Source: an uncultured Bacilli bacterium
Lineage (GTDB): Bacteria; Bacillota_I; Bacilli_A; RF39; UBA660
DNA: 64,000 nucleotides
Assembly (NCBI GenBank): GCA_934101185.1
Contig: CAKOQD010000002.1
Location: 11,554 to 75,553 of the forward strand
Direction: 5' to 3'
Part shown: positions 1-64,000 of the stretch, in pieces
Layout of the letters: each line of letters starts with the position of its first letter
How positions within the stretch are numbered: the stretch's first letter is position 1
The notes under the pieces: generated by a model
What the model was told of the DNA's origin: nothing
The model's input: only the letters and a program-made list of their open reading frames with translations
Database searches by the model: none
Made by a program: the position numbers and the translations under genes

Positions 1-38
1 TTCCCAAGGACACCAGGAAACTGTGATTACTAAGAAAA

Positions 39-68
39 AAAGACTTAAATCCAAAAGATTAAGTCTTT
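39..68. terminator. Stem-loop between a + strand reading-frame tail (stop at 31-33) and the convergent 68..523 gene
   Basis: Perfect 9-bp arms aaagactta / taagtcttt around a 12-nt loop, between convergent frames. Confidence 0.4.
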
Positions 69-523
69 TAAAATACATTTTGCCCAGTATCAATATCACT
101 ATTTTGATACTTAACAGAAACATACAAAGTAAGCAAAGCAAGACCTAAAGTAATAAGATTAATAAATATTCTAATATACTGTTCATTCAAATTGCCATTT
201 TTCTCTTTAACAATATCTAAAGCAACAAAACTACTATATAAGAAAAGACACACTATAAATATAGCAAACAATCTATTACCGATATTTATCTTATTCCTCT
301 TATCCTTATCTATCATATTTACATTAAGTATTTCAAGTTTTTCACTATAAGTAAGAATAATTGAAATAATTATAGATATAATAAATAATAATGAAGCAAT
401 TATCTGGAGATTAAAATTGTCTATTTCCTTATTAGTTGTATTCATAATTAATTTTACGGAGGATAACATGGATTTAATACCAAAAAATGTATCATTAGAA
501 AACTTTTTCAACGAAAATATCAA
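68..523 (-). CDS. Hypothetical integral membrane protein (about 4 hydrophobic segments)
   Basis: 151-aa ORF with long hydrophobic stretches. One of the few minus-strand ORFs not shadowing a + strand gene over most of its length. No family recognised. Confidence 0.45.
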   Translation of the reverse strand: MIFSLKKFSNDTFFGIKSMLSSVKLIMNTTNKEIDNFNLQIIASLLFIISIIISIILTYSEKLEILNVNMIDKDKRNKINIGNRLFAIFIVCLFLYSSFVALDIVKEKNGNLNEQYIRIFINLITLGLALLTLYVSVKYQNSDIDTGQNVF

Positions 524-839
524 TATGAAATGTGATATCTATGAAAAAGATGACAAATACTTTATCGAAGTAGATTTACCCGGAGTAAAAAAAGAAAACA
601 TAAACATTTCTTATAGCAAAGGCTATCTAAATATTAAAACAACACAAAAAGACGAAGTACAAGAAGAAAATAAAACATACATCAGAAGAGAACGAAACTA
701 TAAAAAACTAGAACGAAGCTTTTACGTCGGAGATGTTGAAGAAACAAAAATAAAAGCAACCTACAAAGATGGAATATTAAATGTAACAATTCCAAAACAA
801 AAAGATAACAATACAAATAAGAGAATTAGTATAGATTAA
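468..839 (+). CDS. Hsp20/alpha-crystallin family small heat-shock protein
   Basis: Motifs DIYEKDDKYFIEVDLPGVKKENI and ATYKDGILNVTIPK. ATG at 468 follows the RBS acggagga, so it is preferred over the track start at 417. Confidence 0.85.
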   Translation: MDLIPKNVSLENFFNENINMKCDIYEKDDKYFIEVDLPGVKKENINISYSKGYLNIKTTQKDEVQEENKTYIRRERNYKKLERSFYVGDVEETKIKATYKDGILNVTIPKQKDNNTNKRISID

Positions 840-906
840 AATTCTCTTTTTTCTTTACTTTTATTATACTAATTTGATATACTCTTATTATCGGGAGTGA
901 TACAAA

Positions 907-1623
907 ATGAAAATACAAATATATTTTATGCTATTTATAACATACGCCATCATCGGTTGGATACTCGAAACAACCTATGTATTCATTGGAACAAAAAAAC
1001 TATACAACAGGGGATTCATGGTTGGACCATACATACCAATATATGGAGTAGGATGTTTACTAATAACAATACTATTAAGTAGATACCAAGATTCAGTATT
1101 TGGATTATTTTGCATGTCAATGGTAATATGCTCACTACTAGAATATTTCACAAGCTACATAATGGAAAAACTATTCAAAACTAGATGGTGGGACTATAGT
1201 AAAAGAAGATACAATATAAATGGAAGAATATGCTTAGAAACAATGGTACCATTTGGATTAGTATCATTAATAGTAATATATTTCTTAAACCCATTCTTTA
1301 TAGACTTATACGAAACAATGAACCCAACAGGACTAAACATTCTATGCATAATAATAGCAATAATATTTATGACCGACTTCATCTTCTCATTCATCGTAGT
1401 ATCAGGATACTCTAAAACATTAAAAAATATCAAAGCAGTTAACAAAGACGCTACTCAAGACATCAACCAATACATCAAAGACCTATTCACAAAAAAATCA
1501 TACTTCTCTAGACGTCTTGTAAAAGCATTCCCTAACATGAAAGTTGTAGATAAAATAAAGAAAAAACTACAAGAACTAGTCGAAGAACAAAAAGCAGAAA
1601 AAAAAGAAACAGTAAATAAATGA
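907..1623 (+). CDS. Polytopic membrane protein resembling the putative ABC-transporter type IV (CmpB-like) family
   Basis: 238 aa. N-terminus FMLFITYAIIGWILETTYV and multiple TM segments. RBS gggagtga upstream. Confidence 0.55.
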   Translation: MKIQIYFMLFITYAIIGWILETTYVFIGTKKLYNRGFMVGPYIPIYGVGCLLITILLSRYQDSVFGLFCMSMVICSLLEYFTSYIMEKLFKTRWWDYSKRRYNINGRICLETMVPFGLVSLIVIYFLNPFFIDLYETMNPTGLNILCIIIAIIFMTDFIFSFIVVSGYSKTLKNIKAVNKDATQDINQYIKDLFTKKSYFSRRLVKAFPNMKVVDKIKKKLQELVEEQKAEKKETVNK

Positions 1624-1630
1624 TAAAGCA

Positions 1631-1662
1631 AGCACAATTGTAAAAAACAATTTGCTTTTTTT
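1631..1662 (+). terminator. Intrinsic terminator after 907..1623
   Basis: agcacaattg / caatttgct stem (one bulge) followed by a T-run. Confidence 0.6.
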
Positions 1663-1663
1663 C

Positions 1664-1692
1664 TTGATATTAACAAATAAATATTATATAAT
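1664..1692 (+). promoter_or_regulatory. Sigma-A type promoter for tig
   Basis: TTGATA, 17-nt spacer, TATAAT, about 25 nt upstream of the tig RBS. Confidence 0.55.
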
Positions 1693-1716
1693 ATTAACGA
1701 AAAGGAGAGGAATAAT

Positions 1717-2976
1717 ATGGAAAAAAATAACAATATACATAACGTAACAGTTAAATTTACAAAAGAAGAATTTGATAATGCTATAGACAAAGCATTCGAT
1801 AAAAAGAAAAAAGACATCAAAATGGATGGATTTAGACAAGGAAAAGTACCAAAAGATGTTTATCTAAAAAAAGCAGGAAAAGAATCTTTATACATGGATG
1901 CACTTGATATCCTATTACCAACTGCATATGATAAAGCCTTAAGCGAAGGAAAATATGCTCCAATTATTGAACCAAAAGTTGATATAAAATCAATTGGTGA
2001 TGAAGGAGTAGAACTAGAATTCGTTATTACAACAATGCCCGAAGTAAAAATTAAAAAATATAAAGGACTAAAAGTTAAAAAAGATAAAGTAGAAGTAACA
2101 CAAGAAGAAATAGATCATGAAATAGAACACTTACTATCTAAATACAACGAAATAGTAGTCAAAGAATTCGGTGAAGTAGAAAATACAAACACTGCAGTAA
2201 TAGACTTCGAAGGATTTAAAGATGGAGTAGCATTCGCTGGTGGAAAAGGAGAAAACTATCCACTAGAAATCGGTTCAAACACATTCATCCCAGGATTTGA
2301 AGAACAATTAATCGGAATGAAAAAAGATGAAGAAAAAGAAATCAATGTAACATTCCCAGAAGACTACCATGTCGAAGACTTAAAAGGAAAAGAAGTAACA
2401 TTCAAAGTAAAAGTCAATGAAATAAAAGAAATAGTAAAAAGAGAATTAGATGAAGAATTCTTCGAAGATTTAGGCCTTGAAGGAGTAAACTCTAAAGAAA
2501 CACTTGAAGAAGAAATTAAAAAGAATATCGAAGCATCTAAAGAACACGAAACAGAAGAAAAATACATAGATGACCTACTTGATGCAGTAGCAAAACAAAC
2601 TACTACTGACATTCCTGAAGAATTATTAAACGATGAAATCAATCACATGGTTAAAAGATTCGAAGAACAAGTAAGAATGCAAGGAATAGCACTTGAAACA
2701 TTCTATGAAATAACTAAATCAACTGAAGAAGATCTAAGAAATCAAATGAAACCAGAAGCTGAAAAACACATTATGTATAGATTCATCATTGATACTATAA
2801 AAAATGAAGAAAAAATCGAAGTATCAACTGAAGAAGCAGAAAAAGAAGCTGAAGAACTAAGTAAAAAATATGAAATGGATAAAAACCAACTATTAGAAAT
2901 GTATGGTGGAATAGAAACATTAAAATATGAACTTGAAGTAAGAAAAGTAATTGATTTCTTAAAAGAAAATAACTAA
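1717..2976 (+). CDS. tig: Trigger factor (ribosome-associated PPIase chaperone)
   Basis: 419 aa. N-terminal GFRQGKVPKDV motif, FKBP-type middle domain (IDFEGFKDGVAFAGGKGENY), typical acidic C-terminus. Confidence 0.95.
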   Translation: MEKNNNIHNVTVKFTKEEFDNAIDKAFDKKKKDIKMDGFRQGKVPKDVYLKKAGKESLYMDALDILLPTAYDKALSEGKYAPIIEPKVDIKSIGDEGVELEFVITTMPEVKIKKYKGLKVKKDKVEVTQEEIDHEIEHLLSKYNEIVVKEFGEVENTNTAVIDFEGFKDGVAFAGGKGENYPLEIGSNTFIPGFEEQLIGMKKDEEKEINVTFPEDYHVEDLKGKEVTFKVKVNEIKEIVKRELDEEFFEDLGLEGVNSKETLEEEIKKNIEASKEHETEEKYIDDLLDAVAKQTTTDIPEELLNDEINHMVKRFEEQVRMQGIALETFYEITKSTEEDLRNQMKPEAEKHIMYRFIIDTIKNEEKIEVSTEEAEKEAEELSKKYEMDKNQLLEMYGGIETLKYELEVRKVIDFLKENN

Positions 2977-2977
2977 A

Positions 2978-3002
2978 AATAAGCAATTGCTTATTTTTTT
3001 TA
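2978..3002 (+). terminator. Intrinsic terminator after tig
   Basis: Perfect palindrome aataagcaattgcttatt followed by T8. Confidence 0.75.
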
Positions 3003-3016
3003 AGAAGGTGAACTAA

Positions 3017-4195
3017 ATGGAAAACATGATCCTAATAAAATATGGTGAACTAACTACCAAAAAAGACAATAGAAAACAATTTATAAACATTCTATATAAT
3101 AATTTAAAAGAAAAAATTAAAAAATATGATGCTAAAATAATAAAAGAACATGCAAGAATGTATATAATATGCAATGAACATACTAATGAAATATTAGATA
3201 TAGTATCAAATACATTCGGTATCCATGCGTTTAATATCTGCTATAAGACACATACTAATACCGAAGACATTAAGTCTTTAACACTAGAACTTTTAAAACA
3301 AAAAAACTTTAAAACATTCAAAGTAGAAACAAAAAGAAGAGATAAAAATTTTCCTATAAAAAGCATGGACTTTAATCATGTGATAGGAAGTCATATTCTA
3401 AAAAACATAAATGACATAAAAGTAGAAGTACAAAACCCAGAAATACTAGTACACATTGAAATAAATAAAGAAGATACATACATCTACTTTAATGACATTA
3501 AAGGACTCGGAGGATATCCTGTCGGAGTTCAACAAAAAGGATTATTAATGCTATCCGGAGGAATAGACTCACCAGTCGCAGGATACTTAGCACTAAAAAG
3601 AGGAATAAAAATAGATGCAATCTACTTTGAAGCAATACCTCACACTAGTCTAAATGCTAGAGAAAAAGTAAAAACATTAGCAAAAGAACTTTTAAAATAT
3701 ACAACAGATATTAATCTATACGTTGTACCAATAACAAAACTACAAGAAGAAATATATAAAAACTGTGACTCTACATACATAATAACAATACTAAGAAGAA
3801 TGATGTATCGCATTAGTGAACAATTAGCAAATAAAAATGAACAATTAGTTCTAATAAATGGTGAATCAATTGGTCAAGTTGCAAGTCAAACACTAAACAG
3901 CATGAGAGTAATAAATGAAGTAGTAAAAATTCCTGTTATTAGACCAGTAGCTTGCCTAGATAAACTAGAAATAATAGAAATTGCAAAAAAAATAAATACA
4001 TATGAAACAAGCATATTGCCTTATGAAGACTGTTGTACTATATTTGTTCCACGTCATCCAGTAATAAATCCTAAACATGAAAAATGCTTAAAAGAAGAAC
4101 AAAAAATTAATTATGAACAATTAATAAAAGAATCAATTGATAACACAATGATTATTAATATAAAAGACGAAGAACAATTTAGTGATATTCTTTAA
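3017..4195 (+). CDS. thiI: tRNA 4-thiouridine(8) synthase ThiI
   Basis: 392 aa. THUMP-like N-terminus and PP-loop motif LSGGIDSPVAGY. Confidence 0.9.
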   Translation: MENMILIKYGELTTKKDNRKQFINILYNNLKEKIKKYDAKIIKEHARMYIICNEHTNEILDIVSNTFGIHAFNICYKTHTNTEDIKSLTLELLKQKNFKTFKVETKRRDKNFPIKSMDFNHVIGSHILKNINDIKVEVQNPEILVHIEINKEDTYIYFNDIKGLGGYPVGVQQKGLLMLSGGIDSPVAGYLALKRGIKIDAIYFEAIPHTSLNAREKVKTLAKELLKYTTDINLYVVPITKLQEEIYKNCDSTYIITILRRMMYRISEQLANKNEQLVLINGESIGQVASQTLNSMRVINEVVKIPVIRPVACLDKLEIIEIAKKINTYETSILPYEDCCTIFVPRHPVINPKHEKCLKEEQKINYEQLIKESIDNTMIINIKDEEQFSDIL

Positions 4196-4220
4196 ACCAA
4201 AAATTACCAACAAAAAAAAC

Positions 4221-4249
4221 GTATGAAATTGTCAAAAAATCACATTCTA
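4221..4249 (+). promoter_or_regulatory. Forespore (sigma-G/F type) promoter candidate for the SASP gene
   Basis: GTATG, 17 nt, CATTCTA. This matches the published GHATR-N17/18-CATNNTA pattern and sits directly upstream of a SASP gene. Confidence 0.45.
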
Positions 4250-4274
4250 TAAATGTATAGGAGGTGAAAATACA

Positions 4275-4484
4275 ATGAATCAAAACAAAGCAAATAGCAA
4301 GCTAGTAGTTCCAGGAGCTAAACAAGCTATCGAATCTATGAAATATGAAATAGCTAGAGAATTTGGTGTTACTTTAGGTCCAGATGCTACTTCAAGAGCT
4401 AATGGTTCAGTTGGTGGAGAAATCACTAAACGTTTAGTTGAAAGAGGAATGAATCAATTAAGCGGTGGAAACTACACTAAATAG
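4275..4484 (+). CDS. Alpha/beta-type small acid-soluble spore protein
   Basis: 69 aa. Conserved [10 protein letters not shown] and GGEITKRLV blocks. Confidence 0.92.
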
Positions 4485-4500
4485 TTAGTATAAATTACAA

Positions 4501-4540
4501 AAAAGGATAGAAAAGGTTTATTTTTCTATCCTTTTGTTTT
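4501..4540 (+). terminator. Intrinsic terminator after the SASP gene
   Basis: Perfect 12-14 bp stem aaaaggatagaaaa / ttttctatcctttt followed by a T-rich tail. Confidence 0.8.
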
Positions 4541-4566
4541 ATAATATACTAACAAGAGGTGGAAAT

Positions 4567-5205
4567 ATGATACCAAAAAAATTAATCAAAAAATATGATG
4601 AACTAGTTACAAATGAAAAATATAATACTCTACTACACGAAACAATAAAAAAAATTACCAAAGATGGTACTTTTATACTCGGAGCAGGAGATAATCTTTT
4701 CATTTTAAAAAATGAAGAAGAAACAAAAGTACTAGAATTATCAGTAACAGAACAAGATGAAAAATATCTACTTAATTTAAAAATTGATATAAACGAAGAA
4801 GACTTAAAATTAAAACAAGATATAAAAATAAACTTTTATAAAAATATAGTCTATATAGAAAATAAAAAACTAGAAAACAACCAAGAAACATCCCTAATTG
4901 AACAATATATAGACAATGAATTAAAAATATACTACTTAGTTGAAGAAAACCAAGAACAAGAAACATTATCACATAAAGTTATGTATATTCTAGATGATAA
5001 AACAGTAGCAACATATGAAATAGATTATGTTGGACTAGAAAAACAAGAAAGAATAAAAAAATCAAAAGAAATAAAACCATTCGTATTTAATGATATGGAA
5101 AACAAAGAAGAATGTAAAATAGAATATAATGATGATATTCCAAAAAGAACATATAAAAAATTAGAAAGGAAAGTAATTAAAGAATTAAAGAAGGTTTTAA
5201 AATAA
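4567..5205 (+). CDS. Hypothetical protein, Lys/Glu-rich
   Basis: ATG at 4567 preceded by the RBS agaggtgg. No family recognised. Confidence 0.5.
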   Translation: MIPKKLIKKYDELVTNEKYNTLLHETIKKITKDGTFILGAGDNLFILKNEEETKVLELSVTEQDEKYLLNLKIDINEEDLKLKQDIKINFYKNIVYIENKKLENNQETSLIEQYIDNELKIYYLVEENQEQETLSHKVMYILDDKTVATYEIDYVGLEKQERIKKSKEIKPFVFNDMENKEECKIEYNDDIPKRTYKKLERKVIKELKKVLK

Positions 5206-5324
5206 TTCTTTTTTTCTACAATTTTCATCTAAATAAAAAGTAGTACAAAGACAAAAATAAGTTATAAAAAAAGAAATAATAACTAAAAATATTGTCTAAA
5301 AATAATACATAATACAAGAAAAAC

Positions 5325-5353
5325 TGGACAAAAAAGTTAAATTATGGTATAAT
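5325..5353 (+). promoter_or_regulatory. Sigma-A promoter with extended -10
   Basis: TGGACA, 17 nt, TGgTATAAT. The predicted start site lies after the track ATG at 5355, which supports the 5385 start. Confidence 0.5.
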
Positions 5354-5384
5354 TATGCCATTATTTATTAAGGGGGCATCAAAA

Positions 5385-6761
5385 ATGAAAATTATATTTG
5401 ACACAGATGGAACACTAACAAATTTTAATAAATTTATAAATCTAAATGCACTAAAATATTTTGAACAAGAATACGGTATGGAAATAGTTAATCCCAAAGC
5501 CTTAGAACCCGAAGACATTTTTGATATGGATAACTTCTTTGCTAAAAAATACCATATAGAAAAAGAAGAATCAAAACTATATACAAAAAAAGCCATAGAC
5601 AAATTTTGGATAAACATACCAAGATTCATAAAGTTTTCAGTACTAGATAAATTTAGAAAAGGAGCAACAGATTTCATAAACAACTCTATTAAAAACAATC
5701 ATACAATCGAAGTTCATACCAGCAGAGCTAAAACAACTGAAGATACTCCAATCGGAGAACTATCAAGAAAATTCACTTACTTACAATACAAAGCAAATGG
5801 AGCAAAAATACCATATAATGCTTTTCATTTCTATAAAAATGATGAAGAAAAAACTAAAGCAATAATTGCAAGCAAACCAGACATAGTATTCGAAGACAAA
5901 CCTGAAATAATCGAACAATTAAATAAAAATGGTATAAAAACAATATGCGTAAGTGGAGTACATAATGAAGAAGTAAAAGAATCAAAACTAACAAAAAAAA
6001 TAACTGATTTTGATCAAGTAGAGCAAGTAATAGATAAACTACTAGGTAATAATAAATACACTATGGAAAATAGAGTACACGAGTCAGATAACTTCTATAA
6101 AAAAGTAAGAGTCATAAGAACAGTTATTTTAAAAGAGTTTAATCCAATAGTAATAAACGAGAGCAATTTACTAAACAAAAAAGAAAATGAAAGTATCATT
6201 ATTGCACCAAATCATCAAAGTACAGTTGATCCACTTATAATCACAAGTATAATTGATGAAAACATTCACTGGGCAGCATTAAAAAGATTCTTTGATGCCC
6301 AAGATAGTATATTCAATAATAATAAAAATCCATTATTATGCAAACTAACAGCATACTCATTTAAAAAATTCGAATACTTTCCAATAGAAAGACTAAAAGA
6401 CAATCCAAAAGCCAACAATCTAAAAGCCTTAAAAGACATGGCACTATTCTTAAAAAACAATCAATACGTTGGTATATTTCCTGAAGGAACAACCAATAAA
6501 TCAAAAGAACAAGACTTTGGATACTTTGAACCAAGCTTCATTTCATTAGCAAAAAATGGCGATGCATTCATTCAACCAGTAACAGTTCTATGGATAAAAG
6601 ACTTAGACATAGAACACAAAGTAATTATTAATTTTGCTACCCCATTCAAACTAGAAAATATGACAAAAGAAGAAGCTTACAATAAATACCTTGAAATCCA
6701 AAAAGAACAACTAGAAGAAAATAAAAAAATAAGAAAACAACTAACTAAGACAAAAAAATAA
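5385..6761 (+). CDS. Fusion protein: N-terminal HAD-like hydrolase domain plus C-terminal 1-acyl-sn-glycerol-3-phosphate acyltransferase (PlsC-type) domain
   Basis: FDTDGTLT (HAD motif I) at the N-terminus. NHQSTVDP (H-x4-D) and FPEGT acyltransferase motifs in the C-terminal half. Confidence 0.7.
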   Translation: MKIIFDTDGTLTNFNKFINLNALKYFEQEYGMEIVNPKALEPEDIFDMDNFFAKKYHIEKEESKLYTKKAIDKFWINIPRFIKFSVLDKFRKGATDFINNSIKNNHTIEVHTSRAKTTEDTPIGELSRKFTYLQYKANGAKIPYNAFHFYKNDEEKTKAIIASKPDIVFEDKPEIIEQLNKNGIKTICVSGVHNEEVKESKLTKKITDFDQVEQVIDKLLGNNKYTMENRVHESDNFYKKVRVIRTVILKEFNPIVINESNLLNKKENESIIIAPNHQSTVDPLIITSIIDENIHWAALKRFFDAQDSIFNNNKNPLLCKLTAYSFKKFEYFPIERLKDNPKANNLKALKDMALFLKNNQYVGIFPEGTTNKSKEQDFGYFEPSFISLAKNGDAFIQPVTVLWIKDLDIEHKVIINFATPFKLENMTKEEAYNKYLEIQKEQLEENKKIRKQLTKTKK

Positions 6762-6831
6762 CAAAAAATATTTAAAAAACAAAAGAAAAATAGTATAATT
6801 AACTTATAAAAAAATAAAGGAAGTGATCAAT

Positions 6832-8670
6832 ATGCATCCGAGTATACCTTTACTAATAGCAAGTTTAATTTATACTATTTTAATTTTTGTCCTATTTTGT
6901 AAAAAAGAAAAAGTAAAAACAGTAGAAAATAAAATATACTTTTCATTACTAATAACAGTAATAATAGGAATAATATTAGACATATGCGGAATATATTGTC
7001 ATTTATACCTACCAGATAATAGCTTTATAAGATGGTTTGTAGTAAAACTATATTTAGCCTACTTACTTGTATTTGTCTATTTAATAACCACATATGTTGT
7101 ATTAATATCCTATCATAAAGAAATGGCCCTAACAAAAGAAAAAGAACAAAGCAAAAAAGTAAAACACATATTAAACACTTTAAATATAATACTTGCAATA
7201 TCATTAATACTAAATTTCGTTTTAACATTTACATACTATAAAGAAGGAAACCAAGTATATCTATTTGGAAGCAATACAATCTATGTATATGGAATATCAG
7301 CACTAGGTATACTAAGTTGGATATACTTTGTAATAAAAAACAGAAAAAATATATCAATAAAAAAAATAGTACCAATAATGCTATTCGTAGCATTCTGTGT
7401 CCCAGTAATACTATTACAACTATCAAACCCACAAATACTAGTAGTCACATCATTAACAGCGTTTTTAGTTAACTTCATGTATCATACAATAGAAAACCCT
7501 GATACCCAAATAATAGATTTATTAACAAGAAATAAAGAACTTACTGAAAAATCAGTAAATGAAAAATCTAATTTCTTATTTAAAATATCACAAGAACTAA
7601 GAAAACCTATCAAAGATATATCTAAAGATATAAATCTATTAAAGGATGAAAATAATAAAGAAATAGAAAAAGAATTAATTGAACAAATAGATAATAATGC
7701 AAAATGTGCAAACTTTATAATAAATAATATTACTGATATAAGTAGTATGGATATAAAAAATAGTAATATAAAAGAAGACAATTATAATATAAAAAGATTA
7801 TTTAAAGACATAGAGTTAAGCACTAATAATAATCTAAAAAATAATAATAAAGATAGTAAGATAAAGTTTACTATAAAAGAAAATACTAGTTATCCAGAAA
7901 CTGTATATGGAGATAAGATTAAGTTAAAACAAATAATAATGTCTGTAATAAATAATTCAATAAAATACACCGATAATGGTCACATAGATTTAGAAATAGA
8001 TGCAATAGTAAGATATGATATGTGTAGATTTATATTTACAATAACAGATACAGGAATAGGAATGGACATAATTAAGGTAAATAAATTATTATCAAAAGAA
8101 GAAGAATTAAAAGACAATATAATCGAAGAGAATAATCTTAATTTAAGTATACCTATAGTAAAAAAACTATTAAAAATAGTCGGAGGAAATATAAATATAA
8201 CAAGTAAAGAAAATAAAGGTACAACAGTAACATTAGTAATAAATCAAGAAATAAACTATGATAGTACTGGTTTAATATTAAAAGATATAAATAACTATAG
8301 TAATCCTAAAAGAAAACTAAGAGTCCTTCTCGTGGACAATAATGATGAATTAGAAAGAGTAGAAAAGATTCTTGATGAAAGAGATATAGATAAAGTAGTA
8401 ACATTATTTGGACAAGATTGCATAGATAAGATAGAACATAATGAAGAATATGATTTAATAATAATAAAAGATGAGTTAAAAGAAGAAACAGCTTATGAAA
8501 TATTAAATAAATTAAAACAAATACCTAAGTTTAAAACGCCAGTAATAATTGCAATAGATAAAGAAAAAGAATTTATAAAAGATCATTTTATAAAAGATGG
8601 TTTTAAAGATTGTATTATTCTAAATGATGATAAAAAAGCCTTAGAAAAAACTCTAAATAAATATATTTAA
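6832..8670 (+). CDS. Membrane-bound hybrid histidine-kinase-like protein with degenerate phosphorelay residues
   Basis: About 6 N-terminal TM segments. The H-box reads FKISQELRKPI, with Gln where His is expected. It has an N-box NNSIKYT, a G-box DTGIGMD and a C-terminal receiver-like domain. ATG at 6832 follows the RBS aaggaag. Confidence 0.7.
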   Translation: MHPSIPLLIASLIYTILIFVLFCKKEKVKTVENKIYFSLLITVIIGIILDICGIYCHLYLPDNSFIRWFVVKLYLAYLLVFVYLITTYVVLISYHKEMALTKEKEQSKKVKHILNTLNIILAISLILNFVLTFTYYKEGNQVYLFGSNTIYVYGISALGILSWIYFVIKNRKNISIKKIVPIMLFVAFCVPVILLQLSNPQILVVTSLTAFLVNFMYHTIENPDTQIIDLLTRNKELTEKSVNEKSNFLFKISQELRKPIKDISKDINLLKDENNKEIEKELIEQIDNNAKCANFIINNITDISSMDIKNSNIKEDNYNIKRLFKDIELSTNNNLKNNNKDSKIKFTIKENTSYPETVYGDKIKLKQIIMSVINNSIKYTDNGHIDLEIDAIVRYDMCRFIFTITDTGIGMDIIKVNKLLSKEEELKDNIIEENNLNLSIPIVKKLLKIVGGNINITSKENKGTTVTLVINQEINYDSTGLILKDINNYSNPKRKLRVLLVDNNDELERVEKILDERDIDKVVTLFGQDCIDKIEHNEEYDLIIIKDELKEETAYEILNKLKQIPKFKTPVIIAIDKEKEFIKDHFIKDGFKDCIILNDDKKALEKTLNKYI

Positions 8671-8899
8671 TAAAATAAACACTCGCTTAGAGACTATCGA
8701 GAATATGGATAATAAATACCATAAAACCAGTAAAACAAACCAAATCCAAAATACAACTTGGCATATACAATTATAAAATTTGCAAAAACACTTGCAAAAA
8801 TCATATATTTATAGTATATTATTGTTGTTCCATTTCTTGGATAAATGAAAATCCTTATTTATCTAGGTTCTGGTGAAAATATATAAGGAGGTAAATAAA

Positions 8900-9169
8900 A
8901 TGGCTTTAAGTGTAGAAAAAAAACAAGAAATAATTAAAAACTTCGCAAGAGGTGAAAAAGATACAGGTTCTGCTGAAGTACAAATAGCAATCTTAACTGA
9001 AGAAATCAAAAACTTAACAGAACACTTAAAAGAACACAAACACGATTACCATTCTAGAAGAGGTCTTTTAAAGAAAGTAGGACAAAGAAGAAGTTTACTT
9101 AACTACTTAAAAAATAAAGACGTTACTAGATATCGTGAAGTTGTTAAAAAATTAGGATTAAGAAAGTAG
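8900..9169 (+). CDS. rpsO: 30S ribosomal protein S15
   Basis: [15 protein letters not shown]...[22 protein letters not shown] aaggagg. Confidence 0.96.
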
Positions 9170-9207
9170 GCACTATTTTTTAGTGTCTTTTATTTTAGGA
9201 GGAATAT

Positions 9208-11325
9208 ATGAAAAAAACATTCGAATACGACTTTCGCGGTCGTAAGATAATAGTAGAAGTAGGACAATTAGCAAAACAAGCAGCATCATCTTGCTTAGTA
9301 AGATATGGAGATACAGTAGTATTAACTGCAGTAACAAATGGAAAAGAGCCAACCACTGGAGACTTCTTTCCACTTATGGTATTATATCAAGAAAAACAAT
9401 ACTCAGTAGGTAAAATACCAGGTGGTTTCATAAAAAGAGAAGGAAGACCAACAGAAAATGCAACCCTTGCTGCTCGTCTAATCGATAGACCAATTAGGCC
9501 ACTATTTAAAGAAGGATTCAAAAACGAAGTACAAGTAATAAATACAGTACTATCAGTAGACACAGCAAACTCACCAGAAATGACAGCATTATTTGGATCA
9601 AGTCTAGCACTAACAATAAGTGATTTACCATTTCTAGGACCAATCGCCTCAGTAGTGGTGGGAAGAGTAGACGGAAACTTTGTAATAAACCCAACACCAG
9701 AACAACAAGAACTAAGCGATATCTATCTTACAGTCGCAGGTACAAAAGATGCAATCAACATGGTTGAATCATCAGCAAAAGAAGTATCTGAAGAAGATAT
9801 GCTTGACGCATTAATGTATGGACATGAAGCAATCAAAGAATTAATAGCGTTCGAAGAACAAATAAAAGAAGAAATTGGAAAACCTAAAAAAGACTATCCA
9901 ATCATTAAAATAGACGATGAAATAAACTCAAAAGTAAGAGATATGATTACTGTTAAAATGCTAAACGCCATTCAAATTGAAGAAAAACTAGCACGTCAAG
10001 ATAAAATAGATGAACTAAAAGAAGAAGTACGTGAAAAATTTAAAGAACTATATAAAGATGATGAAAATTTAAATGATATTATAAAACAAGTAAACGAAGT
10101 ACTCGAAGCAATCGAATATGAAGAAATAAGAAGACTAATAACAGAAGAAAAAATTAGACCAGACGGAAGAAAAGTAGATGAAATTAGACCATTATCATCT
10201 GAGGTAGATATCTTACCGCGTACACACGGATCAGCACTATTCACAAGAGGACAAACACAAGTACTTAGTATTACAACACTAGGTTCAATAAGTGAATACC
10301 AAATACTAGATGGACTATCAGACGAAGAAGGAAAAAGATTCATGCATCACTATAACTTCCCACAATTCAGTGTCGGAGAAACAGGAAGATATGGTGCTCC
10401 AGGAAGAAGAGAAATAGGACACGGTGCCCTTGGAGAAAAAGCCCTATCACAAGTTCTTCCATCCGAAGAAGAATTCCCATACACAATAAGAGTAGTATCA
10501 GAAGTATTAGAATCAAACGGTTCATCATCACAAGCTTCAATATGTGCAGGATGCATGTCACTAATGGCCGCAGGTGTACCAATAAAAGACATGGTCGCAG
10601 GAATAGCCATGGGATTAATAACAAATAACGATAAGTATACAATACTAACCGATATTCAAGGAGCAGAAGACCACTTCGGAGACATGGACTTCAAAGTCGC
10701 AGGGACTAAAAAAGGTATATGCGCTTTACAAATGGATATCAAAATACAAGGAATTACAAAACAAATACTACAAGAAGCATTACAACAAGCTAAAAAAGCA
10801 AGATTTGAAATCCTAGAAAACATGAAAACAGCAATAAGTGAACCAAGAAAAGAATTATCACCATATGCACCAAAAATAAAACAAATGAAAATAAAAGAAT
10901 CACAAATAAAAGATGTAATTGGACGTGGTGGTGACGTAATCACAAAAATTATTCAAGACTCAAGCAACGTAATAAGCGTTAATGATAAAAATGCCATTAA
11001 AATAGACATCGAAGACGATGGAAGAATAATTCTATACCACAGTGATTACACTGTAATAGACAAAGCAATAAAAATGATCGAAGACATAACAAGAGAAGTC
11101 GAAGAAGGACAAATATACACTGCTAAAGTAGTAAAAGTTGAACCATTCGGATGCTTCGTTGAAATATGGCCAGGTTGCGAAGGACTAGTACACATCTCTA
11201 AACTATCAAAAGAAAGAGTAGAAAAAGTTGAAGACGTAGTAAAAGTTGGAGACGAAATAGTAGTAAAAGCAATCGGAACAGACAATAAAGGAAGATTAAA
11301 CTTCTCAAGAAAAGATGCAATGTAA
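9208..11325 (+). CDS. pnp: Polyribonucleotide nucleotidyltransferase (PNPase)
   Basis: 705 aa. Two RNase PH domains, KH and S1 domains. Classical rpsO-pnp synteny. Confidence 0.97.
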
Positions 11326-11450
11326 TCTTTTCTTTTTTTGTAAACAAAATGTAAACAAACGTAAAAAACACATGTAAAATATACATTTTTTTCATTTTTA
11401 TTAAGGAATCCTATAATAATATGCGTTCAATATATACGAGAGGTGATAAA

Positions 11451-12638
11451 ATGAAAAAAATTTTCATAACAATATTGCTTGTTTTAATACCACTAAATGT
11501 ACAAGCAATAAATAATCAAACAACATTTAGTGAAACAAAACTATGCAAATACTATAAAGAAACCAAAGTATTTACAAACTACACAATCGAAGGAGAAAAC
11601 CCCAAAGAATATCCATTCAAAAGCAATGAACAAATTATAAAAAAATATGAAACAGAAATAAAACCAGAAGAAAAACCAAATAGAATAATACAAGAAGAAA
11701 CATATAATAACTATAATCCAATAAAAAAAATAAATAGAATAGTAACAAGATACGATATGGTTGGACTAGTCTATGAATTAGAAATCTATGAAAAAGATCA
11801 AAAACTAGACTATACACTATCATCAAACAATGATAACCAATATAAACATATAAATGACAATCAACTAAATCTATATGATAAAATAAATCTCAATTTTATA
11901 GATATCAATCTATCCCACGAAGTAGATCCATTAGATATAACTATAAAAATATACTTACGTAGATATTTTGATACTTTAGACATTTATACATACTTATTTC
12001 CAAAAGAATACACAAAAAAATTTAACATTATAGAAATAAAAAAAGAATATGATTACATAAATAATAGTAAAAAGATAACATTCGAAGATGATTACGAAGT
12101 AAGACCATATGAGATAAAAATAACACAAGAAGACATAAAAACATATAAATATAGCGATGAAATAATAACAACACAAGAAGAATTAGAAACACCACTATAT
12201 AACAAACTACCAAGTGCTAAAAAATATAAATATCAAGATACACTATTTAAATACTACAAAATAGAAAAAGAATACCAAGAAGGATACCATAAAACACTCG
12301 ATGGATACATAAAAGATGAAACAAAATGTATTAGTTCGTTCTCAGAACAAAAAAATAATATATTTGAAAAAATACCAGTAACAAAAAAGTTGCAAGCAAG
12401 TATCAAAGTAGACGCCAAAGAAGAAAAAACAGATACAAATACAAAAGAAATAACCAATACTAGTAATCTATTAGTATACAAAAAACAAATAAATACTAAA
12501 AAAGAAAATAATTTGTCGTACAAAGAATCAAAGAAAAAAACAAAAACCAACAAAATATTATACATACTCCCTGTTATAATCTTAAGCATAATATTCCTAT
12601 TAGGATATTTACTATATAACTTATTAAAGGAGAGATAA
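11451..12638 (+). CDS. Hypothetical exported protein with N-terminal signal sequence and C-terminal TM anchor
   Basis: MKKIFITILLVLIPLNVQA signal-like N-terminus, C-terminal ILYILPVIILSIIFLLGYLLY. RBS gagaggtga. No family recognised. Confidence 0.55.
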   Translation: MKKIFITILLVLIPLNVQAINNQTTFSETKLCKYYKETKVFTNYTIEGENPKEYPFKSNEQIIKKYETEIKPEEKPNRIIQEETYNNYNPIKKINRIVTRYDMVGLVYELEIYEKDQKLDYTLSSNNDNQYKHINDNQLNLYDKINLNFIDINLSHEVDPLDITIKIYLRRYFDTLDIYTYLFPKEYTKKFNIIEIKKEYDYINNSKKITFEDDYEVRPYEIKITQEDIKTYKYSDEIITTQEELETPLYNKLPSAKKYKYQDTLFKYYKIEKEYQEGYHKTLDGYIKDETKCISSFSEQKNNIFEKIPVTKKLQASIKVDAKEEKTDTNTKEITNTSNLLVYKKQINTKKENNLSYKESKKKTKTNKILYILPVIILSIIFLLGYLLYNLLKER

Positions 12639-12639
12639 A

Positions 12640-12975
12640 ATGTATAACATTGATATGGAATTTGTAAAAGGCATATTCATCATAAGACTAAGTGGAATAT
12701 TCAACAAAAATGCTTGCAACCAATTAGAACAAGATCTAGAACAATTAATAATAAAAAATGGTATAAAATATTTACTAATTAACCTAGAAAGCATTAAAAA
12801 AATAGATGCAAAAGCAATAGAAATAATCTTTGATAACTATATGAAACTGATAAAAAGAAATGGAAAACTAATAATATGTGGAATAAATAATCTATTTGAA
12901 AACAATAACATAATAACAAACAATCTATTACAAATAAAAGAAGAACAAGAAGTATTTGATTATGTAACACTATGA
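12640..12975 (+). CDS. spoIIAA: STAS-domain anti-sigma-factor antagonist (SpoIIAA-like) lacking the phosphorylatable Ser
   Basis: 111 aa. Aligns by eye with B. subtilis SpoIIAA; LNLEDLSFMDSSG corresponds to INLESIKKIDAKA here. Lies in the spoIIA-spoVA synteny. Confidence 0.65.
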   Translation: MYNIDMEFVKGIFIIRLSGIFNKNACNQLEQDLEQLIIKNGIKYLLINLESIKKIDAKAIEIIFDNYMKLIKRNGKLIICGINNLFENNNIITNNLLQIKEEQEVFDYVTL

Positions 12976-13616
12976 TAGATTTAAATGAATTAATAATACA
13001 AAATGAACCACTAATTTATTCCGTTATAAATAGATACAAAGAATATTTTGACATTGAAGACCTGTATCAAACCGCCGCAATTGGACTAATAAATGCCTAT
13101 AAAAACTATAAAAATGATAAACAAACCAAATTCTCATCATATGCCTATTTCTACATGAAAGGAGAAGTAAAAAAATATATAAGAGAAAGCAATACACTAA
13201 AAATAAGTAAAGAACTAATAAAACTAAACACATGTATAACAAAAGCTAAAGAAATTCTATATCAAAAACTAAATAGAGAACCAACTGATTTTGAATTATC
13301 ACTATTCTTAGAAATAGATGAAAGCCAAATAGCAAATGCTAAACTAGCCACATCATTAGTAGAATCTCTAGATAACGACATTGATGATGATTTATACAAC
13401 AAAATAGGATACATCCAAAAAGAATACGAAGGAGAAATACTAGATCTAAAAACAGAAATAAATAATCTGAAAGAACTAGAAAAACAAATAATAATATCAA
13501 GATATGAAGAAGGTTTAACTCAACAAGAAGTATCAAAACTATTAGGAATAAATCAAACTAAAGTATCAAGAGAAGAAACAAAAATATTACAAAAATTAAG
13601 AGATAGGTTGACATAA
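12972..13616 (+). CDS. sigF: Sigma-70 family sporulation sigma factor, divergent SigF-like
   Basis: 214 aa. Regions 2 (YQTAAIGLINAYKNY) and 4 (LTQQEVSKLLGINQTKVSR). Its start overlaps the STAS stop codon (ATGA). Followed by spoVAC/AD/AE. Confidence 0.65.
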   Translation: MIDLNELIIQNEPLIYSVINRYKEYFDIEDLYQTAAIGLINAYKNYKNDKQTKFSSYAYFYMKGEVKKYIRESNTLKISKELIKLNTCITKAKEILYQKLNREPTDFELSLFLEIDESQIANAKLATSLVESLDNDIDDDLYNKIGYIQKEYEGEILDLKTEINNLKELEKQIIISRYEEGLTQQEVSKLLGINQTKVSREETKILQKLRDRLT

Positions 13617-13669
13617 CCTATTTTTTGTATGAAAAAATATAAAAAAACCATAATAAAAATGGTGATAAA

Positions 13670-14113
13670 ATGAAACAAGAAAACTATGAAAAAATAGTAA
13701 AAACAAATCTACCAGATGAAAATAAACTGTCCAATGCCTTAATAGCTTTCTCAGTTGGAGGACTAATCGGAGCATTCGGGAACTTCCTAATAGAAATATA
13801 TTCATATCTATTTGAAATATCAAGAAACGACTCAGCAGTATTTATGATTATAACCCTCATCTTTATTGCATGCCTCTTAACAGCCATCGGAGTATTTGAT
13901 ACCTTTGTAAAAACAGGAAGAATGGGTCTTATAATACCAATAACAGGATTCGCACACTCTATGCAAAGTGCAATACTAGACTATAAAAACGAAGGTTTAA
14001 TCTATGGATTTGGTTCAAACATCTTTAAATTAGCGGGCTCAGTAATTCTATATGGAGTAGTATCATCATACTTCTTTGCTCTTATAAGATTCCTACTAGG
14101 AGTCGCCCTATGA
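13670..14113 (+). CDS. spoVAC: Stage V sporulation protein AC
   Basis: 147 aa. NALIAFSVGGLIGAFGN and a 4-TM pattern typical of SpoVAC. Confidence 0.88.
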   Translation: MKQENYEKIVKTNLPDENKLSNALIAFSVGGLIGAFGNFLIEIYSYLFEISRNDSAVFMIITLIFIACLLTAIGVFDTFVKTGRMGLIIPITGFAHSMQSAILDYKNEGLIYGFGSNIFKLAGSVILYGVVSSYFFALIRFLLGVAL

Positions 14114-15105
14114 CATTTGAATTTAATAACGTATACATAAAAAACACCTCAACAATATCAGGACCAATCGAAGCAAAAGGACCACTAAATAAATACTTTG
14201 ATAAGACTTATAAAGACTTTTATATAAATAGTAAATCATTAGAAAAATCAGAAGTAAACCTTCAAAAAGAAAGCATAGAAACTCTAATAGATAAAGAAAA
14301 TATTACAAAAGAACAAATAGATATATTAATATCCGGAGACTTACAAAATCAAATAACAGCATCATCATATGCAGCAAAAGACTATGAAATACCATTCATC
14401 GGAGTCTATAGTGCCTGTGCAACATCAACACAGTCAATAATACTTGCATCAACTATTCTAGAAAGCAAAAAAGCAAAAAACATTATATGTACAACAAGTT
14501 CAAATAACCTAGTATCAGAAAAACAATTTAGAAATCCAGTAGAATATGGTGCACCAAGTCCTAAAACAAAAACATTCACATCAACCGGAGGAGCATCAAT
14601 ACTATTAACAAATGAAAAAACAAATATAAAAATAACATCTGGTACAATAGGAAAAATAATAGATCTAAACCAAAATGATCCAAACCATATGGGAGCAGTA
14701 ATGGCACCAGCTGCCGCAGATACAATATATAATCATTTAAAAAACAACAATGAAAAAGTAAGCGATTATGATCTAATCCTAACCGGAGACCTAGGAATAT
14801 ATGGAAAAAAGATACTAAAAGAATACATGGACCAAAAATACAAGATAAAACTAGGGGAGAACTATGATGACTGTGGAACAATGCTATATGACATAAAAAA
14901 CCAAAAAGAAATAACCGCTGGGGGATCAGGACCAGTCTGTAGTGCCTTAGTAACCTATGGATACATATACAACGAAATGAAAAATAAAAATCTAAAAAAA
15001 GTTTTATTCGTAGCAACCGGTGCACTATTCTCACCAACATTCATATATCAAAAACAAAACATTCTATCAATTGCCCATGCAATAACAATGGAGGTGGTAA
15101 AATGA
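14110..15105 (+). CDS. spoVAD: Stage V sporulation protein AD
   Basis: 331 aa thiolase-like fold. STISGPIEAKGPL near the N-terminus. Translationally coupled to its neighbours. Confidence 0.88.
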   Translation: MTFEFNNVYIKNTSTISGPIEAKGPLNKYFDKTYKDFYINSKSLEKSEVNLQKESIETLIDKENITKEQIDILISGDLQNQITASSYAAKDYEIPFIGVYSACATSTQSIILASTILESKKAKNIICTTSSNNLVSEKQFRNPVEYGAPSPKTKTFTSTGGASILLTNEKTNIKITSGTIGKIIDLNQNDPNHMGAVMAPAAADTIYNHLKNNNEKVSDYDLILTGDLGIYGKKILKEYMDQKYKIKLGENYDDCGTMLYDIKNQKEITAGGSGPVCSALVTYGYIYNEMKNKNLKKVLFVATGALFSPTFIYQKQNILSIAHAITMEVVK

Positions 15106-15452
15106 GTTATATAACATCATTTCTATTCGTAGGGATACTATCTCTAATAGCACAATTAATATTAGATAAAACCAAACTATCCGCAGGACACATTACCAGC
15201 ATGTTCGTAGTAATAGGCTCATTCCTAGACACATTTAGTATATATGATAAAATAATACAACATGTTGGCGGAGGGGCACTAGTACCAATAACAAGCTTTG
15301 GTCATTTACTAATACATGGCGCACTAGAAAGAACCAATCAATCCGGTGCAACAGGTATCTTAATGGGAATGTTTGACCTTACTGCAACAGGAATAACAAG
15401 CGCAATTATCTTTAGTTTTGTATTTGCACTTATATTTAAACCAAGAAACTAA
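15102..15452 (+). CDS. spoVAE: Stage V sporulation protein AE (AEB-type)
   Basis: 116-aa membrane protein, FLFVGILSLIAQLILDKTKLSAGHI. Confidence 0.85.
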   Translation: MSYITSFLFVGILSLIAQLILDKTKLSAGHITSMFVVIGSFLDTFSIYDKIIQHVGGGALVPITSFGHLLIHGALERTNQSGATGILMGMFDLTATGITSAIIFSFVFALIFKPRN

Positions 15453-15525
15453 AAATAACGCAAGTTATTTTTTCTTTGTAATAACAAGAAAATATGATAT
15501 AATTATACATGTTAAAGGTGATTAT

Positions 15526-16242
15526 ATGGAGTATAATTTTAAAATAAACGATTTCGAAGGACCACTTGATTTACTATTACACTTAATAAAAGAACAAGAT
15601 ATGGATATTATGAACATTGAAATAGTAAAATTAACAGACCAATATTTAGACTTCATAGATAATATGAAAGAAAAAAATCTAAACATTGCATCAGAATATC
15701 TAATACTTGCATCAGAATTAATGTACATCAAATCGAAAAGTCTCCTTCCAAATATAAAAGATGAAGAAGAACAAGAAGAACTAACAGAACTAAAAGAAAA
15801 CTTAATAAATAGATTATTAGAATATGAGCAATATAAAAAAATAACCCAAGACTTCAAAGAACTCGAAGAACAAAGACATGAATTCTATACTAAGTCTCCA
15901 TCTAATCTAAAAGAATATATTGATCCCAAACAACAACTATCTGATGATATAACACTCGAAGACTTATTAAAAGCATTTCAAAACTACTTAAAAAGACAAC
16001 AAATAAAAAAACCAATTACTACCAAAATAACAACAAAAGAAATATCAATCGAAGAAAGAACAAAATCTATAAAAAATATCTTAAAAACAAAAAGAAAAGT
16101 AGAATTCTTTGATCTATTCGAAGATATATCAAAACCATATGTAGTAGTAACATTTCTTTCAATCTTAGAAATGGCAAAAAATAATGAACTAAAAATAACA
16201 CAAGAAAATAACTTTGATAAAATATACTGTGAGGTGGCGTAA
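15526..16242 (+). CDS. scpA: Segregation and condensation protein A
   Basis: FEGPLDLLLHLIKEQDMDI N-terminus. ATG at 15526 is used rather than the in-frame upstream track start. Confidence 0.9.
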   Translation: MEYNFKINDFEGPLDLLLHLIKEQDMDIMNIEIVKLTDQYLDFIDNMKEKNLNIASEYLILASELMYIKSKSLLPNIKDEEEQEELTELKENLINRLLEYEQYKKITQDFKELEEQRHEFYTKSPSNLKEYIDPKQQLSDDITLEDLLKAFQNYLKRQQIKKPITTKITTKEISIEERTKSIKNILKTKRKVEFFDLFEDISKPYVVVTFLSILEMAKNNELKITQENNFDKIYCEVA

Positions 16243-16805
16243 TGAAATCAGTACTTGAAGGACTACTATTTATAACCGGAGATGAAGGATTAACAATTAA
16301 AGAGATAAGCGAAGTCCTAGAAATAGAACAAGATGATGCACTTGAACTAATAAACGAACTAAAACAAGACTACTCAAATGAAGAAAGAGGAATAATGATC
16401 CAAGACTTTGCAGGAAAATATAAACTAACTACAAAAAAAGAACATAAAACCTACTATGAAAAACTATCGGAACTATCAAGCAATAAAACACTTTCACAAT
16501 CAGCACTTGAAACACTAGCAATAATAGCATATAACCAACCTATAACTCGTTTAGAAATAGATGAATTAAGAGGAATCCAATCAAGTCAAATGATTAGAAA
16601 CCTAATATCAAGAGACTTAGTAAAAGAAGTAGGAAGAAAAGATGCAGTAGGGAAACCAAGACTATATGCCGTAACAGATGAGTTTTTAGACTATTTTGGA
16701 TTAACATCATTAAATGAACTCCCTACAATAGAAGTAGAAGAATCAGATGACGTTGAACTATATAATTCAAAATACAAAGAAGAGGAAGAAATAGAACAAC
16801 TATAA
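16242..16805 (+). CDS. scpB: Segregation and condensation protein B
   Basis: LEGLLFITGDEGL and ALETLAIIAYNQPITRLEIDELRG motifs. Coupled to scpA. Confidence 0.9.
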   Translation: MKSVLEGLLFITGDEGLTIKEISEVLEIEQDDALELINELKQDYSNEERGIMIQDFAGKYKLTTKKEHKTYYEKLSELSSNKTLSQSALETLAIIAYNQPITRLEIDELRGIQSSQMIRNLISRDLVKEVGRKDAVGKPRLYAVTDEFLDYFGLTSLNELPTIEVEESDDVELYNSKYKEEEEIEQL

Positions 16806-16904
16806 TTTTCTACTTTTTAATGAACAAATCTTCAAAAGATGTGATATAATAAATATATCTTATCTTGAAAAAAGGCAAGAAATAGAACAATTATAGTTCT
16901 TTAT

Positions 16905-16991
16905 GCCTGCGTGGCGGAATTGGTAGACGCGCTGGACTCAAAATCCAGTGGTAGCAATATCGTGTGGGTTCGAGTCCCACCGCAGGCACCA
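16905..16991 (+). tRNA. tRNA-Leu, anticodon CAA, with encoded CCA
   Basis: Hand-folded cloverleaf. Acceptor gcctgcg/cgcaggc, D-arm gcgg-aattggtaga-cgc, anticodon stem ctgga/tccag with loop ctCAAaa, long variable arm, T-arm gtggg-ttcgagt-cccac, discriminator A plus CCA. Confidence 0.9.
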
Positions 16992-17002
16992 TTGACGAAT
17001 CT

Positions 17003-17057
17003 GTTCGAACTATTCGAACTTTGATATATATAATCAATCGAAAGATTGGTTTTTTTC
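17003..17057 (+). terminator. Two stem-loops downstream of tRNA-Leu, the second with a T-run
   Basis: gttcgaa-cta-ttcgaac hairpin, then atcaatc-gaaa-gattggt followed by T7. Confidence 0.55.
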
Positions 17058-17094
17058 TGTTTTCAGGAAGAAATCATAGGAAAGGTTGGTGTCT

Positions 17095-17370
17095 ATGATT
17101 AATGTAATCAAAAAAGAAATTGATATGGAGAAATCTTTAAAGAAACGATTAGAGATTATATGTGATTTTTGTAATACTACTCCAACTATTATAAATGGTA
17201 GTATTCGTAAAATTGATAAGACAAATTTGAATTATATCGAACCACATAGAATAATTATCAATAACATAATGTTTCTTGCTTTTAATTATTCTAATGAAAT
17301 CTATATCAATAATTTAAGCAAAAAGATTAAAATATCAGAACTTGAAAACTACATAAAAACTATGAACTAA
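17095..17370 (+). CDS. Small orphan protein, island paralog family A (copy 1)
   Basis: 91 aa. RBS aggaaagg. 65 of 90 residues identical (hand alignment, no gaps) to the ORF at 19220..19492. Confidence 0.6.
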   Translation: MINVIKKEIDMEKSLKKRLEIICDFCNTTPTIINGSIRKIDKTNLNYIEPHRIIINNIMFLAFNYSNEIYINNLSKKIKISELENYIKTMN

Positions 17371-17704
17371 TACTTATTCCCTACAAATAGGTAATAGACA
17401 AAATAAGAAAAATGTTGTATTATGTAATTGATTTACAAAGACTTATTTTGAGAAGTAAAAGTATTAGTTTGTAGTACCCTTACTTCTCTTTTTTTGAAAA
17501 TTAGAAAAAGGGAGATGATAATTAATGTATGATGATGTAAAGAAGATACTTTTAACGAATTAAAAGATAAATACAATTTTAGCAAAGAACACGATGATAA
17601 AGGAAAAGATGATTTTAAGATAGAAATTTAATTAAAAATGTTGATTTTATTAAAAAAATAATGTATAATAGTAAGTCCTTAACAGATTGGGGGGGAAATT
17701 TATC

Positions 17705-19012
17705 ATGTTAAAAGAAAAAAAATCAGTGTTTTTGATTTATGATAAAAAAATAGCACCACGTTTCAATAAGTTATTATCTGAAAATTTAGAAATTGAAACT
17801 GAACTTGAAGATTATGGATGTAATAAACTTGTTTCAGTTTCGGTTGAAGATTATCAAAGAGCTTTAGAGGAAGGTCTCAACATTTCAAATCTAAATCATT
17901 GGGATATGAGTTGGGTAAATGCTTATAAAGAGCCAAGACCAGTTGGATATATTAATGTAATGTATAGTAGTTTACCAAAAACAAGAGAAGCCAGTTCTTT
18001 ATGGGAATCATTTGAATTACCTGATCATTGTCCTATTGATATTAAAGAATATATTGAGAAATTACAAGCATTTTTAGGTGGACGCCCTATAAAAATTAAA
18101 TACAATAGTTCTGATAATGCAATAGAGTTTTTAGTTAAAGGTTCATTAGAAGATTATGAACTTGTAAAACAACAATGTGAAGGATTTAATTATGTTATGA
18201 AAAATTCACCTTTTATTAAAACTACATTTTTAGAAAAAGATGGAACTTTAATTAGAACTGAAAAAGAAGAGAAAAAAGAAGAATCAAGCCTTAAATCTTA
18301 TTTTAATGAATCTATGTTTGTGGATGGTTTATTAAGACCAGAAGGTTCTAATATTGCACCAAAAACAGATACTGACCAAGATTTAACAACAGGTTATAAA
18401 TATAATAGTTGTAGATTTGGTGCTAGAGATTTTGATATCAGTTCTGTTGGGATTTATGATTTGACAGAAAGTATTCAAGGAACATTCCTTATTTATGAAG
18501 AAAAAGATTATAATCACTATTGGAATAATGAAAAAGATGAACAAACGAGTTGTAAATCAATAATGCCTTTCACTATGCTAGATAATGGTAGTTTTGAAAG
18601 TAAAGTTACTATTCAAGATGGAGAAACAGTAGTAGTAAACACAAGTGTAAATGTTATTAGAAATATAGTCGGTTGTAATTTTGATGGTAAGAGTGTAAGA
18701 GATGGATTGTTTTCTGGACTTGCACATGAAGATTGTAGAGGTAATTTTGAATTAAACGAATATTATAAAACAATTTCTAATAGAACAAGATTACTTCATT
18801 ATTCTAAATCTTCTGGTTTCTTTGAGGTGTATGAATTGCCTAATGGATGGGTTGTTGAAGATGGAATCTCAAAGTTAGAATATCCAAAGGTATTTGATGA
18901 TGTAGATTTTGATAAGCAAGATAAGGATCTAGAAGAAATTAATGGTATTTTAGCATCACGAACTAATAGCAAAATTATGTCTTTAGTTAAAAGAATTGAT
19001 AATAGCAAGTAA
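17705..19012 (+). CDS. Orphan 435-aa protein, no recognisable domain
   Basis: Long uninterrupted ORF with island-type codon usage. ATG at 17705 is 9 nt after a G7 tract that acts as the Shine-Dalgarno. Strong terminator follows. Confidence 0.7.
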   Translation: MLKEKKSVFLIYDKKIAPRFNKLLSENLEIETELEDYGCNKLVSVSVEDYQRALEEGLNISNLNHWDMSWVNAYKEPRPVGYINVMYSSLPKTREASSLWESFELPDHCPIDIKEYIEKLQAFLGGRPIKIKYNSSDNAIEFLVKGSLEDYELVKQQCEGFNYVMKNSPFIKTTFLEKDGTLIRTEKEEKKEESSLKSYFNESMFVDGLLRPEGSNIAPKTDTDQDLTTGYKYNSCRFGARDFDISSVGIYDLTESIQGTFLIYEEKDYNHYWNNEKDEQTSCKSIMPFTMLDNGSFESKVTIQDGETVVVNTSVNVIRNIVGCNFDGKSVRDGLFSGLAHEDCRGNFELNEYYKTISNRTRLLHYSKSSGFFEVYELPNGWVVEDGISKLEYPKVFDDVDFDKQDKDLEEINGILASRTNSKIMSLVKRIDNSK

Positions 19013-19032
19013 AAATTTGCTATTATTTTTTT
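19002..19032 (+). terminator. Intrinsic terminator after the 435-aa orphan
   Basis: atagcaa / ttgctat stem overlapping the stop codon, followed by a T-run. Confidence 0.7.
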
Positions 19033-19040
19033 AAATTTTA

Positions 19041-19190
19041 TGGTAATATATATTTAGTGATTGATTCTTATATCAATCGTTGCGGTAAAAAGTTGTAGAT
19101 AACTACGACAATGGCACCATTGGGAAATCTGCTCGAACTATTCGAACTTTAAATATATGAATCAATCAGAAATGATTGATTTTTTCGTTT
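19041..19190 (+). repeat. tRNA-acceptor-end-like element, copy 2 (promoter, hairpin, minihelix ending GGCACCA, hairpin, terminator)
   Basis: TGgTAATAT extended -10. gattgat-tcttat-atcaatc hairpin. gttgtag-ataa-ctacgac hairpin then aatGGCACCA (19113-19119). Downstream is alignable by eye to the region after tRNA-Leu. Confidence 0.6.
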
Positions 19191-19219
19191 CTTGAAAAAA
19201 TCATAGAAAGGATTTGTCT

Positions 19220-19492
19220 ATGGTAAATATTATTAAAGAAGAAATTGAAATTGAAGAATCTTTAGAATCGAGGTTAAGAGTAATATGTGATTTTTGTAAT
19301 ACTACTCCAACAATAATAAATGGTAGTATTAGAAGAATTGATAAAACTAATTTAACTTATATTGAACCACATAGAATATATATTAAAAACAATTTATATC
19401 TAGCATTTAATTATTCAAGTGATATATATGTTAATAATTTAGGTAAAAAGATTAAATTATCTGAATTAGAAGATTATATAAAATGTTTATAA
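19220..19492 (+). CDS. Small orphan protein, island paralog family A (copy 2)
   Basis: 90 aa. RBS agaaagga. Shares the invariant core ICDFCNTTPTIINGSIR-IDKTNL-YIEPHRI with 17095..17370. Confidence 0.6.
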   Translation: MVNIIKEEIEIEESLESRLRVICDFCNTTPTIINGSIRRIDKTNLTYIEPHRIYIKNNLYLAFNYSSDIYVNNLGKKIKLSELEDYIKCL

Positions 19493-19498
19493 AATACC

Positions 19499-19526
19499 TT
19501 GATTTTTAGAATTAATAGTATATAAT
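19499..19526 (+). promoter_or_regulatory. Sigma-A type promoter upstream of the recombinase-remnant leader
   Basis: TTGATT, 16 nt, TATAAT. Confidence 0.45.
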
Positions 19527-19575
19527 AAATAACCAATAAATGAGGAAGGTATCTTCTAGAAATGGAGGTACATCA

Positions 19576-19656
19576 ATGATAAGACAGAATATACATTTAT
19601 TAAAAATATTTATTATTGAATTAACTAGAGAGCGAGAGGTATTAGCTTGGATTTAA
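19576..19656 (+). CDS. Possible 26-aa leader peptide overlapping a terminator stem
   Basis: RBS aatggagg 7 nt before the ATG. The ORF runs into the 5' arm and loop of the 19627-19677 terminator. Confidence 0.3.
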   Translation: MIRQNIHLLKIFIIELTREREVLAWI

Positions 19657-19677
19657 TATCTTTTGCTCTCTTTTTTC
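19627..19677 (+). terminator. Strand-specific 17-bp stem-loop plus T-run (attenuator-like)
   Basis: agagagcgagaggtatt pairs fully with aatatcttttgctctct only if three G-U pairs are allowed, so as + strand RNA only. Followed by T5. Confidence 0.6.
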
Positions 19678-19699
19678 GTATTAAAAGGAGGAATATGTT

Positions 19700-20212
19700 A
19701 TGAATGAAGAAAAGAAAATAGCGGGTTTATATACGTGTATTAACGGAAGATCAGGCACGAGAAGGATTTAGTTTACCAGAACAAGAAAAGCGTTTAAGGA
19801 CTATGATGAGTTAAAAAAGAATTATAATAAACAAAGACAAAAAATAAATAAACTTAATAATCAGACAAAGGACTTAAATACAAAATCAGAAGAAATAAAA
19901 GATATTATTAATAATTTAAAAAATGAGAATTCTATATTAAAAGAAAAGAATAAAACTCTTCAAAATGAACTAAATAATCTAAAAGAATTATTTGAAAAAA
20001 TTAAAAATAAAATTAACAATCTATATCACTTCTTTGTAGATAAAATGTGGGGTAATAAAGAAAAATGTGATAAATATTATCCAGTTGCTTATGAATTATA
20101 TGGTAAGAATATTTTAGAAGAAGAACAAATAAGAGGTATATTAGGAACTAAAAATAGATTTGCAGAAATAGATAGAGATTCTAAATCAAAAGACGATGAT
20201 TTTGAATTATAA
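19700..20212 (+). pseudogene. Remnant of a large serine recombinase: frameshifted N-terminus with mutated catalytic Ser, internal deletion, C-terminal coiled-coil fragment
   Basis: Frame 0 gives MNEEKKIAG... then a stop at 19769. The +1 frame gives YIRVLTEDQAREGFSLPEQEKRLR (Y-x-R-V-S-T-x-x-Q motif with Ser replaced by Leu) then a stop at 19812. Frame 0 resumes as a start-less Asn/Lys/Leu-rich coiled-coil ending at 20212. Confidence 0.7.
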
Positions 20213-20249
20213 AAAAAGAGGAATAATATCCTCATAGTTAAATATAAGA

Positions 20250-20483
20250 TTATTCCTTAACATATCCAATGTTACTAGGTTTGCTTGGATCAAATGTTAA
20301 GTTGCAAATACTAGCAACAAGACCATAAATTCCAAAAGTAACAATTGTAAGGAAAAAATATGCTGCAGTTCTACTTCTATATCCTTCAGGTTTTAAATTA
20401 GTATGATTAATAATTATACTACCAATCCATCCTAAAAAGAATGTTAACAAAAATCTTACTACATTATTATTGTCTTTTTCCAT
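20250..20483 (-). CDS. Small two-TM membrane protein, TM2-domain-like
   Basis: 77 aa. FLLTFFLGWIGSIIINH and FFLTIVTFGIYGLVASI hydrophobic helices. Confidence 0.5.
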   Translation of the reverse strand: MEKDNNNVVRFLLTFFLGWIGSIIINHTNLKPEGYRSRTAAYFFLTIVTFGIYGLVASICNLTFDPSKPSNIGYVKE

Positions 20484-20555
20484 ATTACACTTACTCCTTC
20501 CAATTATAATTATACAATAAATTTTTATAAAAGTCTTTAATTAATGACAATTTTA

Positions 20556-20680
20556 TGATAATATTTATATAGATTGATTCATATGAATCGTTATTGCCGA
20601 AAAAAGTTGTAGACCTCTACGTCGTCGGCACCAGATTGATTGATAACTCGAACTTTTTATAGTTCGAGTTTTGATATATC
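20556..20680 (+). repeat. tRNA-acceptor-end-like element, copy 3
   Basis: TGaTAATAT extended -10. gattc-atat-gaatc hairpin. tgccga...tcggca stem enclosing the gttgtaga/tctacg hairpin and ending GGCACCA (20627-20633). Then a perfect 10-bp hairpin aactcgaact/agttcgagtt and TTTGATATAT. Confidence 0.6.
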
Positions 20681-20792
20681 TAAATTTATAATAAAATATT
20701 CATATAGATAAATTGAATTGAATCAATTTAGAAAACATACTTGCATAATGACTTAACCATTATGCAAATATATTGAAATATGGAGGAAATTT

Positions 20793-21323
20793 ATGAACGA
20801 AAAAATGTATTATTATTTATTAGAAAATAAACTATTAACGCATGGGATTGGAAATGTTAGTGACCAGGAAACATATTTTAAATTTGAATCAATAATCAAA
20901 AATGGTGGTCTAATGTCATTACAAAAATTAAAAGAATTAGGAATAAATGTATCTGGAAAAGTTAGTGGATTAAGAGATACACCTGAAAGTAGAATATCTT
21001 TTTTTAATCCATCCACCCCACAAATTAAAAAGAGATTATTATCAGAACACTTTTATTATTTTCTACCATTTAATCCTAACGTAATATTTTTTATAATTGA
21101 TGGAACAAATATTGATTTACAACAACATTCTGATATTTCTTTTGAAATAACTACAGAAAGTGGGTTTGTTTCTATTGATAATTTTAAAGGAATAATAGCT
21201 CCAAGCGAATGCATTGAATATATAAATAGTATTCAGAATAAGTATGGAATTTGTTTACCAATATATGATTTTGATTTTAATATGATGAATGATATAAATG
21301 ATAGTTTTAATAAATATAAATAA
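20793..21323 (+). CDS. Orphan 176-aa protein, possibly a distant paralog of 24904..25752
   Basis: RBS tggagga. Shares by eye the SIIKNGGL / EIVKNGLI block and the C-terminal ES-x-hydrophobic ... G-I-(I/L) block with the 282-aa ORF. Confidence 0.55.
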   Translation: MNEKMYYYLLENKLLTHGIGNVSDQETYFKFESIIKNGGLMSLQKLKELGINVSGKVSGLRDTPESRISFFNPSTPQIKKRLLSEHFYYFLPFNPNVIFFIIDGTNIDLQQHSDISFEITTESGFVSIDNFKGIIAPSECIEYINSIQNKYGICLPIYDFDFNMMNDINDSFNKYK

Positions 21324-21325
21324 TC

Positions 21326-21432
21326 AGAAGTTGTTCTACTTCTTCCTTTAGGGCACCATAGGAAAATTAGTCGAACTAATCGACTTTATATATGAAAGGT
21401 TAATCCTCGGTTAACCTTTCATATATGTTTTG
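21326..21432 (+). repeat. tRNA-acceptor-end-like element, copy 4, plus a 16-bp perfect-stem terminator
   Basis: agaagt-tgttct-acttct hairpin, tttagGGCACCA (21352-21358), agtcga-actaa-tcgact hairpin, TTATATATG, then atatatgaaaggttaa / ttaacctttcatatat stem. Confidence 0.6.
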
Positions 21433-21598
21433 AAAGAAGCTGATTAGTTATGCAAATAATAAAGGAAAAACTAGTATATATGAAACTGGTTTAATACGAA
21501 AATCTTCATATATTGCAATGGTTTTTAAAAAGAATAATAAAGAATAATATTGAAACACTAGATGAATTATTTAGATTAGACCCATTGCCATATGTAAT

Positions 21599-21627
21599 TT
21601 GCATTAAATATAAAATTGTGCTATAAT
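21599..21627 (+). promoter_or_regulatory. Sigma-A promoter with extended -10 driving the T-box leader
   Basis: TTGCAT, 17 nt, TGcTATAAT. Confidence 0.6.
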
Positions 21628-21633
21628 TTGTTC

Positions 21634-21892
21634 ATCGGCAATGACTAGGAATAGTAATTTTATAATTTATTTTAGAGAGTTATCGGTTGGTGAAAGATAA
21701 TATAAATTAAAAATGAAAGACACCTATGAGCTACTTGTTTGAAATTAATAGTAGAATAAGTCGGATGTAAACCGTTATCTCATTGAGTGATTATATATTT
21801 AATTTCTGTTTACATATATAATAAATTGGGTGGTACCGCGGATTATAACAGTTATTCGTCCCTTTGTGGATAATATAACTGTTTTTTATTAT
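21634..21892 (+). promoter_or_regulatory. T-box riboswitch leader, probable Asp (GAC) specifier
   Basis: AGAGAG bulge and GGTTGGTGAAAG distal loop in stem I. GAA-A-GAC-A in the specifier-loop position (GAC at 21719-21721). T-box sequence AATTGGGTGGTACCGCG (about 21824-21840). Terminator aacagttat...ataactgtt followed by T6. Confidence 0.8.
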
Positions 21893-21914
21893 ATATTGAA
21901 TAGGAGGAAGAAAA

Positions 21915-23228
21915 ATGAAAAAAATATATTTTAAAAATTTAAATGAATATTTTGGACAAGAAATAACTATTGAAGGTTTTGTCGATAATATTCGTGATTT
22001 ACAATATGTTCAATTTTTAATTGTTAGAGACACTACAGGTAAGGTTCAAGTAACAATTGAAAAAAACGAAAATAATAGTAAATTAAATGAAATTGTTTCT
22101 AATTTAGCAATTGAAAGCACGGTTAAAATTATTGGAACATTATTTAAAAATGAGAAAGTTAAACTTAATGGAATGGAGCTAATACCAAACGATATATTTG
22201 TAACTAGTAAATGTTTGGAGGAATTACCTTTAAACTATAAAGATAGCAAGTCCGCACTATTGGATACTAGATTAAATTATAGATTTTTAGATTTAAGAAG
22301 TGAAAAAAATATTCTTATGTTTAAAGTTCAAACTTGTATGATTAATGCTATGAGAGAATTTGTTATAAAAAATAATTTTACAGAGATCCACACTCCTAAA
22401 ATTATTAGTGTAGCAAGTGAATCTGGCGCAGAAGTTTTTGAAGTAAAATACTTTGATAGAAAAGCATATTTAGCACAAAGTCCTCAATTTTATAAACAAA
22501 TGGCTATGTGTAGTGGTTTTGAAAAGGTATTTGAAATTGCACCAGCATTCAGAGCAGAAAACTCTAATTCATATAGACACACTACAGACTTTACATCATT
22601 CGATATTGAGATGAGTTATATCGAATCTTTAGAAGAACTTATGGATTTTGAAGAAGATTTATTTATTGCGGGGTTATCCGCAGTTAAAGAAAAATATGGG
22701 GAACAAATCAAAGAATTATTTAATGTAGATGTTATTATTCCTACTAAACCATTCCCAAGAATTAAGTTAGAAGAATTATATAAGGAATTAGAAAAAGAAT
22801 ATGATTTTAAAATGAATTATGAAGATGTTGGAGATATGAATGCAGAATCAGAGAGATTAGCATCTAAGTATGTTATGGAAAAATATGGGCATGAGTTTGT
22901 ATTTATAACAGACTTTAGTGCTAAAAAAAGAGCGTTCTATCATAAGAGAGAAAAAGGTATTCCACAAGGGGCTGACCTTATTTGGAAAGGCTGTGAAACA
23001 ACTACTTTAGCATTAAGAGAACATAACTATGAAACTTTATGTGAACAAGCTAAAGAAAAGGGATTAGGAGAAGATGTTAAGTTTTATCTTGAATTCTTTA
23101 AATATGGTTGTCCCCCTCATGGAGGATTTGCTCTTGGAGTAGATAGAATAACTATGCTATTATTAGAAACAGGTTCTTTAAAAGAAACAATGTTTATATT
23201 TAGAGGTCCTAGTAGAATAGAACCATAA
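21915..23228 (+). CDS. aspS: Aspartyl-tRNA synthetase, short archaeal/eukaryal-like type (AspRS2)
   Basis: 437 aa. OB-fold N-terminus. Class IIb motifs FRAENSNSYRHTTDFTSFDIEM and PPHGGFALGVDR. C-terminal FRGPSRIEP resembles the archaeal-type FPRD-x-x-R-L-x-P tail. The T-box specifier GAC agrees. Confidence 0.8.
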   Translation: MKKIYFKNLNEYFGQEITIEGFVDNIRDLQYVQFLIVRDTTGKVQVTIEKNENNSKLNEIVSNLAIESTVKIIGTLFKNEKVKLNGMELIPNDIFVTSKCLEELPLNYKDSKSALLDTRLNYRFLDLRSEKNILMFKVQTCMINAMREFVIKNNFTEIHTPKIISVASESGAEVFEVKYFDRKAYLAQSPQFYKQMAMCSGFEKVFEIAPAFRAENSNSYRHTTDFTSFDIEMSYIESLEELMDFEEDLFIAGLSAVKEKYGEQIKELFNVDVIIPTKPFPRIKLEELYKELEKEYDFKMNYEDVGDMNAESERLASKYVMEKYGHEFVFITDFSAKKRAFYHKREKGIPQGADLIWKGCETTTLALREHNYETLCEQAKEKGLGEDVKFYLEFFKYGCPPHGGFALGVDRITMLLLETGSLKETMFIFRGPSRIEP

Positions 23229-23232
23229 AATT

Positions 23233-23254
23233 AAGGGGACAAAATCCTCTTTTT
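23233..23254 (+). terminator. Terminator after aspS
   Basis: aagggga / tcctctt stem (one G-U pair) followed by a T-run. Confidence 0.5.
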
Positions 23255-23255
23255 G

Positions 23256-23408
23256 TGTTATAATTGTATTAGTTGATAGTTATTACTAACTATTTCTTTT
23301 GCTCTAGAAGTTGTTCTACTTCTTCCATTAGAGTACCAGTTTAAAAATAAACTCGGACTTTTAAAGTTCCGAGAGTAATAAATTACTAACAGAAATGTTA
23401 GTTTTTTT
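23256..23408 (+). repeat. tRNA-acceptor-end-like element, copy 5
   Basis: TGtTATAAT extended -10. gctcta...tagagt stem enclosing agaagt-tgttct-acttct and ending AGTACCA (23332-23338). ctcgga/tccgag hairpin. ctaaca-gaaa-tgttag followed by T7. Confidence 0.6.
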
Positions 23409-23508
23409 GCTGTTTAAAAGAAAATGAAAAATTATATGTTAGCAATAGAAATAAAAATAGTAATTTATTAAGATTAATGATATGATTTAATAAACAAGGA
23501 GGTTACAA

Positions 23509-24822
23509 ATGAAAAATTTAAATAGTGAATTACTTAATAAATTTGACAATTTATATAAAAAAGATAAAAATAATAAAATAATAGAAAATGCAATTAAAAA
23601 TGTAGGTATCAATAAAGTTTGCTTAAACAATGAAATAGTTAACAAAACAATAAATATTTTTAATATAGAACTGCCAAAATCAAAAATATATAATCAAGAA
23701 GAATCAGAACGCTGTTGGATACATGCAGGTATAAATTTAATAAAAAATAATATTGCTAAAAACCTTAACATTGAAGAAAGTGAATATGCTTTATCTGTAA
23801 ACTTTTTAGCTTTTCTAGATAAGATGGAAAAATCTAATACTATTTATAACAGAATTATAGAAAATAATAATTTTAACTATGAAGAAGAAATTAAAAAAGA
23901 ATATTTAAAATTTGGTATATACGAAGGTGGATATTTTGAGTATTTTAAAGCACTAGTAAATAAATATGGAATTGTTCCAGAAAATGTTATGCCGGATGTT
24001 GAATGCAGTAAGAAATCTGAAGAATTAACCAAAATTCTTAGTGATAAAGTAAAAAAAGATATATTAAAACTAATTAAATTAAAAAAAGAAAAATGTAATA
24101 ATTTAGACGTTATAAAAGAAGAAATGCTAACAGAAAACTATAATATGTTAGCAAAATGTTTAGGAGAGCTACCTTTTAATTTTGATTATGAATATAAAAC
24201 TAAAGATGGAAAATATAAAAAAATCACTAATATAACTCCTAAAGAATTCTCAAACAATTATCTCACTATTAACTTAAATGATTTTATTGGTGTTGCTAAT
24301 GTACCAATGTACAACAAAGAATATAATAAGCTATATAGAAAAGAGCATACTGAAAATGTATATGAAAATAGTTATGTTGAATTCATTAATTTACCAATTG
24401 AAAATTTAAAAGATTTAGCGATTAAACAATTAAAAGATGGGGTTCCTGTATGCTTAGGTTGTGATATGAAAAAAATGCGAGCAGATAAATTAGGAATAAT
24501 GGATTCTAATTTATACAATTATAAAGATACATTTAATATTGAGCTATTATCCAAAGAAGAAGCATTATCCATACATGATATCGATTTTCAACATGTAATG
24601 TTAATTACTGGAGTTCATATTGAAGATGACAAAGCAGTTAGATGGAAAATTGAAGACAGTTATGGTGATAAAGTTCATAAAGATGGTTATTATATAATGA
24701 ATGATAACTTCTTTGATGATTTTGTAATAGAAGTCATAATTGATAAGAAACACTTAAGCCAAGATCAATTAGATATATTAAGCCAAGATCCAATTTTATT
24801 TGATGTAACTGAACCATTCTAA
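23509..24822 (+). CDS. pepC: Aminopeptidase C (C1B bleomycin-hydrolase family cysteine peptidase)
   Basis: 437 aa. Active-site context QEESERCWIHAGINL and a conserved C-terminal region. Confidence 0.8.
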   Translation: MKNLNSELLNKFDNLYKKDKNNKIIENAIKNVGINKVCLNNEIVNKTINIFNIELPKSKIYNQEESERCWIHAGINLIKNNIAKNLNIEESEYALSVNFLAFLDKMEKSNTIYNRIIENNNFNYEEEIKKEYLKFGIYEGGYFEYFKALVNKYGIVPENVMPDVECSKKSEELTKILSDKVKKDILKLIKLKKEKCNNLDVIKEEMLTENYNMLAKCLGELPFNFDYEYKTKDGKYKKITNITPKEFSNNYLTINLNDFIGVANVPMYNKEYNKLYRKEHTENVYENSYVEFINLPIENLKDLAIKQLKDGVPVCLGCDMKKMRADKLGIMDSNLYNYKDTFNIELLSKEEALSIHDIDFQHVMLITGVHIEDDKAVRWKIEDSYGDKVHKDGYYIMNDNFFDDFVIEVIIDKKHLSQDQLDILSQDPILFDVTEPF

Positions 24823-24903
24823 CAAAAAACTTAGTAAAGAACATTACCATTTAACACTAAAAATAAAAATGATATAATAGTTGCAAGATGTAGGAGGCTA
24901 ATT

Positions 24904-25752
24904 ATGAATAAAAATGATTACATAGAAATAACAGAAGAAAAATTAAAAGACAATTCTAAAAAGATTATGATAAATCAAATAAATAAATATTACAAATCAA
25001 AAGAATATGTAAATCCCAAATGTAAATATTCTGTTGGAGACAATGTAGTTTTAAAAAAAGGAACATTATTACATGGAACATATAAAAATATTGATGGATT
25101 AAAAGAAATTGTAAAGAATGGATTAATATCAAGTTGGTTTATAAATGATAGATTATCAAAATATCCAAGTTCTGTTGGTGTATGGAAATTAAAAAAAGAT
25201 TCCTTACTAAAAGACTATATAAATTTTTATTCTGGAGGCACTATTTTATATAGTGGTATTATTGAAAATGGTATAGACACACAAAAAAATAAGACCTCAG
25301 TTATTCCATATGATGAAATGCATAATATTATTGATATTACAAGCAGTATTAATTGTCATATGTGGACTCTAGAACAAACAAAAGAAGCAAGATTTATGCC
25401 TAGTTTTGTTCAAGATAGAATTCAAATAGGTATTATATTTAATGGAGACAATAACTACACAAAAGAATTACTGAAGGGCGACATATTAGAACCTGATTTT
25501 ATTGATGATGAAAATGTTAAGAATTTCGTTAATTCAAATTACTACGACAAATTTTTAAAAGATAGAAAAAACAAAGACGATTTCTTTACTGATCGAGAAA
25601 GTGCTATTTTATTTGGGTTACCATCGAACTTAATCGAAGGAATACTAGTTGGAAGAATATATGAAAAAGATGACTTAATTTTAAAAGAAATAAAAGAATT
25701 ATTACCAAAATGTTATATATGTAACCTAGATGGAAAAATAATAAAAGAATAA
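24904..25752 (+). CDS. Orphan 282-aa protein with weak ADP-ribosyltransferase-like motifs
   Basis: RBS taggaggc. LLHGTYKNIDGLKEIVKNGLIS near the N-terminal third and DRESAILFGLPSNLIEGILVG near the C-terminus. No firm family assignment. Confidence 0.55.
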   Translation: MNKNDYIEITEEKLKDNSKKIMINQINKYYKSKEYVNPKCKYSVGDNVVLKKGTLLHGTYKNIDGLKEIVKNGLISSWFINDRLSKYPSSVGVWKLKKDSLLKDYINFYSGGTILYSGIIENGIDTQKNKTSVIPYDEMHNIIDITSSINCHMWTLEQTKEARFMPSFVQDRIQIGIIFNGDNNYTKELLKGDILEPDFIDDENVKNFVNSNYYDKFLKDRKNKDDFFTDRESAILFGLPSNLIEGILVGRIYEKDDLILKEIKELLPKCYICNLDGKIIKE

Positions 25753-25789
25753 AAAACGTAAGATATGGAATTTTTTAGATGGTGATAAA

Positions 25790-26350
25790 ATGAAAAAACA
25801 TGTAAAAGTAATGTTTGGAACAACAAGCGGTGCAAAAAACAATTTTAATTATAAAATAGGTGAAGTAAATATCAGTGATAATTGGAATCCTAATGCTAGT
25901 ACTGGAAAAGAATTTGGAGGTTTTAATTATTGTAGTGAAGACTGTATTTTAAGATGGTTGCACAGGGGAGATACTATATATGATGTAGAAATTCCTAAAG
26001 ATGCTGAAAACATTAAAATAGAAGGTGCTACAACACTCTATAGAACTAATAAAATCATTATACAAAATCCAAAAAAGATAGATGATGAGTTAGCACTTCA
26101 TTTCTATAAAATATCAAAAATACCAGAAAAATCCTATTATATATCACTAGCAGTTGTCTCACTAATGAACTACAAAAAAACTGCATATCAGATATTGAAA
26201 GATAAAGTTAACAAAGAAAATATTGATTCAGTACTAGAAGATTGGAACGATTTTATGTGGCACAAAGGTAAAAATGATAGAAGAAATAAAAATGAACTAA
26301 TAAAAAAAATAGAAGATGAGTTATATAAAATAAAAAACATTAAGCTATAA
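25790..26350 (+). CDS. Orphan 186-aa protein
   Basis: RBS gatggtga. The block GGFNYCSEDCILRWLHRGDTIYDVEIP resembles a domain common in phage and island hypothetical proteins. Function unknown. Confidence 0.55.
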   Translation: MKKHVKVMFGTTSGAKNNFNYKIGEVNISDNWNPNASTGKEFGGFNYCSEDCILRWLHRGDTIYDVEIPKDAENIKIEGATTLYRTNKIIIQNPKKIDDELALHFYKISKIPEKSYYISLAVVSLMNYKKTAYQILKDKVNKENIDSVLEDWNDFMWHKGKNDRRNKNELIKKIEDELYKIKNIKL

Positions 26351-26603
26351 AAAATTAATAAAAATAAAAAAGACAATATAAAATCATCTTTTTTTACACA
26401 AATATACTTACAAACATCTATTGTTTTTATATTATTAGTCATTAACTTTTAACTAAGTATATACAAATTAAATCTAAAAATATCACTAAAAATCATAAAA
26501 ATATTCAATGAATTTATATCTTTCTTGTCTTTGTACCTAACACAAAAAGCAACTATTAACATTAAAAGAATAACATGATATAATGAAAACGGAGGAAACG
26601 ATT

Positions 26604-27188
26604 ATGATTATAGGTATATGTGGTAATTCCGGAAGTGGCAAGACTACTTTAGCCAATCAAATAATAAAATCAACAGACAATAAAGCAATACATCTAGAAA
26701 TAGATAAAATTGGTCATAAAGTTTTATTGCTTCCTGAAGTAAAAAAAGAATTGATAAAACTATATGGAAACAAAATACTAAGTGAAAGCGATATCGATAG
26801 AAAAAAACTAAGCACAATAGTTTTTGATTCTAAAATAGAAATGGATAAACTAACTGATATTACATGGAAATATATGCAAATAGAAATTGACAACTTTCTA
26901 GAAAATAATAAAAATAAAATAGTAATCTTAGATTGGATGTTATTATCAAAATCAAAATATTTTGACATGTGTGATATAAAAATACTTTTAAATACACCAT
27001 ACGATATAAGAAAAAGAAGAGCAACAAGAAGAGATAACATAAGTGAAGAATCATTTAACTTAAGAGATCAGGCTAGTATAACTTACAATGAAGAGAACTT
27101 TGATTATGTTTTAAAAACTAATGAAATTGACAAGAAAAAGCTAGTAAAGTCTCTGTACAAAAGTCGAAAACAAAGGAAAAATAAATGA
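26604..27188 (+). CDS. coaE: Dephospho-CoA kinase-like P-loop kinase
   Basis: IIGICGNSGSGKTTLA P-loop. The layout after it resembles CoaE (IDRKKLSTIVFDS). ATG at 26604 follows the RBS ggagg. Confidence 0.6.
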   Translation: MIIGICGNSGSGKTTLANQIIKSTDNKAIHLEIDKIGHKVLLLPEVKKELIKLYGNKILSESDIDRKKLSTIVFDSKIEMDKLTDITWKYMQIEIDNFLENNKNKIVILDWMLLSKSKYFDMCDIKILLNTPYDIRKRRATRRDNISEESFNLRDQASITYNEENFDYVLKTNEIDKKKLVKSLYKSRKQRKNK

Positions 27189-27661
27189 AACAAGTATTAG
27201 ACTATTTAGAAACCAAAAACATAAAATATGAAATAATTCATCATAAACCTGCGATGACAACTGAAGAAGCAGATAAATATATCGAAGGAAAAGAAGGAGT
27301 TCGTTCAAAAACTATATTTATGACAAATAAAAAAGATAAAAAGTTTTATCTAATTATAATGGACGACTCTAAAAGATTAGATATAAAAAAGATGAATGAA
27401 CTAACAAATGATAAACTCCACTTTGCAAAAGAAGAACAACTAAAAGAAAAACTAGGATTAAAAACAGGAACAGTATCAATATTTGGACTAATAAATAATA
27501 AAGATCATGATATTAACATCTATATAGATAAAGATATAATAAACGAAAAACTAATAACATTTCACCCAAATGATAACACCGCAACTATCTTTATAACCCT
27601 ACAAGATATGTTTAAAATACTAAATGATTTAGATTACTCTTATGAAATAATAAAACTATAA
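27185..27661 (+). CDS. YbaK/ProX-type aminoacyl-tRNA editing (deacylase) domain protein
   Basis: 158 aa. KTIFMTNKKDKKFYLIIMDDSKRLDIKKM and TGTVSIFGL blocks typical of the YbaK/ProX family. Confidence 0.65.
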   Translation: MKQVLDYLETKNIKYEIIHHKPAMTTEEADKYIEGKEGVRSKTIFMTNKKDKKFYLIIMDDSKRLDIKKMNELTNDKLHFAKEEQLKEKLGLKTGTVSIFGLINNKDHDINIYIDKDIINEKLITFHPNDNTATIFITLQDMFKILNDLDYSYEIIKL

Positions 27662-27668
27662 AACACTT

Positions 27669-28307
27669 TTATTCAGGAAAATAAAGCAACTTTATTTTCT
27701 TGTTTTTTATTTCAATAAGACCCTCATCCTTAAGATTCTTAAGCTCTCTACTCATTGCACTCCTGTCAATTGCTAAATAATCAGCAAGAGCAGTAAAAGA
27801 AGAAGGAACATACACAATTCTAGCATTTGTATCCATATAAGAATACTTAAAATAAGAAAGAAGTTTATTTCTAATAGTCTTATTAGTCAAAATATCAACT
27901 CTTTCATTATTTGAAGTCAACTTCTTTTGAGTAATCTCTAATAAATTAATCAAAAACTGACTAAAAATTGAAGAATTAATATTAGCATTACTATATATAT
28001 AAGCAGTATCAATAAAAATAACCAAAGACTCTTCCTTAGCAATAACATCATAATCACTATTAACTAAATTAGATATATTAGTTCCGAAAACATCCCCCTC
28101 ATCAAGCACCTCAACTAAAGACCTATTACCAGCACTATCAGTCTTTATAATATTAAGATAACCAGTCTTTACAATTGCAATATAATTATTCATTTTAATC
28201 TTACTTGACACTAACTCATTTACACTAAAATGTAAACTAGAAGCCTCCAACATTTTTAATAAAAATCCCTGTTTACTAGGGTGAATTCCTTTGAATAAAT
28301 CGTTCAT
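27669..28307 (-). CDS. Crp/Fnr family transcriptional regulator
   Basis: 212 aa. cNMP-binding-like N-terminal domain and C-terminal HTH (LADYLAIDRSAMSRELKNL). Confidence 0.8.
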   Translation of the reverse strand: MNDLFKGIHPSKQGFLLKMLEASSLHFSVNELVSSKIKMNNYIAIVKTGYLNIIKTDSAGNRSLVEVLDEGDVFGTNISNLVNSDYDVIAKEESLVIFIDTAYIYSNANINSSIFSQFLINLLEITQKKLTSNNERVDILTNKTIRNKLLSYFKYSYMDTNARIVYVPSSFTALADYLAIDRSAMSRELKNLKDEGLIEIKNKKIKLLYFPE

Positions 28308-28346
28308 AATATCCCTCCCAAAAATATTTTAACATTATTTTTAAAA

Positions 28347-28362
28347 TGTTGCAATTGCAACA
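28347..28362. promoter_or_regulatory. 16-bp perfect palindrome TGTTGCAATTGCAACA, candidate operator
   Basis: Perfect dyad in the 113-nt divergent intergenic region between the Crp/Fnr gene and nrdD. Confidence 0.45.
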
Positions 28363-28420
28363 ATAACAATTTTCGACAAAATTATATAATTAAAATGTAA
28401 AAAAATAGGAGGAGTAAAAA

Positions 28421-30574
28421 ATGAAAGTAATTAAAAGAGACGGACACATGGTTGATTATTGTCCTGAAAAAATCGAAGCAGCCATATTAAAAGCAAATAA
28501 GGAAGTAGAAGAAAACCAACAAGCATCACACACACAAATAAGAAACATTGAAAAATACATTGAATCACTTGGTAAGAAAAGAATTCTTGTCGAAGATATT
28601 CAAGATATTATAGAAATGAAACTTATGTCAATAGGTAAGTATGAACTAGCTAAAAAATACATTACTTATAGATATACAAGAGAACTAGTTAGAAAAAGTA
28701 ACACTACTGACTTGGCCATTAAAGAACTAATAGATGGAGAAAGTGAATACTGGAACACAGAAAACTCAAATAAAAATGCTAAAGTAGTAACAACACAAAG
28801 AGACTATTTAGCGGGAATAACAAGCACAGACATTACAAGAAGATTTTTATTACCAGAAGACATAGTAGAAGCACATGATGCTGGAATAATACATTTCCAC
28901 GATGCTGACTACTTTGCACAAAATGCACTACATAATTGTGACTTAATAAACCTAGAAGATATGTTACAAAATGGTACAAATATAAATGGAGTAATGATTG
29001 AAAAACCACATAAATTTTTAACTGCAGTAACAATTGCAACTCAAATCATAACAGCAGTATCATCAAGTCAATATGGGGGAGTATCAATAACACTTACACA
29101 CTTAGCACCATTCGTAAGGGACAGTTATAACAGATATTTAAAAATATATAAAGCACGTAAATTACCAAAAGAACAATGCGAAAAATTTGCAAAAGAAGAT
29201 TTAAAAACAGAAATTACCGCAGGAGTACAAACATTCCAATACCAAGTTAATTCAATGACTACTACTAACGGACAAGCACCATTCTTAAGCGTTTGCATGT
29301 ATCTTGGCGAAACAAAAGAATATAAAGAAGAATTAGCAATGATTATCGAAGAATTCTTACATCAAAGAATCGAAGGAATGAAAAATGAAAAAGGAGTTTA
29401 TATAACCCCAGCTTTCCCTAAACTATTATACGTACTTGAAGAAGATAACATCCACGAAGATAGTAAATACTACTATCTTACACAATTAGCAGCAAAATGT
29501 ACTGCTAAACGTATGGTACCAGACTATATATCAGAAAAAATGATGTTACAACTTAAAATAGATAAAAATGGAAATGGTAACTGTTATCCATGTATGGGAT
29601 GCCGTTCATTCCTAACTCCATACGTTGATGAAAACGGAAAACCAAAATATTATGGTAGATTCAATCAAGGAGTTGTAACAATAAACTTACCAGACGTTGC
29701 TTTATCATCAGACAAAGACGAAGAAACATTCTTTAAAATATTTGATGAAAGACTAGAACTATGCCATAGAGCACTTCAAATAAGACATAAAAGACTATCA
29801 AAAGCAACAAGCGATGTAGCACCAATCCTATGGCAATATGGAGCACTAGCAAGACTTCCAAAAGGAGCAAGCATTCATGACTTACTACATAATGGATACT
29901 CAACAATTTCACTTGGATACGCTGGTCTTTATGAATGTGTAAAATATATGACAGGACACTCTCATACAGATAATGGTAAAGGAAAAGAATTTGCTATTAA
30001 AGTAATGCAAAGAATGAATGAAAAATGTAAAGAATGGAAAGAAAAAGAAAACATTGACTATAGTGTATATGGAACACCACTAGAAAGTACAACATATAAA
30101 TTTGCAAAATGCTTAAGAGATAGATTCGGAGTAATCAAAGGAATAACAAACCGTGACTATATAACAAACTCATATCACGTACCAGTATTCGAAGAAATAG
30201 ACGCATTTACAAAACTAAAACTTGAAAGCGAATTCCAAAACCTATCACCTGGGGGAGCAATATCATACATTGAAACACCAAACCTACAAAACAATTTAGA
30301 TGCTGTTATCGAAGTAATTAAATTCATCTATGACAACATTATGTATGCTGAATTAAATACAAAGTCAGACTACTGCCAAAAATGTGGATTTGATGGAGAA
30401 ATACTATTAAATGATGACCTTGAATGGTACTGTCCACAATGTGGTAATAAAGATCATGATACCCTAAACGTTGCAAGACGTACATGTGGATACATTGGAA
30501 CAAAGTTTTGGAACAGAGGAAGAACCCAAGAAATAAAAGAACGTGTTCTACACTTAGACAATAAGGAAGACTAA
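28421..30574 (+). CDS. nrdD: Anaerobic ribonucleoside-triphosphate reductase
   Basis: 717 aa. ATP-cone N-terminus, C-terminal Zn-ribbon CQKCG...CPQCG and glycyl-radical motif RRTCGYIG. Confidence 0.95.
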   Translation: MKVIKRDGHMVDYCPEKIEAAILKANKEVEENQQASHTQIRNIEKYIESLGKKRILVEDIQDIIEMKLMSIGKYELAKKYITYRYTRELVRKSNTTDLAIKELIDGESEYWNTENSNKNAKVVTTQRDYLAGITSTDITRRFLLPEDIVEAHDAGIIHFHDADYFAQNALHNCDLINLEDMLQNGTNINGVMIEKPHKFLTAVTIATQIITAVSSSQYGGVSITLTHLAPFVRDSYNRYLKIYKARKLPKEQCEKFAKEDLKTEITAGVQTFQYQVNSMTTTNGQAPFLSVCMYLGETKEYKEELAMIIEEFLHQRIEGMKNEKGVYITPAFPKLLYVLEEDNIHEDSKYYYLTQLAAKCTAKRMVPDYISEKMMLQLKIDKNGNGNCYPCMGCRSFLTPYVDENGKPKYYGRFNQGVVTINLPDVALSSDKDEETFFKIFDERLELCHRALQIRHKRLSKATSDVAPILWQYGALARLPKGASIHDLLHNGYSTISLGYAGLYECVKYMTGHSHTDNGKGKEFAIKVMQRMNEKCKEWKEKENIDYSVYGTPLESTTYKFAKCLRDRFGVIKGITNRDYITNSYHVPVFEEIDAFTKLKLESEFQNLSPGGAISYIETPNLQNNLDAVIEVIKFIYDNIMYAELNTKSDYCQKCGFDGEILLNDDLEWYCPQCGNKDHDTLNVARRTCGYIGTKFWNRGRTQEIKERVLHLDNKED

Positions 30575-30575
30575 A

Positions 30576-31073
30576 ATGAGATACAACAAAATTCGTAAAA
30601 TGGACATATCAAATGGACCAGGAGTAAGAGTATCAATATTCATGCAAGGATGTACATTCAATTGTAAAAATTGCTTCAATCCTGAAACTCACGACTTTAA
30701 CGGAGGAAAAGAACTAACAGATGAAGTAATAGAACATATACTAGAACTTGCAAAAAAAGAATACATCGAAGGACTTTCAATACTCGGGGGAGAACCACTT
30801 CACCCAAAAAATATTGATGCATCTACCAAACTAGCTAAAAAGTTTAAAGAAACATATCCAGAAAAAACAATATGGGTATGGACAGGATTTAACTATGAAA
30901 ACAATTTAAAAGATAAAGAAATCTTAAAATATATTGACTATCTAGTAGATGGACAATTTATCGAAGAACAAAAAAATCCTAAATTAAAATATGCTGGATC
31001 CTCAAATCAAAGAGTAATAGATATAAAAAAGACTCTAAAAAAAGGACAAGTAGTAGAAATTAAAAACAATTAG
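30576..31073 (+). CDS. nrdG: Anaerobic ribonucleotide reductase activating protein (radical SAM)
   Basis: 165 aa. GCTFNCKNCFN cluster motif. Immediately follows nrdD. Confidence 0.9.
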   Translation: MRYNKIRKMDISNGPGVRVSIFMQGCTFNCKNCFNPETHDFNGGKELTDEVIEHILELAKKEYIEGLSILGGEPLHPKNIDASTKLAKKFKETYPEKTIWVWTGFNYENNLKDKEILKYIDYLVDGQFIEEQKNPKLKYAGSSNQRVIDIKKTLKKGQVVEIKNN

Positions 31074-31201
31074 GCTCATCATTGATGAGTCTTTACTTTG
31101 TAAAATATAATAAACAATAACTATAAAACAAATGTCAACTTAACTATTTTCCTTTGGAAATAAATACTTTTAATGATATAATAAAAAAGGAGATGATGAA
31201 T

Positions 31202-33103
31202 ATGGCACTAAAATATGATGAAAATAGTATAAAAATACTCGAAGGACTAGACGCAGTAAGAAAAAGACCAGGTATGTACATTGGTTCAACAGATAAAAGA
31301 GGACTACATCACTTAGTCTGGGAAATCGTTGATAACTCTATAGATGAAGTAATAAATGGCTTTGGTAACTACATAAAAATAACCCTATATCCAGATGGTA
31401 GTGTTGAAGTAGAAGACCATGGACGTGGACTACCAACAGGAATGCACTCAAGTGGTAAATCAACCCCAGAAGTAATATTTACAATCCTACATGCTGGAGG
31501 AAAATTTGAAACAAGTGGATATAAAGTATCCGGAGGACTACACGGTGTAGGTTCATCAGTAGTAAATGCCTTATCAGAATGGCTTGAACTAACCATAAGA
31601 AGAGACGGTTATGAATATAATATGCGCTTTGAAAACGGCGGTAGAGTAGCAAAACCACTTACTAAAGTTGGAACTACAAATAAAACTGGTACAACAGTAA
31701 GATTTTTACCAGACAAAGAAATATTCCAAAGCATAAACTTCTCATACACAACAATCGCTGAAAGAATGCAAGAATCAGCATTTCTACTTAAAGGTCTAAC
31801 AATTGAATTAATTGATATTGAAGATAAAAAACACGATAAATTCTTTTATGAAGATGGACTATCAGCATTTGTAGAAATGATCAATGAAAACAAAACACCA
31901 CTTCATAAAGTCCACACAATAACAGGAACAAAAAATGATATTGAAGTCGATATTGCATTCCAATACACTGACTCATATAGTGAAAACATAATATCCTTCG
32001 TAAACAATGTAAAAACAACAGACGGAGGAACTCACGAAGTAGGATTTAAAACAGCACTTACTAAAGTCTTCAATGACTACGCCAAAAATAATAATTTCCT
32101 AAAAGCAAAAGACAAAGCATTTGATGGTTCCGATGTACGTGAAGGATTAACAGCCATTATATCATTAAAAATACCAGAATCATTACTACAATTCGAAGGA
32201 CAAACAAAATCAAAACTAGGAAGTCCAGTAGCAAGAACAGCAGTCGAATCAATCGCAACTGAAAAACTATCATTCTTTCTTGAAGAAAATAAAAAAGTTG
32301 CAACAGATATAATAGACAAATCACTAAAAAGTAAACTAGCTCGTGAAGCAGCAAGAAAAGCCCGTGAAGAAGTAAGAAAAGGAAAAAATAAAAATGCTAA
32401 AGAAAAATTAATGTCAGGAAAGCTTACTCCTGCTAGTAAAAAAGATAAAACAAAAAATGAACTATTCTTAGTCGAAGGAGACTCTGCCGGAGGATCAGCA
32501 AAACAAGGAAGAGATAGAAAATTCCAAGCGATCCTACCACTAAGAGGTAAAGTTTTAAATACCGAAAAAGCAAAATTCGAAGATATTCTAAAAAATGAAG
32601 AACTAAATACAATGATTTATACAATCGGCGCTGGATCAGGTTCTAACTTTGAAAAAGAAGATATAGAATATGACAAAGTAATAATAATGACCGATGCCGA
32701 TGACGATGGTGCCCATATTCAGTGCCTATTACTTACATTCTTCTATAGATATATGCGCCCATTAATTGAACTAGGAAAACTATACATTGCTATGCCACCA
32801 TTATTTAAAATAACAAGTGGTAAACAAGTAGATTACGCTTACACCAATGAAGAACTAAGAGAAAAAACAAAAGATAAGAAATGTGAGATTCAAAGATATA
32901 AAGGATTAGGTGAAATGAATGCCGAACAACTATGGGAAACAACAATGAATCCACTCACAAGAACACTTGTAAAAGTAAACATTGATGATGCATCGCTCGC
33001 AGAAAAAAGAGTAAGCGTTCTAATGGGAGACAAAGTAGAACCAAGAAAAGAATGGATTGAAGAAAACGTTGAATTCTCATTAGAAGACGATTATAAAATA
33101 TAA
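31202..33103 (+). CDS. Type IIA DNA topoisomerase subunit B (ParE or GyrB)
   Basis: LEGLDAVRKRPGMYIGST, GHKL ATPase, Toprim (EGDSAGG, DADDDGAHI). No adjacent A subunit, so ParE versus GyrB is not resolved. ATG at 31202 follows the RBS aaggaga. Confidence 0.85.
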   Translation: MALKYDENSIKILEGLDAVRKRPGMYIGSTDKRGLHHLVWEIVDNSIDEVINGFGNYIKITLYPDGSVEVEDHGRGLPTGMHSSGKSTPEVIFTILHAGGKFETSGYKVSGGLHGVGSSVVNALSEWLELTIRRDGYEYNMRFENGGRVAKPLTKVGTTNKTGTTVRFLPDKEIFQSINFSYTTIAERMQESAFLLKGLTIELIDIEDKKHDKFFYEDGLSAFVEMINENKTPLHKVHTITGTKNDIEVDIAFQYTDSYSENIISFVNNVKTTDGGTHEVGFKTALTKVFNDYAKNNNFLKAKDKAFDGSDVREGLTAIISLKIPESLLQFEGQTKSKLGSPVARTAVESIATEKLSFFLEENKKVATDIIDKSLKSKLAREAARKAREEVRKGKNKNAKEKLMSGKLTPASKKDKTKNELFLVEGDSAGGSAKQGRDRKFQAILPLRGKVLNTEKAKFEDILKNEELNTMIYTIGAGSGSNFEKEDIEYDKVIIMTDADDDGAHIQCLLLTFFYRYMRPLIELGKLYIAMPPLFKITSGKQVDYAYTNEELREKTKDKKCEIQRYKGLGEMNAEQLWETTMNPLTRTLVKVNIDDASLAEKRVSVLMGDKVEPRKEWIEENVEFSLEDDYKI

Positions 33104-33118
33104 AAAGAAGGTGATAAA

Positions 33119-33673
33119 ATGTATAAAAAATATATAAAGCAAATAATAGATACAATAATTGCTACAATACTATTTATCATTTTATTACCTTTAATAATTA
33201 TAGTATTAATAATTACCTTTATAGATCTAGGATTGCCACTTCATAATACACTAAGATATCGTGAAGGTAAAAACAAAAAGCCATACATTATGTATAAAAT
33301 AAGAACTAAAAAACTAGGAATGGAATATGTAACTGATGGTACAGAGTATACAAAAATAAGCTATATAATTGACAGATTAAGACTAAATGAACTACCACAA
33401 TTAATAAATGTTATAAAAGGAGACATGGCACTTGTAGGACCAAGACCATTCATACCAAAAGACATCCTTCCAAATGATAAAATACCAAAGGAAAGATATC
33501 TAGTAAAACCAGGACTAACAGGACTTGCTCAAGTAAACGGAGGAAGAAACATAACACATAAACAAAAACTAGAATATGACGTTATTTACTATAATAATAT
33601 CAGTTTCTTATACGATTTAAAAATAATTTTAAAGACACCAAAAAGTTTGTTGAGAAAAGACAATTTTAAATAA
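33119..33673 (+). CDS. Polyprenyl-phosphate sugar phosphotransferase (bacterial sugar transferase family, small EpsL/WbaP-C type)
   Basis: 184 aa. One N-terminal TM segment. LPQLINVIKGDMALVGPRP motif. Confidence 0.8.
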   Translation: MYKKYIKQIIDTIIATILFIILLPLIIIVLIITFIDLGLPLHNTLRYREGKNKKPYIMYKIRTKKLGMEYVTDGTEYTKISYIIDRLRLNELPQLINVIKGDMALVGPRPFIPKDILPNDKIPKERYLVKPGLTGLAQVNGGRNITHKQKLEYDVIYYNNISFLYDLKIILKTPKSLLRKDNFK

Positions 33674-33695
33674 AATGAAACAAGAAAGGATTAAT

Positions 33696-35150
33696 ATGAA
33701 GAATTTTATTACAAAATTTAATACAAAAAACTTTAAAATTGGAAGCTTTGATGTAAATGTTGCAAAAAGTAAAGAATTAATTAAACAAAACAATAACCTA
33801 AGCGAAGAACAAGCAAAAGATATATTAAGTTCAATGCCTACCACTCATCGTGCATCTATTATAGATAATAACGATAATTATATAGGATACATTGGAATAT
33901 ATGACATCAATGGAAAAAATGATTCATGTAAAATTAGATTTGAAACTAATAGAAATCTTACCTATGAAGAAAGAAAAGAAATACTTGAAACATACAAAGA
34001 ATATCTAGAAAACTTAAATCTAATAAACTATAAAGAAATAAATTATACTTCCAATGAAACAAAAACTAAAGAAACAAATCCAGTAGAAGACAAATTTATT
34101 AATATGAATTCAAACCATCTATCTTCTGGAATATCTGAAGAAACATTAAAATACTTCAGTAGTCAGTACAATATACCTAATTTAAACTTTCCATTTACTG
34201 TAAAAGATGGAGAAAAATTAATTGGTATCATTGGAGTAACAAACCTAATATGGTCAAATAAAAGAGCAACAATTCAACTATTTATAGATAAAAAATATGA
34301 TGAAGAATACTTGGTATCATTTGCAAGTTATATAATAAATGAATATTTAGAATATTTACATGCTTACAATCTACACAATATTTCAATACAAGCAGATGGA
34401 AGTGATGAGCTTAAAAATGACATTATCACTTCAAGTAATATGAAAATGTTTGCAGTCTTACCATTTGCATCAGAAAAAGATGAAAAACTAAACTCACTAT
34501 TTATGTATCAACATTTTCCCAATATAACAAATGAATTTGAAATAAAAGAACAAAATAAATCAGTTCCAATAGACTATTTTGATACAGAAAAAAAAGAAAT
34601 AGATGATGTAATTCTTCTAGAGGATGGATACAAATTAGTTAACTCAAAAGCTTTTGAAAAAGAAAAGATAGATATAAATAAACTAATTAATTCTCATGCA
34701 AAATGTCTGCGATATAAAGAACAATTCTCAGTCCCACTAGGAGAATACAAACTATTTCCTCAAATAGGAAATGGTAACTATGGAATATCTAGAGCAATTA
34801 AAAGCTATACTTATGTACTTGTTAATAAAGAAAACGACTACAGTGGATACATAAATATTCTTCATGAAAACCTAAAAAACAAAAATGTAGAAATAGAAAT
34901 AGGTATAGAACCATCTCTTCAAGGTCAAGGATTAGGAACAGAAGTACTCGAAGCATTCTATGAAGAACTATTTAGTGTAGGATATTCAAGTGTATCAAGT
35001 GTTGTATTCAGTTTTAATGAAAAATCCTTAAAATTACACAAAGCATTAGCACAGTATAATGGAGCAAGAAAAGAGTCATACTATATAAATGGAAAATTAT
35101 GGGATATGAACTATTTTACCAAAGTAAATCCTAAAATAGAAAAAAGATAA
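33696..35150 (+). CDS. Multi-domain GNAT-like protein (three RimJ/RimL-like repeats, only the last with an intact acetyl-CoA motif)
   Basis: Three repeats of an IGYIG/IGIIG ... hydrophobic-core pattern. QGQGLGTEVLEAF occurs only in the C-terminal repeat. Confidence 0.55.
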   Translation: MKNFITKFNTKNFKIGSFDVNVAKSKELIKQNNNLSEEQAKDILSSMPTTHRASIIDNNDNYIGYIGIYDINGKNDSCKIRFETNRNLTYEERKEILETYKEYLENLNLINYKEINYTSNETKTKETNPVEDKFINMNSNHLSSGISEETLKYFSSQYNIPNLNFPFTVKDGEKLIGIIGVTNLIWSNKRATIQLFIDKKYDEEYLVSFASYIINEYLEYLHAYNLHNISIQADGSDELKNDIITSSNMKMFAVLPFASEKDEKLNSLFMYQHFPNITNEFEIKEQNKSVPIDYFDTEKKEIDDVILLEDGYKLVNSKAFEKEKIDINKLINSHAKCLRYKEQFSVPLGEYKLFPQIGNGNYGISRAIKSYTYVLVNKENDYSGYINILHENLKNKNVEIEIGIEPSLQGQGLGTEVLEAFYEELFSVGYSSVSSVVFSFNEKSLKLHKALAQYNGARKESYYINGKLWDMNYFTKVNPKIEKR

Positions 35151-35193
35151 AACAAAAAAGAACCTCGAATAATTTCGAAGTTCTTTTATTATA

Positions 35194-35796
35194 CTATCTA
35201 TTATAGTATTCAACTATTAATGATTCATTAATTTCAGGATTAAGTTCACTTCTTTCAGGAAGTCTAACATAAGTACCTTCTAATTTAGATTCATCAAAAG
35301 TAACAAATTCAGGTCTTTTAATAGCCTTTTCTAAAGCAGCCTTAACAGCTTTATGATCCTTAGATTCTTCTTTTAAAGCTATAGTTGAACCAACTTTAAC
35401 TCTAAATGATGGAATATCTACTTTCTTACCATTAACAGTAATATGACCATGATTAACTAATTGTCTAGCAGCTCTTCTTGTCGGAGCAAAACCCATACGA
35501 TAAACTAAATTATCTAATCTAGATTCAAGAAGTTTTAAGAAGTTTTCACCATGAAGACCAGCAAGTTTACCAGCTTCATTGAAAGTTTTCTTAAATTGTC
35601 TTTCATTTAGTCCATACATAAATCTAACTTTTTGTTTTTCTTTTAATTGAACACTGTAGTTAGAAGGTTTTCTCTTACGATCTTGACCATGTTGACCTGG
35701 TCCATAAGGACGTCTAGCAAGTTCTTTACCATTTTCTAAAATAGAAAAACCAGTACGACGAGCTTGCTTATAACTAGAACCTGTATATCTTGACAT
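35194..35796 (-). CDS. rpsD: 30S ribosomal protein S4
   Basis: [18 protein letters not shown]... and the S4 RNA-binding domain. Confidence 0.96.
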
Positions 35797-35995
35797 AATT
35801 CATTCTCCTTTCAAAGTTTATTTACAATAAACATCGAAAATCATATTTTACTACTTTGCAGGGTGTTTAATCTATGCCTTCGCTTAACAGCAAAAGTTAC
35901 TAACAATCTCAAATAAACACAATTACAAAACATAAAATAACGCTGTTCAATGTATATGCAGTACTAATTATATAAAAATTATACGTAAAAGTCAA
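35797..35995 (-). promoter_or_regulatory. rpsD promoter plus long (about 170 nt) 5' leader
   Basis: Minus-strand TTGACT (35995-35990), 17 nt, TATAAT (35972-35967). A long untranslated leader fits the S4 autoregulation known in Bacillus. Confidence 0.45.
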
Positions 35996-36071
35996 GAAAA
36001 ATTGCACTTTACACTTTCAAAAAAAAACAAAATGCTTTATAATAGTTAAGTACAAAAGAGGTGATACAAGT

Positions 36072-37193
36072 ATGAATCAAATAACAAAACAAGATACAAT
36101 CATAATGAAACTATTACACTACTTCATAACAGAACAAAATTACAACCCAATTATCCTGCATGGTGCTCAAAACGAAATATGGTTAGAAAACATGAATAGT
36201 GATTATAAAATAGTTAGACTTGTATCAAACTATATTCATAATAATGAACAATTTGACTATGACATTTTTAAAACTCAAAAAATAACCAAAAACATTAAAA
36301 GAAAAACATTTAATTTCAATATGAATGTTTTAAGCATATATACAGATCTTGGAGATAACGTTGAATTAAAAAACGAAAAAGGAATAGACTGTGTTGAAAT
36401 AGAAAAAGAAAGCGAAATAAAAAAAGAATTAAAAAATTACTTCCCCGATATAGAAGAAAAACTTGATTTTAAAGAAAAAGGAATTGATTTATTTATTAAA
36501 ATAACTGATGATATAAATCAAAAAAACATGGAAAAAGCAAGAAAAATAGATGCGATATTTACCCCAAAAACTCCAATAGTTACATACACTATTATAGCAA
36601 TAAATGTATTTATATTCTTATTTGCAATATTATTTAATACTAGTGACTTTGTCGTGGGTCTATTATCAAACTACGGTCCATACATAAGAGAAGGTCAATA
36701 CTATAGACTATTAACAAGTGAATTTGTACACGTTAATATCCTCCACATCCTATGTAATATGTATGCACTATACATAATAGGTTCACAAGTAGAAAACTAC
36801 TTTGGAAAAATAAAATATATAATAATATACATAATAAGTGCAATAACAGCATCACTACTATCAATGCTACTAAATATGAACACAGCATCAATCGGAGCAA
36901 GTGGAGCAATCTTTGGACTTATGGGAGCATTACTATACTTTGGTATAAACTATAGAGTATACTTAGGAACAGCTCTAACCAAAGAAATACTACCAGTAAT
37001 TATTCTAAACCTTTTATTAGGATTCACCCTATCAGGAGTCGATAACTTTGCCCATTTCGGGGGACTAATCGGAGGATTCTTAACAACAATGGCCGTAGGC
37101 ATATCTATAAAAAAAGAAGATAGAGTAAATGGAATAATACTTACTATTTTATACATTGGATTCTTAATATTTATGAATTTCTTTTACGTATAA
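36072..37193 (+). CDS. Rhomboid family intramembrane serine protease with a cytoplasmic N-terminal extension
   Basis: GASGAIFGLMGA (catalytic Ser) and FAHFGG (catalytic His) within 6-7 TM segments. Confidence 0.85.
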   Translation: MNQITKQDTIIMKLLHYFITEQNYNPIILHGAQNEIWLENMNSDYKIVRLVSNYIHNNEQFDYDIFKTQKITKNIKRKTFNFNMNVLSIYTDLGDNVELKNEKGIDCVEIEKESEIKKELKNYFPDIEEKLDFKEKGIDLFIKITDDINQKNMEKARKIDAIFTPKTPIVTYTIIAINVFIFLFAILFNTSDFVVGLLSNYGPYIREGQYYRLLTSEFVHVNILHILCNMYALYIIGSQVENYFGKIKYIIIYIISAITASLLSMLLNMNTASIGASGAIFGLMGALLYFGINYRVYLGTALTKEILPVIILNLLLGFTLSGVDNFAHFGGLIGGFLTTMAVGISIKKEDRVNGIILTILYIGFLIFMNFFYV

Positions 37194-37268
37194 GACAAAT
37201 ATTGTCTTTTTTTTCTTTGTTTATTAATAATATTAAATATGATAAAATAAATATGAGGAGTTAAAAAT

Positions 37269-38234
37269 ATGAAAAAAATACTTGTAATATTTGGTGGAAA
37301 AAGTAATGAACATGATGTTAGCATTTCATCAACAAAAAGCATTTCTAAAAACATAGACAAAAATCTTTTTAAAGTGGATTACATCTACATAGATAAAAAA
37401 GGTATATGGAAAAAAGTAAAAGATCCAAATAACTTAAACAATTACAAAAAAGTAAAAAACTATAATATCATAACAAAATATGATAAGATCTTTCCGTTAA
37501 TACATGGAGAATTTGGAGAAGACGGAAAGATACAAGGACTATTTGAAATATATAATGTAAATTATGTAGGATCTAACACAAAGACAAGCGCTATTGCAAT
37601 GGATAAAGTAATAACAAAAGAATTAGTAGAACAACTAGGTATCCCGGTAGTAGACTATCTTTATATAAACAAAAATAACTATGACATTGAAAAACTTAAA
37701 AAACAAATAACAAAAAAGATAAAATATCCATGCTTTATAAAACCTGCAAACGCAGGAAGCAGCTTTGGAGCCCAAAAAGTAGAAAACCCTAAGCTCTTGG
37801 AAGAAAAACTAAATGAGACATTTAAATATGATAATAAAGTATTAGTAGAAAAACTATTAGACAAAAGAGAAATAGAAGTAGCGATACTAGGCAATGAAAA
37901 TAGAATAATATCAGAACCAGGAGAAATAATAATAGATAAAAATCTATACGATTATGAGACAAAATATAATGATATTAATACTAAAATACAATTAGCAAAC
38001 CTAACTAAAAAAGAAAAAGAAACCATTAAAAAATATGCCATAACCATATATGAAAAATTAGAATGTAAAGACTTAGCAAGAATAGATTTCTTTATTGAAA
38101 ATGAAACAAACAAAATATACTTCAACGAGATAAACACTATGCCAGGTTTTACAAAACTTTCAATGTATCCATTCTTAATTGAACAAAAAAACATTACCTA
38201 TAAAGAACTAATTACAAAACTAATGGAGGACTAA
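37269..38234 (+). CDS. ddl: D-alanine--D-alanine ligase
   Basis: FGGKSNEHDVSISS N-terminus, ATP-grasp core, C-terminal FNEINTMPGFT. Confidence 0.9.
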   Translation: MKKILVIFGGKSNEHDVSISSTKSISKNIDKNLFKVDYIYIDKKGIWKKVKDPNNLNNYKKVKNYNIITKYDKIFPLIHGEFGEDGKIQGLFEIYNVNYVGSNTKTSAIAMDKVITKELVEQLGIPVVDYLYINKNNYDIEKLKKQITKKIKYPCFIKPANAGSSFGAQKVENPKLLEEKLNETFKYDNKVLVEKLLDKREIEVAILGNENRIISEPGEIIIDKNLYDYETKYNDINTKIQLANLTKKEKETIKKYAITIYEKLECKDLARIDFFIENETNKIYFNEINTMPGFTKLSMYPFLIEQKNITYKELITKLMED

Positions 38235-38235
38235 T

Positions 38236-39417
38236 ATGAATGAAAAAGAAGTAATAACATCAACAGTAAATAACTTTGGAAACGCAATCACTAAAATAGA
38301 CAATAAAGTAGTATTCGTAGAAAAAGCATTACAAGACGAAACACTAAAAGTACAAATAATAAAAGACTATAAAAACTATCAAATAGCAAAAATTATAAAA
38401 ATAATAAAACCAAATAAAAATAGAATAAAACCAGTATGTAAATACTATGATAAATGCGGAGGATGTGCATTCCTACACACTACAAATGAAGAAGAACTAT
38501 CTATAAAAGAAAACTATATAAAAGAATTATTCAAAGACTATGAAGTAAAAAGTATTGTAAAAACAAATGAATATAACTATAGAAACAAAGTAACCCTACA
38601 TATTAAAAATAAAAAAATAGGTTTCTATCAAAAGGGTACAAATGAATTGGTAGAAATAGATACTTGTCATTTATTAAAAGAGCAACTAAACGAAGTAATT
38701 AAAATACTTAAAAATATAGATTTAAAAGATATAAAAGAAATAATGATAAGAACAAATGAAAACAAAGACATAATGATTAAAACAATAGGAACCATCAAAA
38801 ATGACGATATATTAAAAATACTAAAAATAAACAATTTAAAAAGCCTGTATCAAGACGATAAATTAATATACGAAGAACCATATATAAAAGAAAATATAAA
38901 TAATATAAAGTATACAATATATCCAGATGCATTCTTTCAAGTAAATAAAGAAGGCATGATAAAACTATACGATTTAAATAGAAAATATGCAGAAAAAGGA
39001 AATAAACTATTAGATTTATACTGTGGAACAGGAACAATAGGAATATATTTAAGTGACTTATATAAAGAAGTATTTGGAATAGAAATAAACAAAGACTCAA
39101 TAAAAAATGCTAAACTAAATAAAAAATTAAACAACATAAAAAACATTGACTTCATATGTAGTGATGCCAGTAACATTAAAGAAAAATATGATACTATAAC
39201 AGTAGACCCTCCAAGAGTAGGGCTATCAAAAAAAGTAATAGAAAAAATACTTGAAATAAAACCTGAAAAAATTATATATACATCATGCAACCCTAATACA
39301 TTAAAAAGAGATATAAAATTGCTTGAAGAAAACTATTCTGTAAAAGAAATAACTCCAGTAAATATGTTTCCAAAAACAGAACATATTGAATGCATTGCAT
39401 TACTAACTCATAAATAA
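38236..39417 (+). CDS. 23S rRNA (uracil-C5)-methyltransferase, RumA/RlmD family
   Basis: TRAM-like N-terminus, Fe-S Cys cluster CKYYDKCGGCAFLH, SAM motif LDLYCGTGTIG, VDPPRVG. Confidence 0.85.
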   Translation: MNEKEVITSTVNNFGNAITKIDNKVVFVEKALQDETLKVQIIKDYKNYQIAKIIKIIKPNKNRIKPVCKYYDKCGGCAFLHTTNEEELSIKENYIKELFKDYEVKSIVKTNEYNYRNKVTLHIKNKKIGFYQKGTNELVEIDTCHLLKEQLNEVIKILKNIDLKDIKEIMIRTNENKDIMIKTIGTIKNDDILKILKINNLKSLYQDDKLIYEEPYIKENINNIKYTIYPDAFFQVNKEGMIKLYDLNRKYAEKGNKLLDLYCGTGTIGIYLSDLYKEVFGIEINKDSIKNAKLNKKLNNIKNIDFICSDASNIKEKYDTITVDPPRVGLSKKVIEKILEIKPEKIIYTSCNPNTLKRDIKLLEENYSVKEITPVNMFPKTEHIECIALLTHK

Positions 39418-39437
39418 AACTAAAAAGGATGATGATT

Positions 39438-39767
39438 ATGGAAAAGATTTATAATAAATTAGTCAGAGACAATATACCAGATATTATTAAAAATAATGGA
39501 GAAATACCAATAACAAAAACTCTAGATCAAAACGATTATAAAAAAGAATTAGAAATTAAATTAAATGAAGAATACCATGAAGTATTAGAATCAAGTGGAA
39601 AAAACAGAATAGAAGAATTAGGAGACATGCTTGAAGTAATAAAAGTCTTAGCGGAGCTGGAGGGCAGTAGTCTAAATGAAGTAATTGAAACATCAAAGAA
39701 AAAATGTTTAAAACGTGGTGGCTTTAGTAAAAAAATATTTCTTATAAAAACAAAAGAAAATGATTAA
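39438..39767 (+). CDS. MazG-like nucleoside triphosphate pyrophosphohydrolase domain protein
   Basis: KLVRDNIPDII N-terminus and EEYHEVLE...EELGDMLEV acidic helices. Confidence 0.65.
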   Translation: MEKIYNKLVRDNIPDIIKNNGEIPITKTLDQNDYKKELEIKLNEEYHEVLESSGKNRIEELGDMLEVIKVLAELEGSSLNEVIETSKKKCLKRGGFSKKIFLIKTKEND

Positions 39768-39783
39768 ATGTTAAGGAGTTACT

Positions 39784-40230
39784 ATGTACGAAATAAAAGA
39801 AATAAGTATTAATGAACTAAATACCAATGAAAATATTTTTAATACTTTAAGAGAGATATACGAAAACTTTGATACTTGGTTAGAAAAATTAAAAAAAGAA
39901 AATACAAAATGTTATATAACTACAAATTCTAAAGAAATAACATCTCTAATGATTCTGAAAATAGATGAAAAAGATTCAAATCAAATAACTACAAAAGAAA
40001 AACTACTTAAAATAAGAACTCTAATAGTAAAAGATAAAAATAAAGGAATTGGAAATAGATGCTTAAATAAATCAATAGAAATAGCTAAACAAAATAATAT
40101 AAATTATGTCTATATAACTTGTAAAAATAATAACAAAGAAATGATTGAATTCTTAAATAAACACTCATTCAAACTATACAATGAGTTGGAAGAAGAAAAC
40201 ATATATCTATTAAAAATAGAAAGGAAATAA
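39784..40230 (+). CDS. GNAT family N-acetyltransferase
   Basis: 148 aa. KNKGIGNRCLNKSIEIAK acetyl-CoA-site-like block. Confidence 0.55.
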   Translation: MYEIKEISINELNTNENIFNTLREIYENFDTWLEKLKKENTKCYITTNSKEITSLMILKIDEKDSNQITTKEKLLKIRTLIVKDKNKGIGNRCLNKSIEIAKQNNINYVYITCKNNNKEMIEFLNKHSFKLYNELEEENIYLLKIERK

Positions 40231-40232
40231 AA

Positions 40233-40565
40233 ATGAAAAGATGGCAATTTTAAACAGATAATGACAAGTTAATAGAACTAGTTTTAAAAGGACAAAAAAG
40301 AGCTACCACATCACTATATAATGAATACATTAAAGAACAAGAACCACTCCCTAAAAAAGGAGAAAAAAGCATTATTCAGTACTCTAACAATAAAGATGCA
40401 TGCCTAATAGTAATAGAAAAAGTAATTATTACACAGTTCAAAAATATAACTGAAGAACTTGCCTTTATCGAAGGAGAAGGGGATAAATCATTCAATAAAG
40501 AATCTAAAGTAGTATTTGAAATATTTAAAGTATTAAAAAATACTAATTATAAGGAGTCAATATGA
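40233..40565 (+). pseudogene. ASCH-domain gene inactivated by an in-frame stop at codon 7 and an apparent C-terminal deletion
   Basis: ATG at 40233 gives MKRWQF then TAA (40251). The same frame continues TDNDKLIELVLKGQKRATTSLY...ELAFIEGEGDKS, typical of ASCH/YqfB-like proteins, but ends early. There is no internal Met restart. Confidence 0.6.
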
Positions 40566-41017
40566 TAATAGAAAAAGTAAATAATATTAATGATGCTAAA
40601 AAATGCAATGAATTATTAACTAAATTGTTAATGAGTGAAAGTAAATACGATAAAAACTTAAGAAATGATTACATAATAACAAACTACTTTGAAAATAAAT
40701 ATCAAAATGAAGATAACATTCTATTAATTGCTAAACAAGAAGAAAACGTAATAGGATACGCATACTGTAAAATAAATGAACTTCCAGGAGGCCCCATTAT
40801 ATCAAAAGTAACCTTACTAGATGGAATCTTTGTCGAAGAAAAATATAGAAAACAAAAAATAGCAACAAAACTAATTAATGAATGCAAAAACTGGAGTAAA
40901 AAAATCGGAGCAACTTACTTTGAAATAAAAGTTGCAAAAGAAAATATAAATGCTTTAAAACTATATGAACAAATAGGCTTTAAAGACTTCGAACACAAAA
41001 TGAGAATACAATTATAA
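40562..41017 (+). CDS. GNAT family N-acetyltransferase
   Basis: 151 aa. EEKYRKQKIATKLINECKNWSKKIG motif A. Confidence 0.7.
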   Translation: MIIEKVNNINDAKKCNELLTKLLMSESKYDKNLRNDYIITNYFENKYQNEDNILLIAKQEENVIGYAYCKINELPGGPIISKVTLLDGIFVEEKYRKQKIATKLINECKNWSKKIGATYFEIKVAKENINALKLYEQIGFKDFEHKMRIQL

Positions 41018-41111
41018 GAGTAAAAACACTGTAAACTATTCATTACAAACCTTGTAAAAAGTATTAAAAAAGACTATACTAATTATATAAAAGAAATAAA
41101 GAGGTGGAACT

Positions 41112-41183
41112 ATGGTAAATACTGTGGTAATAATATTACTAATTTTATGTGCATGTGTTGGAATATATCTAATAAAATGTTAA
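41112..41183 (+). CDS. Possible 23-aa hydrophobic micropeptide upstream of murD
   Basis: Strong RBS agaggtgg 5 nt before the ATG. MVNTVVIILLILCACVGIYLIKC. The stop lies 14 nt before the murD ATG. Confidence 0.35.
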   Translation: MVNTVVIILLILCACVGIYLIKC

Positions 41184-41197
41184 CAAGGAGAGATAAC

Positions 41198-42550
41198 ATG
41201 TTTGAAAACAAAAAAATCTTAATATTAGGCTTTGCAAGAAGCGGATACGATGCTGCCAAATATTTAATAAATAAAAATAATCAAGTAATAGTAACAGATA
41301 AAAAAGAAATAAAAGACGAAAAATATAATGAATTAAAAGAACTTGGAGTACAATTTGTAATGAATGATTCAAAAACTGATATTTTAGATAATACATTTGA
41401 TTATCTAATTAAAAGTCCTGGAGTTCCAATAGATCATCCATACGTCATAAAGGCAAAACAACTCCAAGTAGAAGTCATAAATGAAGTAGAAATGGCATAT
41501 CGCATAATTAGAAAAGAACATAATATAAAACTAATTGCCATAACAGGTAGCAACGGAAAAACAACAACTACAACACTCATTTATAATATGCTAAAACAGT
41601 CTCATGACAACGTCTTTCTAGCGGGAAACATTGGTTATCCATTATCAGGATTTATAGAAAAAGTAAAAGATAATGATATAATCGTAATGGAAACATCGTG
41701 TCAACAACTAGAAAACTTAAAAGAGTTCAAACCAGATATTGCAGTAATGACTAATATCACTGAAGCACATATCGATTTTATGAAAACATATGAACACTAT
41801 AAATATGTAAAAAGTAAACTACTACAAAATCAAACAAAAGAAGACATTGCTATTTTAAACAATGAATCAGAAGACTTAAAAGAAGCAACAAAAGATGCTA
41901 AATCAACTAAAAAATACTTCTCATCAAAAAATACTATAAATGGATGCTACATAAAAGACAATGAAATATATTATTATGATGAAAAAATAATAGACTTAAA
42001 AGATATCAAATTACGCGGAATGCATAATTACGAAAACATTATGGCATCCATCATGGCAGTAAAAGAATTAAACATTACAAACGAAGATATAAAGAAAGTA
42101 CTAACAACCTTCATGGGAGTAGAACATCGTCTAGAATATGTTAACACAGTTAATAATAGAACATTCTATAATGACACTGAAGCAACAAATATAAAATGTA
42201 CTCAAATAGCACTTTCCTCATTTGAAGAACCAACCATAATAATACTCGGAGGACTAGAAAGAGGACAAAACTTCAATGACTTACTACCATATATGAAAAA
42301 TGTTAAAGCAATCCTAGCAATTGGACAATGTAGAAAAAGAGTAGTAGACTTTGCAAAAGAAAATAATATAGAAGTATTTGAATACGAACATCTAAAAGAT
42401 GCAACTTTAAAAGCCTATGAAATATCACAAGAACACGATGTAATATTACTTAGTCCTGCCAGTGCATCATGGGATCAATACAAACAGTGCGAAGACAGAG
42501 GAGCAGAATTTAAAAATATAGTCAATAACTTAATTGACAATTCAAAATAA
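41198..42550 (+). CDS. murD: UDP-N-acetylmuramoyl-L-alanine--D-glutamate ligase
   Basis: ILILGFARSG Rossmann N-terminus, ITGSNGKTTTT P-loop. RBS aaggaga before the ATG at 41198. Confidence 0.9.
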   Translation: MFENKKILILGFARSGYDAAKYLINKNNQVIVTDKKEIKDEKYNELKELGVQFVMNDSKTDILDNTFDYLIKSPGVPIDHPYVIKAKQLQVEVINEVEMAYRIIRKEHNIKLIAITGSNGKTTTTTLIYNMLKQSHDNVFLAGNIGYPLSGFIEKVKDNDIIVMETSCQQLENLKEFKPDIAVMTNITEAHIDFMKTYEHYKYVKSKLLQNQTKEDIAILNNESEDLKEATKDAKSTKKYFSSKNTINGCYIKDNEIYYYDEKIIDLKDIKLRGMHNYENIMASIMAVKELNITNEDIKKVLTTFMGVEHRLEYVNTVNNRTFYNDTEATNIKCTQIALSSFEEPTIIILGGLERGQNFNDLLPYMKNVKAILAIGQCRKRVVDFAKENNIEVFEYEHLKDATLKAYEISQEHDVILLSPASASWDQYKQCEDRGAEFKNIVNNLIDNSK

Positions 42551-42590
42551 ATATGTTAATTTAAAATAGAAAAGAAGGGAGAGGTAAAAT

Positions 42591-43331
42591 ATGCCAACTA
42601 ATAACGAAGAAACAAAAGAAACTAAAAAACAAGCACCTAAAAAAACAACGAGTGCTAAAAAGACTACTAGCACAAAAACAACTACTACACCAAAGAAAAC
42701 TACCACAACTAAAACAAGTACTGCTAAAAAAAGTACAACAACTAAAAAGACAACTACCAAAACTACAACAAAAAAAGATGAAACAGTAAAAAAACAAGCA
42801 CCAAAAACAACTGCTAAAACTTCAACTAAAAAAACAACAAGTGCTAAAAAAACTACTACAGCACCTAAAAAAGAAGAGGTAAAAAAAGAAACTCCAAAGA
42901 AAGAAAATATAAAACAAGAACCAAAAGAAGAAAAGAAAGACTTTGTTGAAGAAGCAATGGATGTAGTAGAAAACATTATGGATACTAAAGATACAACAAA
43001 CAAATATAAAGAAGATGACATAGCTAAAAACACAGCAGTATCTATTCTTGCATACCTTGGAATCCTAAGTTTAATTCCGTATTTCCTATGCAAAGATAGT
43101 AAATTTGCAATGTTCAATGCTAAACAAGGAGTAAACTTATTTATCCTTGAAGTAATTTGTGCACTTCTAGCAAACATTATTAATCTATTCACTCCATGGT
43201 GGATAGCAAGAGCAATAATTTATGTTGTATATTTAATATTCGTTCTATTATCATTAATCGGAGTTATAAACGTATTAAATGGTAAAGCAAAAGAACTACC
43301 ATATGTAAGTGCATTTAAATTTATAAAATAG
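42591..43331 (+). CDS. Membrane protein: Lys/Thr-rich low-complexity N-terminus plus DUF4870-like C-terminal TM domain
   Basis: About 100 aa of KKTT(S/T)(A/T)KK-type repeats, then AYLGILSLIPYFLCKDSKFAMFNAKQG and two further TM helices. Confidence 0.7.
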   Translation: MPTNNEETKETKKQAPKKTTSAKKTTSTKTTTTPKKTTTTKTSTAKKSTTTKKTTTKTTTKKDETVKKQAPKTTAKTSTKKTTSAKKTTTAPKKEEVKKETPKKENIKQEPKEEKKDFVEEAMDVVENIMDTKDTTNKYKEDDIAKNTAVSILAYLGILSLIPYFLCKDSKFAMFNAKQGVNLFILEVICALLANIINLFTPWWIARAIIYVVYLIFVLLSLIGVINVLNGKAKELPYVSAFKFIK

Positions 43332-43424
43332 ACTTTGACGTAAAAACTCAAAGTTTTTTTTATTTGATTGTATAAAAAAAAATAATATGGTACAATACTT
43401 ATATAAATAATAAAGGGTGATACT

Positions 43425-46250
43425 ATGAATTTTATAAAAAATAATTATAAAAAAATAACTCCATTTGTAGTAATAATGTTAATAGCGATAATCTCGTATT
43501 CAGCTACACAATCATCATATGCCCAAACAACTACAAAAACGTTTACAAGACAAGAAATACAAGACATGATAGTATCCACTGCAACAAGTTACCTAAGAAA
43601 CAACACATATTCAGACTACGATCAACATTCAATGGATGCATCATCTACATATAATGGTTCATCAATTACAACATTCAACTGGAGAGACTTTAACATAACA
43701 CCAGAAATGGTAAGTAGAACCAATAACTTCCATGATGACTGTAGTAGTTTCGTAACACAAGTATTAATAAACTCAATAGACTATGACTTCTCAAATTACT
43801 ATAACTATACATCAAATACATTCTACTTATTTAAAAACTTTACTTACACACAGTCTAAGTCATCAAAAACGACATTTATCGAAGGCTATAAAAGAACAGG
43901 AAAAAGTATTTCAACATTCTTCTTCAATAAATTAGCAAACTCTATAGCAAACGTATCTAAAGGAACAGAATATAAAAATGATACAGACTTTGTAAACTAT
44001 TATTATGAATTCACTGGAAGTGAAACAACATCTAAAAGAAATACTGTAATCTCAAGCGTTAAACAAAGACTACAAAAAGGAGACATCGTAGTATATAGAC
44101 ACACAACATCATCAGGAAGTGCTGGAGGACACGTTATGGTCTATGCCGGAGACTTCTACGACAACAATGGTACAAAAATGACTGGATTCATTCATTCAAC
44201 AGGAAAAAGCTATGACTTTACAACAGAAACACTAAATAGAGATAAATATGCAGTACAAACAGGTACAATGACTGTTAAAATAGATGATATAATAAACGAT
44301 ACCAAAACAACATCATACATGATTCTAAGACCAATAAACTATTACTGCTCATCAAAAGATTCATGCAGTCTAACCGTACCAAACAATTCATTAGCAAGAC
44401 CATCTATGAAAGAATTAAAAATAGAACAATACATATCAAAAGACAATAAAGATATTTCAAAATACAACAGTGTCAATATTAATGATACACTTACATATAA
44501 TTTAGATATAAAAAATATTAAAATAAACCCAATAAAAAACATTACAATAACCGCAGAAACACCAAGCAATACAACCTATGTTAGTTGTAATAATGATTGT
44601 AAATATAACAACAATGAAATAACTTGGACACTAGGTAATAATAGTAATATAACAAGCAATACATATAGTTATACAGTAAAAGTAGATAAACAAACAACAA
44701 TTACTAATACAGGTTTTAAAATAAAAAATCCTGATAATACAATCCTTCAAATGAGTGAATTAAATACCAATATAAATCCAAGTATTAATAATGAACTAGA
44801 TACTAATGTATTAACAAGTATAATAAAACTATCCCAAGAATTAAATAAAAATGGATATCTAACATACGGAACAAGTACAAACAATAACATTTATAAAACA
44901 GACATCACTACTATAAATGAAAATAATAAAGTAACAATCTCATCAGTAGACTATATAAAGTTCTTATACTACAATGCCTATGGAATAGACTTAAGTACCA
45001 TGACAAAAGATAATATAAAAACATCACTATTTAATACTCAAAGCAGTCTATACTCTAGAAAAACTACTAATAGTGATGCTATATCACAAATGCTTGTACC
45101 AGGACTATATGGAGGAAGACTACTTAAAGGAAATGATAACAACGACCGTACAAGATTTATGGTACCAAGCGATCTTGAATTTGGAGACATAGTAACATTC
45201 TACACATCAAATGCAACTCTAATAAATATATATATCTATCTAGGTCAAGAAAATAACTATCCAACATTCTTAAGAATAGCAAGTGATAACACAATAACAA
45301 AACTAACAAACACATCAGCAGAAGAACTATTTAATTCACTATATGCTAAAAGTCTATTTGCAATATTTAGACCTACAAGATACTATGGAGTAACAATAAC
45401 CCTACAAGACAATAATAAAAAAGATCATATAACCCTAGCTAAAAACACAACCTATAGAAATCTACCAATAATAGAAAAAAAATACACTGTAACATATGAA
45501 TATAACACAACACCTGATAATGAAAACAAAGAAAAAGATATAATTGATGATATATTCGATGGATGGTATAAAGGCTCTACAAAAGTAGATGAAAAAACAA
45601 CAATTACTGATCAAATGCCACATACACTAACAGCAAAATATACAAATAAAGAAATAACATTACCAACACCAATAAAAAATGGGTTCAAGTTCTTAGGATG
45701 GTACAAAGACTCAACTCTACAAAATAAAGCATCACAAACTAATAAATATACACCACAAAGTGATATAACACTATATGCTAAATGGGAAGAAGAACAACCA
45801 GACCCATCACCAGAACCACCAAAAGAATTTGACATAACATCAGATGAATTCACTATAAAAGATGGCTATATCTACTTAAAAGAAAATAATAAAGAGTTTA
45901 CAAGCTATATAAATAAATTAAAATATGATAAATCATTTAACTATAACTTAAAACTATATGATAACAATAAAGAAATAACAAATAATATAGTATTTACAGG
46001 ATCTAAACTAAAAGCAATAGACAATGACACAGTAATAAAAGAATATATAAACATTGTAAAAGGTGATGTTAATAAAACAGGAACAGTAACAATGGCAGAC
46101 GTTATGAAACTAGTAGACTATCTATTTGATAACGACACGATGACTGAAGACTATAACCTAAAAGCAGGAGATGTCAATAATACTAACACAGTAACAATGG
46201 CCGATGTTATGAAACTAGTAGACTACATTCTAGAAGGAGGAGAACTATGA
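43425..46250 (+). CDS. Large secreted protein: NlpC/P60-like cysteine peptidase domain, beta-rich middle, two Listeria-Bacteroides (Flg_new) repeats, C-terminal type I dockerin
   Basis: Signal peptide. DDCSSFV (Cys) and GGHVMVYAGD (His). FDGWYKGST and FLGWYKDST repeats. Duplicated Ca-loop/helix GDVN(K/N)T(G/N)TVTMADVMKLVDY(L/I). 38-nt DNA repeat at 46084-46121 / 46189-46226. Confidence 0.75.
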   Translation: MNFIKNNYKKITPFVVIMLIAIISYSATQSSYAQTTTKTFTRQEIQDMIVSTATSYLRNNTYSDYDQHSMDASSTYNGSSITTFNWRDFNITPEMVSRTNNFHDDCSSFVTQVLINSIDYDFSNYYNYTSNTFYLFKNFTYTQSKSSKTTFIEGYKRTGKSISTFFFNKLANSIANVSKGTEYKNDTDFVNYYYEFTGSETTSKRNTVISSVKQRLQKGDIVVYRHTTSSGSAGGHVMVYAGDFYDNNGTKMTGFIHSTGKSYDFTTETLNRDKYAVQTGTMTVKIDDIINDTKTTSYMILRPINYYCSSKDSCSLTVPNNSLARPSMKELKIEQYISKDNKDISKYNSVNINDTLTYNLDIKNIKINPIKNITITAETPSNTTYVSCNNDCKYNNNEITWTLGNNSNITSNTYSYTVKVDKQTTITNTGFKIKNPDNTILQMSELNTNINPSINNELDTNVLTSIIKLSQELNKNGYLTYGTSTNNNIYKTDITTINENNKVTISSVDYIKFLYYNAYGIDLSTMTKDNIKTSLFNTQSSLYSRKTTNSDAISQMLVPGLYGGRLLKGNDNNDRTRFMVPSDLEFGDIVTFYTSNATLINIYIYLGQENNYPTFLRIASDNTITKLTNTSAEELFNSLYAKSLFAIFRPTRYYGVTITLQDNNKKDHITLAKNTTYRNLPIIEKKYTVTYEYNTTPDNENKEKDIIDDIFDGWYKGSTKVDEKTTITDQMPHTLTAKYTNKEITLPTPIKNGFKFLGWYKDSTLQNKASQTNKYTPQSDITLYAKWEEEQPDPSPEPPKEFDITSDEFTIKDGYIYLKENNKEFTSYINKLKYDKSFNYNLKLYDNNKEITNNIVFTGSKLKAIDNDTVIKEYINIVKGDVNKTGTVTMADVMKLVDYLFDNDTMTEDYNLKAGDVNNTNTVTMADVMKLVDYILEGGEL

Positions 46251-48172
46251 TAAAAAATATAAAATACCTACTATTTTTAGGACTATTTCTAATTCCATTA
46301 AATACAAATGCTGCATCAAGTAGTGTATCACTAAGCTGTCCATCAACTGCAAACCCAGGAAATACCATAAGTTGCAACATATCAATGAAAACAACCGGAG
46401 CAGTAGCAAATGGAATATCATTAAAATATGATTTCACAAGTGGCTTATCATACGATAGCTTTACCCCATCATCATCATTTACACCACTAAAAAGTACTGC
46501 AACTGGCTTTGCACTAAATGGTTCTGGTGGAGTACCATCATCAGTATCAATCGGAACTTTAAGAGTAAAAATATCAAACTCAGTTAATGGAGGTCAAAGT
46601 TATAAAGTAACACTTAAATCAATAGACGTATCAACATATGATTCATCCACAAATAATTATGACGATTTATATCCGAACGATGCAACAGCGCAAATAAGAA
46701 TAAAATCATCAAACAACAATTTATCAAGCTTATCAGTATCAGGACATGAAATAAACTTCAATAAAAACACAACAACATATACATTAGAAACAACATCATC
46801 AAAAGTAACAGTAAGTGCAACAAAAGAAGATTCATATGCTACTATATCTGGTACAGGAACAAAAAGCTTATCATATGGACTAAACACAATCAAAGTAGTA
46901 GTAACATCAGAAACAGGATCAAAGAAAACATACACAATAAACATAACAAGAAAAGATACTAGATCAGATGATGCAAAACTATCATCATTAACAGTAAGTA
47001 ATGCTAATATAAACTTTACACCTAATCAAACAATATATAATACATCAGTTGGATCAAGTATATCAAAAGTACAAATATCAGCTAAAACAAACAATGATAA
47101 AGCAACATTTACAACAGGATATGGTCCAAGAACAGTAAACCTATCATATGGACAAAATACATTCAAACTAATAGTAAAAAGTGAAAAAGGTAACACTAGA
47201 ACATATACAATAAATATAACGAGAAAAGATACTAGATCATCAAATAACAATCTATCAAGTCTATCAGTATCAGTAGGCAAAATAAATTTCAATAAAAATA
47301 CAACAACATATAACATAGATACTAAAAACGATGTAACTAGTGCAACTATAAGTGCAACACTTGAAGATCAAAAATCAACATTTGTAAGTGGATACGCTCC
47401 AAGAACAGTTTCTTTAAAAGAAGGATTCAACTCTTTCCAAATAAAAGTTAAAAATGAAAAAGGCACTATTAAAACATACACAATAAACATAACAAGAGAA
47501 GACGGAAAAAGTAGAAACAATAATCTAAAAGACTTAACACTTAGCACTGGTAATATAACATTTGATAAAAATAATTTAAATTATAACGTAACAGTAGAAT
47601 ATGAAATAGAAAAACTAACAATAAATGCAACACCTGAAGATCAAAAAGCAAAAGTTACATATCAAAAAGAAAATACCTTAAAAGTTGGAGAAAACAAAAT
47701 AACAATAACAGTCGAAGCAGAAAATAAAAGTACTAAAAACTATACAATAACAGTAACTAGAAAAGAAGAAGGGAAAAAACTATCAAACGTAAGCAGTCTA
47801 TCATCATTATACATTGATGGAAAACAAATAACTCTAAATGAAAATCAAACAGAGTATACATACCAAACAACACAAACAGCAGCAAACGTAAAAGCAACTC
47901 CTACAGATCCTAATGCAAACATCACAATAATAGGAAACAATAGTATAAAAGATGATAGTATAATACAAGTAATAGTAACAGCAGAAGATCAATCAACAAC
48001 AATATATAAAATAAAAATAGAAAAAAAAGAAGATAAAAACAACACTTTGTTAATAATATTAATTCCAACTATAATAATAGTTATTGGTATAATAACATTT
48101 GCAATAATAACAAAAAACAAAAATAAAACAAAAGAAATAGACGCAAATCTATTAAACTTAAATAGGAAATAG
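46247..48172 (+). CDS. Membrane-anchored surface protein: N-terminal cohesin-like domain, five cadherin-like beta-sandwich repeats, C-terminal TM anchor
   Basis: Signal peptide. About 140-aa beta-domain (GNTISCNISMKTTGAVANGISLKYDF...GTLRVKISN). Repeats start LSSLSVS/LSSLTVS and end YTINITR. C-terminal LLIILIPTIIIVIGIITFAII. ATGA overlap with the upstream gene. Confidence 0.7.
   Translation: MIKNIKYLLFLGLFLIPLNTNAASSSVSLSCPSTANPGNTISCNISMKTTGAVANGISLKYDFTSGLSYDSFTPSSSFTPLKSTATGFALNGSGGVPSSVSIGTLRVKISNSVNGGQSYKVTLKSIDVSTYDSSTNNYDDLYPNDATAQIRIKSSNNNLSSLSVSGHEINFNKNTTTYTLETTSSKVTVSATKEDSYATISGTGTKSLSYGLNTIKVVVTSETGSKKTYTINITRKDTRSDDAKLSSLTVSNANINFTPNQTIYNTSVGSSISKVQISAKTNNDKATFTTGYGPRTVNLSYGQNTFKLIVKSEKGNTRTYTINITRKDTRSSNNNLSSLSVSVGKINFNKNTTTYNIDTKNDVTSATISATLEDQKSTFVSGYAPRTVSLKEGFNSFQIKVKNEKGTIKTYTINITREDGKSRNNNLKDLTLSTGNITFDKNNLNYNVTVEYEIEKLTINATPEDQKAKVTYQKENTLKVGENKITITVEAENKSTKNYTITVTRKEEGKKLSNVSSLSSLYIDGKQITLNENQTEYTYQTTQTAANVKATPTDPNANITIIGNNSIKDDSIIQVIVTAEDQSTTIYKIKIEKKEDKNNTLLIILIPTIIIVIGIITFAIITKNKNKTKEIDANLLNLNRK
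46715..48030 (+). repeat. Five tandem in-frame coding repeats of about 270 nt (cadherin-like modules)
   Basis: Recurring ...LSSLSVSxxxINFNKNTTTY...KTYTINITRKDTRS units. DNA blocks such as tacacaataaacataacaagaaaagatactagatca recur with few changes. Confidence 0.65.
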
Positions 48173-48196
48173 TAAAAATTGCTATTTCCTTTTTTT
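48164..48196 (+). terminator. Intrinsic terminator after the cohesin-like gene
   Basis: aggaaatag / ctatttcct 9-bp stem overlapping the stop codon, followed by T6. Confidence 0.75.
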
Positions 48197-48245
48197 AAAA
48201 ACTATTATATAATGAATATAGACATAAGAGTAGGGTGGTTAAAAT

Positions 48246-49184
48246 ATGCAAAATTATATAGAACAATTAAAGATAAAATACGATTACGACGATAAAACAA
48301 TAAATGCACTAACTAAAATAATCCCTGCTTTAATAGACTATTATGGAATAGAATATGAAGATACAATTCTAAAAGCAATAAACGATACAGAAATAATATG
48401 TTGTAATTCCTATCAAACAATATCAAAAATAAAAGAAGAAAAAAAACTAACCCAAAAAACAGAAAACACTCAAATAAAAGACATAGAGTCTGAAGGTGCC
48501 TACCTTTCAAATATTAAAATAATTTATAACGAAATACAAAACAAATATGAAATAATAAAACAAAATAGAAAAATAGTAATATCCCATACATACAATCTAG
48601 ATTCACCAAAAGGGCTTGAAGTATTAATACTAAATATATGTAGAACAATAAAAGCAGAAAACGAAGAATACACAGTAGACGGCAACACTTTAATTCAAAA
48701 AGAAGGTCTATCTGAAAGAACATATCAAATATCAATGGATGAAGAAAATATAAACCTAGACTTATCACATGAAACAAATATAGGTATTCATATAGGTTCC
48801 TTATTATATGATACAGAACAAATAGAATCAATCATTCTAAAAGACAAATATGACACCCATAAATATGATTATTTAAGACTAATAATAAAATACATAAAAG
48901 AAGTATTTGAACTAAAAGAAACTCTAAATGAAGAAGAACTATTAAAAAATAATGCTTTTAAAAACATATATCAAAACAAAAAACAATTCGAAGAACTATC
49001 AAATCAAATAGATGAATGCTTAAATATAGAACACGAAATGGTAATATATGCCATGAATAGAGAAGAAAAAGATAAATTAGAACAAATACTAAAAGAAACA
49101 TTCGAAGAAAAAATGATCAAAGAATTAGTAATACTAAAAAAAGAATCAGACAAAATAAAAAGAGTTAAAACTCCTGAGTACTAA
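48246..49184 (+). CDS. Hypothetical protein, Glu/Lys-rich
   Basis: 312-aa ORF with the RBS gggtggt. No family recognised. Its 3' end overlaps the convergent radical SAM gene by 20 nt. Confidence 0.5.
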   Translation: MQNYIEQLKIKYDYDDKTINALTKIIPALIDYYGIEYEDTILKAINDTEIICCNSYQTISKIKEEKKLTQKTENTQIKDIESEGAYLSNIKIIYNEIQNKYEIIKQNRKIVISHTYNLDSPKGLEVLILNICRTIKAENEEYTVDGNTLIQKEGLSERTYQISMDEENINLDLSHETNIGIHIGSLLYDTEQIESIILKDKYDTHKYDYLRLIIKYIKEVFELKETLNEEELLKNNAFKNIYQNKKQFEELSNQIDECLNIEHEMVIYAMNREEKDKLEQILKETFEEKMIKELVILKKESDKIKRVKTPEY

Positions 49185-50055
49185 AATCAGGAATAAAACT
49201 CTTTTTTTGTGTACCATCCTCTTGAACAAAACAATTCCTAATACCTAAATCATAAGCATAATCAATCATTCTATAATACTCATCATTAGATAAAACACGA
49301 TTAAGCTCATCAAACTCCAACTCTCTAATCGGTGTATATTGATTCATTATACTAATAAAAATATCATCATGATACTTATCATATAAATAATCTATAATCT
49401 TAACAGAATCATCATAACAACCAGGCAACATTAAATGCCTTACAACAACACCTTTTTTTATAATACCATCATCATCAAAAACAGGACTACCAACTTGTCT
49501 ATACATCTCCTCAATCGCAGAACTAGCATACTTAAAATAATCAGGACAACTAGAATACTTAACAGCAAGATCATTAGAATAATACTTAAGATCAGGTAAA
49601 TAAACATCAACAATGCCATCAAGCATCTTAAGAGTAGATACATTCTCATAACTACTAGTATTATAAACAATAGGAATACTAAGACCCTTTTTCTTTGCAA
49701 GAAGAAGTCCTTCACGTATCAAAGGAACATAATGAGTCGGAGTAACCAAATTAATATTAAGAGCACCTTTATTTTGTAAATCAATACAAATATCACTAAA
49801 CTTAGAAACACTAATTTCCTTTCCAACACATTCACTACTAATCTCATAATTTTGACAAAAAACACATCTTAAATTACAATTACTAAAAAATATAGCACCA
49901 CTACCCAAATCTCCAGATATCGGAGGTTCCTCAAAAAAATGAAGAGCGGCACGAGCTATTTTTAATTTATTATTTGCTTTACAAAAGCCAATACTATTAT
50001 TACGATTAACACCACATTCTCTTGGACATAACTTACAACATGAAAAATAATCCAT
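49165..50055 (-). CDS. Radical SAM protein, PflX/YjjW-like (pyruvate formate-lyase-activase-related)
   Basis: CNLRCVFCQNYEIS CxxxCxxC motif. N-terminal CCKLCPRECGVNR cluster. ATG at 50055 gives the MDYFSCCKLCP start. Confidence 0.75.
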   Translation of the reverse strand: MDYFSCCKLCPRECGVNRNNSIGFCKANNKLKIARAALHFFEEPPISGDLGSGAIFFSNCNLRCVFCQNYEISSECVGKEISVSKFSDICIDLQNKGALNINLVTPTHYVPLIREGLLLAKKKGLSIPIVYNTSSYENVSTLKMLDGIVDVYLPDLKYYSNDLAVKYSSCPDYFKYASSAIEEMYRQVGSPVFDDDGIIKKGVVVRHLMLPGCYDDSVKIIDYLYDKYHDDIFISIMNQYTPIRELEFDELNRVLSNDEYYRMIDYAYDLGIRNCFVQEDGTQKKSFIPDFSTQEF

Positions 50056-50131
50056 AATACCACCAAAAAATATTATAACAAAAATGAATAAAAATAACAA
50101 AAAAATATCACTACATAAACAGGTGATAATA

Positions 50132-50902
50132 ATGAGTAAATATAAAGTAGATATAACAGGACTAAATACAAATAGTATTAAAGTCCTAACCCAAGAAGAA
50201 ATGGAAGAACTATTTATAAAAATGCAACAAGGAGATCAAAATGCAAGAGATGAATTAATACATGGTAATCTAAAACTAGTACTATCAATTCTAAAAAGAT
50301 TCAATAAAAAAGATGAAAACTTAGACGATCTCTTTCAAATTGGATGCATTGGACTAATAAAAGCAATAGATAACTTTGATCTATCATACCAAGTAAAGTT
50401 CTCAACATATTGTGTTCCAATGGTAATGGGAGAAGTAAGAAGATACCTAAGAGATAACAATAGCATAAGAGTAAGCCGAAGTATAAAAGATACAGCCTAT
50501 AAAATATTAAAACTAAAAGATGAACTAACTATAAAAAATGGAAAAGAACCAACAGATGATGAATTAGCTAAACTATTAGAAATAGATAAAGCAGAACTAG
50601 CATTAGCACTAGATTCATTAAGACAACCAGTAAGCTTATTTGAACCAATATACAATGATGGGGGAGACACTATCTATTTATTTGATCAAATTGAAGATAA
50701 AAAAAATAATAACGACCTAGACATCCGATTAGCGGTCAATAAAGCAATAGAAAATCTAACAGAAAGAGAACAATACATAATAGATCAAAGATTCATAATA
50801 GGAAAAACCCAAATGGAAATAGCGCAAGAACTAGATATATCACAAGCACAAATATCTAGAATAGAAAAAACAGCACTACAAAGAATAAGAAAACAACTAT
50901 AA
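50132..50902 (+). CDS. sigG: Sporulation sigma factor SigG
   Basis: Strong by-eye identity to B. subtilis SigG (DDLFQIGCIGLIKAIDNFDLSYQVKFSTYCVPMVMGEVRRYLRDNNSIRVSRS). RBS aggtga before the ATG at 50132. Confidence 0.88.
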   Translation: MSKYKVDITGLNTNSIKVLTQEEMEELFIKMQQGDQNARDELIHGNLKLVLSILKRFNKKDENLDDLFQIGCIGLIKAIDNFDLSYQVKFSTYCVPMVMGEVRRYLRDNNSIRVSRSIKDTAYKILKLKDELTIKNGKEPTDDELAKLLEIDKAELALALDSLRQPVSLFEPIYNDGGDTIYLFDQIEDKKNNNDLDIRLAVNKAIENLTEREQYIIDQRFIIGKTQMEIAQELDISQAQISRIEKTALQRIRKQL

Positions 50903-51132
50903 CAATATTAGACAATTTACAAACAAAATTAATGTATACAAAATACATAAATAAGAACATATAAAAGTAAAACAAAATAAAAACATTGTCAAATACTTGT
51001 ATAAAACTACTAAAAGTAGTATATTATATATAAAGAAGCACGATCCTTGAACGTCGACTTCTTGTTGATTTCTAAGTTGTGACGTTTCCCTATATCAGAG
51101 AGACGTCATATTTATATTATTTTCACATTAAG

Positions 51133-51207
51133 CTATCTCATGATGTGAAATAATAATAAATATATAATTATAAGCAGGGAAAAAATTAGAAAATCTTTTT
51201 TACTCAT
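51133..51207 (-). CDS. Candidate type I toxin-like 24-aa hydrophobic peptide
   Basis: Minus-strand RBS gtgaggtg 6 nt before the ATG. MSKKDFLIFSLLIIIYLLLFHIMR. Own consensus promoter. 5' UTR hairpin can pair with the SD. Confidence 0.35.
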   Translation of the reverse strand: MSKKDFLIFSLLIIIYLLLFHIMR

Positions 51208-51269
51208 AACTATCACCTCACTTTCTTAAAAAAGTAGTGAAGCCGACGCCCAAAGATACGTGCAATATA

Positions 51270-51297
51270 AATATAGCAATAAATGTTTGTGTGTCAA
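51270..51297 (-). promoter_or_regulatory. Near-consensus minus-strand promoter for the small hydrophobic ORF
   Basis: Minus strand TTGACA (51297-51292), 16 nt, TGcTATATT (-10 at 51275-51270). Confidence 0.45.
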
Positions 51298-51413
51298 GTT
51301 TGTTGAGAGTAGAAAAAACTAACAAGAAATAGTACTTGAAAAAGTGCTATTTTTGTTATAGAATTAACTTATAAGAAACTATGGAGGTAAAACTATGACA
51401 AACAATAATTCGT

Positions 51414-52823
51414 ATGGGGGGGGGGCAAAATACTTATAACCCTTTAAAAAACAAAGGAAGAAATAAAAAGATAATAACTATAATAATATTCTTAGTACTA
51501 ATAGTAGTTAGTATTTCTTTTGCTTTGTTTAATCCAAGTATCAACTTACTAGGAAGAAGAAATATAAAAATATCTAAATGTGAACTTGATATAAACTTTA
51601 AAGAAAGTGATGAGTTAATGCTAGTTAGTAAGTATCCCATATCAAAAGAAGGAGCTTTAAAGTATGATGCAAAAGATATAACTATAACTAATAATTCTAC
51701 ATGTGATACAGCATATTTCAAATTAACTATAAAAGACTTAAGTAATTCAAGTATAAATAAAGATAAGATAAATTATCAATTAATAGATAAAAGTAATAAT
51801 AATGAAATAGCAGATAAAAATCCAGATAATTTTTTAGTACAAGATTCACTTACTAAAGGAAATAGTAAATCATATAGTATAAGAATATGGATAGATGAGA
51901 GAGCTACAAATACTGATTTATATGTAAATGGAGATACAACAAAACCTATTGAATATAAATATGCACTTAATATTGAAGCAACCGATAAAAAACTAAAAGA
52001 AGATTATGCCTTAGATTTTGCACTAGCAAATGTAGGACAAAATGGATTAGAATTAGTAACACATGAAATAGATGATACATTACAAGTAGATAGTAAGTTT
52101 GCAAGTGAATATAGATATCGTGGTGGAAATGTAAATAACTATGTAACATTTAATAATGAGACATGGAGAATAATAGGAATAATACCTACTGAAGATGAAA
52201 ATGGTAATGTAGAAAATAGATTTAAAATTGTTAGTCAGGATTCACTTAGTGCAATTGATGGATGGGATACTAATGCTGCAGTTAGTTGGGAAAATGCAGA
52301 AGCTAACACATATTTAAATGATAACTATTATTATGATATGCTAAATGATACGGCGAGAGGTATGATAGGAACGACAAAATATTATCTTGGTTTAGCTCCA
52401 GGAACTTCTTCTGAAGTTTGGAAAGCTGAGCGTTCTAATTCTGATGAGTACTTTTTGGATTTAAATGGTAATGTGATTTCGAAAAACCATGTAAACAAAT
52501 TAGCACTAATTTATGCAAGTGATTATGGATATGCTGCTGATTCTTCTTGCGATGCTTTGACTACTCTTACTGCTCAAAATGTTACTGATACGGATACAAT
52601 AATAGCTTGCAAGGACAATAATTGGATGTATCAAACTTTGAAAGGTTATATAATTACCCAGCCTTCTAATCCGCAAGTTTGGTTAGTTATTGAAGACGGA
52701 GTAGTTAGAATGTCTATTTCTAGTCCTTTTGATATGTATCCAGTCCTAACACTCTCATCCAATGTAAAAATATCCGGAGGATCTGGCACAAGTTCTGACC
52801 CATACCAATTACAATTAAACTAA
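51414..52823 (+). CDS. Exported or membrane-anchored protein of unknown function, probably phase-variable at the G tract
   Basis: 469 aa. N-terminal TM/signal anchor KKIITIIIFLVLIVVSISFALF. C-terminal GGSGTSSDPYQL tail. The ATG at 51414 has no SD. The SD-bearing ATG at 51395 is in the +2 frame and would join this ORF with G9. Confidence 0.7.
   Translation: MGGGQNTYNPLKNKGRNKKIITIIIFLVLIVVSISFALFNPSINLLGRRNIKISKCELDINFKESDELMLVSKYPISKEGALKYDAKDITITNNSTCDTAYFKLTIKDLSNSSINKDKINYQLIDKSNNNEIADKNPDNFLVQDSLTKGNSKSYSIRIWIDERATNTDLYVNGDTTKPIEYKYALNIEATDKKLKEDYALDFALANVGQNGLELVTHEIDDTLQVDSKFASEYRYRGGNVNNYVTFNNETWRIIGIIPTEDENGNVENRFKIVSQDSLSAIDGWDTNAAVSWENAEANTYLNDNYYYDMLNDTARGMIGTTKYYLGLAPGTSSEVWKAERSNSDEYFLDLNGNVISKNHVNKLALIYASDYGYAADSSCDALTTLTAQNVTDTDTIIACKDNNWMYQTLKGYIITQPSNPQVWLVIEDGVVRMSISSPFDMYPVLTLSSNVKISGGSGTSSDPYQLQLN
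51416..51425 (+). repeat. Homopolymeric G10 tract at the 5' end of the 51414..52823 ORF
   Basis: The track translation MGGGQ requires ATG plus nine further G. It is the longest G/C homopolymer seen in this AT-rich window. Confidence 0.85.
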
Positions 52824-52830
52824 CTAATAT

Positions 52831-52902
52831 GTAAAGCAACCTAGTATAAAAGCGTAAAGCAACCCATTATAAATTGACAAACCACATCTTTTAATATAAA
52901 AT
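52831..52902 (+). promoter_or_regulatory. Two 11-nt direct repeats GTAAAGCAACC (23-nt period) immediately upstream of a sigma-A promoter for the yfhO-like operon
   Basis: Repeats at 52831-52841 and 52854-52864. TTGACA (52874-52879), 17 nt, TAAAAT (52897-52902). Confidence 0.45.
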
Positions 52903-52930
52903 TATATGTGATTTAAGGGATGTGATCTAA

Positions 52931-55450
52931 ATGAAAAAATATGATAAAAGAGACTATATAAACCTAGCAATTTTAATCATATTTTTTTTAGTATTTATAA
53001 CTATATTAATGCTATGTACAAAAAACTCAATATATGGTTCAAAACTAGACTATGCAGATCAACACTACATGATCCCCGAATACTTTAGAACTCTTTTCTA
53101 CAATAGCAAACACCTATTTCCAAACTTAGCCCTTAACTTAGGAATGGGACAAAACATATACAACTTTTCATACTATGGACTACACAGTCCAATAATACTA
53201 ATATCATACCTATTACCATTCATTAAAATGGCAACTTATATACAAATAGTCTCTATCATCTGCATAATACTTGATATACTTCTATTCTATAGATACATAT
53301 CAAACCACTATGAAAATAAAACAATAAGATTCATATCAACATTTATACTACTTTGCTCAGCATCACTAATACTTCACTCACACAGACACATAATGTTTGT
53401 AAACTACATGCCATTTCTAATACTAGGATTCATATCAATAGATAACTACTTTAATCAAAACAAAAAAACACTCCTTATGATAAGCATAACCTTAATAATA
53501 CTAACAAGCTACTTCTTTAGCGTCCCAGCCTTAATAAGTCTAATACTATACGCAATATTTATCTACTTACAAAACAACAATTTCAAATTAAAAAACTTTA
53601 TAACAACATTCTTAAAACTATCCATTTACTTTATAATACCAATAATGATAAGCGCAATCCTCTTATTTCCAACCCTAACAGCAATTTTAAATAATAGACT
53701 AGACAATAACACTACAACATCACTAATAAATCTTATAACTCCAAACCTATCATTTGAATACCTATTATATAGTTGTTACTCACTTGGATTAACAAGCTCA
53801 TTTATACTTGCACTTGCAAACGGTCTATTATCAAAACAAAAACAGTACAAGTTCTTAAGCATAACATTCCTATTACTTGGACTATTCCCAATATTTATCT
53901 ACATCCTAAACGGAGGAATGTATATAAATGCTAAAGTCTTAATACCAATGGTACCACTTGCAATAATACTTCTTTCAAAACTATTTAGTGATATCATAAA
54001 TAAAAATATAAAACTAATTCCTTTACTAGTCCTAACAATAGTATTAAGCCTAATAGGAAGTATAAACTTTAACTTTGACAGAGTATACCTAATAGACATA
54101 ACATTCCTATTACTTTGCTTAGTTCTAACAGTAAAAAGAAAAAGCAACATAGTATACTTTATAATAATACTAATGTCCACAGTTAACTTAATAAGCGTAA
54201 ATGTAATAGATAAACTAGAAACAAAAGATCAAATAAAAACCCAATATAATGAAAACATTAAAGATTTAATTAAAGAAAATACTAATCTAGAAAAAACCCA
54301 CGTCGAAATAAAAGATAACATAAATGACACTAATAACATAAGAAACATAAATGAAATGAAAACTACTATGTACTCATCACTTACTAATAAATACTACAAC
54401 AATTTCTACTGGAACGAAATAAACAATAACAATCCATATCGTAACTCAACAATAATAAGTGGAACAGATAATATTTTCTATAACATATATACAAATACAA
54501 AAAACTATATAACAACAAAAGAAGCACCAATCGGGTACCAATTAGTAAAACAACAACAAAACTATAAATTATATCAAAACCCTGATACATTTAAAACAAT
54601 ATATGCAAATACTAACTTAATGTCCTTAAATGAATATAAAAAACTTTCTCATCCCGAAAGCACTGAGGCCTTATTAAACTACACAATAGTAAATGATAAT
54701 AATATAAAATCAAACTATAAAACAAATATAAAAGAAATAAACTATAATGAAGAAAAAATACCATTTACAAAAAAAGATAATAAATACTCATTTAAACTAG
54801 ATAAAAAAACCAACTACACCATTACATTAGAAAAAAACTATCAAAACAAAATCCTAATGATAAGTTTTGATATGGACTATTCACAAAAATGTTCTATCGG
54901 AGATACATACATAATAATAAATGGTGTAAAAAATACTCTAACTTGCAAGAGTTGGAAATATCATAACCAAAACTATACATTTGATTATGTCTTATCAAGT
55001 GATAATATCAACTCACTAGATATAACAATATCAAAAGGAAAATTCATAATAGAAAACATAAAAGTATATGAAATGGACTACAACGATTTAAAAAACATTA
55101 ATAAAACACACGATAACTTAAATATAACAAGTATAAAAGAAAACCAAATAAATGGTACAATAAACGTAAAAGAAGACTCATACTTAAACATAAATATTCC
55201 ATATGATAAAGGATTCGAAATATACATAGATAACATCAAACAAGACTATGAGTTAATAAACACAGCATTCATGGGAACAAAAATATCCAAAGGAGTCCAT
55301 GAAGTAAAAATAATATACAATGCTCCAATGTTAAAACAATCAAAAATAATATCACTAATCGGAGCAATACTATTTATAATTATAACAATAATAGACAAAA
55401 GAAAGAAGGTTGAATATGAAAAAAGTATCAATGATAATACCATGCTATAA
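52931..55450 (+). CDS. YfhO family polytopic membrane protein (glycosyltransferase-C-like; cell-envelope polymer glycosylation)
   Basis: 839 aa. About 13 N-terminal TM segments, large extracytoplasmic C-terminal domain, final TM. The architecture and the GT2/GtrA neighbours match YfhO systems. Confidence 0.7.
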   Translation: MKKYDKRDYINLAILIIFFLVFITILMLCTKNSIYGSKLDYADQHYMIPEYFRTLFYNSKHLFPNLALNLGMGQNIYNFSYYGLHSPIILISYLLPFIKMATYIQIVSIICIILDILLFYRYISNHYENKTIRFISTFILLCSASLILHSHRHIMFVNYMPFLILGFISIDNYFNQNKKTLLMISITLIILTSYFFSVPALISLILYAIFIYLQNNNFKLKNFITTFLKLSIYFIIPIMISAILLFPTLTAILNNRLDNNTTTSLINLITPNLSFEYLLYSCYSLGLTSSFILALANGLLSKQKQYKFLSITFLLLGLFPIFIYILNGGMYINAKVLIPMVPLAIILLSKLFSDIINKNIKLIPLLVLTIVLSLIGSINFNFDRVYLIDITFLLLCLVLTVKRKSNIVYFIIILMSTVNLISVNVIDKLETKDQIKTQYNENIKDLIKENTNLEKTHVEIKDNINDTNNIRNINEMKTTMYSSLTNKYYNNFYWNEINNNNPYRNSTIISGTDNIFYNIYTNTKNYITTKEAPIGYQLVKQQQNYKLYQNPDTFKTIYANTNLMSLNEYKKLSHPESTEALLNYTIVNDNNIKSNYKTNIKEINYNEEKIPFTKKDNKYSFKLDKKTNYTITLEKNYQNKILMISFDMDYSQKCSIGDTYIIINGVKNTLTCKSWKYHNQNYTFDYVLSSDNINSLDITISKGKFIIENIKVYEMDYNDLKNINKTHDNLNITSIKENQINGTINVKEDSYLNINIPYDKGFEIYIDNIKQDYELINTAFMGTKISKGVHEVKIIYNAPMLKQSKIISLIGAILFIIITIIDKRKKVEYEKSINDNTML

Positions 55451-56366
55451 TGAAGAAGACAATGTAGAATTATTCTACAAAGAAGCAGTAAAAACATATA
55501 AAGAACAAAACTATAAACTAGAACTAGTATTCATTGATGATGGTTCAAAAGACAATACTTTAAAAAACTTAAAAGAACTAACCAAAGAACAAGACTGTGA
55601 AATAAAAGTTCTATCATTCTCAAGAAACTTTGGAAAAGAATCAGCAATTTATGCCGGATTAAAAAACACAACCGGAGACTACACTGTAATAATAGACGCT
55701 GATCTTCAACAACCACCAGAACTAACTATAAAAATGGCCAACATTCTTGATGAAAATAAGTACGATTGCGTTTGCTACTACCAAGAAGAAAGAATAGAAA
55801 ACAAACTATTATCAAAAATAAAAAATACTTTCTATAAAACAATGAACAAAATGTCCGAAGTAGAACTAAAACAAGGTGCTAGTGATTTTAGAATGTTTAA
55901 TAACAAAGTAAAAAACTCCTTACTAGAAATAAAAGAATACTATCGTTTCTCTAAAGGAATATTCTCATGGATAGGATATGATACTAAATACTTACCATAC
56001 ATTCCAAAACAAAGAAACTCAGGAACAACTAAATGGAGCTTTATAAAACTTTTAAAATACGGAATAAGTGGAATAATATCTTTTTCAACAATGCCATTAA
56101 AACTAGCAACATACTCAGGACTAACCCTTTCACTAGTAGCATTTATCTACTTATTCATCATAATAATTCAAAAACTATTCTTTGAAATATCAATACCAGG
56201 ATACCCAACAGTAGTATCATGCATACTTCTAATCGGAGGATTTCAACTATTCTGTATTGGTATCATCGGAGAATACTTAGGAAAAACATATATAGAAACA
56301 AAAAATAGGCCAATATATATAATAAAGGAAGAAATAACAAATGATAAAACTAAAAAATCTATATAA
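55416..56366 (+). CDS. Family 2 glycosyltransferase, GtrB/CsbB-like polyprenyl-phosphate sugar synthase
   Basis: SMIIPCYNEEDN, FIDDGSKDNT, IIDADLQQPPE (DxD). Two C-terminal TM helices. Confidence 0.85.
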   Translation: MKKVSMIIPCYNEEDNVELFYKEAVKTYKEQNYKLELVFIDDGSKDNTLKNLKELTKEQDCEIKVLSFSRNFGKESAIYAGLKNTTGDYTVIIDADLQQPPELTIKMANILDENKYDCVCYYQEERIENKLLSKIKNTFYKTMNKMSEVELKQGASDFRMFNNKVKNSLLEIKEYYRFSKGIFSWIGYDTKYLPYIPKQRNSGTTKWSFIKLLKYGISGIISFSTMPLKLATYSGLTLSLVAFIYLFIIIIQKLFFEISIPGYPTVVSCILLIGGFQLFCIGIIGEYLGKTYIETKNRPIYIIKEEITNDKTKKSI

Positions 56367-56763
56367 AAAATATAAAGAAATAATAAATTATCTAATAATC
56401 GGAGGTCTAACAACAGTAGTAAGCCTTGCAACATTCTACATAGTAAGAATATTTTTTCTAACAAACGACACTCAACTAGATATACAAATATCAAATATAA
56501 TATCATGGTTCTTCGCAGTACTATTTGCATTTATAACCAATAAAAAATATGTATTTGAATCAAAAAAAGAAGGAAAAGAAAAACTAATAGAAATGATAAA
56601 ATTCTATCTATCTAGAATTACAACTCTTTTAATAGATATGGCTACAATGTGGTTACTAACTGCACCATTAAACATAAATGATAAAATATCAAAAATAATA
56701 GTACAATTCATAATAGTAGTCCTAAACTACGTATTCAGTAAAATATTTGTATTTAATAAATAA
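56341..56763 (+). CDS. GtrA/GtcA family small membrane protein
   Basis: 140 aa, 4 TM. INYLIIGGLTTVVS and FITNKKYVF motifs. Confidence 0.8.
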   Translation: MIKLKNLYKKYKEIINYLIIGGLTTVVSLATFYIVRIFFLTNDTQLDIQISNIISWFFAVLFAFITNKKYVFESKKEGKEKLIEMIKFYLSRITTLLIDMATMWLLTAPLNINDKISKIIVQFIIVVLNYVFSKIFVFNK

Positions 56764-56789
56764 CATACTAAAAAATAGTATGTTTTTTT
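56763..56789 (+). terminator. Intrinsic terminator after the GtrA-like gene
   Basis: acatacta / tagtatgt 8-bp stem followed by T6. Confidence 0.75.
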
Positions 56790-56822
56790 AATCAAAAGAG
56801 TACAATTAAATAGGTGATATAA

Positions 56823-57047
56823 ATGCGATTATCAGAACTACAACATAAAGACATAGTAAACTTAGATGGAAAAAAGATAGGAAACATTATAGATGTAAAA
56901 CTAAATCAAGATGGAACCTTAATATCATTAGTAATAGAAACACAAAAAACTCTATTTAGAATCGGATCAAAAGAAAACGAAGCAGAAATAAGTTGGGACA
57001 AAATCCAAAGAATAGGAGAAGACGTTATCTTAGTTAAGATTAATTAA
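56823..57047 (+). CDS. YlmC/YmxH family sporulation protein (PRC-barrel)
   Basis: 74 aa. MRLSELQHKDIVNLDGKKIGNIIDV. Confidence 0.85.
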   Translation: MRLSELQHKDIVNLDGKKIGNIIDVKLNQDGTLISLVIETQKTLFRIGSKENEAEISWDKIQRIGEDVILVKIN

Positions 57048-57095
57048 TGACACAAAAATAAAAATATGTTAAAATATAACATATTAGGTAGTAGT

Positions 57096-57209
57096 ATGAA
57101 AAAAAGACTAAGAAAGGCATTAAAAGAAACAGAAAAAATTATAAATGATAAAAATAAAAAAGGATACAAAACAATTAAAGAACTATTTGAAGCATTAGAA
57201 GACAATTAA
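57096..57209 (+). CDS. Possible 37-aa basic/acidic small protein
   Basis: MKKRLRKALKETEKIINDKNKKGYKTIKELFEALEDN. Only a weak RBS (taggta). Resembles C-terminal tails of small antitoxin-like proteins, but there is no partner gene. Confidence 0.25.
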   Translation: MKKRLRKALKETEKIINDKNKKGYKTIKELFEALEDN

Positions 57210-57270
57210 ACAATTTTAACTTAACTTATATGAAAAAATAATATAAAAAAAGATGCAATCTATCATCTTT

Positions 57271-57717
57271 TTATTTGAGTTTGTAACCTAATTTTTCTAA
57301 TTCTAATATAGCAATCGCAGATAATTCATCTTTTGATAATTTACTAATATCAAAGAAATCTGCACCAAGAGAATCATCATTTACATCATTTACTTCTACT
57401 TCTTTTTTAATTTCGTTAGTATAACTTAAAACTTTAAAGAAAATACCAATATGATGAACTTTTGCTAAAACATCTTCCTTAACTTGCCAGTCGAAAAAAA
57501 CAGAGTCAGCATCAAACAATTGGTAATCAACTACTTCAATACCAACTTCTTCCATTAACTCTCTTTTTAAAGCATTTTCAGGTTTCTCACCAAACTCTAT
57601 TGTACCACCAGGTAAATCTAACTTTCCATTATATGGACCACCAAACTTCTTAATAAGTAAAATCATATTGTCTTTAATAATCAATCCATAAGCTCCTAAA
57701 TGTTTCATTTCTTTCAT
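57271..57717 (-). CDS. NUDIX hydrolase
   Basis: Nudix box GGTIEFGEKPENALKRELMEEVGI. Confidence 0.85.
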   Translation of the reverse strand: MKEMKHLGAYGLIIKDNMILLIKKFGGPYNGKLDLPGGTIEFGEKPENALKRELMEEVGIEVVDYQLFDADSVFFDWQVKEDVLAKVHHIGIFFKVLSYTNEIKKEVEVNDVNDDSLGADFFDISKLSKDELSAIAILELEKLGYKLK

Positions 57718-57835
57718 TATTTATTCCCACTTTCTTATTTCTATTCAATACAATTATAACACACTTGGAATAATTAGTAATAAAATTAACACTATAATCT
57801 CAATATATGATAAAATTGTACCAGGAGTGATCGCA

Positions 57836-58246
57836 ATGAATGGAAACAAAATAATAGTTCATACACTAATTAAAACAAATAAAGGATATCTAGTTACAAA
57901 AAGATCAAAAGAGGAAACAACATATAAAGAATATTGGGACATACCCGGAGGGTTAGCAAATTATGGTGAGCTTCCTAGAAAAACCGCAATTAGAGAAACT
58001 AAAGAGGAAGTCGGGTTAGATATTACACCAACTAGAATAATACACGAAGATAGTAATTTTGATAAACCAAAAAACTTAATTTTTATTAGATTAGTATATT
58101 TATGTGAATTAAACTCAAAAATTGATGAAATAATCTTACAAGAGGAAGAACATTCAGAATACAGATTCATTAAATCTTTAAAAGACTTAGAAAATGAAAA
58201 GATTTGCCCATTTCTTTTCGAAGTATTTAATAACCCATTGGTGTAA
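57836..58246 (+). CDS. NUDIX hydrolase
   Basis: Nudix box GGLANYGELPRKTAIRETKEEVGL. ATG at 57836 lies 8 nt after aggag. Confidence 0.8.
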   Translation: MNGNKIIVHTLIKTNKGYLVTKRSKEETTYKEYWDIPGGLANYGELPRKTAIRETKEEVGLDITPTRIIHEDSNFDKPKNLIFIRLVYLCELNSKIDEIILQEEEHSEYRFIKSLKDLENEKICPFLFEVFNNPLV

Positions 58247-58310
58247 GTCTAAAAATATCTTACAATTTACTTATTAAAACATATATGTTAAAATATAACT
58301 GGTGATTTAA

Positions 58311-58775
58311 ATGCAAAAAAAAATCTATATAACTTCATTTATATTAATGCTTATAGATTTACTAACAAAATACTTAGTATCAAACTATTTAACATTTAAA
58401 GAAGTAATACCTAATTTCTTTAATATATATTTAACTCACAATAATGGGGCCGCATTTTCTATATTAAAAAACAATCAAATACTATTAATAATAATATCAA
58501 TACTTGTATTATTTTATATAATAAAATACATGATACCAAAAATAACAACAAATATAGAATATATCTCAATATCAATGATAATCGGTGGAACACTAGGAAA
58601 CCTATTTGATAGAGTATACCATAACTATGTAATAGACTTCATAAGCTTAAAAATATTTAAATACAACTTTCCAGTATTTAACCTAGCAGACATCTTAATA
58701 ACATGCGGAGCAATAATCTTAATAATAATTCTAATAAGGAGTGATAAAAGTGCAAATAATCTCGGACAAAAGTAA
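58311..58775 (+). CDS. lspA: Lipoprotein signal peptidase (signal peptidase II)
   Basis: HNNGAAFS and FNLADI motifs, 4 TM. Confidence 0.9.
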   Translation: MQKKIYITSFILMLIDLLTKYLVSNYLTFKEVIPNFFNIYLTHNNGAAFSILKNNQILLIIISILVLFYIIKYMIPKITTNIEYISISMIIGGTLGNLFDRVYHNYVIDFISLKIFKYNFPVFNLADILITCGAIILIIILIRSDKSANNLGQK

Positions 58776-59637
58776 TATAAGACTAGATGCTTACTTATCT
58801 GAAGAAACAGAATATACAAGAAGCAAAATACAAAAACTAATAAAAGATAATCAAATAACAGTAAATGATAAAAAGACAAACTCAAGTTACAAATTAAAAG
58901 AAAATGACATAATAAACATCAATGAACTAGAAGAAGAAATAACGGATATCTTACCAGAAAAAATGGATTTAGATATAGTTTATGAAGATGAATACCTAGC
59001 AATAATAAATAAACAAAGTGGACTAGTAGTCCATCCAGCAGTAGGCAATCTAAATCATACCTTAGTAAATGGTCTTTTATATCATTTTAATGAAATAAGT
59101 AATAAAAATACAATAAGACCAGGAATAGTCCATAGACTAGATAAAGATACAAGTGGTCTTATGATCGTAGCTAAAAACGATCAAGTTCATGAAAAACTAT
59201 CAAACATGATAAGAAAAAAACAAGTAGAAAGAAAATACCTTGCACTAGTCTGGGGAGTAGTAAGACATGACAAAGGAACAATTGATGCTCCAATTGGAAG
59301 AGACATCAACAATAGACAAAAATATGCGGTAACAGACATCAATAGTAAAGACTCGATAACACACTTTAAAGTAATTGAAAGATATAAAGAAGCAACTTTA
59401 ATTGAATGTACTCTAGAAACCGGTAGAACTCATCAAATAAGAGTGCATTTATCATACATTGGACACCCAATAGTAAATGATGAAGTATACTGCAATAAAA
59501 AATTAATAAATAAAGACTTTGGTCAAATGCTTCATTCAAAAAGTATAAAACTAATTCATCCAGTAACAAAACAAGAACTATACTATGAACAAGAACCACC
59601 AAAAAAATTTATAGAAATATTAGAACAATTTAAATAA
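58750..59637 (+). CDS. rluD: RluA/RluD family 23S rRNA pseudouridine synthase
   Basis: S4-like N-terminus, HRLDKDTSGLMIVAK catalytic motif. GTG at 58750 is preferred (9 nt after aggag); the track start is 58741. Confidence 0.85.
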   Translation: MQIISDKSNIRLDAYLSEETEYTRSKIQKLIKDNQITVNDKKTNSSYKLKENDIININELEEEITDILPEKMDLDIVYEDEYLAIINKQSGLVVHPAVGNLNHTLVNGLLYHFNEISNKNTIRPGIVHRLDKDTSGLMIVAKNDQVHEKLSNMIRKKQVERKYLALVWGVVRHDKGTIDAPIGRDINNRQKYAVTDINSKDSITHFKVIERYKEATLIECTLETGRTHQIRVHLSYIGHPIVNDEVYCNKKLINKDFGQMLHSKSIKLIHPVTKQELYYEQEPPKKFIEILEQFK

Positions 59638-59847
59638 AGACATCTATCTATTGGCAAAGGGGTCGAAGTGGTATTAATTAAAAACAAAATATAAGAAATG
59701 GAGTGTAACAAATAGATATTTATAGAATAAAAATAGGTTTTCCGGGCCAATAAATAAATGTCTGATACCACTATAAACTATATCAAAAACCCTGTCAAAT
59801 GACCAAATCAAAGATTTTAACACCAAAAAACATACCAAAAATAAGAT

Positions 59848-59870
59848 TTGCCCTAGGGCAATTTTTATTT
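59848..59870 (+). terminator. GC-containing stem-loop plus T-run in the rluD-ackA spacer
   Basis: ttgcc-ctag-ggcaa followed by tttttattttt. Confidence 0.55.
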
Positions 59871-60097
59871 TTAAAATAATAAAACAAACATCCGTTCATA
59901 AAAAACTAGACTAAATCTTAAAAATGAACAAATTAACAAAAAATGAAAAAAATTACAACTCCTAAAATAAGACCATTTTCTTACCCCAAAAATGTCATCA
60001 TAAAACACTAATTCATTACAAAAAATATAACAATTACCTAGAAAAATATCATATTTTGTGTTATTATACTTATAGTAATTAGAAAGGAAGAGGTAAA

Positions 60098-61276
60098 ATG
60101 AAAATATTATCAGTAAATGCAGGAAGTTCATCATTAAAATTTCAAATGTATGAAATGCCTGAAGAAAAAGTACTTATTTCCGGAGTATTTGAACGTATAG
60201 GAATAGGAAATAGCTTCTATACAATAAAACTAAACGGAGAAAAAATCAAAAAAGAAAGAGAAGTTTCTAATCATGAAGAAGCAGTTAAAATCTTAACTGA
60301 AGAACTATTAGAAAACAAAGTAGTTTCATCACTAGATGAAATTGAAGCAATTGGACATAGAATGGTACACGGAGGAGACAAATATCAAACATCTACAATA
60401 ATTGATGAAGATGTAATAAAATCATCTGAAGAATTATTAGAATTAGCACCAATTCATATTCCAGCAAACCTAACTGGAGTAAGAGCATTCCAAAAAATAA
60501 TTCCAAATGCAACAGCAGTCGCAGTATTTGATACATCATTCCATCAAACACTACCAAAAGAAGCATACATCTATCCAGTACCATATGAATGGTATGAAAA
60601 ATATGGAGTTAGAAAATATGGTTTCCATGGTACAAGTCATAAATACGTTTCAATGAGAATGAATGAAATACTAGGAAGAACAGACACAAAAATAATTACA
60701 TGCCATATCGGAAGTGGTGGTTCAATATCAGCAGTTCTAAATGGTAAATCAATTGATACATCATTAGGATTCACACCAAATGCTGGTATAGTAATGGGTA
60801 CAAGAAGTGGAGACATAGACGCTTTAATTATTCCATTCATCATGAAAAAAGAAAACTTAACAATATCTGAAGTAGACAACATTCTAAATAAGAAAAGTGG
60901 ACTACTTGGAATTAGTAAAAAATATAGTGATTCAAGAGATATCGAAGAAGGTATTAAAAATGGTGATGAACTATGCAAACTAGCTCAAGATATATATGTA
61001 AGAAGAATAGTAGAATACATTGCTAAATACTATGTATTACTTGGAGGATGCGATGCAATTGTTATGACCGCAGGAGTCGGAGAAAACTCAATTCCAACAA
61101 GAAAACAAATTCTAGATAAACTATCTGTACTAGGAGTCCAAATAGATGAAGAAAGAAACAACATTCGAGGAGAAGAACAATTAATCACTAAAGACACATC
61201 AAAAATACCAGTATGGGTAATCCCAACAGATGAAGAATTAATGATCGCTAGAGATACATATGAACTAGCAAAATAG
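60098..61276 (+). CDS. ackA: Acetate kinase
   Basis: MKILSVNAGSSSLKFQ, GFHGTSH, TAGVGENS motifs. Confidence 0.95.
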   Translation: MKILSVNAGSSSLKFQMYEMPEEKVLISGVFERIGIGNSFYTIKLNGEKIKKEREVSNHEEAVKILTEELLENKVVSSLDEIEAIGHRMVHGGDKYQTSTIIDEDVIKSSEELLELAPIHIPANLTGVRAFQKIIPNATAVAVFDTSFHQTLPKEAYIYPVPYEWYEKYGVRKYGFHGTSHKYVSMRMNEILGRTDTKIITCHIGSGGSISAVLNGKSIDTSLGFTPNAGIVMGTRSGDIDALIIPFIMKKENLTISEVDNILNKKSGLLGISKKYSDSRDIEEGIKNGDELCKLAQDIYVRRIVEYIAKYYVLLGGCDAIVMTAGVGENSIPTRKQILDKLSVLGVQIDEERNNIRGEEQLITKDTSKIPVWVIPTDEELMIARDTYELAK

Positions 61277-61289
61277 AAAGAATGATAAA

Positions 61290-62261
61290 ATGTATAAACA
61301 AATATTTAAACAAATAAAAAAATATAATAATATTGTATTAGTAAGACACGTTGGAATAGATCCTGACGCAATGGCCAGTCAAACAGCATTAAGAGATTCA
61401 ATAAAACTAACATTTCCTGAAAAAAACGTCTATGCAATTGGAAATGGTACAGTAAGATTTAACTACATGGGAAAACTAGATAAAAACATTGATTTTTCTA
61501 CCATAAATAATATCTTATTAATAGTTTTAGACACACCAGATATAAAAAGAGTAGACATGGGAGATCTTGAAAAATACGATTATAGTATAAAAATAGATCA
61601 CCATCCATTTGTTAATAAGTTTTGCGATATAGAACTAATAAACGATAAAAAATCAAGTGCTTCAGAAATGGTATACGATTTAATTACAAATACAAAACTA
61701 AAACTAAACGAAGAAATAGCAAAAACACTATTCTGTGGAATAGTATCAGATACTAATAGATTCATGTTTTCTAACTCTAGTTCTGAAACATTTAAATGTA
61801 TATCAAACATCCTAAAAGAATATCCATTCGACATAACAAAATTATACAAAGAAATATACAAAAGACCATTCTCTGAAATACAACTATTCGGACACATGAT
61901 AAGCAATATGAAAATATCAGACTATGGAGTAGGATATGTTAAAATAGGAAGCCAAACACTTACTAAATACAATCTTGATACAGCATCATCAGGTAACCTA
62001 ATAAATGATTTCAATAACATTGAAGAATTACTTGTATGGCTATGTGCAACCGAAGATATAAAAAACAGTTGCATAAGAGTATCAATCCGCTCTAACGGAC
62101 CAGTCATAAATAAAGTAGCAGAAAAATATAATGGTGGTGGACATAACCTAGCATGCGGTGCTAGACTATCATCATTCGAAGACGTAGACTTATTAGTAAA
62201 AGACCTAGACTATGTCTGCAAAAAATATATAGAAAGTAGTGATATAGATGAAAATTACTAG
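61290..62261 (+). CDS. nrnA: DHH/DHHA1 phosphoesterase, NrnA-like oligoribonuclease/pAp phosphatase
   Basis: DPDAMAS, IDHHPF (DHH), GGGHNLACGA (DHHA1). Confidence 0.8.
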   Translation: MYKQIFKQIKKYNNIVLVRHVGIDPDAMASQTALRDSIKLTFPEKNVYAIGNGTVRFNYMGKLDKNIDFSTINNILLIVLDTPDIKRVDMGDLEKYDYSIKIDHHPFVNKFCDIELINDKKSSASEMVYDLITNTKLKLNEEIAKTLFCGIVSDTNRFMFSNSSSETFKCISNILKEYPFDITKLYKEIYKRPFSEIQLFGHMISNMKISDYGVGYVKIGSQTLTKYNLDTASSGNLINDFNNIEELLVWLCATEDIKNSCIRVSIRSNGPVINKVAEKYNGGGHNLACGARLSSFEDVDLLVKDLDYVCKKYIESSDIDENY

Positions 62262-62841
62262 TTGCGAATTCAAAATAAGTGCTGTTCGCCGTAGCCAATA
62301 CCCCGAAGACAATCTACCAGAATTCATGCTTGTAGGAAGAAGCAACGTTGGTAAAAGTAGCTTTATCAACATGCTTGTTAATAACAAAAAAATGGCAAGA
62401 GTATCAAATACACCAGGAAAAACAAAAAATCTAAACTTCTTCTTAGTAAACAATGACTTCTTTTTAGTGGACGTTCCAGGATATGGATACGCAAGCGTTA
62501 GTAAAAAAGAACAAAGAAAATTTGGTCTTATGATCGAAGAATACCTAGAAAAAAGAGAAAACCTAAAAAGAACTTTCATGCTAGTAGACATAAGACATAA
62601 ACCATCAAATGACGATGTGTTAATGTACAAGTTCTTAAAATATTACAACGTTCCAGTAACAATAATAGCTACTAAAATAGACAAACTACCTAAATCAAAA
62701 CTTCCAAAAGCTGAAGAATTAGTAATAAAAACACTCCAGTTAGAAAATACAGACAAATTAATTCTAATATCAAACACTACAAAACAAGGAAGAGATTTAG
62801 TATTAAATGAAATCGAAGACCTAATATCAGAAACATTATAG
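62248..62841 (+). CDS. engB: Ribosome biogenesis GTP-binding protein YsxC/EngB
   Basis: GRSNVGKSSFIN (G1), DVPGYGYA (G3), TKIDK (G4). Confidence 0.9.
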   Translation: MKITSCEFKISAVRRSQYPEDNLPEFMLVGRSNVGKSSFINMLVNNKKMARVSNTPGKTKNLNFFLVNNDFFLVDVPGYGYASVSKKEQRKFGLMIEEYLEKRENLKRTFMLVDIRHKPSNDDVLMYKFLKYYNVPVTIIATKIDKLPKSKLPKAEELVIKTLQLENTDKLILISNTTKQGRDLVLNEIEDLISETL

Positions 62842-62873
62842 GTCTTTTTTCATACAATATTCTAGGTGTTTAT

Positions 62874-63338
62874 ATGAAAATAATTACTAATAAAGATGAT
62901 TTAAATATAATTATCTATAAAAATGAGATAAACTGTGATCTAAAACAAAAAGATCACTTAGAAAAATACATAAAAAAAATAATACTAAATATTAAAAGAA
63001 AAAATATTATAAACATAAATGGTTTTTATAAAATAAATGTATACCATAATGAAAAGTTTGGTATAATCTTAGACATATTAAAAGAAGATGAACTAGACTT
63101 CTTCAAAGACTTCTTAGACTTTAAAGTAATAGTAAATTATAATAGTGATATTTACTTTTCATTCGATGATTACTTCATAATTAATAATAAAAACATATAC
63201 TATAATGATAATAAATACTATATAAACATTAAAAACTTAAAACAAAAAGAAATACTAAAACTATCAGAATTTGCAAAAATAATATATGGAAAACCACTCG
63301 AAGACATAAAATCAAAATTAAAACTTGTAATAGCGTAA
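62874..63338 (+). CDS. Hypothetical protein
   Basis: 154-aa ORF with core-type codon usage. No family recognised. Confidence 0.45.
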   Translation: MKIITNKDDLNIIIYKNEINCDLKQKDHLEKYIKKIILNIKRKNIININGFYKINVYHNEKFGIILDILKEDELDFFKDFLDFKVIVNYNSDIYFSFDDYFIINNKNIYYNDNKYYINIKNLKQKEILKLSEFAKIIYGKPLEDIKSKLKLVIA

Positions 63339-63373
63339 TTTATATGTTAATATACAAAGAAAGAAGGGATAAT

Positions 63374-64000
63374 ATGTTTAAATTTAGTGAAGAAAAAATA
63401 AATAATTTAACAAGTGAAAAACTACAAAATAAAATGGAAACATTTAAAAGTACAATGGAAGAAACATTTAAAAGTAAAGACTTAAAATATATGAATGATA
63501 ATCTAGAAACATTAAGAATCTTTATATTAAAATCAAAACTATTTCAATATCCATATAAAGCAATGTATAACAATTCATCAAATGAACTAATGATTCTAGA
63601 AGAAGATGATACAATATACCATGAACTATTACATCTATCATGTAATAATAGAAAAAACAAAAACACCATAAGAGGCTTTACTCACTATACAAAAAAACAA
63701 AAAAATATCTTATCATTTGGTACTGGATTAGATGAAGTATATACTGAAATATTAGCAAACAGACTATTTAATAAAGAAATAAATGCAACAACTCCAAAAA
63801 CAGTAGAACTAGTATTACAATTAGAACAATTAATAGATAATTTACCATCACTATATCTTAATTCAGACTTATATGAATTAGTTTTAGAACTAAGTAAATA
63901 CACAAATATAAATGAATCATTAGAGTTCATATACAACATTGATAGACTATATACACTAGAACAAAATATAAAAAATCATGATAAATACAATGAAATATAT
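63374..64000 (+). CDS. Hypothetical protein with an HExxH motif, 3'-truncated by the window edge
   Basis: ATG at 63374 after the RBS gaaggga. The frame stays open to position 64000 (209 codons). Contains YHELLHLS, a possible zinc-metallopeptidase motif. Confidence 0.5.
   Translation, partial: MFKFSEEKINNLTSEKLQNKMETFKSTMEETFKSKDLKYMNDNLETLRIFILKSKLFQYPYKAMYNNSSNELMILEEDDTIYHELLHLSCNNRKNKNTIRGFTHYTKKQKNILSFGTGLDEVYTEILANRLFNKEINATTPKTVELVLQLEQLIDNLPSLYLNSDLYELVLELSKYTNINESLEFIYNIDRLYTLEQNIKNHDKYNEIY

Follow-up and report, generated by a model that had tools for sequence, protein, structure and literature searches.

The window, a stretch of 64,000 nucleotides from an uncultured Bacilli bacterium, contains a 9.6-kb stack of five units behind tRNA-Leu(CAA) (positions 16992 to approximately 26565). 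An extra aspartyl-tRNA synthetase gene (aspS2) is the cargo of one of these units. The near-identical repeats found on either side of this gene, copies 4 and 5, are the right ends of two different units: copy 4 closes the unit carrying ORF176 and copy 5 closes the aspS2 unit; aspS2 did not generate them by duplication. The arms of these copies are very probably the element-side (P-arm) att halves of small integrative mobilizable elements, and the window an accretion stack of such elements. The basis for this reading is the position of the junctions, the association of the arms with large serine recombinases (LSRs), the decayed state of unit 2 and the fact that elements present in one genome are absent from another.

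Copies 4 and 5 share a 21-nt exact match, AGAAGTTGTTCTACTTCTTCC, at 21326-21346 and 23306-23326 (both + strand). No matches to this sequence occur in dinucleotide shuffles, and these two are its only exact copies in the whole 1,000,547-bp assembly. The alignable arm is 33 nt long with three substitutions (21326-21358 in copy 4, 23306-23338 in copy 5), has the layout AAGTTGTTCTAC...GCACCA and ends in CCA, in agreement with the near-identical core described in an earlier note on this DNA. The coordinates likewise bear out that note's description of copy 4, which starts 2 nt past the TAA of the ORF at 20793-21323 and lacks the 5' pairing strand found upstream of copy 5; the upstream hairpin of copy 5 is missing from copy 4 as well (hairpin and strand together 23276-23306). 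Short arms directly 3' of a cargo stop codon, like copy 4, are present in seven other genomes. An A-type arm is present in 43 of 151 family genomes.

The anchor of the stack is tRNA-Leu(CAA) (16905-16991, + strand; ARAGORN and Rfam tRNA, 63 bits), and the first insertion junction, 16991/16992, lies immediately 3' of its CCA. Unit 1 (16992-19119, + strand) begins with a T1-type left end (16992-17019), the same as in LSR elements of relatives, followed by a terminator-like hairpin (17032-17056), ORF94 (17086-17370) and ORF441 (17687-19012). ORF94 shows 72.5% identity to the first gene of an intact element in the sister genome G005. The right end consists of TGGTAATAT (19041-19049), a hairpin (19059-19078) and an A-type arm (19090-19119) ending GGCACCA. 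Unit 2 (19120-20633, + strand) is a decayed element. It has a T1 end (19120-19147), ORF92 (19214-19492) and, as identified by tblastn, remnants of an LSR (19725-19805) and of a Mob_Pre relaxase (19793-20158). The LSR remnant corresponds to residues 10-36 of the G005 LSR (92.6%) and is the only LSR part in the window; the relaxase remnant corresponds to residues 259-315 of the G005 Mob protein (79.7%). A DUF4234 ORF (Pfam) follows on the minus strand (20250-20483), and the right end comprises TGATAATAT (20556-20564), a hairpin (20572-20589) and an A-type arm (20604-20633). Unit 3 (20634-21358, + strand) has a T2 left end (20634-20668), which is also the left end of a B-arm LSR element on metagenome contig L213, and ORF176 (20793-21323), an orphan with no homologues in 150 family genomes. 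It is closed by the short B-type arm of copy 4 (21326-21358).

The aspS2 unit, unit 4 (21359-23338, + strand), starts with a T3-type end (21359-21384) and a strong hairpin (21388-21426); T3-like left ends lie directly after the tRNA CCA at LSR loci L200 and L201. A promoter-like TGCTATAAT (21619-21627) precedes an Asp T-box (21632-21866; RF00230, 145.7 bits vs a threshold of 93), whose specifier is probably GAC, judging from its position followed by A. The product of aspS2 (21915-23228) is a class II aspartyl-tRNA synthetase of the archaeal (non-discriminating) type (NF003483, 446.9 bits vs a cut-off of 353). The gene is followed by a terminator-like hairpin (23233-23254) and by a right end made up of TGTTATAAT (23256-23264), a hairpin (23276-23293), a 5' pairing strand (23301-23306) and the B-type arm of copy 5 (23306-23338). 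The full B right end also closes LSR elements of L206, L207 and L213. It had been proposed that copies 4 and 5 bracket exactly a promoter, T-box, aspS and terminator. The T-box and aspS2 are present together with promoter-like and terminator-like sequences, but the interval also holds the left end (21359-21426) and the copy 5 upstream module, so the unit is more than these parts. Unit 5 (23339-26565, + strand) forms the tail, with a T2-like left end (23339-23373), a terminator (23383-23408), a pepC-like peptidase C1 gene (23509-24822; Pfam), ORF282 and ORF186, and no right arm. Units 1, 3 and 4 carry no recombinase or transfer genes, and PHROGs, NCBIfam and PADLOC were silent on the cargo ORFs. 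Each type of unit end in the stack, whether left (T1, T2 and T3) or right (A and B arms), has its counterpart in LSR-bearing elements.

All genomes compared are metagenome bins. In G003, G005 and G006, divergence begins precisely past the CCA of tRNA-Leu(CAA). Positions 16992-26565 are absent from the sister genome G005 (95-97% nucleotide identity), where 118 nt lead from tRNA-Leu to coaE. The insertion relative to G005 ends near 26565, ahead of coaE (26583-27188), and this right border is not a clean site. G003 has a 1.66-kb unit bounded by CCA on both sides at a place where G006 has none. The units behind one and the same tRNA differ among G003, G005, G006 and G083, an indirect sign that units may be mobilised by, or together with, a neighbouring element. 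Arrays of single-gene units without a recombinase, closed by the same arms, occur behind tmRNA or tRNA-Leu in G109, G048 and G083; tRNA and tmRNA genes of other genera are thus followed by units of this kind as well.

Intact elements in relatives link the arms to LSRs. In G005 a 6.1-kb element separates the CCA of the tmRNA from its native trailer; in G000 tmRNA and trailer are adjacent (empty site). At the left junction CACCA is followed by TTGACGAATCTG, and at the right junction the arm and its CACCA are followed by TTATGTTAATT. Compared with the empty site, CACCATT is common to both junctions, a very short shared core. The element encodes an LSR with the domains Resolvase (PF00239, 1.2e-34) and Recombinase (PF07508, 5e-18) and a weak Zn-ribbon (PF13408), as well as a Mob_Pre relaxase (PF01076, 8.9e-14). 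LSR homologues are found in 64 of the 151 family genomes. At 22 of the 29 LSR loci read, a tRNA or tmRNA gene ends exactly where CCA meets the left end, approximately 0.5-1 kb upstream of the LSR frame; three more loci have an arm/left-end junction. Eleven RNA genes are targeted in this way: Phe, tmRNA, Leu-CAA, Leu-TAG, Leu-GAG, Thr-CGT, Thr-GGT, Gly-GCC, Gly-TCC, Cys and His. A co-oriented A or B arm follows at least 13 of the LSR genes, in most cases 2-7 kb downstream. A conserved arm ending GCACCA closes the right end of elements with an LSR and Mob_Pre in many genera of the family, and the exact 21-mer closes LSR-relaxase elements in L206, L207 and L213.

Several observations place the break at CCA. 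Identical interior flanks are followed by at least six different sequences, and the break is always at CCA. One element type lies after tRNA-Leu(GAG) in G168 and after a B arm in L213, with 86.7% homology over 2.3 kb that starts at CACCA. Because N73 (the base before CCA) varies among the target RNAs, any shared crossover is confined to CCA, which is where we infer that it lies. A crossover upstream of the acceptor 3' strand was considered and rejected, since the same element follows different acceptor strands, homology runs from CACCA and N73 varies. No clear dyad symmetry was seen by eye in arms P and P'. Also by eye, the distance to CCA is 4-5 bp greater for AGTTGT in the arm than for GTTCGA in the T-loop; the similarity to the 5-bp motif shift between attP and attB of the A118 integrase is too weak to claim (PMC3783163).

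The model proposed for the growth of such stacks has the following parts. The left end of an element (T1, T2 or T3, with TCGAAC approximately 14 nt in) would give the upstream RNA gene a new trailer and terminator. In a complete element it is followed by a small conserved ORF and the LSR, then by the Mob_Pre relaxase and cargo, and finally by a right end in which a conserved motif resembling an extended -10 precedes a hairpin and an arm of approximately 33 nt ending GC(A/T)CCA. Strand exchange, presumably carried out by the LSR, would occur inside or right at the CCA that ends a tRNA, a tmRNA or the arm of an earlier element, and the tRNA would therefore stay intact. Every insertion would remake a CCA-ended junction and with it a site for further insertion. 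Successive insertions, with the recombinase and relaxase genes lost afterwards, could then leave a stack of recombinase-less units. Neither attL nor attR is known to serve canonical serine integrases as a target; tandem junctions would therefore require either a looser choice of site or a different route, for instance the transfer of composites or homologous exchange. Recombinase-less units may still be able to move. As no match to PF07508 or another LSR domain was found anywhere in the assembly, the units in the window may be fixed.

A bolder version of this model is possible but rather doubtful. The arrays might be a working integron-like platform for gene capture run by LSRs, with the arm serving as a surrogate tRNA 3' end and an enzyme acting in trans to insert elements or cassettes behind almost any tRNA, tmRNA or cassette. 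The conserved outward promoter and the hairpins of every right end would then make a structured RNA that crosses the junction. If so, this RNA might signal or govern whether an element is integrated, or help to convert single-stranded DNA after mobilisation.

The earlier note took the cores to be direct repeats bounding a single-gene cassette. This is upheld in part: the region does consist of cassette-like units, whose borders are these tRNA-end-like repeats, but the repeats are not one cassette's own. A self-contained mobile aspS2 cassette, with the cores as a target duplication or two att copies, is unlikely. The cores do have 21 exact bases in common and bracket a complete expression unit, and the same arrangement is kept in metagenome contig L224. 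The aspS2 module was also recently exchanged, as it is 95.8% identical to that of the congener G003 compared with 80.5-85.6% for housekeeping DNA. However, what was exchanged (21596-23274) falls within the bracket and includes neither arm. The 1.68-kb aspS2 module of G003 has no arms and keeps only the first 26 nt or so of the copy 5 upstream module. A search for an aspS2 cassette with the same core, as the note had suggested, failed equally at 22 other aspS2 loci (no arm within 4 kb at 11 further loci, none within 1.5 kb at 11 loci in sampled relatives). aspS2 itself has moved between lineages without the arms. Conversely, copy 4 abuts the ORF176 stop codon and resembles short arms closing unrelated genes in other genomes, and the same arm closes unrelated cargo, complete recombinase-bearing elements and LSR elements without aspS2. 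The core was not found at many loci lacking cassette-like behaviour; its other loci are junctions of the same kind.

It is less probable still that the repeats are primarily RNA, either a promoter-driven small structured RNA with an NCCA tail or a terminator or processing module, with no role in recombination. Of 59 distinct copies, 39 have TGnTAnnnT at a distance of 30-70 nt upstream of the arm, vs 9% of random windows, and the hairpin upstream of the arm exists in several sequence versions. (A single-sequence promoter scan was uninformative in this AT-rich DNA, with 48 matches vs 49.5 in shuffles, and only the comparative signal was used.) Among 19 full B-type copies, pairing in the closing stem amounts to 84%, with changes on both sides at four of six pairs, and copies 3 and 5 pair well. 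In pooled A and B copies, however, pairing between the 5' and 3' strands shows no excess over cross-pairing (4.2 vs 4.0 of 6), and the closing stem is retained here only as a possible lineage-specific feature of B-type copies. The repeat has no Rfam or ARAGORN match, even at E-values up to 5. Short arms lie at junctions despite missing the promoter, hairpin and 5' strand. When genomes are compared, the sequence breaks precisely at CCA, and there is a link between the arms and LSR elements. An RNA role may exist alongside the att role. A tRNA-like acceptor minihelix as the main reading was rejected because of the lack of excess pairing in pooled copies, the wrong geometry and the absence of a tRNA-model match: the strand next to the inner hairpin is the 5' one and not the 3' one, and only the GCACCA tail is tRNA-like. 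RNAalifold found no structure in mixed A and B copies because the alignment register differs between the two types. When the genome was scanned with a loose structural descriptor, most of the 61 matches were spurious.

An integron-like or Xer-like tyrosine recombinase system, with attC- or dif-like cores, would fit the layout of tandem single-gene units each closed by a structured repeat, but is highly improbable given that the only tyrosine recombinase in the assembly (PF00589, 301 aa, contig C22) is unlinked to the array, the arms lack the integron core GTTRRRY, aspS2 has its own promoter and T-box and the enzyme linked to the arms in relatives is an LSR.

Read as an accretion stack of integrative mobilizable elements, the window shows how uncultured gut Bacilli with genomes of approximately 1 Mb acquire and exchange accessory genes one at a time where tRNA and tmRNA genes end, a second, T-box-controlled aspartyl-tRNA synthetase being an example. 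It points to serine recombinases whose crossover apparently lies in the universal CCA, in contrast to the published picture of serine-recombinase IMEs that disrupt protein genes. LSRs that are close relatives (at least 73% identity) are found at six different RNA genes. Recombinases with such predictable and ubiquitous landing sites are of practical interest. The arms are also useful in annotation, as they show where units begin and end and account for contig breaks in these bins.

No published description of this type of element was found. Parts of it resemble known systems. In integrons, the tyrosine recombinase IntI acts on folded attC sites, and the cassettes have a common promoter. The arrays described here likewise consist of mostly single-gene, often orphan, cassettes, each with a conserved structured end site, but IntI, folded attC sites and a common promoter are all absent (Pfam PF00589 and direct reading). 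In SCC composite islands, the serine recombinases CcrAB act at the 3' end of rlmH. Both systems have serine-recombinase elements in tandem at one site, some units lacking a recombinase; SCC differs in its protein-gene end, its much larger size and its need for two recombinases. Tn4451 and Tn4453 of clostridia encode the large serine recombinase TnpX and the Mob/Pre-type TnpZ and, compared by gene set, share with the present elements an LSR and a Mob_Pre relaxase on an element of approximately 6 kb. We know of no tRNA-end targeting or cassette stacks for Tn4451, and both are found here.

Further parallels are in islands and accretion systems. The ssrA islands of Dehalococcoides (DsiB, McMurdie et al. 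2011; PMC3146451) have a serine recombinase gene adjoining attL and occur in tandem, many without integration modules, with a conserved element-side motif upstream of each repeat. They share with the present elements a serine recombinase, the 3' part of a small stable-RNA gene as target, the tandem arrangement and units that lack integration modules. They have a single target, ssrA, with insertion inside the T-loop and a 20-bp direct repeat (PMC3146451), whereas the elements described here have at least 11 tRNA or tmRNA targets, break at CCA, have no more than 7 nt in common and also encode a Mob_Pre relaxase. Accretion of IMEs and CIMEs in Firmicutes (Pavlovic 2004, Bellanger 2011), as covered in a review (PMC5704250), similarly begins with site-specific insertion; the units then decay, losing the recombinase but not their att sites, and further insertion next to them gives tandem arrays. 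In the cases described there, IMEs at tRNA ends have tyrosine integrases and longer repeats, and serine-recombinase IMEs integrate within protein genes (PMC5704250). Unlike these, the elements behind the present stack combine an LSR with tRNA and tmRNA ends and a short shared sequence.

The 21-mer AGAAGTTGTTCTACTTCTTCC is found on the plus strand at 21326-21346 (copy 4) and 23306-23326 (copy 5), its only exact occurrences in the assembly of the genome holding the window, G000 (1.0 Mb, 27% G+C, searched in full); 100 shuffles gave no match. Both copies extend as far as a CCA, at 21358 and 23338, respectively. The near-identical cores that the earlier note had described around a T-box and aspS are thus real, as is its placement of copy 4, which starts 2 nt past the stop codon of the preceding ORF (20793-21323). 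Upstream of copy 5 are a hairpin and a strand able to pair with the 3' part of this copy. The interval between the copies contains a T-box (RF00230, 145.7 bits) followed by aspS2, the gene for a 437-aa class II AspRS. The repeats are very likely attachment-site arms of a family of serine-recombinase elements, with the aspS2 unit as one unit of an accretion stack.

Copies 4 and 5 (B-type arms, 21326-21358 and 23306-23338) belong to a co-oriented series headed by tRNA-Leu(CAA) (16905-16991) and made up of this real tRNA end, two A-type arms (core AAGTTGTAGAnnnCTACGnC; ends at 19119 and 20633) and the two B-type arms. Each CCA of the series is followed by a related trailer (the left end of the next unit), with TCGAAC approximately 14 nt in, plus a terminator-like hairpin. 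In the congener G005, the flanks of which are 95-97% identical to those of G000, window positions 16992-26565 are absent and tRNA-Leu lies 118 nt from coaE. All genomes compared here and below are metagenome bins.

An intact element of this type is present elsewhere in G005. In G000, the order is tmRNA gene, native trailer, tRNA-Thr (an empty site), whereas in G005 a 6.1-kb insert separates the tmRNA CCA from that same trailer. The left junction of the insert is CACCA|TTGACGAATCTG and the right junction, at an A-type arm, is CACCA|TTATGTTAATT; the sequence common to both sites is CACCATT. Genes on the insert specify a 638-aa large serine recombinase with Resolvase, Recombinase and Zn-ribbon domains, as well as a Mob_Pre relaxase, a DUF4116 protein and a protein of 93 aa to which ORF94 and ORF92 of the window are homologous. 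Proteins of this last type (window 17086-17370 and 19214-19492; also locus L030) carry a CDFCNTTP motif and are always encoded by the first gene past the T1-type left end, just upstream of the recombinase. They have no match in Pfam, PHROG or NCBIfam and are candidates for a directionality factor or regulator.

The island behind tRNA-Leu(CAA) consists of five units. Unit 2 (19120-20633) has decayed from a copy of the G005 element: recombinase residues 10-36 and relaxase residues 259-315 survive, the approximately 3.9 kb between them being deleted. Units 1, 3 and 4 (16992-19119, 20634-21358 and 21359-23338) have ends of the element type and no recombination genes, and unit 5 (23339-26565) has lost its right end. 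Two other genomes (G109 and G048) have similar arrays behind tmRNA, recombinase-less and mostly of single genes, and G083 has one behind the same scpB-tRNA-Leu(CAA) site. The congener G003 has a 1.66-kb unit bounded by CCA|...CCA| at a place where the tRNA and the trailer of G006 are directly adjacent. The cargo ORFs (441, 176, 282 and 186 aa; window 17687-19012, 20793-21323 and 24904-26350) are orphans with no family in Pfam, PHROGs, NCBIfam or PADLOC, save for weak matches of the 282-aa ORF (PF23669, E-value: 0.0029, below its cut-off; phrog_9614, E-value: 0.00055, also sub-threshold). The 176-aa ORF has no homologue among 150 family genomes. At 46700-47500, a 273-nt unit is present within a coding region in three tandem copies (70-72% identity), which probably encode a repeat-domain surface protein.

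No Recombinase-domain match was found in the G000 assembly, and its one tyrosine recombinase is on a different contig. T1 is also found in G000 behind tRNA-Gly(TCC) and tRNA-Gly(GCC), and the T2-type trailer behind tRNA-Thr(GGT); these three sites are at, or at most approximately 300 nt from, a contig end. Four contig ends (C2 start, C1 end, C18 end and C5 end) coincide with element junctions (tRNA-Gly(TCC)|T1, tRNA-Thr|T2, tRNA-Gly(GCC)|T1 and an A-type arm), indicating that the assembly breaks in these repeats. Some element copies may therefore be missing, and because contigs break inside them, an unassembled recombinase is possible.

Homologues of the G005 recombinase are encoded by 64 of 151 family genomes. 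Of the 29 loci read, 22 have the element left end immediately behind the terminal CCA of a tRNA or tmRNA gene, roughly 0.5-1 kb ahead of the recombinase reading frame; at three more, an arm takes the place of the tRNA. The targets are Phe-GAA, tmRNA, Leu-CAA, Leu-TAG, Leu-GAG, Thr-CGT, Thr-GGT, Gly-GCC, Gly-TCC, Cys-GCA and His-GTG. Because the base preceding CCA varies among them (A, T or C), what they share is essentially CCA, and the two-base crossover of the recombinase would be placed there. A co-oriented arm lies downstream of at least 13 recombinase genes, mostly 2-7 kb away. The T1 left end (16992-17019 and 19120-19147) contains TTCGAAC twice, corresponding to the palindromic T-loop core (GTTCGAA), at about the same distance from CCA as the T-loop on the opposite side; this may be a recombinase recognition motif. 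The tRNA-Leu(CAA) genes of G005 and G004 have an acceptor-stem C6 x A67 mismatch, with a 5' strand like that of G000 and a 3' strand like that of G003, which a crossover at CCA does not explain.

With up to two mismatches, AGAAGTTGTTCTACTTCTTCC is found in 14 of 150 other genera (reversed control: one match). It is also present at 18 genuine metagenome loci, at three of which (L206, L207 and L213) it closes elements with the recombinase and a relaxase-like gene. The L213 element starts at tRNA-Thr(CGT) CCA|GATTGAT, which identifies T2 as the left end of the B-arm subfamily. Among B-arm copies that are identical in their interior flanks, at least six different sequences come after the arm, with divergence always setting in at CCA, and one element type lies behind tRNA-Leu(GAG) in G168 and behind a B arm in L213 (86.7% identity over 2.3 kb, beginning at CACCA). 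At insertion junctions, the B arm thus behaves like the end of a tRNA. The full form, as in copy 5, comprises a TGnTAnnnT motif, the hairpin and the upstream strand; the short form, as in copy 4, is an approximately 33-nt arm directly behind a cargo stop codon.

A reading of the arms as a tRNA acceptor-like minihelix was unsupported family-wide (self-pairing 4.2/6, cross-pairing 4.0/6), and tRNA and Rfam models run on the arms gave no match. Across 19 full B-type copies, pairing in a 6-bp closing stem reaches 84%, exceeding shuffled and slid controls, with changes on both sides at four of six pairs, although this evidence is only moderate as the stem was derived from the same 19 sequences. An extended -10-like motif lies upstream in 39 of 59 distinct copies (9% of random windows). 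From sequence, an outward-facing promoter is plausible, as is a structured transcript that spans the junction.

As G000 also has a normal 594-aa aspS and an asnS, aspS2 is an additional gene. Its product scores as an archaeal-type, non-discriminating AspRS (NF003483, 446.9 bits), and the T-box specifier, based on its position followed by A, is most likely GAC. In addition to aspS2 (21915-23228), which lies behind an Asp T-box and encodes an archaeal-type 'aspartate--tRNA(Asn) ligase', G000 encodes a bacterial AspRS, an AsnRS and GatB (contigs C7, C2 and C14). The extra enzyme may serve as a back-up, in inhibitor resistance or in an Asn-tRNA route. Among six congeners, aspS2 is present only in G003, where the segment 21596-23274, which spans promoter, T-box, gene and terminator, shares 95.8% identity with that of G000, compared to 80.5% for aspS, 85.2% for asnS and 82-85.6% for the flanks. 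These values indicate recent lateral exchange of a single-gene module. Homology in G003 stops approximately 26 nt into the module upstream of copy 5, with no arm behind it, suggesting that there, too, aspS2 once adjoined a full B end. Orthologues in 11 other bins (73-93% identity) have differing contexts and no arms. The expectation of an aspS2 cassette bounded by the same core in other genomes therefore fails in G003 and these 11 bins: the arms belong to the element family and not to aspS2. The cassette idea of the earlier note is partly right, the aspS2 unit being one unit of the stack.

No description of this family was found in the literature searched; a 2017 review describes serine-recombinase integrative mobilizable elements (IMEs) as integrating within protein genes (PMC5704250). 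The stack follows the same logic as the accretion of IMEs and cis-mobilizable elements (PMC5704250) and the serine-recombinase-driven tandem ssrA islands of Dehalococcoides (PMC3146451). It differs in that the break falls at CCA instead of within the gene with a 20-bp repeat, in that closely related enzymes use a wide range of RNA-gene targets and in that the units are small, often consisting of a single gene.

Follow-up and report, generated by a model that had tools for sequence, protein, structure and literature searches.

How does an intact reading frame come to lie out of frame with the ribosome-binding site and start codon placed just before it, with a run of guanines between the two? 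The locus that raises this question lies in a 64 kb window (27% GC), our term for the whole stretch of DNA analyzed. A first-pass annotation had described a G10 tract between a strong Shine-Dalgarno (SD) with its ATG and an ORF for an exported protein; direct reading confirms exactly ten Gs at 51416-51425. The frame from ATG 51395 (ACA AAC AAT AAT TCG TAT GGG GGG GGG GCA AAA TAC TTA TAA) crosses the tract and stops after 14 codons, encoding only the peptide MTNNNSYGGGAKYL. With respect to ATG 51395 the long ORF (51414-52823, 469 aa) is shifted to the +1 frame, and one G fewer (G9) joins this ATG to it, giving a 475-aa product that begins MTNNNSYGGGQNTY. The frames, and the fusion expected with nine Gs, had thus been read correctly; the GGAGG is also present, one base upstream of the 51384-51388 first assigned to it. 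Its ATGGAGGTAAAAC-TATG context is seen again in many paralogs. The features of the locus are collected in Table 1.

Table 1. Features of the poly-G locus, in window coordinates
Feature	Position	Strand	Remarks
Hairpin	51325..51354	+	13-bp stem, GAAA loop, U-rich 3′ arm; overlaps -35 element
Putative sigma-70-like promoter	51336..51364	+	TTGAAA-17-TAGAAT; consensus scan, 10/12 matches; function predicted
Shine-Dalgarno GGAGG	51383..51387	+	Read directly; 7 nt 5′ of ATG 51395
Start codon and six leader codons (MTNNNSY)	51395..51415	+	ATG is 51395-51397
SD-less ATG	51414..51416	+	Overlaps first G of tract; sole in-frame start of long ORF at G10
Poly-G tract	51416..51425	+	G10 here; in frame (putatively ON) with 6, 9, or 12 Gs only
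Putative surface-protein ORF body	51426..52823	+	Q11 to N475 (G9 numbering) and stop codon
TAA ending 14-codon frame of ATG 51395	51437..51439	+	G10 state; direct reading
Hydrophobic signal-anchor or signal-peptide segment	51471..51530	+	IITIIIFLVLIVVSISFALF; 20 residues, preceded by basic KNKGRNKK
N-terminal β-sandwich domain	51573..51995	+	Residues ~60-200; pLDDT ~80-90; most conserved part of family
Variable C-terminal domain	52008..52820	+	Ends in conserved PVL.LSSNVKISGG.GTSSDPY

The first ATG of the long ORF, at 51414, had been described as lacking an SD, and the preceding ACAAACAATAATTCGT indeed holds no purine-rich SD. This ATG stems from TAT plus G, and we regard it as incidental because paralogs in which TCT or CTA precedes the tract do not have it; where ATT takes that place, a TTG arises at the equivalent position. 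The claim that such a tract is highly unusual in AT-rich DNA holds up as well. It is the sole G or C run of at least 8 nt in the window (the runner-up is a G7), and ~1e-4 G10 runs per window are expected at this composition. Across the 48 long ORFs of the window, 32 of 769 glycine codons (4%) are GGG, and three successive GGG codons would arise by chance at ~7e-5 under the window's codon usage; the low share of GGG therefore suggests that the tract is kept for DNA properties rather than coding. The G7, at 17689-17695, was considered as a second tract and rejected as a noncoding, SD-like 5′-UTR element.

Tract length varies among assemblies of essentially the same strain. Taking every length as the assembly consensus, the window and five other such assemblies comprise one G9 (L001), four G10 (window, L054, L055, and L056), and one G11 (L053). 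Over 4-11 kb the six show 0-1 substitutions and no indel besides the G tract: the window and the G9 assembly have no other difference over 11,428 nt, the G11 assembly differs from the window by one substitution over 7.3 kb, and the remaining G10 assemblies by 0-1 substitutions. Nineteen A/T runs of at least 7 nt in the same 11.4 kb show zero length change between assemblies. Three assemblies of one strain from the same pipeline (k141 contigs) carry G9, G10, and G10. The samples behind some of the near-identical assemblies may be related or even identical. Another assembly encodes the 475-aa fused form (P0001) at 100% identity; an exact look-up of the window's 469-aa product matched no contig. 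According to the first-pass annotation, one fixed length across strains, or a true length of nine, would speak against a switch; the six public assemblies argue against both.

The window gene does not stand alone: the leader cassette before it is conserved and is shared by a multigene family. All 44 G runs of at least 8 nt in the window and 56 related loci (~400 kb) fall in one shared context, in the order promoter, SD (in many copies), start codon, six or seven codons, poly-G, and then CAAAATACT. The distance from start codon to tract is 18 or 21 nt, except for two copies (20 nt) in which the tract took in a neighboring base, and a long ORF of 340-600 codons, always intact, opens in frame 0 directly after the tract. 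Several copies in other metagenome-assembled genomes (MAGs) lack an SD beside the start codon. The cassette precedes two different N-terminal anchor modules; the tract is conserved over four GTDB species and both modules, with variable flanking codons. At least nine tracts occur in a single MAG (CAKOMW01), four of them on one 101-kb contig. The family's hosts are uncultured low-GC human-gut Bacilli, mainly from Hadza gut metagenomes. In a metagenome pattern search, 12 of 32 matches were dropped as chance hits in unrelated higher-GC DNA or as short G6-7 runs. A phage origin was rejected, the leader pattern being absent among 2.9 million viral contigs; so was a dedicated regulator or partner, as an upstream sigma factor was found at the orthologous locus only. 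No recurring neighbor was found across 34 family loci.

Lengths in the 44 copies are G9 (11 copies), G10 (24), and G11 (9). Only multiples of three are in frame in every copy, and the 33 copies that are out of frame in the consensus fit a mostly silent family and, equally, an unrecognized way to express G10. The lengths group by assembly (eight G10 and one G11 in ERZ857629; four G9 in JABLTK01), a pattern for which platform bias, assembler bias, or lineage history could be responsible. Database protein N termini include in-frame G6, G9, and G12 forms, together with three times as many out-of-frame calls. At one locus (L026) the tract is interrupted and frame locked (GGGGGGCGC), and there are G10 copies restored by a 1-nt deletion downstream (GGGAKYY); interruption and rescue are the kind of evolutionary turnover that such tracts should undergo.

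Upstream of the leader, CTTGAAAA and TA.AAT are invariant in 17 distinct family copies. The hairpin folds as RNA with -13 kcal/mol (z = -5.8) and occurs in most family copies, where 84% of cells are paired (51-66% in slid controls) and five pairs have changed on both sides; its role in the cassette could be that of an insulating terminator or of an operator. The leader mRNA around the tract has no significant structure (z = +0.9). No riboswitch or known RNA was found in the 490-nt upstream region; the Rfam matches are a T-box and tRNA elsewhere in the window.

The product is predicted to be a membrane-anchored or exported protein, probably exposed at the cell surface. Its N-terminal peptide is MTNNNSYGGGQNTYNPLK, and an AlphaFold model places a helix at residues 20-44. 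The tract sits in the short tail ahead of the membrane anchor, a stretch that can accommodate one to four glycines. For the β-sandwich, the top Foldseek match in the PDB is an archaeal bundling pilin (7ueg_A, E = 8e-5), followed by the TasA fiber (8aur), CanA (9h8b), and the CS20 pilin with probabilities of 0.94-0.95; TM-scores are low (0.34-0.39). Searches of Pfam, NCBIfam (E ≤ 1), and PDB sequences with the window protein gave nothing significant, and with no Pfam or NCBIfam match it does not belong by sequence to the TasA/camelysin family (Peptidase_M73). In the C-terminal domain, window positions 52229-52738 have no DNA-level alignment to a related locus (L014), and their flanks are ~95% and 98% identical. 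Dockerin and lectin-like DUF6273 domains occur in paralogs: P0009 (25.7 bits) and P0008 (24.2 bits) pass the DUF6273 (PF19789) cut-off of 23.5 bits, and neither the window protein nor P0001 matches DUF6273 above the Pfam gathering threshold. ENA calls such as MEVKLWQTIIRMGGG... read TGA as Trp and hinted at a longer in-frame ORF at G10; genetic code 4 was rejected because TGA acts as a stop codon in the window (ATGA overlaps among the instances) and all 66 Trp are encoded by TGG.

The tract, its frame logic, its length polymorphism in near-identical strains, its conservation against codon bias, and its multiple copies per genome are together best explained by a hypermutable homopolymer, and we consider it probable that the tract is a poly-G contingency locus acting as an on/off frame switch. 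Such a locus should carry, within an ORF or promoter, a repeat long enough to be hypermutable (a homopolymer of ~8 or more), and here one lies seven codons after the start codon; the repeat number should set the frame, and G9 joins ATG 51395 to a 465-codon body; the repeat should be over-represented beyond coding need, as it is; and its length should vary among near-identical genomes, as do the G9, G10, and G11 of the six assemblies, whose samples are possibly related. In Campylobacter jejuni and similar species G8-G11 tracts switch at high frequency, at a rate set by the repeat number (PMC11868660). In the mechanism that we propose, the tract would occupy codons of the cytoplasmic N-terminal tail of the membrane-anchored or exported protein, and slipped-strand mispairing at replication would alter its length. 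With G9 (or G6 or G12), the SD would drive translation from ATG 51395 into the 475-aa protein (ON); with G10 or G11, ribosomes would halt after ~14 codons (OFF). At G10 the window copy would have at most weak initiation from the SD-less ATG 51414, so this state may allow some low or leaky expression instead of being fully off. Since promoter, start codon, leader codons, and poly-G are common to many members, each copy could switch independently, which would produce combinatorial surface variation. We infer slippage, its reversibility, a switching rate, surface exposure, and a selective agent (immunity, phage, or niche). The slipped-strand on/off switch favored in the first-pass annotation gains support from the three lengths among same-strain assemblies and from out-of-frame G10 being the commonest state of the 44 tracts.

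Expression might instead be modulated without a simple on/off state in the DNA, by RNA-polymerase slippage, by +1 ribosomal slippage (tRNA-Gly shifting on GGG GGG GGG G), or by initiation or reinitiation at ATG 51414, and G10, commonest at 24 of 44, would then be a functional low-level state. At G10, ATG 51414 is in frame and its product retains the basic tail and membrane anchor, and the TTG of the ATT variants falls at the same position. However, ATG 51414 has no SD and the TCT and CTA paralogs have no such start; the run has neither a stop codon nor a known frameshift stimulator beside it, the 0-frame stop being four codons downstream; and leader RNA structure is not significant. A programmed shift should fix the length, yet one strain has lengths of 9-11 and in-frame alleles exist, which does not fit programmed frameshifting or transcriptional slippage. 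Transcriptional slippage is documented mostly for A/T runs. We therefore regard modulation of this kind as unlikely.

A sequencing or assembly artifact, with a fixed true length (e.g., G9) and G10 and G11 as homopolymer errors, had been named as the alternative, and it is very improbable. Homopolymers are a known weak spot of sequencing and assembly, and their lengths are error-prone in short-read metagenome assemblies (PMC8808543); lengths are mostly uniform within one assembly, and some contigs have just 7-13x coverage, going by their names. An artifact would nevertheless need wrong consensus calls in 33 of 44 tracts, across seven or more assembly projects and several assemblers, when a single pipeline returned two lengths for one strain and the other homopolymers are identical between same-strain assemblies; second-site compensation and tract interruption are, moreover, real evolutionary responses to real frameshifts. 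That the gene is a plain pseudogene, a decaying surface-protein gene with a chance frameshift, is scarcely credible: the window gene and many paralogs are out of frame, but the downstream ORF is intact here (465 codons) and in every out-of-frame paralog (340-600), an otherwise identical strain has an in-frame G9 allele, and the frameshifts in 44 copies always fall at the same conserved tract.

Beyond the single contingency locus, we tentatively suggest, a little short of favoring it, that the clade runs a combinatorial "phasome" from one portable cassette of insulating hairpin, promoter, usually SD, leader (six or seven codons), and poly-G. Spreading, or homogenization through recombination, may have placed this cassette before two or more anchor modules and many lectin-like heads of mosaic make-up, with at least nine copies per genome, most of them silent at a given time; the conserved domain resembling TasA or pilins would make the products phase-variable fiber subunits with exchangeable binding heads. 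If so, a commensal Firmicute would have antigenic or adhesive variation in the style of Opa or Vlp.

A literature search found no paper on this protein family or its tract. Slipped-strand phase variation is textbook knowledge for Neisseria, Haemophilus, Campylobacter, Helicobacter, and mycoplasmas, and work on phase variation in the gut microbiota has centered on invertible promoters and epigenetic switches; to our knowledge, phase variation in commensal Firmicutes has so far been ascribed mostly to invertible DNA. If the tracts switch, uncultured Bacilli typical of nonindustrialized guts would possess many contingency loci that are easy to score, the loci would control putative adhesive or fiber surface proteins, and lengths in metagenomic reads could be a natural recorder of immune or phage selection and of gut bottlenecks. 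Gene callers split these genes, start them at MGGG..., or apply genetic code 4, and protein catalogs therefore hold many artifactual N termini for the family.

Several known systems resemble parts of this one. DUF6273 is a C-type-lectin-like binding domain in targets of diversity-generating retroelements (DGRs) and in phage "tentaclins" (PMC10743442). As in those systems, the C-terminal domain is strain variable, and paralogs pass the DUF6273 threshold; no DGR was seen, and unlike in DGR systems variation here would come from on/off switching and allelic or mosaic exchange rather than retro-mutagenesis. Among donor-strand fiber subunits, TasA, the archaeal bundling pilin, and CanA are the best structural matches of the N-terminal β-sandwich, and a hydrophobic leader ending in ..SFALF comes before a highly conserved strand; the protein differs from these subunits in its additional large C-terminal domain, and no sipW-like gene was seen near the locus.

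Mycoplasmas use homopolymer switches as well, with poly-A in the 5′ coding region of Vaa in M. hominis and in the promoter of Vlp in M. hyorhinis. Low GC, class Bacilli in GTDB, and a homopolymer at the 5′ end are common to both, as would be combinatorial variation of surface-protein families. The variable proteins of mycoplasmas are lipoproteins, and their hosts lack a wall and decode TGA as Trp, whereas the present organism has a MurD homolog, TGA as stop, and a poly-G tract. Neisseria Opa proteins, surface adhesins whose copies switch independently, carry CTCTT repeats within the signal-peptide codons of ~11 paralogs. Shared with Opa are a multigene family of putative surface proteins and a separate repeat for each copy within the leader codons, and probably also independent switching, most copies being off, and hypervariable exposed regions; unlike this family, Opa has a pentanucleotide repeat and consists of outer-membrane β-barrels of a Gram-negative pathogen, with no relation in sequence or fold. 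The poly-G "phasome" of C. jejuni belongs to an AT-rich gut organism in which G9-G11 tracts are rare, nonrandom, intragenic, and many per genome (PMC11868660). The present family, known from sequence alone, resembles it in AT-rich DNA, many tracts per genome, frameshift logic, putative cell-surface targets, and a gut habitat. The tracts of C. jejuni lie at varied positions in genes unrelated to one another, most of which encode glycosyltransferases or other modifiers, and the ON length differs from gene to gene, whereas here one leader cassette, its putative ON phase common to all copies, precedes paralogous, putatively structural surface proteins of uncultured Bacilli.

Direct reading of the sequence (...tatGGAGGtaaaactATGacaaacaataattcgtatGGGGGGGGGGcaaaatacttaTAAc...) gives exactly ten Gs at 51416-51425 (G10), the length reported in the first-pass annotation. 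The Shine-Dalgarno (SD) element GGAGG placed there ahead of the gene is present, 7 nt before the ATG at 51395; its coordinates are 51383-51387, one base lower than annotated. The frame relationships described also hold: translation from ATG 51395 (MTNNNSYGGGAKYL) passes through the tract and ends at TAA 51437-51439; the long ORF (51414-52823, 469 aa in the ORF listing) lies in the +1 frame relative to this ATG; its own ATG (51414), in which the final AT of a TAT codon is completed by the tract's first G, has no SD upstream; and removal of one G yields a fused protein of 475 aa (MTNNNSYGGGQNTY...). A G10 run had been called unusual for this AT-rich DNA. GC content is 27.1%, ~1e-4 G10 runs are expected by composition, and there is no other G or C run of at least 8, the next being one G7. 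Because GGG accounts for only 32 of 769 glycine codons in the 48 long ORFs of the window, the chance of a GGG-GGG-GGG triplet is ~7e-5. The G10 observation is confirmed and a chance feature is ruled out.

TGA is the stop of 4 of the 48 window ORFs, in two of them overlapping a start as ATGA, and Trp is encoded by TGG at all 66 positions. The window thus follows the standard bacterial code, under which the frame logic of the tract holds. ENA calls that extend the ORF upstream (MEVKLWQTIIRMGGG...) were rejected, as they require TGA to be read as Trp. Public calls for related proteins (P0035, P0056, P0122, P0127, P0142, P0145) and loci (L054-L056) likewise use code 4 or start with MGGG, MLVSKYP or MFNPSINL; because of such calls, protein catalogues hold many artefactual N termini for the family. 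Other window genes encode a MurD-type ligase, signal peptidase II, acetate kinase, a sigma-70-family factor and dockerin- and cadherin-like surface proteins. The MurD-type ligase points to peptidoglycan synthesis and hence to a probable cell wall.

A protein search with the fused form returned a 475-aa protein from a different assembly (P0001) that is 100% identical to it. Its contig (L001, ERZ27287143) carries G9 and aligns with the window over 11,428 nt with zero mismatches and a single gap, the tract. Four more contigs were reached via members of the same 90% cluster: in L053, from a Hadza assembly, the tract is G11 and 7.3 kb of alignment with the window shows one substitution, and L054, L055 and L056 all have G10 with 0-1 substitutions over 4-5.4 kb. 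The comparison of strains for which the first-pass annotation had called thus yields G9, G10 and G11 across assemblies of the same strain. None of the 19 A/T runs of at least 7 in the shared 11.4-kb stretch differs in length, and the tract is therefore the sole indel-polymorphic site in the strain. In these alignments, from assemblies whose hosts may overlap, tract length appears to change faster than base substitutions accumulate.

In a genome-collection scan, relatives were confined to four species-level "uncultured Bacilli bacterium" MAGs (Hadza gut metagenomes), one of which holds many family copies, and one contig binned elsewhere; searching metagenome contigs by pattern gave 20 further true loci. 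A census of G or C runs of at least 8 in the window and 56 loci (~400 kb) gave 44 tracts, all 44 in one shared context. The start codon precedes the tract by 18 or 21 nt, or by 20 nt in the two copies whose tract has taken in a neighbouring base; the leader codons before the tract read ..AA(Y) A(A/T)(T/A) (A/T)AT TCG NNN, and CAA AAT ACT directly after it begins a frame-0 ORF that is intact for 340-600 codons. One phase rule therefore applies to all copies, which are in frame only if the tract length is divisible by three. Eleven tracts are G9, 24 are G10 and 9 are G11, leaving 33 of 44 copies out of frame in the consensus. The protein-database N termini give the same picture independently: in-frame forms are ..YGGGQ (G9, n = 12), ..YGGQ (G6, n = 2) and ..YGGGGQ (G12, n = 2), 42 calls are out of frame (MGGGQ... 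or code 4 read-through) and 35 are truncated.

Two kinds of evolutionary repair can be seen. L026 has an interrupted, frame-locked tract (GGGGGGCGC; 3781-3806), and G10 copies (P0042, P0044, P0138) are back in frame via a 1-nt deletion just downstream (MTNNNSYGGGAKYYNP...), so that G10 is there the in-frame (ON) length. Members with unrelated N termini (MKKYLEKF..., MKKMLEKF...) have no tract; the leader is therefore a module rather than an obligatory part of the protein. It precedes two distinct anchor modules. Type A, that of the window, reads QNTYNPLKNKGRNKK, a hydrophobic segment, then NLLGRRNIKISKCELDINFKE; type B reads QNTYKINPLFKDIKEYNKYLLSLIG...SYAKWSSSVESKN; both bear mosaic C-terminal domains.

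Slipped-strand mispairing at this coding homopolymer would produce translational on/off switching, with paralogues that share the leader switching independently of each other. This is the best-supported mechanism for the tract on sequence grounds: the in silico hallmarks of a contingency locus (tract, frame logic, strain polymorphism and over-representation) are all present, and the genes probably constitute a solid case of a phase-variable multigene family in an uncultured gut lineage. It is possible that G10 copies make some product via the SD-less ATG 51414, RNA-polymerase slippage or ribosome slippage on the run; a start of the 51414 type exists only in copies with TAT before the tract, and the fixed length, adjacent stop codon and significant RNA structure of a programmed event are all absent. 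The main caveat is a technical one: consensus homopolymer lengths from short-read metagenome assemblies can be biased (PMC8808543), and the tract lengths do cluster somewhat by assembly. A pure artefact sits poorly with the G9, G10 and G10 found for the same strain in three assemblies made by one pipeline, and with the second-site compensation events, which are real sequence changes. A fixed in-frame gene with occasional sequencing error is incompatible with 33 of 44 copies out of frame, and the ORFs kept intact downstream, together with the in-frame allele in the identical strain, rule out a plain pseudogene.

Upstream, a promoter-like TTGAAA-17-TA(T/G)A(A/G)AAT is common to most copies. RNA folding places a hairpin at 51325-51354 (-13 kcal/mol, z = -5.8) that overlaps the -35 element; most family loci have it at the equivalent position, with a GAAA loop and a U-rich 3' side, loop and stem forming the -35 TTGAAA. 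Over 17 distinct copies it is 84% paired versus 51-66% in slid controls, and in five pairs both partners have changed; these compensatory changes suggest a terminator-plus-promoter "insulator" or an operator. The pre-tract ATG has no SD in L004, L007, L020, L038 and L045 (CAKOMW-type, after MAG CAKOMW01) or in L008 and L025; a strong SD (AGAGGAGGA) and, after it, an in-frame "start-stop" (GTG-TAA or GTG-TGA) lie ~50 nt upstream, and L008 and L025 have a 7-codon uORF (MRFLNFL, then a stop) that overlaps the main ATG as ATGA. This arrangement suggests translational coupling or re-initiation, or silent cassettes.

Features of the window outside the tract-bearing gene
Feature	Position	Strand	Remarks
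Single tRNA gene	16905-16988		
G7 run, the only other long G run	17689-17695		10 nt upstream of ATG 17706 (435-aa ORF)
T-box leader	21632-21866		145.7 bits; upstream of ORF 21915-23228
Two large putative surface proteins	43425-48172	+	Just upstream of the tract-bearing gene
Strong hairpin, then T-rich stretch	51078-51110		Between sigma-factor gene and small divergent ORF; -14.5 kcal/mol, z = -5.6; probably a terminator
24-codon ORF MSKKDFLIFSLLIIIYLLLFHIMR	51136-51207	-	Divergent; strong SD (GTGAGGTGAT)
Promoter-like TTGACA-16(TG)-TATATT	51297-51270	-	Near-consensus; goes with 24-codon ORF
Promoter-like TTGACA-17-TAAAAT	52874-52902		Own site of YfhO/GT2/GtrA module
YfhO (839 aa)/GT2/GtrA-like module	52931-56763	+	Directly downstream of the candidate switch gene; candidate for wall-polymer or protein glycosylation

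The 24-codon ORF may be a cassette-linked gene for a small membrane peptide or a toxin-like product. It is identical in orthologous loci and L027 and differs by one change in L018; L004 and L020 have an MSKKD... peptide of weak similarity upstream of their tracts. No constant partner gene was found in the gene neighbourhoods of the family loci. The upstream surface proteins comprise 941 aa (NlpC/P60, DUF11, Listeria-Bacteroides repeat, C-terminal dockerin) and 641 aa (four cadherin-like domains), the start of the second overlapping the stop of the first as ATGA. ORFs starting MNKKGFTLIELL or MNKKGFTFVELL, a type IV prepilin-like N terminus, adjoin family members in two MAGs (L003, ~2546-2599, +; L015, 4884-5540, +). 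The G7 run was rejected as a coding tract; it is an SD-like element behind a TTGATT-17-TATAAT promoter.

The tract glycines, of which one to four are evidently tolerated, lie within a 25-residue N-terminal tail ending KNKGRNKK. The 20-residue hydrophobic helix that follows (IITIIIFLVLIVVSISFALF) is either a signal anchor or, with cleavage possible between SFA and L, a signal peptide. AlphaFold with a 60-sequence alignment (mean pLDDT 78, pTM 0.65) models residues ~60-200, the most conserved part of the family, as a beta-sandwich. Its best PDB match is the archaeal bundling pilin 7ueg_A (E = 8e-5), followed by the TasA fibre 8aur (probability 0.95), the CanA cannula subunit 9h8b (0.94) and CS20 pilin (0.94), with TM-scores of 0.34-0.39; a PDB sequence search found no sequence-level support for likeness to fibre subunits, and the predicted fibre-subunit-like fold is a lead. 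Paralogues pass the Pfam DUF6273 threshold in their C-terminal ~270 residues, whereas the window protein falls below it; DUF6273 has been described as C-type-lectin-like and, in phage receptor-binding proteins, as targeted by diversity-generating retroelements (PMC10743442). A dockerin is present in some paralogues. Relative to L014, 52229-52738, inside the C-terminal domain, is unaligned at the DNA level between flanks ~95% and ~98% identical, as would be expected if this part were exposed and under diversifying selection. Compared with both L014 and L018 (sister species), divergence is concentrated in the C-terminal half of the gene, with flanks ~95-98% identical, which points to a mosaic or replaced putative binding domain.

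The general framework of contingency loci has been reviewed (PMC11868660). In literature searches, neither this family nor poly-G switching in gut Bacilli of this kind turned up. Functionally, the window family is like the poly-G phasome of C. jejuni; architecturally, it is like Neisseria opa or the variable surface-protein families of mycoplasmas, every paralogue having its own repeat within the leader codons. In multigene systems such as Opa few copies are on at once, a state that the 33 of 44 out-of-frame copies resemble.
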